The notes below the pieces were generated by a model. It made no database searches. It saw only the letters and a list, made by a program, of their open reading frames with translations, and was not told the DNA's origin. The translations under genes and the position numbers were made by a program. 64,000 nt of DNA from an uncultured SAR86 cluster bacterium (lineage in GTDB: Bacteria; Pseudomonadota; Gammaproteobacteria; Magnimaribacterales; D2472), in NCBI GenBank assembly GCA_902557645.1, contig CACEAP010000003.1, positions 135,936 through 199,935 on the forward strand, written 5' to 3'. Positions 1 to 64,000 of this stretch are shown here, in pieces (position 1 is the stretch's first letter; every line of letters starts with the position of its first letter).

Positions 1-930
1 GTTCTTGCATGGGGTATTCCTTATTATGGACCTATGCATGGCTCTAAGCTTGTGATGCCTGGTATGCAAATGGAAGGCGAACCTTTGTATGATCTGATTG
101 AAAAAGAGAAGGTTACTTTAGCTTTTGGTGTGCCTACTATTTGGATGGGTTTGCTTGCTTATTGTAGAGACAATAGTAAAATTTTAACTTCAGTAAGAAA
201 TACTATTATTGGCGGATCAGCACTTTCGCTTCCCACTCTTCAGGAATTTGATGAAGTACACGATGTTAATGTTATCCATGCATGGGGCATGACTGAAATG
301 AGTCCTCTAGGGACTATAAATGTTCCCACTCCAGAAATGGAGAATATGAATAAAGAAGAGAAATATGCAATTCAGCTTAAACAAGGTAAACCAATTTATG
401 GTGTTGAGCTTAAAGTTGTAGATGATGCTGGAGTTGAACTTCCTAAAGATGGTGAATCTCAAGGTCACTTAATGGTAAGAGGTCCTTGGATTCTACAAAA
501 ATACTTTAAAGCAGAAAAAGATGCAGTCGATAAAGATGGATGGTTTGATACAGGAGATATTTCTGTTTTAGATACAGATGGTTATATGATCATTAAAGAC
601 AGAGCCAAGGACGTTATTAAGTCTGGAGGTGAGTGGATAAGTTCAATAGATTTAGAGAATGCTGCTTTTGGGCATCCTGACATTGCAGAAGCTTGTGTTG
701 TAGGCATTCCTCATCCTAAATGGGATGAAAGACCAATGCTGTTTGTAGTTACAAATAGTGGCGAGCCTATAGAAAAAGATGGAATATTAGATTTCCTTAC
801 CTCTAAAGTTGCTAAGTGGTGGCTTCCTGACGAAATTGTTTTCTTAAAAGAGTTACCGCATGGAGCAACAGGCAAACTCCAAAAATTTGAATTAAGGGAA
901 GAATATAATAATTATTATATGGAGAAATAG
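1..930 (+). CDS. Long-chain fatty-acid--CoA ligase / DmdB-like acyl-CoA synthetase, 5'-partial
   Basis: Frame is open from base 1 ([14 protein letters not shown]...). AMP-binding motifs [29 protein letters not shown] and TGKLQK. Confidence 0.9.
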
Positions 931-931
931 T

Positions 932-1393
932 ATGCTAAAGATCATCAAACCTAATGAAATAGAATCTGTTATTGGAAAAGATATCGGTACTTCTGATTGG
1001 GTAACTATAGACCAAGAAAGAATAAATAAATTTGCTGATGCAACAATGGATAATCAATTTATTCATGTTGACCCTCAGCAAGCAGAGCCAATATTTGGCT
1101 CGACTATTGCCCATGGTTTTTTATCATTGTCATTAGTTGCTGGTATACCTTTTCAGCAAGAAATTGGATTAGTATTAGAGGGAACCAAGATGGGACTAAA
1201 TTATGGATTAGATAAAGTAAGATTTCTAAGTCCAGTTCCAGTAAATTCTGAAGTAAGGATTTCAATGAAATGTATAGATATAAATGAAAAAAATCCAGGA
1301 CAGTTTTTAGCAAAGAATGAAGTTACTATGGAAATCAAAGGTGTTGAAAAGCCTGCATTTGTTGCAGAAACTTTGAGCATGTTTGTAGTTTAA
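932..1393 (+). CDS. MaoC/NodN-family (R)-enoyl-CoA hydratase (hot-dog fold)
   Basis: FADATMDNQFIHVDP...TIAHGFLSLSL and NYGLDKVRFLSPV; directly follows the acyl-CoA ligase. Confidence 0.9.
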   Translation: MLKIIKPNEIESVIGKDIGTSDWVTIDQERINKFADATMDNQFIHVDPQQAEPIFGSTIAHGFLSLSLVAGIPFQQEIGLVLEGTKMGLNYGLDKVRFLSPVPVNSEVRISMKCIDINEKNPGQFLAKNEVTMEIKGVEKPAFVAETLSMFVV

Positions 1394-1397
1394 TGAT

Positions 1398-2825
1398 TTA
1401 AGCTAATAACTTCTTAAGAATTTCATTTACACTTTGAGGATTTGCTTTTCCTTGTGTTTCTTTCATAACCTGACCAACAAAGAATCCAAATAATTTATCT
1501 TTGCCTCCCTTATATGCTGCTACTTGTTCAGGATTATTTTCAATTATTTTTTTAGCTACATTTTCTAATATAGATTCATCTTGTATCTGAACTAAACCTT
1601 TATCATTGATAATTTTATCAACATCATTACCAGAGTTCCAGATATCTTCAAGAACTGATTTAGCAATTTTACCGGAAATAGTTTTATCAGAAATTCTCTC
1701 AATTAATGTCGCAAAATTATTTGATGATAATTTAGATTCTTCAATACTAATATTATCTTTATTGAGAAGGGCGCTTACATCACCCACTAGCCATTTGGCT
1801 ATTAGATTTGAATCCTTTGTCTTAGATGTGGCATCTTCAAAAAGATTAGCCATAGCTTTTGAAGAAGCAAGAATTTTGGCTTCAGATTCCTCTAATTTAT
1901 GCTCAGCAATAAATCTTATTTCTTTTTGTTTAGGTAATTCTGGCAATGTATTCCTTATGTCTTCTAATTCTTTGTCTGAAATTACTACTGGAAGCAGATC
2001 AGGCTCTGGAAAATATCTATAATCATTTGCCGCTTCTTTTGAACGCATTGATCGTGTTTCATTTTTAACGCTGTCATAAAGTCTGGTTTCTTGAACAACA
2101 GTTTTACCTTTTTCTAAGATTTTTATCTGTCTTGAAACTTCAAAGTTTATAGCTCTTTCAATAAACTTGAACGAGTTTATATTTTTAATCTCAGCTCTAG
2201 TTCCAAGCACATCATCACCTTCTTTTTTTATAGATACATTTACATCGCATCTCATTGAGCCTTGTGCCATATTTCCATCACAAATATCAAGGAAAGTTAC
2301 AAGTTGATGTATAGCCTTAAAATAAGCAACAGCTTCCTTTGCACTTGCAATTTCAGGCTCTGAAACTATTTCTAATAGTGGAGTGCCGGCTCTATTTAAA
2401 TCAACTCCTGTTTCACCGTCAAATAAATCATGAATAGATTTTCCAGCATCTTCTTCTAAATGAGCTCTAGTAATATTAATAAGTTTTTCAACTCCATCCA
2501 TATTAATTATTATCGAGCCTTTTCCAACAATAGGCTTTTCCATTTGAGTAATTTGATATCCTTTAGGTAAATCTGGGTAGAAATAATTTTTTCTATCAAA
2601 CATTGAGACTTGATTTATTTCAGCATTGGTAGCTAGACCAAATCGAATAGCTTTATGGAATGCTTCTCTATTTACTACAGGAAGAACCCCAGGAAGTCCT
2701 AGATCGATTAAATCAACATTTGTATTGGGTTCCGCTCCAAAAGTGGTTGAGGCACCGGAAAATAATTTGGTATTAGTTGATAATTGAACATGAACTTCTA
2801 AACCTATGACTGTTTCCCAGCTCAT
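1398..2825 (-). CDS. gatB: Asp/Glu-tRNA amidotransferase subunit B
   Basis: [42 protein letters not shown]. Start reset to ATG at 2825, which overlaps the gatA stop (TAATG). Confidence 0.97.
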
Positions 2826-4273
2826 TACCTTATCTCCGATGACGGTGTGCGAAGATGCCAATCTGAGCTCATTTGAAAACAATGAGCAACATTTAATAAT
2901 TGACTTTCTTGTAATGAATTTCCAATTAACTGTATACCTAATGGCTTGTTATCAACATAACCGCTTGGAATAGAAATGCCAGGAAGTCCAGCTAGATTTG
3001 CTGGAACTGTGAATAAATCTTCTAAATACATTTGTATAGGATCATTCATAGAAGCAGCTTCAAATGCAGCACCTCTAGTTGTTGGAGTCATTATTAAATC
3101 AACTTTACTAAAGGCATCATCAAAGTCATTTTTAATCAGCCTCCTTACTTGTTGAGCTTTTCTATAGTAGGCATCATAAAAACCAGCAGAAAGAACATAA
3201 GACCCAATAAGAATCCTTCTTTTAACTTCATCGCCAAATCCTTCGGATCTACTTCTAATGTATAAATCTTCTAAATTCTTTGGATTTTTGCATCTTTTTC
3301 CGAATTTTACTCCATCAAATCTGGACAAATTAGAGGAGCACTCAGCAGGAGCAATAACATAATAAGTTGGAACAGATAAATTAATATTAGGCAATGATAC
3401 TTCAACAAATTCAACTCCAAGTGATTCGTAATGCTTTTTAGACTCTTCGAATATTTTTACAACTTTATTATCTAGTTTCGATAAATCAAATTCCTTAACT
3501 ATCCCTATTTTTAAATCGTTAATTGGCCTATTTAAATTTTCAGTAAAATCTGGAATCTCTTCATTTAAAGAAGTAGTATCCTTCAAGTCATGTGAACACA
3601 TTTCATTCATCATAATTGCGCAATCTTCAGCAGTCCTAGCCATTGGGCCTGCTTGATCAAGACTAGATGCAAATGCAATCATTCCCCATCTTGAAATTCT
3701 TCCATATGTTGGCTTAATGCCTGTAATACCACATAAAGAAGCTGGCTGTCTTATAGAGCCTCCAGTATCAGTTCCAGTTGCAGCTGGAACTATTCCTGCA
3801 GCAACTGCAGCAGCAGAGCCACCAGAGCTACCACCAGGCACTAGATTTTCTCCCCAAGGATTATGAACATTTCCATAAAAACTAGTTTCATTAGAAGAAC
3901 CCATGGCAAATTCATCCATGTTGGTTTTACCAACTGAAATACATCCTGCATTCTCAAGATTTTCTATTACAGTAGCAGAATATGGCGGAATAAAATTTGA
4001 AAGCATATTTGATCCACAAGTCGTTTTAAGGTTTTTTGTTACAAAAAGATCTTTTTGGGCAATAGGTATGCCAGATAAGCTTAAATCGGATGCCTTGTTA
4101 TCAAAAACTTTTGCTTTATTGAGGGCACTTTCTTTGTTGAGCGTTATAAAAGCATTTAAATGACTATTGTTTTCAATTAAATCAAAAGTTTCCTTTATTA
4201 ACTCCTCATTAGAAATTTCCTTTGTTTTTAGCATCAAAGTCAATTCCTTAATTGTTTTATATTGAATACTCAT
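2825..4273 (-). CDS. gatA: Asp/Glu-tRNA amidotransferase subunit A
   Basis: Amidase signature [39 protein letters not shown]. Confidence 0.97.
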
Positions 4274-4551
4274 TCAACGACTCTTGGAACCAAGAAATAG
4301 TTTTCATTTGCATCAGGCGCATTTTTAAGGAATTTTTCTTTACGATTTTTTGCAGTCACTTCATCAATTCGAGTTTTAGCAGTCTTCTCTAAAGGGTTTG
4401 TTAATGGATCAACATTTGAGGTATCTATACTTTCTAGTTGATCTACAAATTTGATAATATTTTCAAGATCTTTAGTAATTTTTTCTTCATTCTCCTTATC
4501 AAACGCAAGTCTGGATAAGTAAGATATAGTTGCAACTGTTTCTTTGTCCAT
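4270..4551 (-). CDS. gatC: Asp/Glu-tRNA amidotransferase subunit C
   Basis: 93 aa, C-terminal NAP...YFLVPRVVE, upstream of gatA. Confidence 0.95.
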   Translation of the reverse strand: MDKETVATISYLSRLAFDKENEEKITKDLENIIKFVDQLESIDTSNVDPLTNPLEKTAKTRIDEVTAKNRKEKFLKNAPDANENYFLVPRVVE

Positions 4552-4631
4552 ATATAGGATATTATTACAATTAAGTTGTGTGATGTTAACTCAACTTAAT
4601 TATTTTTTATATTATTTTTTGGAATACTACA

Positions 4632-5681
4632 TTGGAATTTAACTTATTTAAAACTGTCAGGGGTTATTTCTCAAACGATCTTTCGATTGATTTAGGGACT
4701 GCAAATACATTAATTTATACAAAAGATGTCGGAATTGTTCTTAATGAGCCATCTGTTGTTGCTATAAGAGAGTCAAGAGGGCAAAAAACAGTTGTTGCTG
4801 TTGGAACAGAGGCAAAAAAAATGCTTGGAAGGACTCCTGGAAATATTAAAGCTATTAGACCATTATCTGAGGGTGTTATTGCTGACTTCCAAGTAACTGA
4901 AAAAATGCTTCAACATTTTATTGCAAAAGTTCATGAGCAAAGGTTTATCAAACCAAGTCCAAGAGTGCTTGTATGCGTTCCATGTCGTTCTACTCAGGTT
5001 GAACGCAGAGCAATAAGAGAATCTGTCCTTGGTGCTGGAGCTAGAGATGTTAAATTAATTGAAGAGCCTATGGCTGCTGCTATTGGCGCAGGATTACCAG
5101 TAGAAGAAGCAAGTGGCAATATGGTTGTAGATATAGGTGGAGGCACTTCTGAAATTGCAATTCTGTCTTTAAATGGGGTTGTTTATTCAGAGTCAGTAAA
5201 AATAGGTGGTGATAAAATGGATGAATCTATTACATCATGGATAAGAAGGAACTTTGGATGTGTGATAGGAGAATCTACTGCTGAGAAAATCAAACAAACA
5301 ATTGGCTGTTGTACTGAAGAATCAGATAAATTAGAAATGCAAGTAACTGGAAGAAATCTTGCAGAAGGTATTCCTGAAACATTTACTCTTAACAGTGATC
5401 AAATTTTTGATGCAATGAAAGATCCCTTAATGGGTATTGTAAGGGCTATAAGGAATGCTTTAGAGCTCTCACCGCCAGAATTAGCAGCAGATATTGCAGA
5501 GAGAGGTATTGTATTAACAGGGGGAGGTGGGCTCATGAGAGATCTAGATAAACTAATTTCAAATTCAACTGGAATACCTGTTATTGTTGCTGAAGATCCA
5601 CTTACTTGTGTTGCCAGAGGTGGAGGTCAAGCTCTAGAGATCATTGATAAATACAATATAGATCTCCTTTCTACTGAGTAA
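4632..5681 (+). CDS. mreB: Rod shape-determining actin-like protein MreB
   Basis: [39 protein letters not shown]; TTG start. Confidence 0.97.
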
Positions 5682-5686
5682 ATAAG

Positions 5687-6526
5687 ATGGTGAGAATTGC
5701 GCCAGGCAATACACCTAAATTTGCATATATAGTCCTCACAATTATTTCATCTTTATTCTTATACTTAGATATACAATATAAAACCTTTACCCCAACTAAG
5801 AACCTTTTTAACTCAGGCTTATTGACTTCAAACTTATTAGTTAAAAACATAATTTTTAATCCTATTGTAAATATTTATAATGTGACTAGATCAAAGATTG
5901 ATTTAGTCAATACAAATACATCGCTATCAAATGAACTTGAGCTTTCTAGAATAGAAAATTTCTTAATCTTAAATAAAGATGAATTATTTAAAAATCAAAA
6001 TGGTCTTATAAGTTTTATTAAGAGTTCCTCAATTAAAAATTCCTATGAATTAGCCAAAGTTTCATCATTTGATACTAATCTTTATAAATGCTGTGATAGT
6101 CACCGACTGTTTTTATATAATAATATAAAACCATTTAAAAATGGCGGCACTGTTATAAATTCTCAAGGAATCCTAGGTCAGATTGCTTCTTCAAACAAAA
6201 GAGTTAGTGAAGTAATATTATTGAGCGATATAGATCATTCAATACCAATTAAATCTAATGAATTCTTTTGTAATGCATCTGGAACTGGAAGACCAAAAGT
6301 TATTGAATGTAGGTATGATAAATCTTTATGGCCCGAATCTTTAGCAGTGGGAGAAAGTTTTTATACATCTGGTCTAGGCGGAGTATTCCCTGAAGGAGTT
6401 CTTATCGGCTCAGTTATTTATATAAATACTAATAATGAAAGCGAGATTATTCTAGAAATAGAATCTCAGGCTGATCCGCTAATTCAAAATCATGTCATGG
6501 TTATATATCCAGATGACTATAAATAA
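5687..6526 (+). CDS. mreC: Rod shape-determining protein MreC (divergent)
   Basis: N-terminal TM segment, GILGQI, TSGLGGVFPEGVLIG; follows mreB. Confidence 0.88.
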   Translation: MVRIAPGNTPKFAYIVLTIISSLFLYLDIQYKTFTPTKNLFNSGLLTSNLLVKNIIFNPIVNIYNVTRSKIDLVNTNTSLSNELELSRIENFLILNKDELFKNQNGLISFIKSSSIKNSYELAKVSSFDTNLYKCCDSHRLFLYNNIKPFKNGGTVINSQGILGQIASSNKRVSEVILLSDIDHSIPIKSNEFFCNASGTGRPKVIECRYDKSLWPESLAVGESFYTSGLGGVFPEGVLIGSVIYINTNNESEIILEIESQADPLIQNHVMVIYPDDYK

Positions 6527-6989
6527 TTTTATAAAAATATTATTTTCTATCCTTATAGGACTTTATCTTGATTCAAGAATTAATTTTTATGCATCGGATT
6601 ATTATCTTAACTTTACATTAGGTTTTCTAATTTTTTGTTTTTGGTCTTTTAGTTTGCCTAATAATTTATATGCCTTATCTAGTTTCTTTATAGGCTTAAT
6701 TATAGATCTCATTTTAGGAAGTCCTTTTGGATTAAATGCGCTTTTACTTACGATATCTTCTTATTTAATCCACTCTTACAGATATTCTTTTAAAATTTTT
6801 TCTTTTCTTCAGATTACTATATTCTTTGCTTTTCTTTCATCTTTTTATTTAGGATTCATAAATTTATTCATGAATACAGCAAATTTTTCTTATTTACTCA
6901 TTATGTTGAGCTTTTTACTAAACGGCTTAACATGGATATTCATATATCTTTTGATGAATAAATTTAAAAAAAGGTTTTATAGGCAATAA
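6513..6989 (+). CDS. mreD: Rod shape-determining protein MreD
   Basis: Hydrophobic multi-TM protein with GLIIDLILGSPFGLNAL; follows mreC. Start ATG at 6513 is uncertain. Confidence 0.85.
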   Translation: MTINNFIKILFSILIGLYLDSRINFYASDYYLNFTLGFLIFCFWSFSLPNNLYALSSFFIGLIIDLILGSPFGLNALLLTISSYLIHSYRYSFKIFSFLQITIFFAFLSSFYLGFINLFMNTANFSYLLIMLSFLLNGLTWIFIYLLMNKFKKRFYRQ

Positions 6990-6994
6990 AAATA

Positions 6995-9900
6995 ATGAAA
7001 GAATTTTTTTTTACTAGAAAACTTTTTTTGTTTTTACTTAATCTATTCTCAGTTTTAATAATATTCTTAATAATATTAAGTACCACTCTTTTAACTTTTC
7101 CTAATAAATATGCCCAAGTAATTGATAAAATAATTTTTCAAGACCATGAAATTATTTATAGTGAAATTTCATCAAAAGGTTTGTTTAGAACAAAAGTCTT
7201 TTTAAATGATTTAAGAATACTAGATTCCAATCAAATGCAATTTGATGCAAATACTATAGAAATTGATTTAAATATTCTTAATCTTTTATTACCAAATAAA
7301 TCATTTATTAAAGGCGTTAAGATAGATGGCGGCAATATATATTCCCTTAATAATGAAAATATTTCTTCAGAATCTCTTGGCATAAATTCAAATATTATTT
7401 TAAATAAGAATTCTTTATTGGATGGCTATATCCATTTTATTCATAAAGAGCAAATGGGTAGTGTTTATTTTTCTTCTATTAAAAATAATCAAAGATTTTT
7501 AGTTAGTCTCCCATTTAGCGATTGGATATCTATAGCAAAACAAGAAAGAATCAAACAAACTAGATTTTCAATAAACTTAGTTGGCGGAGTAAAGGATGAT
7601 TTTCTTAATTCAATTGGTTCATTCGAATTAAATGAAAATGGCTATGGATTGAATAACTTGAATGGTAATTTTGTTCAATCTTATAAAAATAATGTCGCCT
7701 TTATATCTTTCTCAGATTTAACTAAACCTCTTTTAGATAAAAAAAATATCCTTTCAATTGATTTCTCTAAGAAGATAATAAGACTATCAAGCTTATATTT
7801 AGATAAGAATTATTTAGATCTCAATTTTATAAATAATATTAATCAGATCTATTTAAAAAATTTAACATATCTTTACGATAACAAATTATTTTTCTCATCT
7901 TCTTTTAATAATCTTAATCTTCAAAATGTCTATTTGGATTCTGTTAAAAATATATCAGGAACAATATTGGGAAATAGAGATTTGCTGCAATTTAAAATAG
8001 AACCAGATCAAGTACAAATTAAAGCCAATGATGGAACATCTTTCAGCATGATTGCTCATGGCACTTCTTATTATAATTTTGCAAATCAAGAACTTAGAAC
8101 CGAATTACTTTTCGAGGATAATAAAACAAAAGTAGAGTTGCAGATGTTAAATAATTTATCTGGGGCATTCAATATAGATCTTATAGCAAAAGACATTACT
8201 ACTAATTTATTTGTAGCACTTTTTCCAGAGACACTTGAAAGTATTAAAAGTAATCTTAAAGCATCTATAAAGTCGAATTGGATTGATGATTTAATATTTT
8301 CTATCAGCTATGGCCATGATGAAGCATCATTGAATTACATGAATGGATCTATAAATACAAATGAATTCTTATATCAAATAGATTCTGATCAGCTAGTTAA
8401 AGCTAAAACATTCGATTTAAATTTAAAAGATAGGCATATTGCATTATCTCTTAATAATGGTTTTTATAATAATACCCCTTTTAATAATGCTAAGGTTTTA
8501 ATAAATACAAGCTCAGAAGAACTTTTTTATAAATCACAACATGTATTTACAAATAACGATATTCAAATTGAAAATTTATTAGCGGATGAATATTTATCTG
8601 TTAGTAGTTTTTTTCCTGCTCAGTCTATAGGTAGAGTTGATTTAAGAAGCTTTGAAACTAGAAACTTTACCAAGCTGTCAACGAGAAGTTTAAATCTAAA
8701 GATTTCTCCAAATCTTTTATTAGAAGATATTAGTAGTGAAATATTTATTCTTGATTTGCAAAATGCATACGGTTACATAAACGCATATGGCTTTAATCAA
8801 GATATAAATGCATTTTTAGAAGTAAAAGATATCTTCAAAAATCCATCTGTATCTATTTCTTCATCAATAGATATAAATATGGATGATTTAATTCCTACTA
8901 ATGAGTTTTTAAAGATACAAGGTAAAGAGGCTTCACAAATCAAATTATCTTATACTTCTGATAAAGGATTGAAAATTAATATTTTTAATGATCTGTCTTC
9001 ATCAGCAATATCCTCTCAAATAGATTACTTTAATAAACCAAAAGGACTATCTTTAGATACCTATGTTGAGATTTCTAATTTAAAAAAACCTAATATTTTT
9101 GTAAAAAACAATTTATTTGAAACGTTAGTTATTCTTGATAATGATAAATTAAATGGCTATTTTAAATCTGGAAATTTCTTTGATAATAAAATTACTGCAT
9201 TATCTAATGTTAAAGAATTTAAGATTTTTATAGATATTCCTAGATTAGATTTTGAGGACCTTAATATAAATATTTCTAATAGCAATAACTCTTTTGAAAT
9301 AGGTAATATTGCATTTCATTTCGATGAACTTTTGCTCTTTGGAAACGTATTTAATCAACAATCAGGAAATATTAGCATCTCAGGCAACTTAACTGAATTA
9401 TCCCTTAAAGGAAATGATTTAAATGGAAAAATTTCAATGGGTGACGATGGTTTTATGAAAGTAAACATAGAAGATTCAAAGATTAGATCATTATCTTTTC
9501 CAAAAAATGCTAGAAATGATCAATTTGTAAAGATGAGATTGCTTGGAAAAAATGTTAACTTGGATGGAATCTCTCTTGATTCTTTCGATCTTTATATTTT
9601 AGAAAATAAAGAAGTAATAACTTTTGATGACATAAAAATATCTAGCAAGATAATAAATATCAATCCACTGGATTCAAATAAAAAAGCATATATTAGCTTT
9701 AACAAAAAGTCAGATCTATATAAAGTTAAAGGAGTATTTGAGCTTAATAAACCAACAAATATTATTAAAGAATACTTAAATTATGATTTTGATTATTTGA
9801 AATCAACTATGAATGTTGAATGGACAAGCGCTAAAGAGTTAAATAACATACAAGGTAAACTATCATTCTTAGTTAAAGATCTAAAACTAGAGCAAGAAAT

Positions 9901-10342
9901 ATCAAATTCAGTATTGTTAAAAGCGCTAGGAATATTTAACTTAAGAAGCTTTTTCTCAACTATCGCTGAAATAGATCTTTCTGATGAAAATAGAAGTAAT
10001 CTAAATATCAACAGAGGTGAGGGTAGTTTTGTTTTTATGAAGGATAAAGCAAGGATCTCAGATCCGCTAGTAATAGAAACAAATTTTGCAAAGATGAAAT
10101 GGATAGGCGATATTCAAAAAGATAGAAGAAATAATCTTTCAGATTTAGATTTATTTCTTGAAATGAGGCTTACTATTTCAGATAACTTGCCTTGGTATGC
10201 AGCTTTTCTTGGTGGTTTTCCTGCTGCTGCAGGAGGATTAGTTATTAGCAGTATTTTTGAAGACGGTATTACTGATATCTCCACACTTAATTATCAGGTA
10301 AGTGGAGATATTAATAATCCAAAATTATTGAGACTAGAGTAG
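6995..10342 (+). CDS. yhdP: YhdP/AsmA-like intermembrane phospholipid bridge protein (very divergent)
   Basis: 1115 aa, N-terminal TM anchor, beta-rich body, AsmA-like C-terminus (LKALGIFNL...YQVSGDINNP); position downstream of mreBCD. Confidence 0.7.
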   Translation: MKEFFFTRKLFLFLLNLFSVLIIFLIILSTTLLTFPNKYAQVIDKIIFQDHEIIYSEISSKGLFRTKVFLNDLRILDSNQMQFDANTIEIDLNILNLLLPNKSFIKGVKIDGGNIYSLNNENISSESLGINSNIILNKNSLLDGYIHFIHKEQMGSVYFSSIKNNQRFLVSLPFSDWISIAKQERIKQTRFSINLVGGVKDDFLNSIGSFELNENGYGLNNLNGNFVQSYKNNVAFISFSDLTKPLLDKKNILSIDFSKKIIRLSSLYLDKNYLDLNFINNINQIYLKNLTYLYDNKLFFSSSFNNLNLQNVYLDSVKNISGTILGNRDLLQFKIEPDQVQIKANDGTSFSMIAHGTSYYNFANQELRTELLFEDNKTKVELQMLNNLSGAFNIDLIAKDITTNLFVALFPETLESIKSNLKASIKSNWIDDLIFSISYGHDEASLNYMNGSINTNEFLYQIDSDQLVKAKTFDLNLKDRHIALSLNNGFYNNTPFNNAKVLINTSSEELFYKSQHVFTNNDIQIENLLADEYLSVSSFFPAQSIGRVDLRSFETRNFTKLSTRSLNLKISPNLLLEDISSEIFILDLQNAYGYINAYGFNQDINAFLEVKDIFKNPSVSISSSIDINMDDLIPTNEFLKIQGKEASQIKLSYTSDKGLKINIFNDLSSSAISSQIDYFNKPKGLSLDTYVEISNLKKPNIFVKNNLFETLVILDNDKLNGYFKSGNFFDNKITALSNVKEFKIFIDIPRLDFEDLNINISNSNNSFEIGNIAFHFDELLLFGNVFNQQSGNISISGNLTELSLKGNDLNGKISMGDDGFMKVNIEDSKIRSLSFPKNARNDQFVKMRLLGKNVNLDGISLDSFDLYILENKEVITFDDIKISSKIININPLDSNKKAYISFNKKSDLYKVKGVFELNKPTNIIKEYLNYDFDYLKSTMNVEWTSAKELNNIQGKLSFLVKDLKLEQEISNSVLLKALGIFNLRSFFSTIAEIDLSDENRSNLNINRGEGSFVFMKDKARISDPLVIETNFAKMKWIGDIQKDRRNNLSDLDLFLEMRLTISDNLPWYAAFLGGFPAAAGGLVISSIFEDGITDISTLNYQVSGDINNPKLLRLE

Positions 10343-11674
10343 AAATATTGTTGCTAAACCTAAAAAAGAAACAAAACCTACAACATCTGTAACTGTTGTA
10401 ACAACAACGCTACCAGCAATAGCAGGATCTTGCTTAAATCTTCTTAACATTACCGGAACTAGAATTCCTGCAATTACAGAACTTATTAAATTAATAATTA
10501 AAGCTGCGGCTATTAAGAGAGCTAAAGTTATATCGTTAAACCAAATAAGAGTACTTATGCCTATTAATATAGCTAAAACAAAACCATTTAATATAGCAAC
10601 AGCTAGCTCTCTTTTAAATAACCATGAGAGATTAGATGAATTGATTTGTTCCAAAGTAAGACCTCTAAGCACAATGGTTAATGTCTGGGTAGCTGCAACA
10701 CCTCCCATGCTTGCAACAATTGGCATTAGGACCGCCACAAAAACAATCTTATCTATAACGTCTTGAAAAATATTTATTGTCATTGCAGCTATAAAAGCAG
10801 TCAAAAGATTCATACTTAGCCAAAAAACTCTACTTCTAGCAGCTCTACCAGGTGGCTGGAATGTATCTTCAGCAATTCCAGCCATACCAAGGAAGTTTTG
10901 ATCTGCATCTTCTTTTATTACATCAACCACATCATCAATCGTAATCCTTCCAATTAATTTATTTTTATTATCAACAACAGCTGATGAGATAAGATCATTT
11001 CTTTCAAAAAGAGTTGCAACCTCTTTATCCTCAATAGTGGCTAATATTGGACTAATATTGGTTTCCATAATCTCTCTAACAATCAGAGAGGGATCAGATG
11101 TGATTATTGTTGTTATTAAAAGCTCGCCAATATAAAGATCATCTGATGAAACAACAAAAATTTTATCAGTATTTTCTGGTAGTTCTTTTTGCGCTCTTAA
11201 ATAATTCATCACCACTTCAATCGTATGATTAGGCCTTACACTAATTACATCAGTATTTATAAGTCCTCCAGCAGAATCTTCTGGATATATAAGAGCTTCT
11301 TCAATTCTTTGTCTATCTCTGGATGACATTTTGCCTAAGATCATATTCATCCTCTTTTCAGGCAGATGTTGAAGAATATCGACAATCTCATCTAACTCTA
11401 GATCACTTACAACTTCGGATAGTTCCTCATTAGAAATCTCTAATAATAATTCTTGTTGTATTTCATCACCTAAATCAGCCAGAACGTCACCTTCATCTTC
11501 ATTGTCAATTAGAGACCACAAAAATTTTCTTTGTTTTGGAGGAGATGATTCAAGGCAATGAGCTAACTCGGCAGAATTCATTTTATCTAATAGCCTTTTA
11601 ATTTGGTTAATTGAAAGATTAGATGAATCATCTAATAATCTCGTTAAATTCTCTTTGGTATATGAAGCACTCAT
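10334..11674 (-). CDS. mgtE: Magnesium transporter MgtE
   Basis: CBS pair (YPEDSAGG, GRITIDDVVD), MPIVASMGG, DPAIAGSVVVTTVTDVVG. Confidence 0.95.
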   Translation of the reverse strand: MSASYTKENLTRLLDDSSNLSINQIKRLLDKMNSAELAHCLESSPPKQRKFLWSLIDNEDEGDVLADLGDEIQQELLLEISNEELSEVVSDLELDEIVDILQHLPEKRMNMILGKMSSRDRQRIEEALIYPEDSAGGLINTDVISVRPNHTIEVVMNYLRAQKELPENTDKIFVVSSDDLYIGELLITTIITSDPSLIVREIMETNISPILATIEDKEVATLFERNDLISSAVVDNKNKLIGRITIDDVVDVIKEDADQNFLGMAGIAEDTFQPPGRAARSRVFWLSMNLLTAFIAAMTINIFQDVIDKIVFVAVLMPIVASMGGVAATQTLTIVLRGLTLEQINSSNLSWLFKRELAVAILNGFVLAILIGISTLIWFNDITLALLIAAALIINLISSVIAGILVPVMLRRFKQDPAIAGSVVVTTVTDVVGFVSFLGLATIFLL

Positions 11675-11702
11675 AAATAAATTTTACATCAACGAAAAAG
11701 AT

Positions 11703-12977
11703 TTATCTTTTTCTTGAAGAGGGTATGTTTAATTTCAATCTATATTTAGAAATAGTTCTTCTGGCCAAACTGTATCCTTTTTTATTTAGAATTATGGATA
11801 TATCTTGATCACTTAATTTTGATTTTTCTGTTTCAATTATTTTTTTAATAATTTCCATTAATTGAATAGGTGTAACATTTCTTGTTTTTGATACAGAGCT
11901 TATTAAAAAAGATCTAAGAGGAATAACACCCTTTGGAGTTTGTATATACTTTGATCTCAATATACGAGATATAGTTGATGGATGTAATCCCAATTCATCT
12001 GAAATATTTTTATTTGACAATGGCTGCATTTCAAGTGTTTTATTATTAAAAAATGCATATTGTTTTTTACAAATAATTTCACCAACTTTCAAAACTGTTT
12101 CATTTCGTTTTTTAACAGATCTAAGAAGCCACTTAGCATCTTGAATTTTTTCTACAATGCTTTCATTAGGATTATTTTTTAACTCTTTTTTTGTTGAATT
12201 AATTAATTCATCATCAACTCTTATAACTGGAAAATAATCATTTATAAAAGTTACTTGATTATCATCAGACTCTGAGATTGTTAAATCAGGATATATGAAC
12301 TGAGTTTCAATGTGATTTAATCCTGGCGCAAGATCACATTGCTTAATTAAAGACATAGCAGCATCAATTAATTCATTTTTATATATTGTTTTTAATTTTT
12401 TTTTAACAGATTCAATATCTAGGCCTGAATTTTCAAAAAGAATTTGCTCAATTATTTCTAATAGGTTTTGCTCAATATGTTTTCTTTTAAGTTGAATATA
12501 AATACATTCTTTGATATTTCTAAAGCCTACACCTGGGGGGTCTAAAGTATGAATTACATTGGTTAAGACATTTTCTATTTCTGAGTATAAAAATTTATAC
12601 TCAAGCATATTCTCAATTTCATCTATACTATCTATTAGTTCACCTGAATCATCAAGACAATCAATTATTGCGCTAGATATCTCATTCTCAGTTTCATTAA
12701 GATTAAGGTCATTAACTTGATTCAATAAAATATTTCTAAGTGTTGGATTTTCAACTATCTCTTTTGAATATTCAGATTGAAATGATTGATCATATTCTGA
12801 ATATTCAAATGGTTCTTGATCAACTTTCTCAAGAAATGGATTAATATTTATCTCTTCATTAATCCTTTGAATAATCTCATATCGCGATAGCTGGAGTAGA
12901 TCAATAGACTTTTTGAGTTGCGGCGTTAGCGTAACTTTTTGTTTTTGAGCTAATTCCCTTATTAAAGAAATAGCCAT
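11703..12977 (-). CDS. rpoN: RNA polymerase sigma-54 factor
   Basis: Region I LTPQLKKSIDLLQL, HTH LGLHPSTISR, RpoN box ARRTISKYR. Confidence 0.93.
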   Translation of the reverse strand: MAISLIRELAQKQKVTLTPQLKKSIDLLQLSRYEIIQRINEEININPFLEKVDQEPFEYSEYDQSFQSEYSKEIVENPTLRNILLNQVNDLNLNETENEISSAIIDCLDDSGELIDSIDEIENMLEYKFLYSEIENVLTNVIHTLDPPGVGFRNIKECIYIQLKRKHIEQNLLEIIEQILFENSGLDIESVKKKLKTIYKNELIDAAMSLIKQCDLAPGLNHIETQFIYPDLTISESDDNQVTFINDYFPVIRVDDELINSTKKELKNNPNESIVEKIQDAKWLLRSVKKRNETVLKVGEIICKKQYAFFNNKTLEMQPLSNKNISDELGLHPSTISRILRSKYIQTPKGVIPLRSFLISSVSKTRNVTPIQLMEIIKKIIETEKSKLSDQDISIILNKKGYSLARRTISKYRLKLNIPSSRKR

Positions 12978-12980
12978 AGT

Positions 12981-13700
12981 CTAAGAATACATTTCACCAA
13001 GATAAACTTCTTTTACCTTGTCGTTATTAATTAATTCATTTGTAGATCCTTCAGCAAGTATTTTACCCTCACTTAAAATCAATGCTCTATTGCATATCTC
13101 AAGGGCAGCCCCAACATTATGATCAGTAACAAGAATACTTATATCCTTTGTAACAAGTTTATTAAGTATTTTTTTTATATCATCAACAGCGATAGGATCT
13201 ATGCCTGCAAAAGGCTCATCCATTAGAATCATATTAGGTTTTGTTACAAGACACCTTGCAATTTCAACCCTTCTTCTTTGACCGCCAGATAATTCTCTTC
13301 CTTTCTGATCTAAAATTTTAGATAAATTAAACTCTTCCACAACTTCATCAAAAATATTTTTAATTAAATTCGTATCAGGAGATGATAGTTGAGCTAAACC
13401 AAGAATATTATGTTTTACAGATAAGTTAAGAAATATTGATGACTCCTGTGGTAAATAAGACATTCCAAGCTTTGACCGGCCATGCATTGGCATGTCGGTA
13501 ACATTCTCATTATTAAAAAATATCTCACCTTCCGAAGGCTTTATTAGTCCTGCTATTGTGTAAAAGGTCGTTGTTTTACCAGCTCCATTAGGACCAAGAA
13601 GACCTAATATCTCTGAACTATTAAGCACAAAATTAATATTTTCTATGATAATTCTATTTTTAATTTTCTTTGATAAATTACTAACCCTCAAAATAGTCAT
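12981..13700 (-). CDS. lptB: LPS export ABC ATPase LptB
   Basis: GLLGPNGAGKTT, YLPQESSIF, LSGGQRRRVEIAR, DEPFAGIDP; upstream of rpoN. Confidence 0.95.
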   Translation of the reverse strand: MTILRVSNLSKKIKNRIIIENINFVLNSSEILGLLGPNGAGKTTTFYTIAGLIKPSEGEIFFNNENVTDMPMHGRSKLGMSYLPQESSIFLNLSVKHNILGLAQLSSPDTNLIKNIFDEVVEEFNLSKILDQKGRELSGGQRRRVEIARCLVTKPNMILMDEPFAGIDPIAVDDIKKILNKLVTKDISILVTDHNVGAALEICNRALILSEGKILAEGSTNELINNDKVKEVYLGEMYS

Positions 13701-13702
13701 AA

Positions 13703-14116
13703 TTATTCCATAATTTTACCGTTCTGCTGATTAAATTTTATTGAAGAGGATTTAAATTTAATGCCGTCATTCTCAAATACGGCATCACCAAATAATTCAA
13801 TACTATTATCAGCATTAATAAAGATAGTTTCCGCACTACCTGAAAATGTATTTTCAGAAGAATTTGAAAAAATATTCGCCTTATTGCCGGTAATATTTAA
13901 TATTTTTTTCTGATTATTAAATACAGCATTACTTCCTGAGATTAAAATATATTCATTTTTTATTTTTAACATATCTTTAAAAAGTATCTCATTATTCTCT
14001 GTATTAATTTCTATTCTTTTAGATTCAATATATATATCGCTTTCACCAATTGTTATGTTGGTATTACTATAAGAAAATATAGAAAAAAGAAGTATTAGAA
14101 GATAATTAATTTTCAA
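13703..14116 (-). CDS. lptA: LptA/OstA-like periplasmic LPS transport protein (short)
   Basis: Signal peptide plus beta-jellyroll-like sequence; lies between kdsD and lptB. Confidence 0.65.
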   Translation of the reverse strand: MKINYLLILLFSIFSYSNTNITIGESDIYIESKRIEINTENNEILFKDMLKIKNEYILISGSNAVFNNQKKILNITGNKANIFSNSSENTFSGSAETIFINADNSIELFGDAVFENDGIKFKSSSIKFNQQNGKIME

Positions 14117-15082
14117 TTATACAATTCCAGATTGAAGTAAATCGTGCATGGATATGACACCAATAGCTTTATTAGAATCAAAAACAACTAGTGTAAAAAT
14201 TTTGTTACTTTCCATAATTTTTGCAGCATTAATTGCAAGTTCATTTGATTGAATAGATTTAAAATTTTTAGTCATTACTTCTTTGATGATAGTGCTATTA
14301 ATATCCATTTTATTACCAATACATCTTCTCAAATCACCATCAGTAAAAATACCAACTATTTTGTTATCATCTTTTATCAAAGTCATACCTAGATTTTTGT
14401 TAGTAATTTCTAATATTGCATCACTTAGAGAAGCCTTGAGGTTTACATTAGGCATATCAATTCCTGAATGCATTATGTCTGATACCTGAAGCGTTAAAGC
14501 TTTTCCAAGCTTTCCTGCAGGATGAGATTTTGCAAAATCATCTTTTGTAAAACCTTTAGCTTGCAATAGTGTAACTGCAAGAGCATCTCCAAATGCCATT
14601 ACTGATGTAGTAGAAGAGGTTGGAGCTAAGTCTAGAGAACAGGCTTCTTCAGATGTTTTTATTTCAATATGATTATCCGATGCACAAGCAATAGTTGATG
14701 ATGCATTTCCAGTTACTGAAATTAATTTCTTAGATGATCTTTTTAAAGAAGGGAGTATAGAAATAATTTCTTGAGTTTCTCCTGAATTTGAGAACAAAAG
14801 AATCAAATCTTCTTTTTCAATCATACCCATATCACCATGAGCAGCTTCAGTAGGATGAATAAAGAATGAAGGCGTTCCAGTGCTTGATAATGTAGCCGCT
14901 ACTTTTTGAGAAATATGTCCAGATTTCCCTACACCCATTAGTATTAATTTTCCTGACATATTAAGAATATCCTCACACAGAGCATCAAAGGTTTCGTTTA
15001 GTTGCTCAGCTACCTCAAGAACAACTCTAGCTTCAATTTCAAATATTCTCTTTGCAGCTTGAATATAATTAAACTTTTTCAT
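14117..15082 (-). CDS. kdsD: Arabinose-5-phosphate isomerase (SIS + CBS)
   Basis: GVGKSGHI, HPTEAAHGDMG, APTSSTT, HPAGKLG, GIFTDGDLRR. Confidence 0.95.
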   Translation of the reverse strand: MKKFNYIQAAKRIFEIEARVVLEVAEQLNETFDALCEDILNMSGKLILMGVGKSGHISQKVAATLSSTGTPSFFIHPTEAAHGDMGMIEKEDLILLFSNSGETQEIISILPSLKRSSKKLISVTGNASSTIACASDNHIEIKTSEEACSLDLAPTSSTTSVMAFGDALAVTLLQAKGFTKDDFAKSHPAGKLGKALTLQVSDIMHSGIDMPNVNLKASLSDAILEITNKNLGMTLIKDDNKIVGIFTDGDLRRCIGNKMDINSTIIKEVMTKNFKSIQSNELAINAAKIMESNKIFTLVVFDSNKAIGVISMHDLLQSGIV

Positions 15083-15127
15083 AATTCCATATAATTTTTC
15101 TTACATTTCAAATGATATAATAGAGCA

Positions 15128-15742
15128 ATGTTACCTAGACTTAAAAGTTATTTTCTATCAATTTTTGTTTTAGCAATATCATTTGATATTTTTGCTGAAA
15201 TAAATCCTCATGAATTTATTGATGGCAAAGCACAAGAAATGGTAAATGTTTTAAAAGAGAATAATGAACTTTTTTATTCTGATAAAGATGCATATGAGAA
15301 TAAAATCAAAGTTATATTTGAACCAATTATTGATTTTAGAAGAGTTTCAGCTTTGGTAATGGGTAAAAAATATTATGTTGCATCTTCAAAAGAACAGCGC
15401 ACTAAGTTTATTCAGGTTTTTAAGGATTCTCTTTTAGATACTTATTCAGAAACACTTGCTCAGTGGCAAGATCAAAATATCATTACTATTTTCCCAGAAA
15501 ATGATAAATATGAAAAACAAGTAAATGTTAAGCAAAATTTATACACATCAAGCAGCGTCTATCCAATTAAGTACACTTTGAGAAGAGATGGAGACGAATG
15601 GAAAATAATCAATATTGTTGTCAATGGAGTAAATCTTGGATTAACATTTCGTAATCAATTTAGGGCGCTTGCTGATAGCAATAATGGAGATATGGATTTA
15701 ACCATAGCATCTTGGGTTTCAGATGCAGGATTCGATGAATAA
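15128..15742 (+). CDS. mlaC: Periplasmic phospholipid-binding protein MlaC/Ttg2D
   Basis: Signal peptide, WKIINIVVNGVNLGLTFRNQF motif; upstream of bolA-murA. Confidence 0.88.
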   Translation: MLPRLKSYFLSIFVLAISFDIFAEINPHEFIDGKAQEMVNVLKENNELFYSDKDAYENKIKVIFEPIIDFRRVSALVMGKKYYVASSKEQRTKFIQVFKDSLLDTYSETLAQWQDQNIITIFPENDKYEKQVNVKQNLYTSSSVYPIKYTLRRDGDEWKIINIVVNGVNLGLTFRNQFRALADSNNGDMDLTIASWVSDAGFDE

Positions 15743-15962
15743 AGCAAATATCAAAGAGAAAATTCAAGCAGCTTTTCCTGATGCTAGGCTAGAGTTCGTG
15801 GGAGATGATTGCAAGCTAGAGCTATTAGTCATTTCTGATAATTTTAGAGATATGTCAATAATTAAAAGACATAGGATGATACTTGATTTATTTAGCGAAT
15901 CTTTTAAATCAGGTGAGCTGCATGCTTTAAGTCTAAAAACAAAAACCTATATGGAAATCTAA
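15735..15962 (+). CDS. ibaG: BolA/IbaG family protein
   Basis: VISDNF...RHRMI...LHALSLKT; immediately upstream of murA. Start ATG at 15735. Confidence 0.85.
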   Translation: MNKANIKEKIQAAFPDARLEFVGDDCKLELLVISDNFRDMSIIKRHRMILDLFSESFKSGELHALSLKTKTYMEI

Positions 15963-17221
15963 TGGAAAAGCTTTTAATTAAGGGTGGAAATTCTCTTAAA
16001 GGAGAGATTTCTTGTTCAGGTGCAAAGAATGCTGCTTTGCCAATGATAGCTGCAACTATTCTGAATGATGAGGAAATAATCTTTAGAAATCTTCCTTATC
16101 TTCAAGATATTACTACTATGTTTGAATTATTAGGCTCTATGGGAGCTAATATTTCTCTTGATGAGAGCATGGATTTCTCAATTTGTGCTAATAAATTAAC
16201 TGATTTAGAGGCTAGATATGAATTAGTTAAAACAATGCGAGCCTCAATTCTTGTATTAGGACCTATGGTTACCAAATATGGATATGCAAAGATTGCATTG
16301 CCTGGAGGTTGTGCTATTGGATCTCGACCAGTTAATTTTCATCTAGATGCATTAAAAAAACTAGGTGCATCAATTTCTTTAGAGAACGGTTATATACAAG
16401 CTAAAGCTGACCGGCTAATTGGTGCTGATATTGTATTTGATGGAATTACTGTTACTGGAACAGAAAATATTATGATGGCAGCTTGTTTGGCCAAAGGCAA
16501 AACAACATTAAGAAACGTTGCCATGGAGCCTGAAGTTTCTGATTTAGCAGATTTTCTAAATCTAATGGGTGCTAAAATTAAAGGGGCGGGAAGTGAATTG
16601 ATTGAAATTGAAGGAGTTGAAAATTTAAATTCGACAACCTATACAATACCTGCAGACAGAATTGAAGCTGGCACTTATCTTGTTGCAGCTGCTGCTACTG
16701 GAGGAGAAATAAAAATAAATTCAATTCAGCCAGAAAGACTTAATAATGTTATTGAAAGACTTAAGCTTGCTGGAGCTTTAATAGAAGTTAATACTAACAG
16801 TATTAGCTTGAACATGAATAATAAAAGGCCATTACCTGTAGATATATCAACTTCACCATTTCCTGGATTCCCAACAGATATGCAAGCTCAATTTTCTGTC
16901 TTAAATGCTTTAGCAGATGGAGAATCCATAGTTGAAGAGAATGTTTTTGAAAATAGATTTATGCATGTTCAAGAACTTAATAGAATGGGATGCAATATTT
17001 CTACTTCAGGAAATATTGCTAAAATTATTGGAGTTAATAAAATTTCTGGTGCTCAGGTTATGGCTACAGATCTAAGAGCTTCTGCAAGTTTAATTCTTGC
17101 AGGTTTAGTTGCTAATGGTGAAACTGTAGTTGATAGGATTTATCATATTGATAGGGGTTATGAGAGAATTGAAGAGAAGCTTTCTTATCTTGGGGCTGAC
17201 ATCACCCGATTGCCTAGTTAA
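15962..17221 (+). CDS. murA: UDP-N-acetylglucosamine 1-carboxyvinyltransferase
   Basis: SGAKNAALP, LPGGCAIGSRP, FPGFPTDMQAQ, ATDLRAS. Confidence 0.97.
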   Translation: MEKLLIKGGNSLKGEISCSGAKNAALPMIAATILNDEEIIFRNLPYLQDITTMFELLGSMGANISLDESMDFSICANKLTDLEARYELVKTMRASILVLGPMVTKYGYAKIALPGGCAIGSRPVNFHLDALKKLGASISLENGYIQAKADRLIGADIVFDGITVTGTENIMMAACLAKGKTTLRNVAMEPEVSDLADFLNLMGAKIKGAGSELIEIEGVENLNSTTYTIPADRIEAGTYLVAAAATGGEIKINSIQPERLNNVIERLKLAGALIEVNTNSISLNMNNKRPLPVDISTSPFPGFPTDMQAQFSVLNALADGESIVEENVFENRFMHVQELNRMGCNISTSGNIAKIIGVNKISGAQVMATDLRASASLILAGLVANGETVVDRIYHIDRGYERIEEKLSYLGADITRLPS

Positions 17222-18233
17222 TTGGCTCAGTTTTTATCGATAATAATTTCTGTACTCCATCATTAAGGACCTCTAAATCAATAATATCTCCAGGAAAAGC
17301 TAATTTAAGGGATTGAGTTAAGTTATTCCAAGTGCTTGGTTTATCATTAATTTTAATAATGATATCTCCTTGATTAATACCAGCTGCAATGAGTGGACCA
17401 TCACTTCCAATTTCAATAATCTCTAAGGCCATTAAATTGTTCTTTAGTCTAATTGGCTTTACTCTAAAGTTTCCTATCCATGCATTTCTTACCTTGCCAA
17501 ACTTAATCAATTCAGATGCTATCTGAAAAACCTTTTCGGAAGGAATAGCAAATCCTAATCCCTCATATGAACCAGTTTTAGAGTAAATCTTTGTATTAAT
17601 ACCGATTAAATAACCTTCTTCATTAATTAATGCTCCACCTGAATTTCCTGGATTTATAGCAGCATCTGTTTGTATTAACTCTAGATATGGATTTCCATAA
17701 TCTCTTCCTGTTGCACTTATTATGCCGCTAGTAACCGAAAGACCTATGTTATATGGATTTCCAATCGCTAGAACTTTATCACCAACTCTTACCTCTGAGC
17801 TATTTCCAATTTCTACTTGAACCATTGGAAAATTAACATCTGTCTTAATTACTGCTATATCAGAATCATTATCTTGACCAACTAAGATACCTTCACTAAT
17901 CTCGCCATTATTATGCCCAATTATAATTTTTCCATTTGGAATCATTAGATGGCTGTTAGTAACAATATGGCCTTCACTAGAGATTATTACTCCTGAGCCA
18001 ATATTCTCAGAATTAGTGTATCTGTTTCTTTGAAATAAATTTCTTGGAGTATTGATATTACTAGATGTATAAATTGTTACTACCGAAGCAATTGCTTTTT
18101 CTGAAGCATTTACAAATTTATTATCATTCTTTATTGAAAATTGTGATAATACGATTACTAAAAACAACACAAATAATAATAAATATATAATCTTATTATT
18201 AACAAATAAGATCTGATTAATTTTTTTTTGCAT
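17214..18233 (-). CDS. degS: DegS/AlgW-like HtrA serine protease (TM, trypsin, one PDZ)
   Basis: GSGVI, VTNSH, DIAVI, IQTDAAINPGNSGGAL. Confidence 0.85.
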   Translation of the reverse strand: MQKKINQILFVNNKIIYLLLFVLFLVIVLSQFSIKNDNKFVNASEKAIASVVTIYTSSNINTPRNLFQRNRYTNSENIGSGVIISSEGHIVTNSHLMIPNGKIIIGHNNGEISEGILVGQDNDSDIAVIKTDVNFPMVQVEIGNSSEVRVGDKVLAIGNPYNIGLSVTSGIISATGRDYGNPYLELIQTDAAINPGNSGGALINEEGYLIGINTKIYSKTGSYEGLGFAIPSEKVFQIASELIKFGKVRNAWIGNFRVKPIRLKNNLMALEIIEIGSDGPLIAAGINQGDIIIKINDKPSTWNNLTQSLKLAFPGDIIDLEVLNDGVQKLLSIKTEPIN

Positions 18234-18234
18234 T

Positions 18235-19281
18235 ATGTCGATTCATAAAAATATTATTAACATATTAAAATCTAAAGGTATTACTTTAGACCGGCCACAA
18301 ATTGATTTTATTGAAATTTTTGATAAGCACAAGCCAAAAAAGTCTAAATTATTTTTAGGGGGTTCAAAGAATGTTTTAAAAGGCTTTTATTTATGGGGGG
18401 ATGTTGGGAGAGGTAAGACTCTTCTTTTAAATACAATCTTCGATGAGCTAGATCTTAAAAAATCTAAATTTCATTACATAGATTTTATGCATTCCATTCA
18501 TGAAGATCTTAAAGAGCTTTCTGGAAAAAAAAATCCATTAGATCTGATTGCAGACAAATTAGCTGCCAAGCATGAATTAATTTTTATAGATGAGTTTCAG
18601 GTAGAGGATGTTGCTGATGCGATGCTAATAACAAATTTATTTCAAAGAATCTTCAAGAAAAATATTTATTTTTTAATATCATCTAATGCCCATCCATCTA
18701 ATCTTTATTTAGATGGATTGCAAAGGCAAAAATTCTTATCTGCGGTTAATCTTATTATTGATTATTTAAATGTATATAAATTAGAAGGAGCTAAAGATTA
18801 TAGAATTTCTTTAATTTCAGATTTTGGCAATAATTCTAAAGAAACATTTAATGAAGAAAAAATAAAAGACTTTATATCTGCAACATTTGAATGTGATGAA
18901 TTTAAAAAAGAGGTTGATATAAATAAAAGAACATTTTGTTGTAATGGTCATAGCAATTCATTTATTTGGCTTGGTTTCAATGTTTTTTTTAAAGAAGCAT
19001 CTAGTTCGAAGGAATATATAGAAATATGTAATAAATATGATTGGATTTTAATAAATAATTTTGTTTTATGTGACGACGATGAAGCAGACTTAATCAGAAG
19101 ATTTATAAGTTTTATTGATATAGCTTATAAAGAGAATATAAAAGTTAAATTTTTTAATGAAGGTTTAAATCCAGAAGATATCTATACCGGAAATAGATTT
19201 CAGTATTTATGGCAGAGATCAAAGAGTAGAATTAACGAAATGAAAAGTAAAAAATATTTATTAAATTCAGGGAAAAATTAA
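18235..19281 (+). CDS. zapE: AFG1/ZapE family ATPase
   Basis: YLWGDVGRGKT, FIDEFQVEDVADAM, LYLDGLQR, RRFISFID. Confidence 0.92.
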   Translation: MSIHKNIINILKSKGITLDRPQIDFIEIFDKHKPKKSKLFLGGSKNVLKGFYLWGDVGRGKTLLLNTIFDELDLKKSKFHYIDFMHSIHEDLKELSGKKNPLDLIADKLAAKHELIFIDEFQVEDVADAMLITNLFQRIFKKNIYFLISSNAHPSNLYLDGLQRQKFLSAVNLIIDYLNVYKLEGAKDYRISLISDFGNNSKETFNEEKIKDFISATFECDEFKKEVDINKRTFCCNGHSNSFIWLGFNVFFKEASSSKEYIEICNKYDWILINNFVLCDDDEADLIRRFISFIDIAYKENIKVKFFNEGLNPEDIYTGNRFQYLWQRSKSRINEMKSKKYLLNSGKN

Positions 19282-19299
19282 ATTAAATATATTAAAATA

Positions 19300-19328
19300 T
19301 TGCTAATTATTTCCGTAAACATTACTAT
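19300..19328 (+). promoter_or_regulatory. Putative sigma-70 promoter of rplM-rpsI
   Basis: TTGCTA-17 nt-TACTAT upstream of the rplM start. Confidence 0.5.
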
Positions 19329-19351
19329 TGCCGTCTTATAATATAGGTCAC

Positions 19352-19786
19352 ATGAAAACATTTGCATTAAAAAAGGAAGAAGTTCAAAGAGAATGGTTTG
19401 TTATTGATGTAACAGACAAGGTTCTAGGAAGAGTTGCAACTAAGATTGCAGATAGAATTCGCGGTAAAGATAAGCCAACATATACTCCACATACTGATGG
19501 TGGGGATTATGTTGTTGTGATTAATGCTGAAAAGATTAAAGTTACTGGTTCTAAATATGAAGATAAAAAATATTATTCACATTCTTTATATCCGGGAGGA
19601 CTAAAAACAAAAACTTTCAGAGAACTTAATGAGACTAAGCCTGAAAGAATCATTGAAGAGGCAGTAAAAGGGATGCTTCCAAAAAATAAACTAGGAAAGC
19701 AAATGTTTAAAAAATTAAAAGTTTTTAGTGGCGCGCAGCACGAGCATGAGTCACAACAACCTCAGCTTTGGGAACCAAAAATATGA
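19352..19786 (+). CDS. rplM: 50S ribosomal protein L13
   Basis: MKTF...LGRVAT...YTPHTDGGD...VKGMLPKN; ATG at 19352 after AGGT. Confidence 0.97.
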
Positions 19787-20175
19787 AATCAGAAATGCAT
19801 TACGCTACAGGAAGAAGAAAGACTTCATCTGCAAGAATTTATCTAACAAAAGGCAAGGGCAATATTACTGTTAATGATAGAAAGCTAGATGTTTATTTTG
19901 GAAGAAAGGTAGCACAGATGCTTGTAATGCAGCCTTTAGAATTAACTGAATCAATTGATAAGTTTGATATTAAAGTGATGGTAAAAGGTGGCGGCAGTTT
20001 TGGACAAGCTGGAGCTATTAGACATGGCATTTCTAGAGCTTTAATTTCTTACGATGAAGAATTAAGGCCTCAACTTAAATCAGCTGGACTTCTTACAAGA
20101 GATCCTAGAAAGGTTGAAAGAAAGAAAGCAGGTTTAGTTAAAGCAAGGAAAAGCAAACAGTTTTCAAAACGTTAA
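19783..20175 (+). CDS. rpsI: 30S ribosomal protein S9
   Basis: [26 protein letters not shown]-terminal QFSKR; ATG at 19783. Confidence 0.97.
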
Positions 20176-20219
20176 AAGTTTTTCAAGAGTTATACATTTT
20201 TTAACTTTAGGAGAAGACA

Positions 20220-20792
20220 ATAAACTCAAGAAGAAAAGTATTGATAGGGCTTACCTCAGCATTTGGTGCTGCTGGCGTTCCTTTCGCTGCTACACCATTT
20301 ATTGCATCATGGAATCCAAGCGCATCCGCAAAAGCTGTTGGGGCTCCTGTAAAAGTTGACATAACGAAATTAGCGCCTGGTCAACAGATTCAAGTTGGAT
20401 GGCGTAAACAGCCTATTTTTGTAATTAGGCATTCTGCTGAGGCTATAAAGAATTTGGATTCAAGCTTATCTAAATTAGCTGATCCTAATTCTGATGCAAT
20501 TGATGAGCCATATAAAAACCAAAATCCTACTAGGTCTAAAAGTTCTGAATATAGTGTTTTAGTTGGTGTATGCACGCATTTAGGTTGTTCACCAAAATTC
20601 TTTCCAGAAGTTGAACCTAAATCGTGGGATGCTTCATGGACAGGGGGTTATTTTTGTCCATGTCATGGCTCTACATTTGATTTAGTTGGGAGAGTTTTTA
20701 AAGGTGTTCCTGCACCTACAAATTTAAAAGTCCCTCCACATAATTTTAAGGGCAATATATTAACTATTGGAGAAGATGAGGAAATGTCATAA
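20220..20792 (+). CDS. petA: Ubiquinol-cytochrome c reductase Rieske Fe-S subunit
   Basis: CTHLGC and CPCHGS motifs. Tat motif SRRKVL lies in frame upstream of the TTG at 20241; start placed at ATA 20220 behind AGGAGA (see findings). Confidence 0.93.
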   Translation: MNSRRKVLIGLTSAFGAAGVPFAATPFIASWNPSASAKAVGAPVKVDITKLAPGQQIQVGWRKQPIFVIRHSAEAIKNLDSSLSKLADPNSDAIDEPYKNQNPTRSKSSEYSVLVGVCTHLGCSPKFFPEVEPKSWDASWTGGYFCPCHGSTFDLVGRVFKGVPAPTNLKVPPHNFKGNILTIGEDEEMS

Positions 20793-22003
20793 TGTCTACA
20801 ATTACAAAAGTATTTGATTGGGTTAATCACAGACTGCCAATACAAAATACCTACGAAAGGCATCTTTCTAAACATCCTGTTCCTAAAAAAGTTAATTTTT
20901 GGTATCTTTTTGGTGCATTAGCAGCAGTAGTTTTAGTAATTCAAATTGTATCTGGTATATGGCTAATTATGCTCTATACACCTGGCGAAGCAGCATTTGC
21001 ATCTATTGAATACATGATGAGAGATGTTGATTATGGTTGGGTTATTAGATATATGCATACTACAGGCGCATCTATGTTTTTTGCGGTGGTGTATTTACAT
21101 ATGTTTAGAGGCCTGCTTTATGGTTCATATCAGAAACCTAGAGAGCTTGTATGGATCTTTGGATGCACAATTTATTTAGCCATGATGGCTGAAGGGTTTT
21201 TAGGTTATGTTCTTCCATATGGCCAAATGTCATATTGGGGCGCACAAGTTATTATTTCCTTATTTGGAGCTCTTCCATATATAGGTGAATCTTTAGAATT
21301 ATGGATAAGAGGAGATTATTATATATCTGGTATAACGGTTAACAGATTCTTTGCACTTCATGTTGTTGCTCTTCCGCTAGTTTTAATTGCATTAGTTTTT
21401 CTTCATTTAGTTGCACTTCATGAAGTAGGAGCTGGAAATCCTGAGGGAGTAGATATTGAAGCACATACAGATCAGGATGGAGTTCCTTTAGATAGTGTTC
21501 CATTTTTCCCATATAAAGTTTTAAATGCTTTAGTCGGAATTGGAGTTTTTATGACTGTCTTTGCAATAATTATGTTTTTCTTCCCAGAAGGTGGAGGTTA
21601 TTTTATTGAATATGCAAATTATGAAGAAGCCAATCCCCTTGTAACTCCTGATCATATTGCCCCTGTATGGTACTACTCACCTTACTATTCAATATTAAGA
21701 GCAGTACCAGATAAACTTGGTGGGTTTGCAGCAATGGGAGCAGCAGTAGCTGTTTTCTTTGTAGTACCTTGGTTAGATAGGAGTAATGTAGCATCTATAA
21801 GATATAAAGGTATTTTGAGTAAAATTGCTTTAGTTATGTTTGGAATAAGTTTTATAACATTAGGATATTTAGGAACTGTTAGTGTTACTGAGCATAGAAA
21901 AACAATGAGCATAATTTGCACAGTCATTTATTTTAGCTATTTTCTATTAATGCCAATATATACAAGCATAGAAAAAACAAAACCGGTTCCCGATAGGTTA
22001 TGA
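20792..22003 (+). CDS. petB: Cytochrome b
   Basis: NFWYLFG, RYMHTTGAS, GQMSYWGAQVI, RFFALH, PVWY (PEWY variant). Confidence 0.97.
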   Translation: MSTITKVFDWVNHRLPIQNTYERHLSKHPVPKKVNFWYLFGALAAVVLVIQIVSGIWLIMLYTPGEAAFASIEYMMRDVDYGWVIRYMHTTGASMFFAVVYLHMFRGLLYGSYQKPRELVWIFGCTIYLAMMAEGFLGYVLPYGQMSYWGAQVIISLFGALPYIGESLELWIRGDYYISGITVNRFFALHVVALPLVLIALVFLHLVALHEVGAGNPEGVDIEAHTDQDGVPLDSVPFFPYKVLNALVGIGVFMTVFAIIMFFFPEGGGYFIEYANYEEANPLVTPDHIAPVWYYSPYYSILRAVPDKLGGFAAMGAAVAVFFVVPWLDRSNVASIRYKGILSKIALVMFGISFITLGYLGTVSVTEHRKTMSIICTVIYFSYFLLMPIYTSIEKTKPVPDRL

Positions 22004-22836
22004 ATTTAATCGCTAAAAGATTTATAAATTTTTATCATTTATCTCTGATTTTTTTTGTTCTATTTTGTATTTTTTTTATACAAAATACATTTTCTGCTGA
22101 AGGTGCGCCTTGTAAAGATTACGGCGAGTGTGATGAATTTAAACACACATTAACAGATATGTCCTCTTTACAAAGAGGAGCCTCAACTTATTTAACATAC
22201 TGCTATGGATGTCATTCATTGGAATATTCAAGATGGAATAGAGTTGCTTCTGATCTAGAGATACCAGAAGAGATTTTTTTTAATAACCTTGTATTTGATG
22301 CTTCTGTAAAACCAGGTGATTTGATGGCAGGCTCAATGTCTAAAACCGAATCAGCGGAATGGTTTGGAGTGGCTCCTCCTGATCTAACCTTAGTAACAAG
22401 ATTGCATGGATCTGATTGGGTTTATACATATTTAAGAACTTTTTATGAAGATTCATCTAAGCAATATGGGGTTAATAATTTAGTATATCCTGGTGCAGCC
22501 ATGCCTAATGTTTTAGCATCTCTTCAAGGAAATCAGCAACTAATATGTAAACAGATTCCAGTAATTGCTAAAAATGGTGGTGAAAAGAGGGATGATTTTG
22601 GAAATACAATCACAAAAGAAAAATGCGGGTTTTTATCTGTTGAGTCTGGGACAGGAATATTAAACAAAGATGAATTTGATAAATTAATATATGACCTTAC
22701 AAATTTTTTAACTTATGTCGGCGATCCAGATAAAGTTGAGAGAGAAAGAATAGGTTGGTATGTGGTATTCTTCTTTATTATTTTTACATCTCTTGCATCT
22801 CTCTTATATAGAGAGTATCAAAAAGATTATCATTAG
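22000..22836 (+). CDS. petC: Cytochrome c1
   Basis: Heme motif CYGCH, PPDLTL, AMPNVL, C-terminal TM anchor. Confidence 0.95.
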   Translation: MNLIAKRFINFYHLSLIFFVLFCIFFIQNTFSAEGAPCKDYGECDEFKHTLTDMSSLQRGASTYLTYCYGCHSLEYSRWNRVASDLEIPEEIFFNNLVFDASVKPGDLMAGSMSKTESAEWFGVAPPDLTLVTRLHGSDWVYTYLRTFYEDSSKQYGVNNLVYPGAAMPNVLASLQGNQQLICKQIPVIAKNGGEKRDDFGNTITKEKCGFLSVESGTGILNKDEFDKLIYDLTNFLTYVGDPDKVERERIGWYVVFFFIIFTSLASLLYREYQKDYH

Positions 22837-22848
22837 GATAAATACATT

Positions 22849-23460
22849 ATGATTTTATATTCAGATAGAGACGACCATTACAGTCAAAGAGTTAGAATAG
22901 TTCTAGCTGAGAAAGATATTACATGTGAAATTAGAGAATCTTCTCTTGAGGAGACATCAGAAGAAATACTCTCAATTAATCCATATCACAAGTTGCCTAT
23001 TCTAGTTGATAGAGAGTTAGGCTTATATGACACAGGAGTAATGATGGAATATCTTGATGAAAGATTTCCCCATCCTCCTTTATTGCCAGTTTATCCAGTT
23101 GCCAGAGCAAATTGCAGAACTTTAATGTTAAGAATCGATAAAGAGTGGTGCCCAATGGTAGATACTCTGATCGAGAAATCATTATCTGAAAAAGAATTGA
23201 TTAAAGTAAGAGAAGAGCTATTACACGAAATAGCATCAATAGCATCAACTTTTAAAGAGTTTAAATTTTTTATGAGTGATGAATTTTCTCTTGTTGATTG
23301 TTGTTTTGGGCCTATTCTTTGGAGACTCCCATCAATTGGAATTAATTTACCAGTAAATAGACATTTAAAGCCTTTATTAGATTATCAAAAAAGAATCTTT
23401 GAAAGACCAGGCTTTCTTGATAGTTTATCTCCTCTAGAAAGAGATCTTAGGGAATTATAA
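22849..23460 (+). CDS. sspA: Stringent starvation protein A (GST-like)
   Basis: RVRIVLAEK, EYLDERFPHPPLLPVYPVARA; follows petC. Confidence 0.95.
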   Translation: MILYSDRDDHYSQRVRIVLAEKDITCEIRESSLEETSEEILSINPYHKLPILVDRELGLYDTGVMMEYLDERFPHPPLLPVYPVARANCRTLMLRIDKEWCPMVDTLIEKSLSEKELIKVREELLHEIASIASTFKEFKFFMSDEFSLVDCCFGPILWRLPSIGINLPVNRHLKPLLDYQKRIFERPGFLDSLSPLERDLREL

Positions 23461-24655
23461 ATCCACCATCAGCATTAATTCTTTTTAGTGGTAATTCTCT
23501 TATGATGCATTTATTTTGATTTAAAAAAAGAATTCCACTTCTGCCATTAACAATAGCATTTTTAATACCTTTCTCTTTTAAAGTTAAAATCAATAACAAG
23601 TCATGGAGATTGTCATAAATCAATCTGTTTTTGATATCTGATTGATCAGAAAATTGATCAAAAAATATATTATCTCTAAATTGATTTGAAACAGGCATTA
23701 TTAGCGATTCAAAGTCTAAAATTTTATTAATATCAATAATATTTTCTATAAGATTTATAGATGCATATGAATCTATATCTAGTGAATAGTTATATCTAAA
23801 TGCTGGTACAACACCTTTTGCATTTTCGTAACTTAATAAAAAGTATATATTCTTAATATCATTGCGAATTCTTGGGGTATTGTTAATATTGATTTTTGGA
23901 AGTAAAGCATCAATTTTTTTGTGTCTAGCTATGTTTTCAGAAACACCTAAATTATCAGATGCAAATATTTCATATTGTTCATCTGAATAAAGAATAGATT
24001 TAATATTATTATGTAATTTTTTTATTTCACTTTGCTTATCTTGAAACGCTGTCTCAAAAATAATTAATGTCTCTGTTTCTTCTATATCATTATTAGCGAA
24101 TATAGCTTTTTCAACAGAATCAAGTTGATCGGTTTGAAAGGATTCACAAAATATAGGAAGTCTTTCATTTAGGGGGTTTGAATTCACAATAAATGCATTT
24201 TGATTATTGTCAAAAACAAGATTAATTTTTAAATGCTTTAAATTGATTGCAGCTTGCAACAATAAATCTTTATACTCTTCATCAACATTAAAGTTAAGAC
24301 TTATATAGTTTTGTTTTAACAAAAGATTATTATTTTTAATTAAATCTTGTATAACTTTTTTTCCATGTGGGCCTAGGTGATCAGATTCACTTAATGTAAT
24401 AAGAGCATCTAATTCTTTTGTATCAAGAAATTCATATTTAAGCGCTTCTAAGATTAATTCTCTATCTATTTTTAGTTTGTTTTTATCTTTATTTGCTTCA
24501 TTAAAGAGCTTATTTATAGACAAAGCTTGGTCAAAAACAGAGTAATTATTAGGAATAGACCGCTCTGAATTATTATTTATAGATGTTGCGCAGTTATTTA
24601 GCAACAATATTGCTAAAATAAAATAGAATTTTGTTAATGATATTATGTTTTTCAA
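23447..24655 (-). CDS. lpoA: LpoA/LppC-like outer-membrane lipoprotein (PBP1A activator), reduced
   Basis: Lipobox-like LLNNC; LppC-like C-terminus (PRIRNDIKNIYFL, GRSGILFL...IIRELP); divergent from rsmI, as in other gammaproteobacteria. Confidence 0.6.
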   Translation of the reverse strand: MKNIISLTKFYFILAILLLNNCATSINNNSERSIPNNYSVFDQALSINKLFNEANKDKNKLKIDRELILEALKYEFLDTKELDALITLSESDHLGPHGKKVIQDLIKNNNLLLKQNYISLNFNVDEEYKDLLLQAAINLKHLKINLVFDNNQNAFIVNSNPLNERLPIFCESFQTDQLDSVEKAIFANNDIEETETLIIFETAFQDKQSEIKKLHNNIKSILYSDEQYEIFASDNLGVSENIARHKKIDALLPKININNTPRIRNDIKNIYFLLSYENAKGVVPAFRYNYSLDIDSYASINLIENIIDINKILDFESLIMPVSNQFRDNIFFDQFSDQSDIKNRLIYDNLHDLLLILTLKEKGIKNAIVNGRSGILFLNQNKCIIRELPLKRINADGGFIIP

Positions 24656-24665
24656 AAGTTAAAAA

Positions 24666-25481
24666 ATGTTAAATTTTATATGCAGTCCCATTGGTAACTT
24701 AAATGATATCTCTATGAGGTCAATAAGTCTTCTTCAAACTGTAGATTTCATTTATGCAGAAGATACAAGAAATACAAATAAGTTACTAAAAAAATATAAT
24801 ATTGATAATAAAACAATATCTTTTCATGAACATAATGAAGATAAAGTTACCCCAAAGATAATAAAGCAACTTAATAGCGGCTCAGAGATAGCAATCATTA
24901 CTGATGCAGGCTCACCATGTATTTCCGATCCAGGATATTACTTATCACAAGAATGTATAAAAAATAATATTGAATATACAGTGATTCCAGGACCCTCATC
25001 TGTAATTAATGCTTTGATATTATCTGGCATGCCGTCTGATTCATTTACTTTTAAGGGCTTTTTCCCTAGAAAAAATAAATCTCAAATAGAAATAATAGAT
25101 TTTTTAAAAAGAACCAATGATACGGTTATTTTTTTTGAATCAGCAAAACGAATTAGCAGCACCATAAATTTCCTTAGTAAAAATCTATCTCAAGATAGAA
25201 GTATCGCTTTATGCAGAGAAATGACAAAACAGTTTGAAGAAACTTTAAGAGGCACTATTAAGTATATTAAAGAAAAGCTTAAGAATGATGAAATAGTACT
25301 CAAAGGAGAATTTGTTATTGTTGTTGATGGAACAAATAATAAGCCTTATGACATCATTTTTGATAATAGAACTCGGGAATTATATTTGAAAACTTTACCC
25401 CCTAAAGATGCAGCTAAGCTTATAGCAACAATAACTAATCAAAATAAAAGAGATATATATAATTGGCTGATAGATAAATAA
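24666..25481 (+). CDS. rsmI: 16S rRNA C1402 2'-O-methyltransferase
   Basis: PIGNLNDIS, AEDTR, DAGSPCISDPG, REMTKQFEE, KGEFVIVV. Confidence 0.95.
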   Translation: MLNFICSPIGNLNDISMRSISLLQTVDFIYAEDTRNTNKLLKKYNIDNKTISFHEHNEDKVTPKIIKQLNSGSEIAIITDAGSPCISDPGYYLSQECIKNNIEYTVIPGPSSVINALILSGMPSDSFTFKGFFPRKNKSQIEIIDFLKRTNDTVIFFESAKRISSTINFLSKNLSQDRSIALCREMTKQFEETLRGTIKYIKEKLKNDEIVLKGEFVIVVDGTNNKPYDIIFDNRTRELYLKTLPPKDAAKLIATITNQNKRDIYNWLIDK

Positions 25482-25499
25482 ATGTCTATAATCAGCACC

Positions 25500-25828
25500 G
25501 AGTTGGTTGGATGATCGCTAAAATTTATTTTAGAGGAAAGTCCGGACTTCATAGAGCAGGGCGCCAGGTAACACCTGGGAGGCGTAAGCTTACGGAAAGT
25601 GCAGCAGAAAATATACCGCCAATTAATTGGTAAGGGTGAAATGGTGTGGTAAGAGCACACCGCTTAAATGGTAACATTTAAGGCATTGCAAACCCCAGCC
25701 TGAAGCAAGACCAAATAGAAATCCTTAGGCTGCTCGTTTAGGATTTGGGTAGGTTGCTAGAGCTTTGTGGCGACACATTGCCAAGATAGATGATCATCTT
25801 ATACAGAATCCGGCTTACAGACCAACTC
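25500..25828 (+). ncRNA. rnpB: RNase P RNA, bacterial type A, compact
   Basis: P1 GAGTTGGT/ACCAACTC, GAGGAAAGTCCGG, GAAAGTGCAGCAGAA, AAGGGTGAAA, ACAGAATCCGGCTTA; conserved rsmI-rnpB-mraZ position. Confidence 0.97.
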
Positions 25829-25850
25829 AATTTTTTAAAAAAAATAAAAA

Positions 25851-25890
25851 AAAGTGTGTGAAAGTGTGTAAAAAATGTTATAAAGTGTGT
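25851..25890 (+). promoter_or_regulatory. Putative MraZ operator (direct repeats)
   Basis: AAAGTGTGT at 25851, 25861 and 25882 with a degenerate copy at 25871, about 10-bp periodicity, directly upstream of mraZ. Confidence 0.7.
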
Positions 25891-25915
25891 TAAATAATTA
25901 AAAGTTAACTACTTT

Positions 25916-26383
25916 ATGTTTGGATACAACACGATATCAATAGATAAGAAGCACAGGTTTTCAATACCTGCAAAATATCGTACTGATTTTATTAAAAGCA
26001 ATGAATCAAAAGTTGTAGTAACAAAAGATCCACAATACCCATCCTTAAAATTATATAAAGGATCGGAATGGGAACTAATATCATTAAAACTTCAGTCACT
26101 CCAAGGACTAGATCCTATAGTTAGGAATATTCAATGGACCATATTAGGTAATGCTAGCGTGACTGATCTTAATCCTAATGGAAGAATGTTAATTTTATTA
26201 CCACAAGAACTTATTGATTATGCTCAATTAGATCAGACAAATAAAATTTCATTTGTTGGTATGGGTAACAAGTTTGAGATTTGGAATACAGAAAACTGGA
26301 ATTTACGTCAAACTGGAGGAAGTTTAGCTACTGAGATTCTTGATGTAGTTCTTCCAACTAGTATAAAAGAAATGTCTTTTTAA
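25916..26383 (+). CDS. mraZ: Division/cell-wall cluster transcriptional repressor MraZ
   Basis: IDKKHRFSIPAKYR, NGRMLILLPQEL, VGMGNKFEIW. Confidence 0.9.
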   Translation: MFGYNTISIDKKHRFSIPAKYRTDFIKSNESKVVVTKDPQYPSLKLYKGSEWELISLKLQSLQGLDPIVRNIQWTILGNASVTDLNPNGRMLILLPQELIDYAQLDQTNKISFVGMGNKFEIWNTENWNLRQTGGSLATEILDVVLPTSIKEMSF

Positions 26384-26396
26384 AAAGGGGATTGGT

Positions 26397-27521
26397 ATGA
26401 ATTGGGAAGTAGTAGATCAGAACGAACAAGCTAGAATAAAAGTTATCGGTGTTGGTGGTGCTGGAGGTAATGCTGTCATCCATATGATTAATCATGATAT
26501 TAAGGGTGTTGATTTTATTTGTGCTAATACTGATACTCAGGCTCTTAAAAGAGCTGATGGAGCTACCTCATTAAAATTAGGCAGCAACCTCACAAAAGGC
26601 CTTGGCGCTGGAGCAAATCCTGAGATAGGTCGTCAAGCTGCGGAGGGAGATAGAGAAGCAATACAAGAGCTCTTAGCTGATGCAGACATGATTTTTATAA
26701 CTGCTGGAATGGGTGGAGGCACTGGAACAGGAGCTGCACCAGTTGTAGCATCAATTGCAAAAGAAATGGGTGCATTAACAGTAGCTGTGGTTACAAAACC
26801 TTTTAAATTTGAAGGCCCTCGAAGAATGACCTCAGCAGAGCAAGGACTAGCAGCTCTTGTAGAAGAAGTAGATAGCTTAATAACAATACCCAATCAAAGA
26901 TTAATAGAAGTTCTAGGGGGCAATACAACCATGACTGATGCCTTTGCAAAAGCAGATGACGTATTAAAAGGCGCTGTTCAAGGCATTTCAGACATTATTA
27001 TGAAAGATGGATTAATTAATGTTGATTTTGCAGATGTCAAAACAGTAATGTCAGAAAAAGGTATTGCTATGATGGGCACAGGCCGATCCAGCGGCAAAGA
27101 TAGAGCTGCAGATGCTGCATCGCAAGCTGTTGGCAGTGAGCTACTTGAGGATATAGATTTAAAAGACGCGCGAGGTGTCTTAGTAAATATAACTGGTAAA
27201 GAGCCAACTTTAAATGATTATGAAGAGGTTAGTAATATCGTTGAAGAATTTACAGCAGATGACGCCTATGTAATATACGGAACTGTAATAGATGAAGATA
27301 TTGATGATGACTTGTTGGTAACAATAGTTGCAACGGGAGTTAATCAAAAAGCTCCGACATTAGCAGTAGATAACAAAAGAAATGCTTCAATAAAATTGAA
27401 CCCTGTTGGTTTAAACAAAGAAATTCCAACGGATAAAACCAGTAAAGAAGTTGGCACATCGTCTGCAGAGGCATTAGATTTCCTTGATGTGCCGACTTTT
27501 ATGCGAAAACAAGTAGACTAA
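26397..27521 (+). CDS. ftsZ: Cell division protein FtsZ
   Basis: IKVIGVGGAGGN, tubulin motif GGGTGTG, INVDFADV, C-terminal LDVPTFMRKQVD. Confidence 0.98.
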   Translation: MNWEVVDQNEQARIKVIGVGGAGGNAVIHMINHDIKGVDFICANTDTQALKRADGATSLKLGSNLTKGLGAGANPEIGRQAAEGDREAIQELLADADMIFITAGMGGGTGTGAAPVVASIAKEMGALTVAVVTKPFKFEGPRRMTSAEQGLAALVEEVDSLITIPNQRLIEVLGGNTTMTDAFAKADDVLKGAVQGISDIIMKDGLINVDFADVKTVMSEKGIAMMGTGRSSGKDRAADAASQAVGSELLEDIDLKDARGVLVNITGKEPTLNDYEEVSNIVEEFTADDAYVIYGTVIDEDIDDDLLVTIVATGVNQKAPTLAVDNKRNASIKLNPVGLNKEIPTDKTSKEVGTSSAEALDFLDVPTFMRKQVD

Positions 27522-27522
27522 A

Positions 27523-28428
27523 ATGCTCCATTTTCCAGTATTACTGGAAGAAGCTGTTGGATTTCTAGTTTGTAATAGCAATGGCTCATATGCAGACTGC
27601 ACATTTGGCAGAGGTGGGCATTCTAAACTTATCCTAGAAAGAATTTCAGAAACCGCAGAACTTACAGCCCTTGATAAAGACCCAGAAGCTTTTGCTTATG
27701 GTAAGCAATTTTTTAATGATAAGAGATTTAAGATTTTACATAAATCATTTAATGAGATAGATGATATATTTAAAACACAATCTCTTGATGGTATTTTATT
27801 TGATTTAGGAACTTGTTCTACGCATTTTGATGATAAATCTAGAGGCTTTAGTTTTAAAGAAGATGGCCCCTTAGATATGCGGTTTGATCCAAATAAAGGT
27901 GAACCTGTCTCAGAGTGGATTAATGCAGCAAGTGAGAAAGATATTATTGATGTTTTATTTAAATATGGCCAAGAAAAAAATGCTAGATCAATTGCAAAAG
28001 CTATATGTCTATCAAGAAAAAAGAATAAGATTACTAGAACTTCTTCATTAACAGAGATTATTCTCTCAGCCTCTTCCAGAAAAATCTCTAAAATTCATCC
28101 AGCAACAAAATCGTTTCAAGCTTTAAGAATATTTATAAATAATGAATTAGATGAATTAAAGGCAGCTCTAGAAAAGGCTAAAAAGATTATAAAAGTTGAT
28201 GGCATAATTGTTGTCATATCATTTCATTCATTGGAAGATTCTATAGTTAAAAAATCTTTTAAAACAAAAGTAAAAGCATTTCCTAGAGAAATACCTATAA
28301 ACCCTGTTATTACTAAAGAATTTAATTGCATTGCTAAGAAGATTAGACCTACTGCTAATGAAATAAGTTCAAATAAACGTTCAAGAAGCGCAATAATGCG
28401 TGTATTTAAAAAAATTAATGCAGCTTAA
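27523..28428 (+). CDS. rsmH: 16S rRNA m4C1402 methyltransferase (MraW)
   Basis: HFPVLL, DCTFGRGGHS, GPLDMR, HPATKSFQALRIFINNEL, ISFHSLED. Confidence 0.96.
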   Translation: MLHFPVLLEEAVGFLVCNSNGSYADCTFGRGGHSKLILERISETAELTALDKDPEAFAYGKQFFNDKRFKILHKSFNEIDDIFKTQSLDGILFDLGTCSTHFDDKSRGFSFKEDGPLDMRFDPNKGEPVSEWINAASEKDIIDVLFKYGQEKNARSIAKAICLSRKKNKITRTSSLTEIILSASSRKISKIHPATKSFQALRIFINNELDELKAALEKAKKIIKVDGIIVVISFHSLEDSIVKKSFKTKVKAFPREIPINPVITKEFNCIAKKIRPTANEISSNKRSRSAIMRVFKKINAA

Positions 28429-28687
28429 TAATTTATTTATATTGTTCTTACAAATATTGCTGATTCTATTTTTATCATTTGAACAGATTAAGGTTAGATG
28501 GGAAATAAGTCTTTTGTATGGAAATAAAGATAAGATTAATAATGAATACCAAAAACTAAAGGAAGAGGAATATAAGCTTAAAACAGAAGCATATTTTTTA
28601 AATTCACCCGCAAGAGTTGAAAAATATGCAAAAGAAGAATTAAAAATGCAAAAGACGAAACCTGTAATTATAAATATCAAAGAATGA
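28418..28687 (+). CDS. ftsL: Cell division protein FtsL
   Basis: TM plus coiled coil, SPARVEKYAKEELKM; between rsmH and ftsI. Confidence 0.85.
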   Translation: MQLNNLFILFLQILLILFLSFEQIKVRWEISLLYGNKDKINNEYQKLKEEEYKLKTEAYFLNSPARVEKYAKEELKMQKTKPVIINIKE

Positions 28688-30312
28688 AGAAATTAAATTA
28701 TTTTAATTGGAGATTTTTATTAATAATTATTTTTTTAATTATTGCAGTTTTAGCAATTTTTATAAGGGTAATTTACTTACAGGTTGATAAAGAAAATTTT
28801 TTAAAAGATTGGGGCCAAAATCAGCATATTGCATTTAGAACATCTGCTCCAGTAAGAGGAACTATTTACGATAGAAACAATGTACCTCTTGCTATCACAC
28901 TGACACATTATGATTTGTATGCGCTAAGAAACATGAAAGAAGAGGACTTTATAGCCCTGCAAAAAATACTTAATTTTGATAAATCATTTAATCAATTTAA
29001 TTTAAATAATAAAAAAACTGTTCTTCATAAAGATTTATCATCAGAATTAATATCAAAAATAGAAAAATCTTCAATAACTAACTATGAAATTGAAATTAGA
29101 TATTCAAGACATTATCCCCTTGGGGATCAAATCGCACCTCTTATAGGATTTTCAGGTAAGGATAACTTCGGCTTAGAAGGGATTGAAAAAAGTTATAACT
29201 CATTTTTATCAGGCAAAGAGGGAAAAGAAAAGTTCTATAGAAATAGAAAAGGTCAAATAATATCTAAGGCAATTATTATTGATGCAAAAGAACCTGGAAA
29301 AGATCTCTATTTAACAATTGATAGCAATATTCAGTTCTTTACATATAAAAAATTAGCTGAATCTATAAAAAGAAGCAAAGCAAAATCTGGCTCAGCTATT
29401 GTTCTTAATAACAATACTGGAGAGATATTAGCAATGGCAAGTTATCCATCATATAACCCTAATAATCCCTACAGAAAGATCCAAAAAAATAGAGCATTAT
29501 TGGACGCCTATGAGCCTGGTTCTGTGTTAAAGCCCATCACTATGGCATCTGCTATTGATAAAGGGTTTATAGATATAGAGGATACTATTGATACTTCTCC
29601 AGGATATATGTCATTAAATAATTACTCTATTTCAGATGTACAAAATCATGGGTTGTTAAAATCATATGAAATTATCACAAAATCTAGTCAAGTTGGCGCT
29701 TCTAAGATTGCACTAATGTTAGGATCAGAAAATATCATTAATAATTATAAAAAATTTGGTTTTAGCAAACCTATTAATATTAATTTCCCATCTTCTGCTT
29801 TTGGAGAGATCAATAATAGATCAAATATGTCAGATATAGAGATAGCAAACTTAGGTTTTGGATATGGCATTAACGCAAGTCCATTTCAAATAGCTTCAGC
29901 CTATTCAGTATTTGCAAATGATGGAGTATTCAAAGAATTTTCTCTCATTAAAAATAATGAATATAAATATGAAGAACAAATAATTTCAAAAGATACGGCT
30001 GAAAAAATTTTATTTGCTTTAAAGGATGTTGTGGAGAATGGTTCTGGATTCAAAGCAAAAGTAAAAGGTTATAAGGTAGGAGGAAAAACTGGAACTGCGC
30101 ATAAAAGTTCAAAGAGTGGAGGTTATGCAAAAAGTATATATACCGCATCATTTGCTGGAATAGCACCAATTGATAAGAAAGATCTAACTATTTTTGTTTC
30201 AATATATGAGCCTGGTTTAAATGAGTATAAGGGAGGTGAAATAGCAGCTCCTTTATTTGCAGGAATTGCTAAAGACACATTAAATTATTTAGGTTATTTT
30301 GAGGATGAGTAA
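28684..30312 (+). CDS. ftsI: Penicillin-binding protein 3 (septal transpeptidase)
   Basis: RGTIYDRN, TGEILAMASYPSYNPN, EPGSVLK (SxxK), GKTGTA. Confidence 0.93.
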   Translation: MKKLNYFNWRFLLIIIFLIIAVLAIFIRVIYLQVDKENFLKDWGQNQHIAFRTSAPVRGTIYDRNNVPLAITLTHYDLYALRNMKEEDFIALQKILNFDKSFNQFNLNNKKTVLHKDLSSELISKIEKSSITNYEIEIRYSRHYPLGDQIAPLIGFSGKDNFGLEGIEKSYNSFLSGKEGKEKFYRNRKGQIISKAIIIDAKEPGKDLYLTIDSNIQFFTYKKLAESIKRSKAKSGSAIVLNNNTGEILAMASYPSYNPNNPYRKIQKNRALLDAYEPGSVLKPITMASAIDKGFIDIEDTIDTSPGYMSLNNYSISDVQNHGLLKSYEIITKSSQVGASKIALMLGSENIINNYKKFGFSKPININFPSSAFGEINNRSNMSDIEIANLGFGYGINASPFQIASAYSVFANDGVFKEFSLIKNNEYKYEEQIISKDTAEKILFALKDVVENGSGFKAKVKGYKVGGKTGTAHKSSKSGGYAKSIYTASFAGIAPIDKKDLTIFVSIYEPGLNEYKGGEIAAPLFAGIAKDTLNYLGYFEDE

Positions 30313-31759
30313 GTTAGAAGAAATTTTGGGCATCACTTTTCCACATGGAGTAAAAATTTCTCATGCAACAAATTCATCGAAAGAAGCAAAAAATGGCTCT
30401 ATTTTTTTTGGGTTACCTGGAACAAAAGAACATGGCAGTAATTATATTCACGAAGCATTAAGTAAAGGAGCATCAATAGCAATTCATAATAATGAAAGTT
30501 TCCAAGATAAATCTACAAACATTTTTTATGTCAAAGATCTTCAAGATGCAGTTGAAGGGTCAAAGAGCAAAATATACTTTTTTTTAAAGGAATTGTATCA
30601 AATGCCTGTAAATTTTATGCCCAAATTTTATGGTTTTACCGGTACAAATGGTAAATCTTCTTCAGCTTTTTTATGCCACCAACTTTTTAGAAAACAAAAA
30701 TCTAATTCTCTATATATTGGCACATTAGGATTTCAATATAATGATAGAAAATTTAATTCCTCCTTGTCATCAAAGACTACACCAGATATTTTTGAATTAT
30801 TTCAGATTCTTTCTTTATGTAATTTTAATATTGAGAATATATCAATAGAAATATCTTCTCATGCTTTAGATCAAGATCGCTTAAAGGATATAAGATTATT
30901 TTATGCTGCAATCTTAAACATTGAAGAGGATCATCTCGATTATCACAAAGATATTAATGAATATGCTAATGCAAAATTCAAGATTTTAGATATGACTGAT
31001 GGGAAGATTGCAATTGACGATCAAATAATAAAAAAATACAAAGGCTTACTTAATAACAATAAAAACTCATCAAGATTGGTGACGATAGGTCAAGATAATA
31101 CCTTAAGTGATATATCCTTTAATATTACTAATTTAGATTTTCAAAAAACTGAATTTACTATTACGTCTGATAATACTTTCGAGTATTCTTGTTCCATTTT
31201 TCCAGAATTTAATGTAAATAATCTTATATTTGCAATATACCCATTTTTAAAAGACGCCTTATTTACTTCAAACAAAATTAATGATTTATCATATTTAATT
31301 CTTCCCAAAGGAAGGGCAGAGGTTATTTCCAATATTAATGCCAATATTATTATTGACTATGCTCATAATCCTAAAGCTATAAAATATTTTCTTAGATCAG
31401 TAAATTATTATTTTAATAATGTAGTTGTTGTTTTAGGATGTGGAGGTGATAGGGATAAATCTAAAAGATCTGCAATGCTTAAAGCTGCAATAGAGAATAG
31501 TAATAAAGTAATATTTACTTCAGATAATTCAAGAAACGAATCTTTTCAAAACATTTTTTTTGATGCTTGCAAGGGAAATAATTTAGAGAAAGTTCTTGAT
31601 ATTGAAGATAGAGAAAAAGCAATTATTTATGGAACAAGATTAATAAGTCATAATGATTGCTTAGTGATATTAGGAAAAGGCCACGAAAAAACACAAGAAA
31701 TTAACGGAAAGCATACAAAGTTTAGTGATCATGAGGTAGTTAATGAAATTTATAAGTAA
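30305..31759 (+). CDS. murE: UDP-MurNAc-tripeptide synthetase MurE
   Basis: TGTNGKSS, TTPD, EISSHALDQ, DHLDYH, IDYAHNP, GCGGDRDKSKR, GKGHE. Confidence 0.93.
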   Translation: MSKLEEILGITFPHGVKISHATNSSKEAKNGSIFFGLPGTKEHGSNYIHEALSKGASIAIHNNESFQDKSTNIFYVKDLQDAVEGSKSKIYFFLKELYQMPVNFMPKFYGFTGTNGKSSSAFLCHQLFRKQKSNSLYIGTLGFQYNDRKFNSSLSSKTTPDIFELFQILSLCNFNIENISIEISSHALDQDRLKDIRLFYAAILNIEEDHLDYHKDINEYANAKFKILDMTDGKIAIDDQIIKKYKGLLNNNKNSSRLVTIGQDNTLSDISFNITNLDFQKTEFTITSDNTFEYSCSIFPEFNVNNLIFAIYPFLKDALFTSNKINDLSYLILPKGRAEVISNINANIIIDYAHNPKAIKYFLRSVNYYFNNVVVVLGCGGDRDKSKRSAMLKAAIENSNKVIFTSDNSRNESFQNIFFDACKGNNLEKVLDIEDREKAIIYGTRLISHNDCLVILGKGHEKTQEINGKHTKFSDHEVVNEIYK

Positions 31760-33083
31760 TTCAAATGACTTATCAAGATTTCTTGAGATTCCTATAGCTA
31801 AGAATATACCGTTAAGAAGCATTTCTATTGATACGAGAACTATAAAAAAGGGTGCTTTATTCTTTGCAATTAAAGGTAAAAACTTCAATGGGAATCATTT
31901 TGTTGATATAGCTATAAATAAAGGAGCATCGATTATTATTGCTGATGACAAGAAGTTTTTAAAAACAAAAAATAATAGAATCATTTATGTTAAAAATACT
32001 ATCCAAGCATTAAAGAAAATATCAGAGAACATAATTAAATCATATGATGGTAAGACTATTGCTATTACTGGAAGTAGTGGAAAAACTTCAACTACAAACA
32101 TTGTTGCAAGCACTTTAAAGTTAAGCTCTCAAACATTAAAAAATTTTAATAATGAAATTGGCATGCCTTTAAGCTTAATGAATGCATCCAAGAAATCAAA
32201 AAATATTGTTTTAGAAATAGGAGCTTCAAAACTAAAAGATATTCATTATCTGAGTAAAATTATCAAACCACATATTGGAGTAATAACAAATATAGGCAAA
32301 TCTCACTTGGAGATGTTAAAAAATATAGAAGGGGTATTAAAAGTTAAATCAGAACTAGTATCTAATATTAAAAGGAATGGTTATCTTGTTGCACCTAATG
32401 AAAATAAGAAAAATCTAAACTTTTGGAAAAATATTAGAAGCGATATTCAAATCATAACTTTCGGAATGGATAAGAGTGCTGACTTTTATCCAAAAAAAAT
32501 TAAATTCGGTAAAAACAAGATGAATTTCTATATAGCTTCAAGATATATAAAAGAGGACTTAAAGATTACAACTTCTCTAAATGGAGAGCATAATATAAAA
32601 AATATTTTGACAAGCTTTGCAGTTAATTATTGTCTTGGAAATACAAATAATTTTTTTATTAATGTATTGAAGAATGATGCTATTAAAGAGATGAGGCAAA
32701 TTAAATCTAAGTGGTTAGGAGGATCTTTATTAATAGACGACACATATAATGCAAATCCTGATTCTACAAGAAAATCAATTGATTTATTATCTATGTATAA
32801 AGAAAGGACCATATTAGTATTAGGAGATATGTTAGAACTAGGAAAGTATAAAAAGAAATATCATAAAGAGATTGGAGAATATGCTAAGAACAGAGGAATA
32901 AATACTTTGTTGGGCTTTGGAGATTTAACAAAAAATACTATTGATAGCTTTGGCAAGGGAGGCTTTTTTTTTAAACAAGAAGAAGACTTAAGAAATTTTT
33001 TAAAAGAAAATGTAACTGCAAAAGATGTTATCTTAATTAAAGGTTCAAGAGGAATGATAATGGAAAGATTTATAAATGTTTGA
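31743..33083 (+). CDS. murF: UDP-MurNAc-pentapeptide synthetase MurF
   Basis: [40 protein letters not shown]. Confidence 0.95.
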
Positions 33084-34161
33084 GTATTTAGGAACAATTT
33101 TAGTAGATTATGATCCAGGTTTTGATGTACTTAGATATTTAACTGTAAGAACTATTGGAGGAACAGTTACAGCATTAATTATCTCTATAGTACTTGGTCC
33201 TTATGTAATAAATCTCCTTAAGAAATTTCAGTTTGAACAACATGTCAGAGTGCATGGCCCAAAAAGTCATTATAAGAAAACAGGCACACCTACAATGGGC
33301 GGCTTATTAATACTTTTATCATTGATAATATCTACTTTACTTTGGGCTGACCTTTCAAATAGGTATATATGGGTAGTTATCTTTATAACTATAGCTTTTG
33401 GTTTTGTTGGTTTTTTAGATGATTATATTAAAGTTAAAGCTAAAAACTCAGACGGCCTTTCAAGTAAGCAGAAAATTATTTTACAAACATTATTTGCATC
33501 TATTGCATCTGCATATTTATATTTTTCAGCAGAAACTTCTCCCGAAACTGCTTTTATAGTCCCTTTTTATAAAGATCTTTTAATTAGCATGAGTCCATTT
33601 GCATTTATATTTGCAGCTACTTTTGTAGTAGTTGGATCTTCAAATGCAGTAAATTTAACAGATGGCTTAGATGGCCTCGCTATTATGCCTACTATTTTAA
33701 TAGCCGGAGCATTAGGTTTAATTGCTTATGGTATGGGAAATATAGTTATTGCAGAGTATTTATATTTACCCCATTTAGAAATATCTGGAGAATTAATTGT
33801 ATTTTGTGGAGCTTTGATAGGTTCAGGCATAGGATTTCTTTGGTATAACACCTACCCAGCTCAAATATTTATGGGAGATGTTGGCTCATTAACCTTAGGA
33901 GCTGTTTTAGGAATAATTGCTGTGATATTGAGACATGAATTGGTATTTGCAATTATGGCTGGTGTTTTTGTTATGGAAACATTAAGTGTAGCTATTCAGG
34001 TAATATCTTTTAAGTTAAGAGGCAAAAGAGTATTTTTAATGTCACCGATACACCATCACTTTGAATTAAAGGGATGGGAAGAGCCAAAAATTATAGTAAG
34101 GTTTTGGATAATAACCATTATTCTAATACTTGTAGCTCTTGCTACTTTAAAAATTAGGTAA
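33076..34161 (+). CDS. mraY: Phospho-MurNAc-pentapeptide translocase
   Basis: [35 protein letters not shown]. Confidence 0.97.
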
Positions 34162-34173
34162 ATATTAAATTAA

Positions 34174-35229
34174 GTGAAGTCTTTAATATATGGTTACGGA
34201 ATTACCGGACAATCATTTGAAAAGTATTTAATTAGAAATAATATTGAATATGAGATTTATGATGATAATAAATCTCTTTATATATCTGATCGTTTTACTA
34301 ATGAATTAAATCAAAACTGGGATGTAATTTACTGCAGTCCAGGCATTACAAAAAATAATATCCAAAAACTTAAATCTTTGAAATACCAATGCATTAAAAC
34401 AGATATAGAGATATTCTGCTCAGAGAATTCTTCTATAAAAATTGGTATTACTGGAACCAATAGGAAAAGCACAACCTGTTTTCATCTTTTTCAATTATTA
34501 AGTAAAAAATTTCAGGTCAATTTAATTGGAAATATTGGCGAACCTGTCTTAAATCATCTAAAAGATGGAGCAGATTATTCAATCATTGAATTATCAAGTC
34601 AACAATTAGATAAATTAGAATCAATAGAACTTGATTATGGAGTTTTATTAAATATTGCTCCTGATCACATAGATTATCATGGGAGTTTTGAGGAATATAA
34701 GCGGGTTAAAAAAAGAATACTTGAAGCACAGAAATCTTCTTTTGAAAATGATCCATTCGAGCTATATAAATGGATTACTGGAGAGGAGGCAGAAGCTATA
34801 CAATTAGCTGATTTACCATTCAGATTCCAAATGATTTCAAAATCAATTATTAATGATTCAAAATCAACAAATATGCATTCCCTAGAATATGCAATTGAAA
34901 AGGCAAATAAATATTTTAAAAATTCTTCGTATCATTTGATAGTATGCGGCAACCCAGAAAAAGAAGGCTTTAGAAAGTTCTCAGTCAAGGGTCCAAAAAA
35001 TATTTTTATTATTGGAAAGCATGCATTAGATATAGATAAGTGTATAGACCATCAAAATAAGATTATCTTTAAAAACTTTAATGAGGCACTATTAAAAATA
35101 TCAAATGAAACGTCTCAAAATATTTTGTTTTCACCAGGATTCCCAAGTGGAAATGATTTTAAAAACTTTGAAGATAGAGGAATTTTTTTCAATGAATCAG
35201 TAAAAAAAATACTTTCTAATGATATATAG
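34174..35229 (+). CDS. murD: UDP-MurNAc-L-Ala:D-Glu ligase MurD (shortened)
   Basis: GYGITG, SPGI, ITGTNRKSTT, GNIG, ELSS, PDHIDYH, NDSKSTN, FEDRG; between mraY and ftsW. Confidence 0.88.
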   Translation: MKSLIYGYGITGQSFEKYLIRNNIEYEIYDDNKSLYISDRFTNELNQNWDVIYCSPGITKNNIQKLKSLKYQCIKTDIEIFCSENSSIKIGITGTNRKSTTCFHLFQLLSKKFQVNLIGNIGEPVLNHLKDGADYSIIELSSQQLDKLESIELDYGVLLNIAPDHIDYHGSFEEYKRVKKRILEAQKSSFENDPFELYKWITGEEAEAIQLADLPFRFQMISKSIINDSKSTNMHSLEYAIEKANKYFKNSSYHLIVCGNPEKEGFRKFSVKGPKNIFIIGKHALDIDKCIDHQNKIIFKNFNEALLKISNETSQNILFSPGFPSGNDFKNFEDRGIFFNESVKKILSNDI

Positions 35230-36319
35230 AAATAATATTTTTCTAATCATCTCTTTAGTTGGATTAATATGCCTTGGCCTAATAATGGTTACTTCATCTA
35301 GTATATATATTGCACAAAATATGACTGGAAACCCTTTTCACTTTGCAACAAGACAAGCTCTATTTATTGGCGTCGGTATTTTTATTTTTACTATATTTCT
35401 CTTGGTTCCTTCAACTCTATTAGAAAAAGTAGATTGGTTATTTTTGCTTATAAGCATAATTTTATTGGCAATATTATTTCTGCCAGGAATAGGTACTGAG
35501 GTTAATGGAAGTATAAGATGGATTCGAATAGGCCCAATAAATATTCAACCTGCTGAGATATGCAAATTTAGTATGATCCTATACACCTCAGGCTATTGTG
35601 TTCGAAGAATGAATGAAATTAGTACCTTGAGGGGTTTTGTAAAGCCTTTATTATTGCTAGGGCTTGTTTCGTTTTTAATTTTATCTCAACCTGACTTAGG
35701 TTCAACAGCGATTATATGTGCAGTTGTTGTAGCAATTTTATTTTTTGCAGGCATATCTTTTTTTCAATTTTTTTTATTATTACTTCTCCTCGCGACACTG
35801 GGCTTCATTGCTATTTACTTCACCCCATTTAGATTAACAAGAGTGATGTCATTTATGGACCCATTTGAATCTCAGTTAGGTGCAGGTTGGCAACTCAGCA
35901 ACTCTTTAATTGGAATAGGTCAAGCTAACTGGATAGGATTAGGGCTTGGTAATAGCTTCCAAAAAAACCTGTTTTTACCCGAAGCTCATACAGATTTTAT
36001 TTTTGCAGTTTTGGTAGAGGAGTTGGGCATTCTCGGAGTATTCTTTTTGATATCAATGTATTCTTTAATGATTTATTCTATTTTTTCTATTGCAATGCAA
36101 TCTTTAATTTTAAAGAGGTACTTTCAAGGCTTTGTAGCTTTTGGTATTGGTTTTTTAATTGCTGTTCAAGCAATATTTAATTTAGCAGTAAATATAGGCC
36201 TTCTACCAACAAAAGGTTTAACATTACCCTTTATAAGTTATGGAGGTACAAGCATGATTATCATGATGTCCTTCATCGCAATAGTGCTTAGAATTAATAA
36301 TGAAAATAAATTTTACTAA
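35219..36319 (+). CDS. ftsW: SEDS peptidoglycan polymerase FtsW
   Basis: NGSIRWI, QPAE, QPDLG, FLPEAHTDFIFA, PTKGLTLPFISYGG. Confidence 0.96.
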   Translation: MIYRNNIFLIISLVGLICLGLIMVTSSSIYIAQNMTGNPFHFATRQALFIGVGIFIFTIFLLVPSTLLEKVDWLFLLISIILLAILFLPGIGTEVNGSIRWIRIGPINIQPAEICKFSMILYTSGYCVRRMNEISTLRGFVKPLLLLGLVSFLILSQPDLGSTAIICAVVVAILFFAGISFFQFFLLLLLLATLGFIAIYFTPFRLTRVMSFMDPFESQLGAGWQLSNSLIGIGQANWIGLGLGNSFQKNLFLPEAHTDFIFAVLVEELGILGVFFLISMYSLMIYSIFSIAMQSLILKRYFQGFVAFGIGFLIAVQAIFNLAVNIGLLPTKGLTLPFISYGGTSMIIMMSFIAIVLRINNENKFY

Positions 36320-36322
36320 CAA

Positions 36323-37363
36323 ATGAATATTTTAATAGCAGCAGCCAAAACCGGCGGGCATGTGTATCCAGCAACTGAGGTCAGTAAAGAGTTTATAAAT
36401 AATGGCCATAAAGCTATTTTTTTAGGCACCAATAATTTAATTGAAAGAAATGCCATAAAAGATATCTCAGAAATTCAATATGAACACATTGATATGAATG
36501 GTTATAGAGGAAATAGCATTTTGAGTAAAGTTTTAGTTTTACTAAGTCTGCCTATGAATGTTTTTAGAGTGCTTAAGATTTTGTGGAATAATAAAGTTGA
36601 TTCAATTATTGTTTTTGGCGGTTTTATAAGTATTCCAGCAGCTATAGCTGGATTGATACTTTTAAAACCTATATATGTCCATGAACAAAATACAGTATTA
36701 GGATCAGCAAATAAGATTATTTCAAAATTTTCAAAAAAGATATTTCTAGGAATGCCATTGCATAAGAAGAATTTAAAAAGATCGGAAGTTATAGGAAATC
36801 CTATTCGAAAATCATTTGTATCAAAAATACAAAATAGAACTGATGATTATGTAAAAATTTATATTACAGGCGGAAGTCAAGGAGCTAAATACCTTAATGA
36901 TAATCTGCCACCTATATTCAATGATATTAACATTCCAATATCTATAAGACATCAATGCGGAAAAGGTAAAAAACCAGGAGTAGAAAAGTTATACGCGAAT
37001 TTTAAGGAAGTTGAGGTCAGAGAATTTTTTGATAATCCAAATTCTCAAATTGATTGGGCTGACTTTATAATATCCAGAGCTGGCGCGCTTAGTTTGTCTG
37101 AAATTATTTCAATGAAAAAAGGAACTTTAATGATACCTCTGCCAAATGCTGTCGATAATCATCAATTGCTTAATGCAAGATATGTTGAAAAAGATGGAAT
37201 TGGTTTGGTGCATGAGCAAGAACACGGAATAGATATTTTAAAAAATATTATAAAAAATATAATTGAAACTAAAGAATATTTAATATGGCAACAAGCAGAA
37301 TTTAGAACTAATCATATGGATGCAGCTCAGAAAATATTTAATTCAGTTTTAGAGAATAATTAA
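36323..37363 (+). CDS. murG: Lipid II GlcNAc transferase MurG
   Basis: TGGHVYPA, HEQN, GNPIR, GGSQGA, ISRAGA, HQLLNA. Confidence 0.95.
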   Translation: MNILIAAAKTGGHVYPATEVSKEFINNGHKAIFLGTNNLIERNAIKDISEIQYEHIDMNGYRGNSILSKVLVLLSLPMNVFRVLKILWNNKVDSIIVFGGFISIPAAIAGLILLKPIYVHEQNTVLGSANKIISKFSKKIFLGMPLHKKNLKRSEVIGNPIRKSFVSKIQNRTDDYVKIYITGGSQGAKYLNDNLPPIFNDINIPISIRHQCGKGKKPGVEKLYANFKEVEVREFFDNPNSQIDWADFIISRAGALSLSEIISMKKGTLMIPLPNAVDNHQLLNARYVEKDGIGLVHEQEHGIDILKNIIKNIIETKEYLIWQQAEFRTNHMDAAQKIFNSVLENN

Positions 37364-37365
37364 TT

Positions 37366-38757
37366 ATGAATCCATTAAAGAAGATCAAACACATTCATTT
37401 TGTTGGGATTGGAGGCTCAGGGATGATTGGAATAGCATATCTGTTATTAAGAAAAGGTTATAAGGTTAGCGGATCAGATATTCAAAAATCAAAATCATTA
37501 ACTAATTTAAAAAAGCTTGGAGCTAAAGTTTTATATACACATAAAGAAAAAAATGTTGGTAAAGCAGATCTAGTAGTTATGTCATCTGCAATAAGGAACT
37601 CAAATCCAGAATATAGATTTGCTAAAAGGAATGGCATTACTATTATCCCCAGAGCGCAAATGTTAGGGAGTCTGATGAGAGGTTATGAGAGTATTGCTGT
37701 AGCAGGAAGCCACGGAAAAACTACTACGACAAGCATGATTGCAAGTATTTTTAGTGAAGCACTTTTAAGCCCTACATATATTGTTGGAGGTAAAGTTCTT
37801 GGTATTGGTAAAAACTCTGAATTAGGAAGTGGTAATTACCTAATAGCAGAAGCTGATGAGAGTGATGGGTCTTTCCTGCATCTTCAGCCAGATGTTGGAG
37901 TTTTTACAAATATCGATAATGATCATTTAAGTTTTTTTGATAACGACATTGAGAAACTGCTTAAATCTTTTCAAATGTTTGCTGAAAATATTCCTTTTTA
38001 TGGTGCTCTTATAATCAATAAAGATGATAAGAATATTAAGAAAGTTGCAAAGAAAATTCTAAGAAGACAGATTTCATTTGGTTTTTCTTCAAGAAGCGAT
38101 TACCAAATAAAAGACATCTGCTATAAAAACAAACACCAATATTTCAACTTAATAGATCACTTTAAAAATAAAACTTATAAGTTCAGCCTGCCTTTAGCAG
38201 GAATACATAATGTTTACAATGCTGCTTCTGCAATTGCTGTAAGCTTAGAGGAGGGAGTAGCACTTAAATATGTACAAAGAGGCTTAAAAGAATTTAGAGG
38301 CGTATCTAGAAGATTTGAAAAGCATAACTTAAAGATAGATAAGAAAGAAATTACTTTAATAGATGATTATGGTCATCATCCTGAAGAAATTAAGTCTACT
38401 ATAAATGCAATTTATCAAGCATTCCCTAATAAAAAGATCTGCATGGTTTTTCAACCTCATCGATATACTAGAACTGCGCAACTATACAATGATTTTATTG
38501 AAGTTTTATCTTTACCAGATTCACTATTTTTATTAGATATATATGAAGCTAGCGAAACTCCCATCAAAGGCATTTCTTCTAAGAATCTGCTTGAAAGTAT
38601 TAAGCAAAATGGAAAGTCAAATGCTTGTCATAGCTCTGATAAATCTATCATAAATGATATTAAACACTCCTCTAACGATTTTGATATTCTAGTAACTCAG
38701 GGAGCAGGTAGCGTTTCGTTAATTTGTGCTGCTATAAAGACTAAATGGCAAATATAA
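37366..38757 (+). CDS. murC: UDP-MurNAc:L-Ala ligase MurC
   Basis: HFVGIGGSGM, AGSHGKTTTT, AEADESDGSF, DDYGHHPEE, FQPHRYTR. Confidence 0.97.
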   Translation: MNPLKKIKHIHFVGIGGSGMIGIAYLLLRKGYKVSGSDIQKSKSLTNLKKLGAKVLYTHKEKNVGKADLVVMSSAIRNSNPEYRFAKRNGITIIPRAQMLGSLMRGYESIAVAGSHGKTTTTSMIASIFSEALLSPTYIVGGKVLGIGKNSELGSGNYLIAEADESDGSFLHLQPDVGVFTNIDNDHLSFFDNDIEKLLKSFQMFAENIPFYGALIINKDDKNIKKVAKKILRRQISFGFSSRSDYQIKDICYKNKHQYFNLIDHFKNKTYKFSLPLAGIHNVYNAASAIAVSLEEGVALKYVQRGLKEFRGVSRRFEKHNLKIDKKEITLIDDYGHHPEEIKSTINAIYQAFPNKKICMVFQPHRYTRTAQLYNDFIEVLSLPDSLFLLDIYEASETPIKGISSKNLLESIKQNGKSNACHSSDKSIINDIKHSSNDFDILVTQGAGSVSLICAAIKTKWQI

Positions 38758-39671
38758 AAAAAATTATAATTCTCTATGGAGGGTCATCATCTGAAAGAGA
38801 AGTCTCAATAAAAAGTGGAGAAGGTATTTTTCAAGCATGCCAAGATCTTGGATATGATGCTAAATTAGTTGATCTTAATAATATATCTGATTTAAATTCT
38901 CTAAAAGAATTTGATATTGTTTTTATTGCACTTCATGGGTTTGAGGGTGAGTCTGGAACTCTTCAAAAAAATCTTGATGAAATGGGTATTTCATATACTG
39001 GCTCAAGTTATGATGCATGCAAGAATACTTGGAATAAAAGTAAATTTAAAAATATTTTAGAATCTAAATCTATTCCAACACCAAGAGGCTTTTCAATAAA
39101 AACTTTTGATAAAGAAATACAATCGCCATTTAGTATTTTTAAAGAAAAATATGGCGAGGAGATAAAAGAGCTATTCTTAAAACCTGAGGAAGATGGTTCG
39201 AGTATTGATATCTTTCAAATAAAATCTTTAGCAGATTTAAGTAAATCTGTTTTAAGTGCTAAAAACACTGACAGAGGTTTTCTTTTTGAGGAGTCTATTA
39301 ATCATAGAGAGTTCACCGTTTCTATCTTGAACAATAAATGCTTACCTATTTTGGAGATTAAAACTGAAAATAGTTTTTATGATTATGATGCAAAATATAT
39401 TTCTAATTCAACTCAATTAATTGAGGCTGATTTTAAAAAAGAATTAAAGAAAGAGATAGAAGATTTATCATTGGGAGCTTTTAAAGCTTTAGGCTGCTCA
39501 GGATGGGGAAGAGTAGACCTCCTTCAAGATAAAGAGGGTAAATTTTATATTTTAGAAATCAATACTGTTCCAGGTATGACTAATCATAGCTGTGTTCCAA
39601 AATCGGCAGCACTAGCTGGCATATCATACAAAAAACTAGTTAATTTAATAATTGATGATGCATATTTATAA
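38745..39671 (+). CDS. ddl: D-alanine--D-alanine ligase
   Basis: GGSSSEREVS, FIALHG, FYDYDAKY, GRVD, LEINTVPGMT. Confidence 0.95.
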   Translation: MANIKKIIILYGGSSSEREVSIKSGEGIFQACQDLGYDAKLVDLNNISDLNSLKEFDIVFIALHGFEGESGTLQKNLDEMGISYTGSSYDACKNTWNKSKFKNILESKSIPTPRGFSIKTFDKEIQSPFSIFKEKYGEEIKELFLKPEEDGSSIDIFQIKSLADLSKSVLSAKNTDRGFLFEESINHREFTVSILNNKCLPILEIKTENSFYDYDAKYISNSTQLIEADFKKELKKEIEDLSLGAFKALGCSGWGRVDLLQDKEGKFYILEINTVPGMTNHSCVPKSAALAGISYKKLVNLIIDDAYL

Positions 39672-40287
39672 ATTATTTTTTTTAAGTTTTTTTCTAGTAA
39701 TTTTAACTTCATGTAATCAATATAAGAATATTGAAATAATTTTTGAGGATGGTTTTATCTATTCCTCTCAGAAAGATTTAATTACAAATCTCAAATCTAC
39801 TAATTCAAAAGAAGGCATAAAAGAAATTCTTTTAAACCAAGATTGGATTGAGGATTTTAAAGTTGTATTCAGAATTAATGGTAATGTCAAAATAAACATT
39901 ATTACAAAGATTCCTTTGTTTATATGGAACGATAAATATTATATTGATAGGAAATTAAATACTTTTAATTTTGATAAAACTAATAATTATCTCATCAAAG
40001 TTTTTTGCCCAAGTAATCAAATTGAAGATGCAAGTAAATTAATTAAATATATCAACAATACAGAAACATTATCCAAATTTAGTTTCAATAAACTAGATTT
40101 CAAATATTCATCAGGTTGGACATTGTTTTTTGAAGACACTCTAACTATAAAATTTGGTAAGGATATCTCAGAAGCAAGATTAAACTCTTTTAAACAAAGC
40201 TTAAATTATGTATACGAAAACGACTCTATACCTAGTATGATAGATTTAAGATATAAGGATGGGGTAGCATTAAATTATGGCAAATAA
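39655..40287 (+). CDS. ftsQ: Cell division protein FtsQ (reduced)
   Basis: Between ddl and ftsA; C-terminal IDLRYKDGVAL; exact start uncertain. Confidence 0.75.
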   Translation: MMHIYKLFFLSFFLVILTSCNQYKNIEIIFEDGFIYSSQKDLITNLKSTNSKEGIKEILLNQDWIEDFKVVFRINGNVKINIITKIPLFIWNDKYYIDRKLNTFNFDKTNNYLIKVFCPSNQIEDASKLIKYINNTETLSKFSFNKLDFKYSSGWTLFFEDTLTIKFGKDISEARLNSFKQSLNYVYENDSIPSMIDLRYKDGVALNYGK

Positions 40288-41506
40288 CACTTCAAAAGAA
40301 TCAAATATTGTAGTTGGTTTGGATATTGGTACCTCAAAAATAGTTTGTATTGTAGGTGAATATGATACTCAAGATAATCTCGAAATTATTGCTCTTGGCT
40401 CATACCCATCTAGCGGATTAAAAAAGGGTGTTGTTGTAAATATTGATGTTACAACTGACGCTATCCAAAAAGCTGTTGAGCAAGCTCAATCAATGATCGA
40501 GGAAAAGATAAAATCAGTATATGTAGGAATAGCTGGAAATCATATTAGAAGTTTTAATTCGCAAGGTATCGAAGCAATTAAAGATAAAGAAGTTTCCGCT
40601 TCTGATATAGAAAGGGTTATTGAATCAGCACAAGCGATTGCAATTCCATCAGATCAAAAAGTTTTACATGTAATACCTCAAGAATTTGTTATTGATGATC
40701 AAGATTGCATTAAAGACCCGCTTGGAATGTCCGGGGTTAGACTTGAAGCAAAAGTGCATTTAGTTACATGTTCCAATAATGCAGTAATGAATATTGAAAA
40801 GTGTGTAAAAAATTGTGGTCTTAAAGTTGAAGGTTATGTCCTTGAGCAGTTAGCTAGTTCTCATTCAATCCTATCAGATGATGAAAAAGATTTAGGAGTA
40901 TGTTTAGTTGATATTGGGGGTGGTACAACTGATATAGCAATTTTCCAAGCAGGCTCAATAGGTTTTACAGGAAATATTCCTATTGCAGGGGATATGGTTA
41001 CTAATGATATTGCTGTTGCATTAAGAACCCCTACACCCGAGGCAGAAGATATAAAACAGAAACAAGGCTGTGCAGTACCTGAATTTACAAATGATGAAGA
41101 GGTAATCGAAGTTAGGGGAGTTGGAGGAAGGGCGCCTACAGAATTAGCGCGGAGGACTTTGGCAGGATTTATTGAGCCAAGATATATAGAGCTATGCCAG
41201 CTAGTTAAAGCAGAAATAAGCAGGAATGGATTTGAAGAAAAAATACCTGCTGGAATTGTTCTTACTGGCGGAACCTCAAAAATGGAAGGAGTGGTTGAAT
41301 TGGCTGAATCAATTTTTCAAACTAGTGTAAGACTTGGAGTGCCTTCAAAATTCCAAGGAATGGAAAATATACTTCAAAATCCAATATATGCAACATCAAT
41401 TGGCTTAGTCTCTCATGGTCACATGCAGAAAAAAGAGAACTTTATTCTTGAAAATAATCAGAGCCTTATATCTAAGTTTTTAAATTGGGCTAAAGGTGAG
41501 TATTGA
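40277..41506 (+). CDS. ftsA: Cell division protein FtsA
   Basis: VGLDIGTSKI, GLKKGVVVNI, PLGMSGVRLE, DIGGGTTD, GIVLTGG. Confidence 0.97.
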   Translation: MANNTSKESNIVVGLDIGTSKIVCIVGEYDTQDNLEIIALGSYPSSGLKKGVVVNIDVTTDAIQKAVEQAQSMIEEKIKSVYVGIAGNHIRSFNSQGIEAIKDKEVSASDIERVIESAQAIAIPSDQKVLHVIPQEFVIDDQDCIKDPLGMSGVRLEAKVHLVTCSNNAVMNIEKCVKNCGLKVEGYVLEQLASSHSILSDDEKDLGVCLVDIGGGTTDIAIFQAGSIGFTGNIPIAGDMVTNDIAVALRTPTPEAEDIKQKQGCAVPEFTNDEEVIEVRGVGGRAPTELARRTLAGFIEPRYIELCQLVKAEISRNGFEEKIPAGIVLTGGTSKMEGVVELAESIFQTSVRLGVPSKFQGMENILQNPIYATSIGLVSHGHMQKKENFILENNQSLISKFLNWAKGEY

Positions 41507-41531
41507 TTGTAAAAAATAATTACATTAGAAT
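41503..41531 (+). promoter_or_regulatory. Putative sigma-70 promoter of the rpsF operon
   Basis: TTGATT-17 nt-TAGAAT. Confidence 0.55.
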
Positions 41532-41538
41532 GCACCAT

Positions 41539-41580
41539 CCTTGGTTTTCTTAAATAAGAGAAAATCTTTAACCATAAGGT
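41539..41580 (+). promoter_or_regulatory. S6:S18-binding autoregulatory mRNA leader
   Basis: CCTTG, inner stem GTTTTCT/AGAAAAT, unpaired linker, CCA, then TAAGG (SD) pairing with CCTT: the architecture of the known rpsF leader. Confidence 0.7.
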
Positions 41581-41584
41581 AAAT

Positions 41585-42046
41585 ATGAACAATTACGAAA
41601 CAATATTAATCATTAATCCCAACCTATCCTCCAAGGTTGCTGATTTTCAAAAGAAATTTGAAAAACTGCTAACTGATAACTCATTTGAAATAAAAAAAGT
41701 AGAAGATATAGGCAGGAGACAACTTGCCTATTCAATAAATAATCACCATAAAGGGCATTATCTGCTATACCGTATGCAGGGAGATCCTAAAAATATATCT
41801 GAGATAGAAACTAAGATTAAGTATGACGAGGCTATCATTAGACATTTAATACTTGCTGTTAAAGACCTATCTGGAGAGGACTCAGTTTTATTAACTGAAG
41901 CATTAGAGAATAAGAATAAAAAATCTGAATCAGCTGAAGAACCTGAGAAGGCCGTAAAGGAAGATAAGAAGTTAGAGGAATCAACTAAAGAAGTCTCTGA
42001 CAAAGAGGATTCCAAAGATTCTCCTACCGAAGAAGAGGAAGCATAA
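41585..42046 (+). CDS. rpsF: 30S ribosomal protein S6 with long charged C-terminal tail
   Basis: [34 protein letters not shown]. Confidence 0.95.
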
Positions 42047-42240
42047 TGAAAAAGTTTCAATTACCAAATAATTTTGATTATAAAAATACTGATATCTTAA
42101 AGCAGTTTATTACTGAAACTGGGAAAATAGTTCCTGCAAGAGTTACTGGTATTTCAGCATCAAATCAAAGAAAGGTTACCAAATCTATAAAAATAGCAAG
42201 ATTTTTAGCTCTTCTCCCATACACGGATATGCATCAATAA
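42046..42240 (+). CDS. rpsR: 30S ribosomal protein S18 (short)
   Basis: [25 protein letters not shown]...ARFLALLPY. Confidence 0.96.
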
Positions 42241-42242
42241 TC

Positions 42243-42689
42243 ATGAAAATTATACTGTTAGATAGAATACAAAGGTTAGGTGAAATTGGTGACATAGTAG
42301 ATGTTAAGTCTGGCTATGCGAGGAATTTTCTAATTCCTCAGAAAAAAGCTGCTTTTGCTAGTGAAAAAAATATCGCTGAAGTTGAATCTAGAAAAGATGA
42401 ATTAGCTGCAGCCTCTGCAGATGCTTTAGCTCAAGCACAAGGAAGAGCTGCAACTATAGAGGGAGCTTCATGTGAAATAAAAGTTCCAGTTACTGAAGAA
42501 GGAGCTCTTTACGGTTCTGTTGGTACTAGAGAAATAGCTGATGCATTTGTTGCTATTGACATTAATATTGATAAAAGTGAAGTGCAATTACCTGATGGAC
42601 CTATTAAAGAACAGGGTGATCATAGTATTTTTATAGCTCTTCATTCTGAAGTTTCTGTTGAAGTTTTAGTTAAAGTATTGCCAGAGTAG
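42243..42689 (+). CDS. rplI: 50S ribosomal protein L9
   Basis: LGEIGDIVDVKSGYARNFLIP, LYGSVG. Confidence 0.97.
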   Translation: MKIILLDRIQRLGEIGDIVDVKSGYARNFLIPQKKAAFASEKNIAEVESRKDELAAASADALAQAQGRAATIEGASCEIKVPVTEEGALYGSVGTREIADAFVAIDINIDKSEVQLPDGPIKEQGDHSIFIALHSEVSVEVLVKVLPE

Positions 42690-42726
42690 TTGTGTATTTT
42701 AAAATATGATGTAAAAATCATGTTTC

Positions 42727-44100
42727 ATGTCTGATATAACGCAAAATATAAACGAGCAAGCAAGGGAGGCCGAAAGAGCTGTTTTGGGCGGCCTTATGCT
42801 TGAAACTGAAAGATTCGATACAGTCACTCCTATAATCAATCATGAAGATTTTCAAGGAAAAGACCACCAATTGATTTATGAATCAATGTTTGAGCTTATT
42901 GAAGAGAATAAACCTCTTGACCCTATAACGGTTTCTGAAAAATTAGATAATAAAAATCTACTTAATAAAATTGGTGGCAAAAATTATCTAATTGAGTTAG
43001 CTACAAGCACACCTACTGCTGCCAATATAGAAGCATATGCTGAGATAATCAGACAAAGGTCTATTACTCGCCAACTCATGAAAACAAATTCTGAGATTGC
43101 TGAGTTAATTAATAATCCTCAAGGACAAGATGGTGCTAGCCTTTTAAATGAGGCTGAAAGAAAAATTTTTGCACTTAATGAGCAAGCAAATTTATCTGAC
43201 AGCGCATTACAGTCAATGAATGAACTCATTCCTGCAACAATGGATAGACTCCATGAATTATCTAAAATGGGAAGGGGTAATATCATTGGTAATTCTACAG
43301 GTTTTAAAGATTTAGATACAAAGTTACAGGGAGTTCAAAATGGAGATTTGATTGTTGTAGCTGGAAGACCGAGTATGGGTAAGACTGCGTTTGCAATGAA
43401 TCTAGCAGAAAATGTTCTTTTAAATGAGGATAATGAAGGCGCAGTTTTAATTTTTAGTTTAGAAATGCCAGGAGAGTCATTAACAACTAGATTGCTTTCA
43501 GGCATGTGTAAAATTGATCAACAAAAAGTAAGGTCTGGCATGCTCAAAGACAATGAATTGAAGCAAATATTTGAAGAGGGTGAACGATTAAAGAATAAAC
43601 CATTATATATTGATGATAGCTCTTTGCTATCACCTATGGAGCTTTTAGCAAAATCTAGAAGACTTCATAGATCAGAAGAAAATGGATTGTCTCTTATTGT
43701 TGTTGACTATCTTCAATTGATGCAGGTACCTGGATCAACTGAAAATAGAGTTAATCAGATTTCTGAAATATCAAGATCATTAAAATCATTAGCAAGAGAG
43801 TTAAATGTTCCAGTCATTGCACTATCGCAGTTGAATAGAGGTGTGGATTCAAGACCAAACAGAAGACCAATTATGTCAGATTTAAGAGACTCTGGAGCAA
43901 TTGAGCAGGATGCAGATGTTATTTTATTCCTATATAGAGATGAGGTTTATAATGAAGATTCAGACCAAGGCAATAAAGCAGAAATAATAATTGGCAAGCA
44001 AAGGAATGGCCCTATAGGAACTTGCTATCTAACTTTCTTAAAAGAATATACACGATTTGAAAATTTCTCAAATGATGGATTTTACGATTCATTTGAATGA
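42727..44100 (+). CDS. dnaB: Replicative DNA helicase
   Basis: AERAVLGGL, AGRPSMGKT, VDYLQL, LSQLNR, SDLRDSGAIEQDAD, KQRNGP; no intein. Confidence 0.97.
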   Translation: MSDITQNINEQAREAERAVLGGLMLETERFDTVTPIINHEDFQGKDHQLIYESMFELIEENKPLDPITVSEKLDNKNLLNKIGGKNYLIELATSTPTAANIEAYAEIIRQRSITRQLMKTNSEIAELINNPQGQDGASLLNEAERKIFALNEQANLSDSALQSMNELIPATMDRLHELSKMGRGNIIGNSTGFKDLDTKLQGVQNGDLIVVAGRPSMGKTAFAMNLAENVLLNEDNEGAVLIFSLEMPGESLTTRLLSGMCKIDQQKVRSGMLKDNELKQIFEEGERLKNKPLYIDDSSLLSPMELLAKSRRLHRSEENGLSLIVVDYLQLMQVPGSTENRVNQISEISRSLKSLARELNVPVIALSQLNRGVDSRPNRRPIMSDLRDSGAIEQDADVILFLYRDEVYNEDSDQGNKAEIIIGKQRNGPIGTCYLTFLKEYTRFENFSNDGFYDSFE

Positions 44101-45152
44101 GAGAACCATCAGCAGAGCTCATAATCGATATAGATAGAATTAGAAATAATATTATCTATTTAAAATCTTTACTTAAACCTGATACTAAATTTATGGCTAT
44201 ATTAAAAGCTAATGCATATGGCCATGGTTTGAATATTATATCGAAATCAATTGATGATCTTGTGGATGGCTATGGTTTAGTGAGATTAGAAGAAGCCACT
44301 TCAGTTAGAAAATATACATCAAAAAAAATACTTTTAATGCAAGGTGTATATTCTGAAGATGATTTTAAAATTGCATACGATAATAAATTTGATTTAGTAG
44401 TGCATAACAAAAATCAGTTATTTGCTTTTGAAAACTCAGATATCAATATATGGTTAAAAGTAAACACTGGAATGAACAGACTTGGTTTTCTTCCAGAAGA
44501 GATAATATCTCTGCATAAGTTGTATGATTTAGATAAAAGGAAGTATGTATTAATGTCTCATTTGGCATGCTCTGATAACCCCAAAGATCAATTAAATGAA
44601 AAACAATTCAAATCATTTGATCAGCTTGCTGATGCATTAGAAGCTAATTTTGAAAAAAGTATAGGCAATACTGGTTGTATTTTAAATTATCCAGATCAAT
44701 GTTTTGACTGGGTAAGATCAGGTATTGGTTTATATGGTGGGGTTCTTGGAAATAATAAATTAAAATCAGCAATGACTTTTAGGTCACAGGTTATAGAAAT
44801 TAGAAATATAAAACAGAATGATAGAGTAGGCTATAACGGAAGAGTTATTGCAAAAAAAGATATGAAAATCGCTATTGTCTATGCAGGATATGCTGACGGC
44901 TTCCCTCAATCAATCATGGATAATTCTAAAGTAGTGATCAATGATCAAGTCGCAGAAACATTTGGCCAAGTAAGCATGGATCTTATATCAATAGACGTAA
45001 CTAATATATCTAATTGTAATATTGGTGACTGGTGTATACTTTGGAACGAAGAGTATACTCATACGAACATAGCAAAAGACAGTAATTTGATTTCGTATGA
45101 ACTTATGACTAGGATAACCCCTAGAGTTAAAGTTATTTATGAGAATTTATGA
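44097..45152 (+). CDS. alr: Alanine racemase
   Basis: AILKANAYGHG (PLP lysine), KVNTGMNRLG, GYADG, VSMD, SYEL. Confidence 0.95.
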   Translation: MREPSAELIIDIDRIRNNIIYLKSLLKPDTKFMAILKANAYGHGLNIISKSIDDLVDGYGLVRLEEATSVRKYTSKKILLMQGVYSEDDFKIAYDNKFDLVVHNKNQLFAFENSDINIWLKVNTGMNRLGFLPEEIISLHKLYDLDKRKYVLMSHLACSDNPKDQLNEKQFKSFDQLADALEANFEKSIGNTGCILNYPDQCFDWVRSGIGLYGGVLGNNKLKSAMTFRSQVIEIRNIKQNDRVGYNGRVIAKKDMKIAIVYAGYADGFPQSIMDNSKVVINDQVAETFGQVSMDLISIDVTNISNCNIGDWCILWNEEYTHTNIAKDSNLISYELMTRITPRVKVIYENL

Positions 45153-46228
45153 AAATTAACTATGTAAAAGAAAACTTAAGAAAAATCACTTATGAAGATG
45201 ATTTTCCAGAGTATATGACAGAAAAACATGCAGAAGATATTGCAGAAGTTTTTAATACTCCTTTAACTGGTTCATACAATTGGGATTACAGAATTCAGGA
45301 TAATAGAATTAAGCGACTTTATGAGTTAGGTAAAGAGCTTAATTGGAATGTTGAAATGGATATCAATTGGGATAGACCATACGAAGAACTAAAAGAACCA
45401 TTTCCTATTTTCTGGGATGATTATCCTCCATATAAAAAAATGTCAGATGCTCAAAAATTAGATTTTTTAAAACATCGACAATCTTGGAGTATGAGTCAGT
45501 TTTTACATGGAGAGCAGGGTGCTGTTTTAGTAGCTTCTCAATTGACTAGTTGTGCACCAACTTTTAATGCAAAACTTTACGCAGCCTCTCAGACTTTTGA
45601 TGAAGCAAGGCATGTTGAAGCTTTTAATAAATACATCCAAACAAGAATGAAGTTGATGTATCCAATTGGGAATGAATTAAAATCAATTCTCGATAAGATT
45701 CTTACCGATGAAAGATGGGATCTAAAATTTATTGGAATGCAAATCATTATTGAGGGTTTAGCTTTGGCTGCATTTCAATCCTCAAGAGATCTAACTACTG
45801 ATCCAGTCCTAAAAGATATGCTTGGATTAATTATAAGAGATGAAGCAAGACATGTAACTTTTGGAGTTAATTATTTAGAAGAATTTGTATCTACTTTGTC
45901 AAAAGATGAGATAGAAGAAAGAGCACAATTTGCCTATGAAGCATGTTTATTAAGTCGTCAAAGACTTGTATCAACTGATGTATTCGATCATTTTGGTTGG
46001 GATGTTGAAGAAGCAAGGTTATTTCAGCAATCTTCAGACATTAATAAAATGTTTCAAAAATTACTCTTTCAAAGAGTTGTTCCTAATTTATCTAGAATCG
46101 GTTTATTAACTGATTCTGTTAGAGAAAATTTTGATAAGCTTGGTATACTTGAGTATGAAGACGCTCAAAGTGACTACGAAGTAGATTGGGCTGATTTATC
46201 TAGGCCTTTATTTGAAGATTCTGCTTAA
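45149..46228 (+). CDS. Ferritin-like carboxylate-bridged diiron protein of unknown function
   Basis: Duplicated ligand set: FLHGEQGA...DEARH and IIEGLA...RDEARH. Confidence 0.8.
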   Translation: MKINYVKENLRKITYEDDFPEYMTEKHAEDIAEVFNTPLTGSYNWDYRIQDNRIKRLYELGKELNWNVEMDINWDRPYEELKEPFPIFWDDYPPYKKMSDAQKLDFLKHRQSWSMSQFLHGEQGAVLVASQLTSCAPTFNAKLYAASQTFDEARHVEAFNKYIQTRMKLMYPIGNELKSILDKILTDERWDLKFIGMQIIIEGLALAAFQSSRDLTTDPVLKDMLGLIIRDEARHVTFGVNYLEEFVSTLSKDEIEERAQFAYEACLLSRQRLVSTDVFDHFGWDVEEARLFQQSSDINKMFQKLLFQRVVPNLSRIGLLTDSVRENFDKLGILEYEDAQSDYEVDWADLSRPLFEDSA

Positions 46229-46286
46229 TTTCATTTATCAATTAACTATTATCTGATATTCTGTTATCCCATCATATAAAAATTAA

Positions 46287-48757
<2,471 letters not shown>

Positions 48758-48762
48758 TATTT

Positions 48763-50037
48763 ATGTCAACAATAAAATCAATTAAAGCTATCCAAGTTTT
48801 AGATTCAAGAGGCGTCCCAACAGTCGCTTGCAGAGTATCTCTTGATAATGGCACTTCTGCAGAAGTCAAAGTACCCAGTGGAGCATCTACAGGCTCTAAA
48901 GAAGCTTTAGAATTAAGGGATGGCGAAAGTATATTTCTTGGAAAAGGAGTTATGAGAGCTGTAAAAAATATCAATACTTTTATACAGCCTGCATTCATAG
49001 GAAGAAATCCATTTGAGCAAGAAAAAATTGATAATGAATTAATATTATTAGATGGCACAGATTCAAAATCCAAACTTGGAGCCAATTCAATTTTAGCTGT
49101 ATCACTAGCAATGTGTAGAGTGGCTGCTAAAGATAAGAAAATAAGTTTGTTCAACCATTTTAGCAATATTTATAAGGACATTACTGGCAACACAGTGAAG
49201 CCTAGCCTTCCAATGCCTATGTTAAATATTCTGAATGGCGGAGAGCATGCAGACAATAATATAGATATCCAAGAATTTATGATTATTCCAAAGGGAGCTT
49301 CAAGCTTTAGTGAGGCAATTAGATGGTCTTCTGAAATATATTGGAATCTTAAAAATATCTTAAAAGAAAAAGATCTAGCCACTGCTGTTGGAGATGAGGG
49401 TGGATTTGCACCTAACCTTAATTCAAATGAAGATGCTATTAAGCTGATTATTGAATCTATTGAAAAATCAAATCTTGAAGCAGGAAAAGATATTTTTCTT
49501 GCTTTAGATTGTGCTGCAAGTGAATTTTATAAAAATGAGAGTTATCATTTAGTGGGTGAAGGAAAATCATTGGATTCAGAGCAATTTGCAAATTATTTAG
49601 CCGACTTAGTTAATAAATATCCAATTATTTCTATTGAGGATGGAATGGATGAGGATGATTTAGTTGGCTGGAAGTTACTTACTGAAAAAATAGGTTCAAA
49701 GTGTCAATTAGTTGGAGATGATTTATTTGTGACCAATCCAAAAATTTTCCAAGATGGAATTGACGCAGGTTTGGCAAATGCAATATTAATTAAATTTAAT
49801 CAAATAGGATCAATAACAGAAACCATTAAGACTATTGATATAGCAAATCTAAATAATTATGCTTCAATTGTCTCACATAGATCAGGTGAAACAGAAGATA
49901 CAACAATTGCTGATTTAGCAGTCGGTCTTGGGGTGGGGCAAATTAAGACAGGAGCGCCATGCCGATCTGATAGAGTTGCTAAATATAATCGTCTTTTATG
50001 GATTGAAGATGATTATTCTGATCTTCATATTGGCTAA
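48763..50037 (+). CDS. eno: Enolase
   Basis: [43 protein letters not shown]. Confidence 0.98.
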
Positions 50038-50342
50038 TGAAGAAATTACCTCTTTATATAATTATTTTTTTATCGTTAATTATTTTAATCCTCTTTTACA
50101 ATCTCTTTGTAAGTGAAAATGGTTATAAAGAGAGAGGTAATTTAATTATTGAGAACCAAGAATTGACTAATAGAAATGACAGCATAAAAGATGCCAATGA
50201 AGAGTTAATATTTGAAATTGTTAATGCGCAAGATAATGAAGAGCATATTGAGAACTATGCTAGAGAAAATCTTAATTTATCAATGCCAGATGAAGAGTTT
50301 ATAAAATTTAATAATACAGATTTAGAAAATCAAAATGATTAA
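50037..50342 (+). CDS. ftsB: Cell division protein FtsB (septum formation initiator)
   Basis: TM plus coiled coil, IENYARENLNL; conserved eno-ftsB-ispD order. Confidence 0.88.
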   Translation: MKKLPLYIIIFLSLIILILFYNLFVSENGYKERGNLIIENQELTNRNDSIKDANEELIFEIVNAQDNEEHIENYARENLNLSMPDEEFIKFNNTDLENQND

Positions 50343-51486
50343 AAATAATATTTTAGCTATTATTCCAGCAGCAGGGATTGGTTCAAGATTCTTATCTAAT
50401 ATGCCAAAACAATATTCGTCTATCAATGAGACAAACATTATTCAAAAAACTGTTAGTGCTTTTATTCATTCCTCTACTATTTCTAAAATTATTATTCCTG
50501 TGAATAAGAATGATCAATACATTAAAGAGCAAGAATTTTATAAAGACCCTAAGATAAAGATTATTCAAGGAGGAGATACTAGAGCCAAGTCAGTTTTAAA
50601 TGCACTAAGCTGTATAGATCTAAAAGATTATGATTATGTTTTAACTCACGATGTAGCAAGGCCTAACATTAAAGGTGATGATATTAATTTAATAGTAGAA
50701 ACAATATTAAGTAAAAAGGCAGATTGTTTGTATTTTTATACCCCTATTAATGAATCTATAAAACAAATTTCTAAAAATAAAGATATAACAGTTGATAGAG
50801 ATGATTTTTTTATAGTGCAAACTCCCCAGATTTGTAAAATAGACAAATTATATAATGCCCTTATATCAGCAATAGATGATTCTATTGATGTTCCTGATGA
50901 GTCTTATGCTATGGAGAGAATGGGTTATAAAGTTTTAAAAATTCTTGGAAATTCTTCAAATATAAAAGTTACTTTCCCTGAAGATCTTGAACTAGTTAAT
51001 AAATTTAATACAAGAACTGGGACTGGCTTTGATCTGCACACATATCAACCTGGAACTGGTTTTATTTTAGGAGGACATTTTATTGATTGCGATTATTCAA
51101 TTAATGCTCATTCTGATGGAGATGTTTTATTGCATTCTATTGCTGATGCTATATTAGGAGCTGCAGCGCTTGGGGATATTGGTTTATTTTTTCCAGATAA
51201 TGATCAAAAAAATAAAGACCTAGATAGTAAACAAATTATAGAACTATGTATGAATGAAATTTCTAAATTAGATCTAGAAATTTATAATATTGATGCAACT
51301 ATTATATGTGAAGAGCCGAAAATAAACCCTATTCGAAAAGAAATCCTTACCTCTCTTGCAAGCATTTTTCAAATTGATCAAGCAAAAATTGGTTTAAAGG
51401 CCACAACCTCGGAAAAGATTGGTATTATTGGAAAAAATAAAGCTATTGCTGTTCAAACTGCTGTAAATCTTAAGTACAAAGAATGA
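50335..51486 (+). CDS. ispDF: Bifunctional IspD/IspF (MEP pathway)
   Basis: IspD motifs PAAGIGSRF, PKQY, HDVARP, QTPQ fused to IspF motifs GFDLH, HSDGDVLLH, KATTSE. Confidence 0.93.
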   Translation: MIKNNILAIIPAAGIGSRFLSNMPKQYSSINETNIIQKTVSAFIHSSTISKIIIPVNKNDQYIKEQEFYKDPKIKIIQGGDTRAKSVLNALSCIDLKDYDYVLTHDVARPNIKGDDINLIVETILSKKADCLYFYTPINESIKQISKNKDITVDRDDFFIVQTPQICKIDKLYNALISAIDDSIDVPDESYAMERMGYKVLKILGNSSNIKVTFPEDLELVNKFNTRTGTGFDLHTYQPGTGFILGGHFIDCDYSINAHSDGDVLLHSIADAILGAAALGDIGLFFPDNDQKNKDLDSKQIIELCMNEISKLDLEIYNIDATIICEEPKINPIRKEILTSLASIFQIDQAKIGLKATTSEKIGIIGKNKAIAVQTAVNLKYKE

Positions 51487-52229
51487 AAATTTTATTAACC
51501 AATGATGATGGATATGATGCGCCAAATATTCAAGCGTTATACAAGGTTTTATCACAATTTCATGAGGTGTTTATAATAGCACCAGCTAAGAATTGTAGTG
51601 GAATGAGTGCTGCAATTTCTTTTCTAAAAGAAACTGAAATTAAGAAATTAGATGATCATACTTATGCAGTTGATGGCACACCTGCTGATTGTACATATTT
51701 TGGGCTTTTAAGTGTTTTAGATTTTGAACCAGATATGGTTGTATCTGGAATAAATCATGGTGCAAATTTAGGAAATGATGTTTTATATTCAGGTACTGTT
51801 GGCGCAGCTGTTGGAGGAAGAAATTTAAAATTTCCTCCTGTAGCTATTTCAGTGGCATCATATGATGCACAAGATCCAGAATATATTGCAAATAAATCAG
51901 TAGAAATTATTAATACAATTTTTGATAATCCATCTGAATTTTCTAATAGAGTTATTAATATAAATTTTCCTGATCTAGCTGAAAAAGATATAAAAGGAAT
52001 TAAATTTACAAGATTATCTCGAAGAGGAGTTCCGGCAAAACCTCTTGAAGTCTCCTCATCTGAAAATTCAAAAACCTATAGATATAATTTGCAAGGAGAG
52101 CCTATTAAAGAAGATTATTTATCAGATGTAGAGGCCGTTCAATCAGGTTTTATATCTCTTTCATTTCTTGATTACAATTTAACTGCTGATAATCAAGACG
52201 ACCCATTAATCAATATTCTGTGTAAATGA
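51483..52229 (+). CDS. surE: 5'/3'-nucleotidase SurE
   Basis: ILLTNDDG, GTPADC, SGINHGANLG, YSGTVGAA. Confidence 0.96.
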   Translation: MKILLTNDDGYDAPNIQALYKVLSQFHEVFIIAPAKNCSGMSAAISFLKETEIKKLDDHTYAVDGTPADCTYFGLLSVLDFEPDMVVSGINHGANLGNDVLYSGTVGAAVGGRNLKFPPVAISVASYDAQDPEYIANKSVEIINTIFDNPSEFSNRVININFPDLAEKDIKGIKFTRLSRRGVPAKPLEVSSSENSKTYRYNLQGEPIKEDYLSDVEAVQSGFISLSFLDYNLTADNQDDPLINILCK

Positions 52230-52903
52230 GTAATTCTGGTTTTACCTTTAGAAGAGTTCGGGAGGAAATGATCGAAACTCTCCTCGAAATGGGAATAAAA
52301 GATTTTAGAGTTTTAGATGCTATGGCTCAAATACCTAGGCACATATTTATAGATGAGGCTTTAAGATCTAGGGCCTATGAAAATAGATCCCTTACAATCG
52401 GATACCAACAAACCATATCTCAGCCATACATAGTTGCGAGAATGACAGAGTTACTAATATCTAATACTCAGAGTAGAGGAATATTATTTAAAAATATCCT
52501 TGAATTAGGTTCTGGATGTGGTTATCAGTCTGCTGTTTTATCTTATTTTGCTGAAGAAATTCATGCTATAGAGAGAATCAAGCCTTTAGTAAAAAAATCG
52601 AGAGAAAATCTCAGTGAGCTAAAAATATTTAATGTTGTTGTAAGGCATGGAGATGGATATCAAGATTGGGATGAAAATAAAAACTATGAGGGAGTTATTT
52701 GTGCGGCGGCCCCAAGGGAGTTCCCAGAAGATTTACTAAGTTGTTGTGAGGAAAATTCAAAAATTATTATGCCTATAGGAAATTCTGATGAGCAAAAACT
52801 ATCAGTTATTACCAAGCTTAAAGATAGTTTTGAAGAAGAGCTCTATGATGAAGTTGCATTTGTTCCGATGCTTCCAGGCAAGTCACTTAATGGAAATGAT
52901 TAA
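52226..52903 (+). CDS. pcm: Protein-L-isoaspartate O-methyltransferase
   Basis: PRHIF, QTISQPYIVARM, LELGSGCGYQ, FVPML. Confidence 0.95.
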   Translation: MSNSGFTFRRVREEMIETLLEMGIKDFRVLDAMAQIPRHIFIDEALRSRAYENRSLTIGYQQTISQPYIVARMTELLISNTQSRGILFKNILELGSGCGYQSAVLSYFAEEIHAIERIKPLVKKSRENLSELKIFNVVVRHGDGYQDWDENKNYEGVICAAAPREFPEDLLSCCEENSKIIMPIGNSDEQKLSVITKLKDSFEEELYDEVAFVPMLPGKSLNGND

Positions 52904-53625
52904 TGAATGAGAGATTAAAGTTTGTAATAGCTGGAATATTTGTTGGATTTGCAGAGTTGCTTCCTGGCATCTCTGGATCCACAGTAGCTATATTCTTTGG
53001 TATATATGAAAAGTTAATAAAAATTTTAAGCGAACTAAAGTTTAGCAATCTTCATTTCAACCCTACAAAGTTAAATAATATTTTTTCTTTAGATTTAGTT
53101 TTACCATTCATTGCTTCAATGATAATCAGTGTATTGGTCTTCTCAAATTTAATTTTATTTCTTCATAGCGAATTTACTGTAATTTTTAATATTATTTTAG
53201 GAGTAATTATGTTTATAGGAGGGTGTTTACTAGCCTATAAACAAATATCTAGATGGAGTCTTAATATTTTTGTTTATTTTTTATTAGGCTTTGTAATAGG
53301 TATTATTATTTCATTTTTTCCTAGTAACCTCATTAACCTAAGTTTTTTTAATCTCATTATTATTGGTTTTGTAGCTTTTTCTTTTTTTCTTATCCCGGGC
53401 GTTTCTGGAAGTGCAATACTTCTTATTTTTGGGTTTTATAAAGCTGTAATTGAGGCGATTACCAATTTAAACTTTTTGATTCTAATGCCATTTGCTATGG
53501 GAGCGTTATTGTCACTTTTAACAATGCCAAAACTTATAAGCTATTTATTAGATTCTTACCAAGATTCAATTATTGTATTTTTTAGTGGTCTAATTATATG
53601 CTCGGGAATTATTTTAATTATTTAA
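52903..53625 (+). CDS. DUF368-family membrane protein (putative undecaprenyl-phosphate translocase)
   Basis: Twin PGISGS / PGVSGS motifs in a multi-TM protein. Confidence 0.85.
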   Translation: MNERLKFVIAGIFVGFAELLPGISGSTVAIFFGIYEKLIKILSELKFSNLHFNPTKLNNIFSLDLVLPFIASMIISVLVFSNLILFLHSEFTVIFNIILGVIMFIGGCLLAYKQISRWSLNIFVYFLLGFVIGIIISFFPSNLINLSFFNLIIIGFVAFSFFLIPGVSGSAILLIFGFYKAVIEAITNLNFLILMPFAMGALLSLLTMPKLISYLLDSYQDSIIVFFSGLIICSGIILII

Positions 53626-53650
53626 TCTAAGATTTATAAAGATAATAATT

Positions 53651-53974
53651 TTATACGTCGATAAAGTGCCTTTTATTTTTTATAGACTTATATTTTTCTG
53701 ATTCAGGCAATGGCTCTCGAGCTTCGGTTATATTTTCATAAACTTCAGAAAGTCGAGCATTTATCTCTATAAAATCAATTTGATCGTTTGGCAATTCATC
53801 ATCTGCAAAAATTGCTTCTATCGGACATTCGGGGACGCATAATCCGCAATCAATACATTCATCTGGATGAATAACCAGAAATTCAGGACCTTCATAAAAA
53901 CAGTCCACAGGACATACTTCAACACAATCAGTAAGTTTGCATTTAATACAAGTTTCTGTAACAACGAATGTCAT
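53651..53974 (-). CDS. fdxA: 7Fe ferredoxin (FdxA type)
   Basis: [18 protein letters not shown]...[12 protein letters not shown]. Confidence 0.95.
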
Positions 53975-54061
53975 AATTATCTTTTAAAGAAAAAACGATT
54001 TTAACGTACAAAAAAACAAAATTATAGAAAACTATTTGATTTATAGAGATTTTCTATTATA

Positions 54062-54077
54062 CTGTATAAATATACAG
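54062..54077. promoter_or_regulatory. LexA (SOS) box upstream of recA
   Basis: CTGTATAAATATACAG matches CTGT-N8-ACAG and overlaps a putative promoter (TTGATT 54036, TATACT 54058). Confidence 0.9.
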
Positions 54078-54089
54078 TAAGGAGTAATC

Positions 54090-55100
54090 ATGGCTACAGA
54101 TAAAACTAAAGATCTTAAAGAGACCTTATCTCAAATAGAAAAGCAATTTGGTAAAGGTACTGTAATGCGAATGGGAGATAAAGAAAATCTCGATATACCA
54201 TCAATATCAACAGGCTCAGTTGGATTAGATATAGCACTTGGCATAGGTGGCATTCCTCAAGGAAGAGTAACTGAGATATATGGACCAGAATCTTCAGGTA
54301 AAACAACTTTAACACTTCAGATAATTGCTGAGTGTCAAAAAAATGGAGGAACGGCTGCTTTTATCGATGCGGAACATGCGCTTGATCCTCAATATGCAGC
54401 AAAACTCGGTGTAAATGTAGATGATCTTCTCTTATCTCAGCCTGATACAGGTGAGCAAGCTTTAGAAGTTGCTGATATGTTAGTTAAGTCTAATAGCGTG
54501 GATCTAGTAGTTGTAGACTCAGTAGCAGCCTTAGTTCCAAGAGCTGAGATTGAAGGTGAGATGGGTGATCATCATGTTGGACTTCAAGCTAGGCTTATGT
54601 CGCAGGCATTAAGAAAAATCACTGGTAATATTCAACGCTCAGGTGCAACTGTTATTTTCATCAATCAAATTCGTATGAAAATTGGAGTAATGTTTGGAAG
54701 TCCTGAGACTACAACAGGCGGGAATGCGCTTAAATTTTATTCATCAGTAAGACTTGATATTAGAAGAATTGGTGCAGTCAAAGAGGGTGATGAGGTTATT
54801 GGAAACGAAACCAGGGTTAAAGTTGTTAAAAACAAAGTCTCACCTCCCTTTAGACAGGCAGAGTTTCAAATTATGTATGGACAAGGAATTAATTCAGAAG
54901 GTGAAATTTTAGATTATGGACAAAAAATAGGATTAGTTGAGAAAGCTGGCTCCTGGTATAGCCATAACGGTGAAAAAATAGGACAAGGCAAAGTAAATGC
55001 AAGTAATTTTCTAAAAGAAAATACGAAAATTAGAGACTCCTTACTTAAGGCAATAAGATCTGAATATATTGTTTCAAATGCTAAGCCTGTAAAAAAATAG
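54090..55100 (+). CDS. recA: Recombinase A
   Basis: [37 protein letters not shown]; no intein. Confidence 0.99.
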
Positions 55101-55118
55101 AAATTAATTATTGGTAAT

Positions 55119-55170
55119 TCTCCTTACTTTAGATTAGCATTATTACTAATCTAAATAGGGAGATTTTGTT
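55119..55170 (+). terminator. Long hairpin after recA, probable intrinsic terminator that also includes the thiolase SD
   Basis: TCTCCTTA-C-TTTAGATTAG pairs with CTAATCTAAA-TAGGGAGA; followed by TTTTGTT. Confidence 0.55.
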
Positions 55171-55172
55171 AC

Positions 55173-56354
55173 ATGACTTCAAATAATGCATATATAGTTA
55201 GCGCTGTCAGAACTGCTGGTGGTAAGAAAAATGGTAAATTAAGCGGATGGCATCCTGCAGATCTTGGTGCTGAAGTTCTTAATGAGTTAGTAAACCAAAC
55301 AGGTATTAACCCTGAGGACATTGATGATGTTATTTTTGGATGTGTTGATCAGGTTGGTGCTCAATCTGGTAATTTAGCAAGAAATTCTGTTCTTGCATCT
55401 TGTTTGCCTGAATCTGTTCCAGGAACTACTGTTGATAGACAATGCGGATCATCTCAGCAAGCTATTCATTTTGCAGCACAAGCAGTAATGTCTGGTACTC
55501 AAGATGTTGTTATTGCTGGTGGAGTTGAAGCAATGTCAATGGTTCCAATTGGTGCAAGTGTTAAGGATGGTTTTGATGCTGGCCATGGATTTCCTTTTAG
55601 TGCAGAAGGAATTGCAAAGAGATATCCAGGTGTATTTTTCTCCCAGTTCACTGGTGCTGAACTAGTCGCAGAAAAATGGAAGCTATCTAGAGAAAATTTA
55701 GATTCATTTGCTTTAGAAAGTCATCAAAAAGCTAAGCATGCCACTGAAATGAAGTATTTTGATAAAGAGATTTTGCCATTAGCTGGAAGGAATGAGCATA
55801 ATGATAATGATATGGTATTTGCTGATGAAGGAATTAGATTTGATGCATCATTAGAGGCTTTAGCTGGATTAAATCCTGTTACTGAGGGTGGAGTTATTAC
55901 TGCTGGTAATGCTAGTCAGATAACTGATGGTGCAGCTGCAATTATGATTTGTAATGATGAGGGGTTAAAAAAGATTAAAGTAGATCCAAGAGCAAAAATA
56001 ATAGCATTATCAGTTGTTGGTGATGATCCAGTATTTATGCTCACAGGTCCAATTCCAGCTTCACACGATGTTTTAGCTAGAGCAAAAATGAGTATCGATG
56101 ATATGGATATCTATGAAGTTAACGAAGCGTTTGCACCAGTTCCATTAGCATGGGCTATTGAGCTTGGGGCTGATAAAGCTAAGTTAAACGTTAATGGTGG
56201 AGCTATGGCACTTGGACATCCTTTAGGTGCAACCGGAGCCAAACTCATGACTACCATGCTTCATGAGCTTGAAAGAAGAGAGGGCAAATATGCACTTCAA
56301 GCTATATGCGAAGGTGGTGGTACAGCAAACGCGACTATAATTGAAAGAATTTAA
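55173..56354 (+). CDS. Acetyl-CoA C-acyltransferase (thiolase)
   Basis: TVDRQCGSSQQA, NASQITDGA, EVNEAFA, GHPLGATG, CEGGG. Confidence 0.95.
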   Translation: MTSNNAYIVSAVRTAGGKKNGKLSGWHPADLGAEVLNELVNQTGINPEDIDDVIFGCVDQVGAQSGNLARNSVLASCLPESVPGTTVDRQCGSSQQAIHFAAQAVMSGTQDVVIAGGVEAMSMVPIGASVKDGFDAGHGFPFSAEGIAKRYPGVFFSQFTGAELVAEKWKLSRENLDSFALESHQKAKHATEMKYFDKEILPLAGRNEHNDNDMVFADEGIRFDASLEALAGLNPVTEGGVITAGNASQITDGAAAIMICNDEGLKKIKVDPRAKIIALSVVGDDPVFMLTGPIPASHDVLARAKMSIDDMDIYEVNEAFAPVPLAWAIELGADKAKLNVNGGAMALGHPLGATGAKLMTTMLHELERREGKYALQAICEGGGTANATIIERI

Positions 56355-56432
56355 GCAATACTTCATCTTTTTTAAAAATATCTAGATCTTATAACAATAC
56401 TAAATTTAGACTGTTTTAAAATTAATTAAATT

Positions 56433-58433
56433 ATGAAAAAAAAAGGTGGAATTTTTCTCTCTCTTATACTTGTAGTCGTTTTTTTAGTCTACGGTTTTAT
56501 TTTTAGATCAATAGATGAATTTCAACAGGTTCAATTTTCATTAGATAAGTCTTATTACAAAAAAGATAATACGATTAATATAAAATCTTTACCTTCACCA
56601 AATTTAAATAAAAATGCATATTTTGGTGACTTGCATATTCATACATCTAACTCATTTGATGCATATACATTTGGAACTATAAGCACTCCCGAGTTAGCTT
56701 ACAAATATGCTCAAGGCAAACCAATTCCTCACCCAACAGGATACGATATACAACTTAGAAGGCCTCTTGATTTCTATGCCGTAACCGATCATGGTATCTT
56801 TCTTGGTCTTTTGCCAAGTGCGGCAGATACAAGTTCACGATTCTCTAAGTATGAATACACAAAACCTCTTCATAATTTAAATAAATCAATCTCTAATAAT
56901 TTTTTAGAACTTTTAAAGAGACAAAATCTTTTTCAACAATTTGCTAGAAATACAATTGGTGGTCTCAGAGATGGTTCAATTGATAGAAATCTTGTAGATG
57001 ATATTCAGCAAAGTGTATGGAAAGAAACAATAAAAGCTGCTGATAATGCATATAAACCTGGATTTTTTACAACCTTTGCTGGATATGAATACACTTCTGC
57101 CGAGGATTTATATGATAATTATCTTCACCGCAATGTTATATTTAAAGATACTTCAAATCTTCCAAATAAAATATTTTCTAGACTAGATAGTATGAATCCC
57201 GAACCACTATGGGATTGGATGAATAATCTTAGAGCAGGCGGTATAGACAGTTTAGCTATCCCACATAATTCTAATATTTCAGGCGGTTCTGCTTTTTCTT
57301 TGGAATATTTTAATGGTGGTCCAATTGATGATGCTTATGCAACAAATAGATTGCTGAATGAGCCTCTAGTAGAAATCACACAGGTTAAAGGAACTTCAGA
57401 AACTCATCCATTAATTTCAAAGAATGATGAATGGGCCTCATTTGAAACAGATACTTCATATAAAGAATCAAATGAGATGAAAAATATAAAAGGTGCCTAT
57501 GTTAGAGATGCTTATTTAAGAGGTTTAACCATTGAAGAGCAGGGGATTTCTAATCCTTATAAATTTGGTTTAATAGGATCAAGTGATAGTCATGTTGGAG
57601 GAGCTTCTTACAATGAAGAAACTTTTATTTCTAAAGTAGGTATTTTAGACGGCACCCCAAAATTAAGGGGATCAGTCCCATTTAATAAATTTTATGGTTT
57701 TGTCATGAGCAAGATGCAGAAAAATTCAATGACTTATATTAATGATAATTACTACCTAGCAGTTGGCGGTCGTCTTATTTACTTTGGAGCTTCAGGTCTT
57801 GCTGGGGTATGGGCAGAAGAAAATACTAGGGAGTCTATTTTTAAAGCTTTTAAGAATAAAGAAACTTTTGCAACCTCAGGCCCTAGGATTAAAGTAAGAT
57901 TCTTTGGAGGTTATCATTTAGAAAATTATAAACTTGATGATAATAATCTTATAAAAAAAGCATATTCCAATTCTACTCAAATGGGTGGGAATATTTACTC
58001 CAATGGTATAGGTAGTCCTACATTTTTAATATGGGCAATTGCAGATCCTTACAGTGGAAAGTTACAACGTGCACAAATAGTTAAAGGCTGGATAGAAAAT
58101 GGAGAACATAATGAAAGAATATATGATGTAGCTTGCTCAGATAATTTAGATGTTGATTCAGCAACACACCGTTGTCCAGACAATGGAGCTAAAGTGAATC
58201 TTAGTAATTGTTCTACAAGCAATGTCGGTGATTCAGAATTAAAAACTTTTTGGAAAGATCCAGATTTTGTAAAGAATCAAAATGCTTTTTATTATGTTCG
58301 TGTATTAGAGAATCCTTCATGCAGATGGTCTACATGGGATTCAATAAGAGCAGGAGAAAAGCCAAGACCTGATATTGATGCAACAATCCAAGAGAGAGCC
58401 TGGACTTCACCTATCTGGTTTAAGGCAAGTTAG
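56433..58433 (+). CDS. DUF3604-family exported/membrane-anchored PHP-like metallohydrolase
   Basis: N-terminal TM; FGDLHIHT, AVTDH, HRNVIF, IPHNSN, GSSDSH; C-terminal QERAWTSPIW. Confidence 0.82.
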   Translation: MKKKGGIFLSLILVVVFLVYGFIFRSIDEFQQVQFSLDKSYYKKDNTINIKSLPSPNLNKNAYFGDLHIHTSNSFDAYTFGTISTPELAYKYAQGKPIPHPTGYDIQLRRPLDFYAVTDHGIFLGLLPSAADTSSRFSKYEYTKPLHNLNKSISNNFLELLKRQNLFQQFARNTIGGLRDGSIDRNLVDDIQQSVWKETIKAADNAYKPGFFTTFAGYEYTSAEDLYDNYLHRNVIFKDTSNLPNKIFSRLDSMNPEPLWDWMNNLRAGGIDSLAIPHNSNISGGSAFSLEYFNGGPIDDAYATNRLLNEPLVEITQVKGTSETHPLISKNDEWASFETDTSYKESNEMKNIKGAYVRDAYLRGLTIEEQGISNPYKFGLIGSSDSHVGGASYNEETFISKVGILDGTPKLRGSVPFNKFYGFVMSKMQKNSMTYINDNYYLAVGGRLIYFGASGLAGVWAEENTRESIFKAFKNKETFATSGPRIKVRFFGGYHLENYKLDDNNLIKKAYSNSTQMGGNIYSNGIGSPTFLIWAIADPYSGKLQRAQIVKGWIENGEHNERIYDVACSDNLDVDSATHRCPDNGAKVNLSNCSTSNVGDSELKTFWKDPDFVKNQNAFYYVRVLENPSCRWSTWDSIRAGEKPRPDIDATIQERAWTSPIWFKAS

Positions 58434-58439
58434 ATAGAA

Positions 58440-59720
58440 TTATTTATCTTTAAAAAAATCAAGTATTGTCTTTATATCTGAAATTGGGTTTGTTGAACTA
58501 TCACCATTTCTTGATTTTAACTCAATTTCTTTATTTTCAAGATATTGCTTACCAATAATAATATTTAAAGGTATGCCAATAAGTTCAGAATCCTTCATTT
58601 TTGTACCATATCCATCTTTCCTATCATCTAAAAGTACGTCATAACCCATTTGAGTTAATTCTTTATATAAATTCTGAGATGCAGATGCTATTTCCTCATT
58701 CTTATCATAACCAATAGCAATAATATTTATATCAAAAGGAGCAATGTTATGTGGCCAAATAATACCTCTTTCATCATTATTTTGCTCAATAGCAGCTGCA
58801 ACAAGTCTTGAAACGCCAATTCCATAACAACCCATATATAAAGTTGAAGCTTTACCTTCTTTATTTAAAACATTTGCTTTCATGTCATCAGCATAAATTT
58901 TACCTAATTTAAATATATGACCAACTTCAATACCTTTTTTTATTTGAATTGTTCCTTTACCATCAGGTGAAGGATTCCCTTCAAGAGATTGAATATCTTC
59001 ACCTTCTTTAAGTAATAACTCAGTATTTATTGCAAATTCAGATGAATCACTTACTGCAATTGTATCTTCTCCATTATCAGCTAATACATGAAACTCTTCT
59101 GAACTATCTCCACCAATAGCGCCAGAATCTGCAGCAGAAATTTTAAACTCAAGACCAATACGCTCAAGTATTGTTTTATAGGCTTCCCTCATAGCAAGAT
59201 AGGTTTCTTGCAAAGATTCTTCGTCCATATTAAAACTATATGCATCTTTCATTAAAAACTCTCTTCCACGCATAATCCCATATCTAGGTCTTACTTCGTC
59301 TCTAAATTTAGTTTGGATTTGATATAAATTTAGTGGAAGTTCTTTATAGCTTTTTACATTATTTCTAATAATGTCAGTAATAACTTCTTCATGTGTTGGC
59401 CCAAGACAGAAATCTCTATCATGTCTATCTTTAATTCTTAATAGTTCAGGCCCCATTTTGTCCCATCTTTGCGTTTCTTCCCATAATTCTTTAGGTTGAA
59501 CCATTGGCATAAATACTTCTTGAGCTCCTGATGCATCCATTTCTTCTCTAACTATGTTTTCTATGTTTCTGAGAACTTTTAAACCAAGTGGTAGCCATGT
59601 ATATATACCAGAAGCTACCTTTTTGATCATCCCAGCTCTTAACATTAATTTATGACTAATTACTTCAGCTTCCTGAGGCGAATCTTTGAGGGTTGGTAAT
59701 AATAATTTTGAAAGCAGCAT
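58440..59720 (-). CDS. proS: Prolyl-tRNA synthetase lacking the INS editing domain
   Basis: [44 protein letters not shown]; only 426 aa. Confidence 0.96.
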
Positions 59721-59782
59721 TTTAATAATTTTGTTATATATAAATCCTTATAGTTTATAATTTTATATTTTTTTAGAGACTT

Positions 59783-60076
59783 ATGCCTATTTATGACTAT
59801 AAATGTTCGAAATGTGACTATGAATTTGAGTTAATTCAGAAATTTTCTGATGATCCTGTAAAAAAATGTCCTAAATGTTTTAAAAATTCTCTATCTAAAA
59901 TGATATCTGCGCCTTCGTTTAGATTAAAAGGAGGAGGGTGGTATGAAACAGATTTTAAAACTGGTAAAAAGAAAAACCTTTTAAAGGATGATAAAAAAGT
60001 TGAATCTAGTTCGAAGAAAGTCAATAAACAAGATAAAATTACACAAAAGAAGTCAAAAGATAAAAAGGCGGGATAA
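59783..60076 (+). CDS. FmdB-family zinc-ribbon protein
   Basis: [11 protein letters not shown]...CPKC...[13 protein letters not shown]; upstream of aspS. Confidence 0.9.
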
Positions 60077-60078
60077 TT

Positions 60079-61848
60079 ATGCGATCACACTATTGTGGTG
60101 AAGTTACATCAAAAGATCTTGATAGTAATATTTCGATATGTGGCTGGGTTCATAGAAGAAGAGATCACGGCGGTATTATTTTTCTAGATGTTAGAGATAT
60201 AAAAGGAATATGTCAGGTAGTAGTTAATCCTGAAAACAAAGCTGCATTTGAAATAGCAGATAAATGCAGAAACGAATATGTTATAAAAGTATCAGGTGCT
60301 GTTTTAAAGAGACCTGAAGGCACAATTAATGAGAATATGATAACTGGTGAGATCGAGCTAGAAGCAGATAACATTCAGTTATTAAATAAAGCAGCAACTC
60401 CAACCTTTCCTCTAGACGACTATCAAGAAGTAAATGAAGATGTTAGATTAAAAAATAGAGTGCTTGATCTAAGGCGCCCTGAAATGAATCATAGGATTGT
60501 TTCACGCTCTAAAATAACTTCATGTATTAGGAACTTTCTTGATAAAAATAATTTTCACGAAATTGAAACACCAATATTAACTAGAGCAACTCCTGAGGGA
60601 GCAAGAGATTATATATTACCAAGCAGAGTCCATCCTGGAAGTTTTTTTGCCTTGCCTCAATCCCCACAATTATTTAAGCAATTATTAATGATGGGTGGTT
60701 TTGATAAGTATTATCAAATTGCGAGATGTTTTAGGGATGAGGACCTAAGAGCCGATAGACAACCTGAGTTTACTCAGATTGATATAGAGGCATCATTTGT
60801 TGAGGTGAAAGATATTATTTCTTTAGGAACAGAAATGGTAAAACTTTTATTAAAAGAATTTGTAAATCATGATGTCAAAGAAATTCCAGAGTTAAATTGG
60901 CATAAAGCTATGGAGGATTATGGATGTGATAAACCTGATCTTAGAATCCCGTTAAACCTTATAGAAATATCTGATTTGGTTGCAAATGAGGAGTTTAAGG
61001 TATTCTCAGGCCCTGCAAATGAGGAGGGTTCTAGAGTAGTGGCGCTCAAGATACCGCAAGGAAATAACTTATCAAGAGGACAAATTGATGAGTATACAAA
61101 ATTTGTTAGCAAGTTAGGTGCAAAAGGATTAGCTTATATTAAGATTAACAATGTAAATGATTTAGAAAATGGATTACAGTCACCAATTCTTAAATTCTTA
61201 CATAAAGATACAATCAAAAGTTTAATAGAGAACTTAGATCTTAAGACTGATGATCTATTGTTCTTTGGTGCTGGCTCCAATAATGTTGTTAATTTAAGCA
61301 TGAGTAGTTTGATCAAAAAGATTGGTGGTGATCTTGATCTCTATACTTGTGATTGGGCACCTTGTTGGATTGTTGATTTCCCCATGTTTGAAAAGAATAA
61401 AGAAGGTAATTTAACATCCCTCCATCATCCTTTTACTATGCCAAAATCATCAATAGACGATTTAAATAACTCACCAGATACAGTTATTGCTGAGGCTTAT
61501 GATATTGTTTTAAATGGTTATGAGGTTGGAGGAGGTTCCATTAGGGTTCACAGTCCTGATATGCAACAAACAATTTTTAAAGCTTTAAATATCTCTGATG
61601 AAGAAGCTGAAAATAAGTTTGGATTTTTATTAAAAGCTTTGTCTTCAGGGTGCCCTCCGCATGGCGGCATAGCATTTGGTTTAGATAGGTTAGTTATGCT
61701 TCTAACGAACACTACAAATATTAGAGATGTTATAGCTTTTCCGAAAACTCAAAGCGCTTCATGTCTTTTAACTGAAGCACCAAATTCAGTTGATGAAAAT
61801 CAACTTGAAGAATTATTTATTGAATCTACATATATCGAGGAAGATTAA
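60079..61848 (+). CDS. aspS: Aspartyl-tRNA synthetase, probably non-discriminating
   Basis: [52 protein letters not shown]. Confidence 0.98.
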
Positions 61849-62585
61849 TGGCAGGTCATTCTAAATGGGCTAACATTAAACACAGAAAAGCAAGGCAAGA
61901 TGCTTCAAGAGGTAAAGTTTGGACTAAGGTTATAAGAGAGATAACAGTTGCCGCTAAAGGTGGTCCAGATCCAGCGGACAATCCTAGATTAAGACTGGCA
62001 TTAGATAAAGCAAATGCTGCGAATATGCCCAAAGATACAATAAAACGGGCTATTCAAAAAGGTTCTGGCACTGGAGAAATGGGAGAAATAGAAGAAATAA
62101 CCTTTGAGGGTTACGGTCCTAATGGCGTAGCAATATTAGTTGAAACAATGACAGATAATCGCAATAGAACAGTGGCAGATGTTAGGCATGCTTTTTCAAA
62201 ATTTGGAGGTAATTTAGGTACAGATGGCTCTGTTGCTTATTTATTTAATAAACTAGGAGTAATACAAATCGCAAAATCTTATAATGAAGATGATGTTATG
62301 GAGGTAGTTCTTGATGCTGGAGCTGATGATATGTCATCCAATGAAACAGGTTTTGAAGTAATAACCTCACCTACAAACTTAAGTGGTGTTTTAGAGGCTT
62401 TAAAAAATAAGAATATAGATACTATAGACGCTGAAACTACAATGAGAGCAGATGTTTTAGTAGATCTTGACTCTGAAGGTTCAGAAAAGGTTTTAAAAAT
62501 TATGAATTTTCTTGATGATTTAGATGATGTTCAAGAGGTTTATACGAATGGGGAGTTTTCAGATGATTTTGAGATTGAGGAATAG
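61848..62585 (+). CDS. yebC: YebC/PmpR family protein
   Basis: [37 protein letters not shown]. Confidence 0.97.
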   Translation: MAGHSKWANIKHRKARQDASRGKVWTKVIREITVAAKGGPDPADNPRLRLALDKANAANMPKDTIKRAIQKGSGTGEMGEIEEITFEGYGPNGVAILVETMTDNRNRTVADVRHAFSKFGGNLGTDGSVAYLFNKLGVIQIAKSYNEDDVMEVVLDAGADDMSSNETGFEVITSPTNLSGVLEALKNKNIDTIDAETTMRADVLVDLDSEGSEKVLKIMNFLDDLDDVQEVYTNGEFSDDFEIEE

Positions 62586-62587
62586 CT

Positions 62588-63016
62588 TTGCCAGTTAATT
62601 CAAGAGCTAAAGGTGCTAATTTTGAAAGAGAAATTGGAAATTTATTAGTTAAAGATCTTAATTTAATTAATCCTGTTAAAAGAATTCTTGAACAAACTAG
62701 AACAAAAGAATTGCCAGATTTAAGACTGGGAAGATGGTGTATTGAATGTAAGAGATATGGTGATGGAGGAGAGCCGCCTAAAGAATGGTGGGATCAAGTT
62801 CTAAGATCTTGTTCACAAGAGGATTCACTAATTCCCGCGCTAGTCTACAAATTTAATAGAAGACCAATAAAAGTAAGAATACTTGCTTCATCTATTAATT
62901 CAGAAATTAAAGATAATTTAATAACTATTGATTTATTATGGGAAGATTTTGTAAAGATCATTTTAGAGTTATTTCAAAAAGATATTCAACTTCATGAAGA
63001 AAGATTTCAAGTGTAA
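62588..63016 (+). CDS. Putative Hjc-like (archaeal/phage-type) Holliday junction resolvase, PD-(D/E)XK nuclease
   Basis: SRAKGANFERE...LPD...IECK motif set; TTG start with GAGG SD; occupies the ruvCAB position. Confidence 0.72.
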   Translation: MPVNSRAKGANFEREIGNLLVKDLNLINPVKRILEQTRTKELPDLRLGRWCIECKRYGDGGEPPKEWWDQVLRSCSQEDSLIPALVYKFNRRPIKVRILASSINSEIKDNLITIDLLWEDFVKIILELFQKDIQLHEERFQV

Positions 63017-63407
63017 CGATTTTCCAATAATTATTTTTTGCGAAGATACTGATTTCCAAGGAATTGTTTATCATGCAAATTATTTAAAATATTTTGAAAG
63101 AGCAAGAACACAATTTCTTATTGATCAAGGAATATCTCAATATGAACTTGAGAAATTAAATAGAGCCTTTGTTATTAGAGACATAAACTTGAGATATATT
63201 ACTCCAGCTAGGCTCGAAGAAAATCTTATTGTTAAAACCTCGGTAACCTTTATTTCAAAAGCTAGACTGCTTTTTTGCCAACATATTATTAACGTAAAAA
63301 ATGATACTATTATATGTCGAGGAGAGGTTGAGGTATGTTTCTTAGATTTAGATAAAAGTAAACCTAAGCCATTTCCTGAGAAATTATTAACAATTTTTAA
63401 TGGTTAA
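62994..63407 (+). CDS. ybgC: Tol-pal-associated acyl-CoA thioesterase YbgC
   Basis: EDTDFQGIVYHANYLKYFERART; upstream of tolQ. Confidence 0.93.
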   Translation: MKKDFKCNDFPIIIFCEDTDFQGIVYHANYLKYFERARTQFLIDQGISQYELEKLNRAFVIRDINLRYITPARLEENLIVKTSVTFISKARLLFCQHIINVKNDTIICRGEVEVCFLDLDKSKPKPFPEKLLTIFNG

Positions 63408-63413
63408 ACAAAA

Positions 63414-64000
63414 ATGAATGATATATCAGCAATTAATTTATTTCTTGAAGCTGGGCTCGTAGTCAAAAGCGTGATGGTAATTTTATTATTAATTTCTATA
63501 ATTTCATGGATCATCATATTTGAGAGATATCTTTTATACAGAAAAATTAAGAATTTAAATATAGAGTTTGAAAATAGATTTTGGTCAGGAGAAGACCTTA
63601 ATATTCTATTTGAGGAAGTAAATAATGATCAATTAATTCTTACAGGTTCCTCTAGCGTATTTAGAAATGCATTTAAGGAATTTAATAGATTGAAATCCGA
63701 TAATAATGTTACAGAATTAGATCTCGAAGGCATAAACAGATCAATGCGTGTGGCTATTGCAAGAGATGAAGAAGATATGTTGAAACATTTACCTTTTCTT
63801 GCAAATGCTGGATCTGTAAGCCCTTACATAGGTTTATTTGGAACTGTCTGGGGCATTATGACTTCATTTCAAGGTTTAGCGGATGCAACGCAGGCAACTA
63901 TTAATGCAGTTGCTCCAGGTATTTCAGAAGCTCTAATAGCAACAGCTATGGGTTTATTCGCAGCAATACCTGCTGTAGTTGCTTTTAATAGATTTACTTC
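63414..64000 (+). CDS. tolQ: TolQ, 3'-partial (not in the ORF track)
   Basis: ATG at 63414: MNDISAINLFLEAGLVVKSVM...FENRFWSG...SPYIGLFGTVWGIM...VAPGISEALIATAMGLFAAIPA. Confidence 0.95.
   Translation, partial: MNDISAINLFLEAGLVVKSVMVILLLISIISWIIIFERYLLYRKIKNLNIEFENRFWSGEDLNILFEEVNNDQLILTGSSSVFRNAFKEFNRLKSDNNVTELDLEGINRSMRVAIARDEEDMLKHLPFLANAGSVSPYIGLFGTVWGIMTSFQGLADATQATINAVAPGISEALIATAMGLFAAIPAVVAFNRFT

Follow-up and report, generated by a model that had tools for sequence, protein, structure and literature searches.

A candidate phage-type Holliday-junction resolvase at the former ruvABC locus of SAR86 bacteria

A 142-aa nuclease of a phage-type family is encoded in SAR86 bacteria at the chromosomal position where other gammaproteobacteria carry ruvC, ruvA and ruvB, and no RuvABC system was found in any of the 151 genomes of the order. 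The best explanation of these observations, and in our view a probable one, is that, at the base of SAR86, a domesticated phage-type junction resolvase took the place of RuvABC in situ. The specificity of the protein for junctions, its catalytic activity and a transfer from phage to host are inferred. Each computational refutation test that had been named beforehand was run, and none of them refuted this claim.

The nuclease locus and the loss of RuvABC

The window, that is, the whole stretch of 64,000 nucleotides that was analysed, carries the nuclease gene in a tightly packed run, aspS-yebC-nuclease-ybgC-tolQ (Table 1). As originally predicted, the ORF lies 2 bp after the yebC stop, overlaps ybgC (by 23 bp) and encodes the motifs claimed for it, in agreement with both the coordinates and the alignment. 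Its TTG start is supported by orthologues that have ATG at the same aligned position. The label of aspS comes from its position beside yebC, as in E. coli, and not from a family search; in relatives an aspS ORF is conserved upstream of yebC (tblastn), and in E. coli aspS likewise lies near yebC-ruvC. The recA gene, which encodes the strand-exchange protein, is located 7.5 kb upstream of the nuclease gene. No phage gene was found beside the nuclease ORF, as the original prediction had noted, and neither a partner methylase nor any other defence gene was found near it.

Table 1. Positions in the window of the nuclease gene, its neighbours and recA.
Feature	Position	Strand	Remarks
aspS (aspartate--tRNA ligase)	60079..61848	+	589-aa ORF, first gene of the run
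yebC (TACO1/YebC family)	61848..62585	+	PF01709 2e-56, PF20772 6e-34
PDDEXK_15 nuclease, candidate Holliday-junction resolvase	62588..63016	+	TTG start, 142-aa ORF
ybgC-like acyl-CoA thioesterase	62994..63407	+	First gene of the tol-pal cluster; PF13279 8.8e-21, PF03061 4.1e-13
tolQ	63414..63998, runs past window end	+	PF01618 7.8e-36
recA	54090..55100	+	PF00154 479 bits, window 54108-54893

The nuclease showed dN/dS values of 0.06-0.08, compared with 0.06 for yebC, 0.05-0.07 for tolQ and 0.11-0.19 for ybgC. These values, the conservation of the gene in 93 of the 101 genomes of the host's family and its score against PF24608 establish that it is not a chance ORF. Contigs with the nuclease gene were also recovered from metatranscriptomes (4/4 runs, from 4 studies), one contig spanning yebC-nuclease-ybgC. 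Contigs from RNA libraries could originate in contaminating DNA, and the gaps in the contig cover of the nuclease gene in runs X1, X6 and X11 are no evidence of anything. An in-frame TAG was seen in the nuclease gene of one relative, G057 (locus L023).

Across the order, the nuclease was detected in 138 of 151 genomes, in 53 of the 55 of high quality and in all 21 genera, including eight assemblies that are given as one contig each (G001, G008, G029, G102, G106, G107, G109 and G110). It is a single-copy, syntenic core gene of the order, and the sporadic presence at the locus that would have spoken against the prediction was not observed. The gene directly follows yebC, with tolQ downstream, at all 52 relatives' loci inspected (30/30, 2/2 and 20/20). 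Three of the order's four families have ybgC downstream of the nuclease; in the fourth (f4), no match to ybgC was found at this locus. The gene order yebC-ruvC-ruvA-ruvB-(ybgC)-tolQ, which had been given beforehand for many gammaproteobacteria, was seen in outgroups at 15 of 20 loci, where yebC adjoins ruvC at 19/20 and tolQ follows ruvB or ybgC at 16/20.

The own genome has no match to the profiles of RuvC, RuvA_N, RuvB_C and RusA (PF05866). When it was searched by tblastn with RuvA, RuvB and RuvC of E. coli, only weak partial matches were returned, with none for RuvC at E <= 10. An intact ruvABC elsewhere in the genome, which would have refuted the prediction, was therefore not found by either profiles or tblastn. 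Matches to RuvB_N (PF05496) at 20-29 bits in this genome correspond to other AAA+ proteins; they were rejected as RuvB because RuvB_C is absent and E. coli RuvB gave only Walker-motif fragments in tblastn. In the 151 genomes of the order, no match was obtained for RuvC (PF02075; 0/101 within the family), for RuvB_C or, above the cut-off, for RuvA_N. In a sample of the class, RuvC was present in 296 of 301 Gammaproteobacteria, being kept even by genomes of 0.3-0.4 Mb, and the five without it include the sample's three SAR86 genomes. The test for in-situ non-orthologous displacement was met, with the same conserved neighbours and no Ruv genes found elsewhere in the order. The predicted displacement of the whole RuvABC system at its own locus is supported by the failure to find Ruv in the 151 genomes and by the constant position of the nuclease at the yebC-tolQ locus. 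This position is circumstantial evidence for a resolvase function.

Family, predicted structure and phage relatives

The nuclease matches Pfam family PF24608 (PDDEXK_15) over residues 4-110 with 41 bits (E 2.3e-10; gathering cut-off 27 bits), and the same family was matched by 24/24 orthologues from across the order (best E 1.8e-12). Among PHROGs it matches phrog_244 (8.7e-14), which is labelled 'Holliday junction resolvase'. The wording 'RusA-like' for this protein stems from the PHROG 244 label alone. The motifs of the protein are K8-G9-x-x-F12-E13-R14-E15, P43-D44 and E53-C54-K55. In the 24-sequence alignment, for which all four families of the order were sampled, K8, G9, F12, E13, R14, P43, D44, E53, K55, Y87, K88 and F89 are invariant. 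E13, D44, E53 and K55 are candidate catalytic residues, catalysis itself being inferred. The arrangement E...PD...ExK is the Hjc motif as given in the accessible part of PMC10956419.

The AF2 model of the nuclease (pLDDT 87.1, pTM 0.83) contains the elements H5-23, E45-47, E50-56, H65-75 and E82-88. The core elements, the invariant motif and the strong fold matches, all of them to PD-(D/E)XK nucleases, fulfil the criteria of this superfamily, which ask for an alpha-beta-beta-beta-alpha-beta core with E in helix 1, D where strand 2 begins and (D/E)xK in strand 3. When the model was compared with the PDB by Foldseek, the top 12 rows were all archaeal Hjc or Hje (probability 0.94-1.00, E from 7.1e-4, TM 0.43-0.59). 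Hjc is thus the closest solved fold; the structural match is moderate (TM ~0.5-0.6), and only 2 PDB matches reach E <= 0.001.

At the sequence level, the Hjc Pfam model (presumably PF01870, the archaeal Hjc family) had no match at E <= 1 in any of the 24 members, and the RecU and RusA models did not match any of them either. Searches of PDB sequences with the single protein (phmmer) and with the 24-sequence profile revealed no solved relative and no Hjc; a match to Bud20 (E 0.67-1.1) was dismissed as due to chance. NCBIfam gave no match to the nuclease, and PADLOC defence models matched neither it nor its two closest phage relatives. Judged by its sequence, the protein falls outside the Hjc family. 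The Hjc-type nuclease of the original prediction consequently stands for the fold, PD-(D/E)XK with Hjc/Hje as the 12 best PDB matches, and does not stand for family membership.

Like the nuclease, archaeal Hjc and Hje (PDB 2wcw, 1ob8, 1ob9, 1gef, 2eo0) are proteins of ~120-140 aa with a PD-(D/E)XK alpha-beta core, the E...PD...ExK motif and an E-R pair in helix 1. They differ in that they are archaeal, whereas the nuclease is bacterial or phage-borne, in that no sequence relationship is detectable, and in that the nuclease bears an extra C-terminal helical segment (residues 118-141). Hjc and Hje are homodimeric, and the nuclease is predicted to be a homodimer as well, on modelling alone (ipSAE 0.71, 0.71 and 0.69 versus 0.00 for the best control; partner pLDDT >= 84; contact agreement between runs 100%). 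Of the proteins solved as pairs, 20 of 30 reach the ipSAE mark used, as does 1 of 23 solved as single chains. The conserved segment 118-141 would form much of the predicted dimer interface, with the model pairing the subunits by way of strand 113-117 and helix 118-128. As reported in the accessible text of PMC10956419, Hjc acts without RuvAB and can rescue E. coli lacking RuvC.

Relatives of the nuclease occur frequently on contigs of marine phages, but only sporadically in other bacteria. In the viral collection, 363 relatives were found, with 35-60% identity in the 80 loci kept, full-length alignment and the same motifs; structural comparison with the viral library gave TM 0.76-0.80 for the best matches. 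In the two phage contigs examined, which carry tail and virion genes, the relative lies among structural genes and not in an obvious recombination module. Among cultured phages (INPHARED), only 6 records were found (29-35% identity), annotated as 'putative PDDEXK endonuclease' or hypothetical and none of them characterised. Outside SAR86, PF24608 was found in 2/297 other Gammaproteobacteria and in 6/270 of the Pseudomonadota sampled. One prophage-like copy adjoins a RecT-like gene. The term 'prophage' is supported for only 4 of the 6 sporadic loci, since no PHROG match was found among the neighbours scanned at L255 and L257. A below-cut-off PDDEXK_15 match in G368 (L044) was not counted as a parallel case, because that genome has RuvC and another gene context. 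The abundance of phage relatives agrees with the phage-type origin that had been proposed; the direction of transfer is inferred and is not shown by the nuclease tree, which is unrooted. Both a single transfer from phage to SAR86 and later captures by phages from the host (L106 and the L107 group) can be considered. The PF24608/PHROG 244 proteins of marine phages thus belong to the same HMM family as the SAR86 nuclease and are uncharacterised. Elsewhere the family is phage-borne or sporadic, mostly in prophage-like islands, whereas the SAR86 copy is an order-wide chromosomal core gene in a housekeeping operon. The literature search returned no mention of PF24608 or PDDEXK_15 and no assayed member of PF24608, and we know of none that has been assayed.

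Proposed function, partners and alternative explanations

RuvC is a resolvase of RNase H fold that acts together with the RuvAB motor. The nuclease has the same genomic position as RuvABC, after yebC and before ybgC-tolQ, and presumably the same biological endpoint. The cryptic-prophage resolvase RusA of E. coli is able to substitute for RuvC together with RecG; it differs from the nuclease in fold and family, and is an accessory prophage gene and not an order-wide core gene. The textbook example of a PD-(D/E)XK resolvase that replaces RuvC in a large bacterial lineage is, according to the part of PMC3403352 available, RecU of Firmicutes and Mollicutes, with RuvAB retained and recU distant from ruvAB. 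In contrast, RuvA and RuvB were not detected in SAR86, the nuclease lies at the old ruv position, and it has no RecU Pfam match.

In the mechanism that we propose, the ancestor of the whole SAR86 order (Magnimaribacterales) would have gained the nuclease once, from a family otherwise found mostly in marine tailed phages. The gene would have settled at the ruvC-ruvA-ruvB position between yebC and ybgC-tolQ, and RuvABC would have been lost. By analogy with Hjc and phage resolvases, four-way junctions made by RecA would be bound by the nuclease dimer, and a metal site formed by E13, D44, E53 and K55 in each subunit may introduce two symmetrical nicks. Such paired nicks would yield ligatable duplexes without a RuvAB motor, and RecG may serve branch migration and fork remodelling in this genome.

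RecA and RecG, which had been suggested as partners, are both present in the own genome; the third suggestion, RadA, was not found in the order (151 genomes). In the own genome the RadA model matched only weakly, in three frames of other proteins that include the one assigned to RecA, and these matches were not accepted as RadA. RecG is kept in most of the order and is not universal. A new observation is that this genome has RecG but that none was detected in five genera of its family (g2, g4, g5, g6 and g7), which keep RecA and the nuclease. Matches to RecG of about 1e-105 in these genera were rejected as they cover only model positions 158-609, inside frames of 1005-1118 aa, as expected for a Mfd-like protein. 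With RuvAB, RadA and RecG not found, the five genera would lack every known branch-migration motor, if the absences hold. It is possible, though we put it forward only tentatively, that they finish homologous recombination with a stand-alone, phage-derived resolvase of Hjc fold and no dedicated branch-migration motor.

The nuclease could instead be a structure-selective enzyme for branched DNA of any kind, including forks, flaps, D-loops and reversed forks, whose chief use would lie in replication restart or debranching, as with many phage 'resolvases'. It would then not be a junction-specific replacement of RuvC, and true junctions would disappear largely along different routes, for instance RecG-driven reversal or dissolution. 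The phage-borne nature of PF24608 and the retention of RecG in most of the order are compatible with such a role, and viral resolvases are described as typically promiscuous on branched DNA (PMC3864405, in the part available). However, the five RecG-less genera keep the nuclease and would then have no known junction-removal route. The closest solved folds are moreover those of the junction-specific Hjc and Hje, and the predicted symmetric dimer would suit paired cleavage. We therefore consider a general role unlikely, without discarding it.

The PD-(D/E)XK fold is used by many other nuclease functions. This diversity, the inferred status of the function and the name 'Restriction endonuclease' of one orthologue in UniRef leave room for an unrelated housekeeping or defence nuclease (restriction-like, nicking at mismatches or damage, or processing RNA), with a coincidental ruv position and SAR86 without a resolvase. 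The PADLOC null lowers the defence reading to low odds, there is no methylase or defence partner, and the gene is embedded in the tight run from aspS to tolQ. Unlike patchy defence genes, it is single-copy, syntenic and order-wide, under strong purifying selection. For such a nuclease to have taken the exact place of ruvCAB by chance would be remarkable, and the retention of RecA implies that junctions must be handled. An unrelated nuclease at this locus is in our opinion improbable. That the gene is merely a selfish or decaying leftover of a phage, or a phage fragment binned by mistake, and has no cellular function could be suspected from the phage family and the in-frame TAG of G057, but is already contradicted by the conservation and synteny of the gene, which has one fixed position between housekeeping genes in 21/21 genera, low dN/dS, no flanking phage genes and a place in eight single-contig assemblies.

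Implications for SAR86 and for the PDDEXK_15 family

RuvAB is considered almost ubiquitous among bacteria. According to the available portion of PMC3403352, it is missing from <2% of the bacteria sequenced, most of them parasites whose genomes are condensed. SAR86 is ranked among the most abundant bacterial groups of the surface ocean, and its completeness estimates are depressed by 'missing marker genes' (PMC11582366, as far as accessible). The loss of Ruv would explain part of these missing markers; Table S1 of the same source is the missing-marker list and may already name ruvA/B/C and radA. Literature searches revealed nothing linking SAR86 to RuvC or to the Holliday junction and, among papers on the lack of RuvABC or RuvC, judged by title and start of abstract, no free-living lineage with this replacement.

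On the reading that we favour, the displacement of RuvABC by a phage-type resolvase, a whole free-living order would have exchanged the three genes of the resolvasome for a single phage-type nuclease of 142 aa, encoded at the same place in the chromosome. This would illustrate cleanly how non-orthologous displacement can streamline a genome and would be an example of the domestication of a phage gene into core DNA metabolism, and the SAR86 protein would offer the first functional handle on the uncharacterised phage family PF24608. The RecG-less genera make the question whether a resolvase alone suffices directly testable. If the absences and the proposed function are true, these five genera would have the smallest late-recombination toolkit of any free-living bacteria known, and would represent a natural experiment in which branch migration is either dispensable or supplied by an unrecognised factor.

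The nuclease gene and the ancestral ruv locus

An ORF listing and Pfam matches bore out the predicted position of the nuclease gene, 2 bp past the yebC stop and with its 3' end overlapping the start of the ybgC-like thioesterase gene by 23 bp. All the motifs originally reported are present in the protein (K8-G9-A-N-F12-E13-R14-E15, P43-D44 and E53-C54-K55), and its start codon is backed by orthologues that carry ATG at the equivalent aligned codon.

Features of the nuclease locus, and recA, in the window
Feature	Position	Strand	Remarks
recA	54090-55100	+	In the window
426-aa ORF	58440-59720	-	Opposite strand, before the zinc-ribbon gene
97-aa zinc-ribbon protein	59783-60076	+	CxxC...CxxC, lysine-rich tail; directly upstream of aspS
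aspS	60079-61848	+	Abuts yebC
yebC	stop at 62585	+	Pfam YebC
nuclease	62588-63016	+	142-aa ORF, TTG start
ybgC-like thioesterase	start 62994	+	Pfam 4HBT thioesterase
tolQ	start 63414	+	Pfam MotA/TolQ

The ancestral arrangement was examined in the 10 kb around ruvC of 20 Gammaproteobacteria, picked as outgroups for their long contigs. In these loci, yebC adjoins ruvC in 19, ruvC, ruvA and ruvB lie together in 18, and tolQ directly follows ruvB in 16. The full run yebC-ruvC-ruvA-ruvB-(ybgC)-tolQ occurs in 15 of the 20, with ybgC detectable in 11 of the 15, so the gene order given in the original prediction, with ybgC before tolQ, is right. By this synteny, the SAR86 nuclease fills the exact ruvCAB slot, and there is no spare DNA able to hold remnants. 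In one outgroup locus (L084, G481:C3) ruvB is matched as two adjoining segments whose frames differ (4386-4715 and 4711-5382), as a frameshift or a faulty assembly would produce.

The nuclease was found with the Pfam model in 138 of the 151 genomes of the order (53/55 high-quality genomes; 21/21 genera) and, with the protein as query, in 93 of the 101 genomes of the window's family (24/26 high-quality genomes; 10/10 genera). It is single copy in the window's own genome. Sporadic presence among relatives would have refuted the prediction; the gene directly follows yebC in every locus inspected (30/30, 2/2 [L042 and L043] and 20/20), with tolQ downstream in all of them but L018 (contig end) and L101 (bases not available). 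Three of the four families have ybgC between the nuclease gene and tolQ. No ybgC match was found in four loci (L043, L101, L102 and L103) of the smallest-genome family, f4 (~0.9-1.1 Mb), from which the gene seems to have been lost. In L102, tolQ starts only ~15 bp past the nuclease match, hence the apparent loss there; the distance is ~105 bp in L043 and L103. L023, a same-genus orthologue from a 59% complete assembly (G057:C1:637196-637609), has an in-frame TAG near the nuclease C-terminus, which could reflect either a sequencing error or a genuinely shortened protein. Genome G013 carries a second, divergent copy (C4:52016-52417; 38% identity, 142-aa frame) on a separate contig from the syntenic one, which may belong to a prophage or to a phage contig binned with this genome.

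Between families, the nuclease is 53-62% identical, yebC and aspS 53-60% and ybgC 33-39%. Within-genus dN/dS is 0.06-0.08 for the nuclease, 0.06 for yebC, 0.05-0.07 for tolQ and 0.11-0.19 for ybgC, at partly saturated dS values of 0.8-1.7. On these sequence comparisons, conservation of the nuclease matches that of the housekeeping genes around it. Metatranscriptomic libraries (four runs, four studies) contain contigs with ≥ 95% identity to the locus. One of them, of 4297 nt, runs from the 3' end of aspS through yebC and the entire nuclease gene into the beginning of ybgC; it is compatible with co-transcription, although a contig is no proof of a transcript and carried-over DNA remains possible.

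RuvABC, RecG and RadA in SAR86

The window's own assembly (1.25 Mb, 17 contigs) is probably near complete despite its nominal completeness of 87.5%. Profile searches of this genome found no RuvC, RuvA_N, RuvB_C or RusA; the RuvB_N matches were weak AAA+ matches only and were rejected. With tblastn, E. coli RuvC found nothing in it at E ≤ 10, and E. coli RuvA and RuvB gave short motif-level matches only; outgroup RuvB proteins are 66-78% identical to that of E. coli. RuvC was detected in none of the 101 genomes of the family and none of the 151 of the order (21 genera), including its 55 high-quality genomes. RuvB_C was likewise found in 0/151 and RuvA_N in 0/151 above cut-off, with a single 19.8-bit match. 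The predicted absence of ruvABC elsewhere in the genome is upheld by these counts. Eight assemblies recorded as single contigs (G001, G008, G029, G102, G106, G107, G109 and G110) were among the genomes searched, all with the nuclease. In a sample of 301 Gammaproteobacteria of completeness ≥ 90% (four flagged unpublished genomes counted, all RuvC-positive), 296 have RuvC, which is still kept in genomes of 0.3-0.4 Mb; the five negatives are the sample's three SAR86 genomes, G320 and G433. The words 'ruv' and 'resolvase' do not occur in the main text of a SAR86 paper (PMC11582366).

Close homologues of the nuclease carry the label 'SAR86 cluster bacterium', and among the related loci are those of two SAR86 single-cell genomes, SCGC AAA168-P09 and AAA076-P13, and of TMED112. 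Four records titled as Rhodospirillaceae, Thaumarchaeota, Halobacteriovoraceae and euryarchaeote MAGs (L209, L227, L243 and L250) give matches of SAR86 grade (46-73% identity); mislabelling or contamination of these bins is probable.

RecG or RadA had been put forward as possible partners of the nuclease. RecG is indeed present in the window's genome (671 bits, above cut-off), as is RuvX/YqgF. RadA/Sms (TIGR00416) gave weak matches only in this genome (best 37.5 bits, one on the RecA frame) and an order-wide search at E ≤ 1e-40 found it in 0/151 genomes, so that the suggestion of RadA fails.

RecG-grade matches (E ≤ 1e-150) were obtained in 40/40 genomes of family f2, about 36/40 of f3 and 27/30 of f4. 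In the window's family, f1, they were restricted to the window's genus g1 (2/2), g8 (3/3), g9 (7/8) and g10 (1/1), and none of the 27 genomes of genera g2, g4, g5, g6 and g7 (e.g. G001, G004, G007, G027 and G029) had one. In five such genomes (90-96% complete; two consist of a single contig), the best RecG-model matches cover model positions 158-609 only, in Mfd-like frames of 1005-1118 aa, and were rejected as RecG. RecA and the nuclease are kept in all five. Since RecG, RuvAB and RadA were all not found, these five genera appear to lack every known branch-migration motor.

Fold and predicted activity of the nuclease

The nuclease matches Pfam PF24608 (PDDEXK_15, phage putative PDDEXK endonuclease; 41 bits, curated cut-off 27) and PHROG 244, labelled 'RusA-like Holliday junction resolvase' (E 8.7e-14); no NCBIfam model matches it. 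In an alignment of 24 orthologues representing all four families (mean column identity 65%), E13, D44, E53 and K55 do not vary, and the same holds for K8, G9, F12, R14, Y87, K88 and F89. The AlphaFold2 model built from this alignment is confident (pLDDT 87.1, pTM 0.83), and its helix and strand order fits a PD-(D/E)XK core with two further helices after it at the C-terminus.

Foldseek against the PDB placed archaeal Hjc/Hje structures at all of ranks 1-12 (2wcw, 1ob8, 1ob9, 2wiw, 1gef, 2wcz, 2wiz and 2eo0; probability 0.94-1.00, E from 7.1e-4, TM 0.43-0.59), with only two PDB matches at E ≤ 0.001. Against a viral structure library, the top matches (E 7.5e-12, TM 0.76-0.80) are phage proteins without a name; 'Holliday junction resolvase' and 'D14 protein' are among the names that other matches bear. 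Sequence searches of the PDB gave no match, and the Hjc, RecU and RusA Pfam models matched none of the 24 aligned orthologues. The description as Hjc-like therefore holds for the closest solved folds, but judged by sequence models the protein is not an Hjc. The motif residues that a review gives for Pyrococcus Hjc are E9, R10, D33, E46 and K48 (PMC10956419); the E...PD...ExK motif of the nuclease, in which an arginine directly follows the first glutamate, agrees with them. The residue-by-residue pairing is an inference made without alignment.

Two-copy complex prediction gave ipSAE values of 0.71, 0.71 and 0.69 (best control 0.00; controls passed), a mark reached by 20/30 proteins solved as pairs and 1/23 solved as single chains. 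The partner pLDDT is ≥ 84, the runs agree in 100% of contacts, and the predicted interface is symmetric (residues 100-128, with strand 113-117 self-pairing). A homodimer is supported by this modelling, not shown.

The displacement of RuvABC at its own locus survives all the computational tests proposed with it, and the chemistry remains inferred. We regard it as fairly likely that the nuclease is a genuine junction resolvase that has taken over from RuvC. Junction cleavage is itself an inference; the PD-(D/E)XK fold supports many activities, and no PF24608 members were found in the literature searched. The protein could still be a broader branched-DNA nuclease, which we think improbable, or serve an unrelated nuclease role, which seems slightly less probable again. 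A selfish remnant is hardly credible.

Phage relatives and origin

An exhaustive profile search returned 1018 cluster representatives at E ≤ 0.001, only 12 of them at E ≤ 1e-30. At least 363 relatives of the nuclease occur in a viral contig collection; the 80 loci kept encode full-length proteins of 35-60% identity with the same motifs, and none has aspS, yebC, ybgC, tolQ or ruv beside the relative. Two annotated viral contigs have genes for tail fibres, virion, endolysin and DNA ejection. Cellular occurrence outside SAR86 is sporadic (2/297 other Gammaproteobacteria, 6/270 Pseudomonadota). No ruv or tol gene is a neighbour in any of these eight loci, and four of the six Pseudomonadota loci have phage-family neighbours, one being a RecT-like gene.

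In an unrooted maximum-likelihood tree (24 proteins from SAR86, 61 distinct ones from viruses), one branch (support 100/100, length 0.87) separates all SAR86 proteins and six viral ones (L106 and the L107 group) from the other 55 viral proteins. Inside the SAR86-containing clade, the members of f2 and of f4 each make up a starred clade and those of f1 group together at 93/94, a sequence-based pattern that would be expected under vertical descent. The phage contigs L106 (IMGVR_UViG_3300009603_000058) and L107-L116, whose nucleases fall inside the SAR86 clade and share 49-60% identity with the SAR86 protein, may come from phages that infect SAR86 and swapped the gene with their host. The proposed phage origin is favoured by the abundance of relatives in viral contigs and their scarcity in other cells, but because the tree is unrooted, the phage-to-host direction rests on this distribution and not on topology. 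The simplest reading would be that the gene was acquired a single time, at the root of the order, and was later exchanged between SAR86 and its phages.

RusA with RecG, and Hjc in archaea, are known precedents. In Firmicutes, RecU stands in for RuvC and RuvAB is kept (PMC3403352), whereas in SAR86 the whole resolvasome is lost. A resolvase swap is thus not in itself unprecedented. What is new in SAR86 is that the entire resolvasome is gone, with a phage-family replacement at the same address; the ecological weight of SAR86 and its RecG-less subclade also set the case apart.
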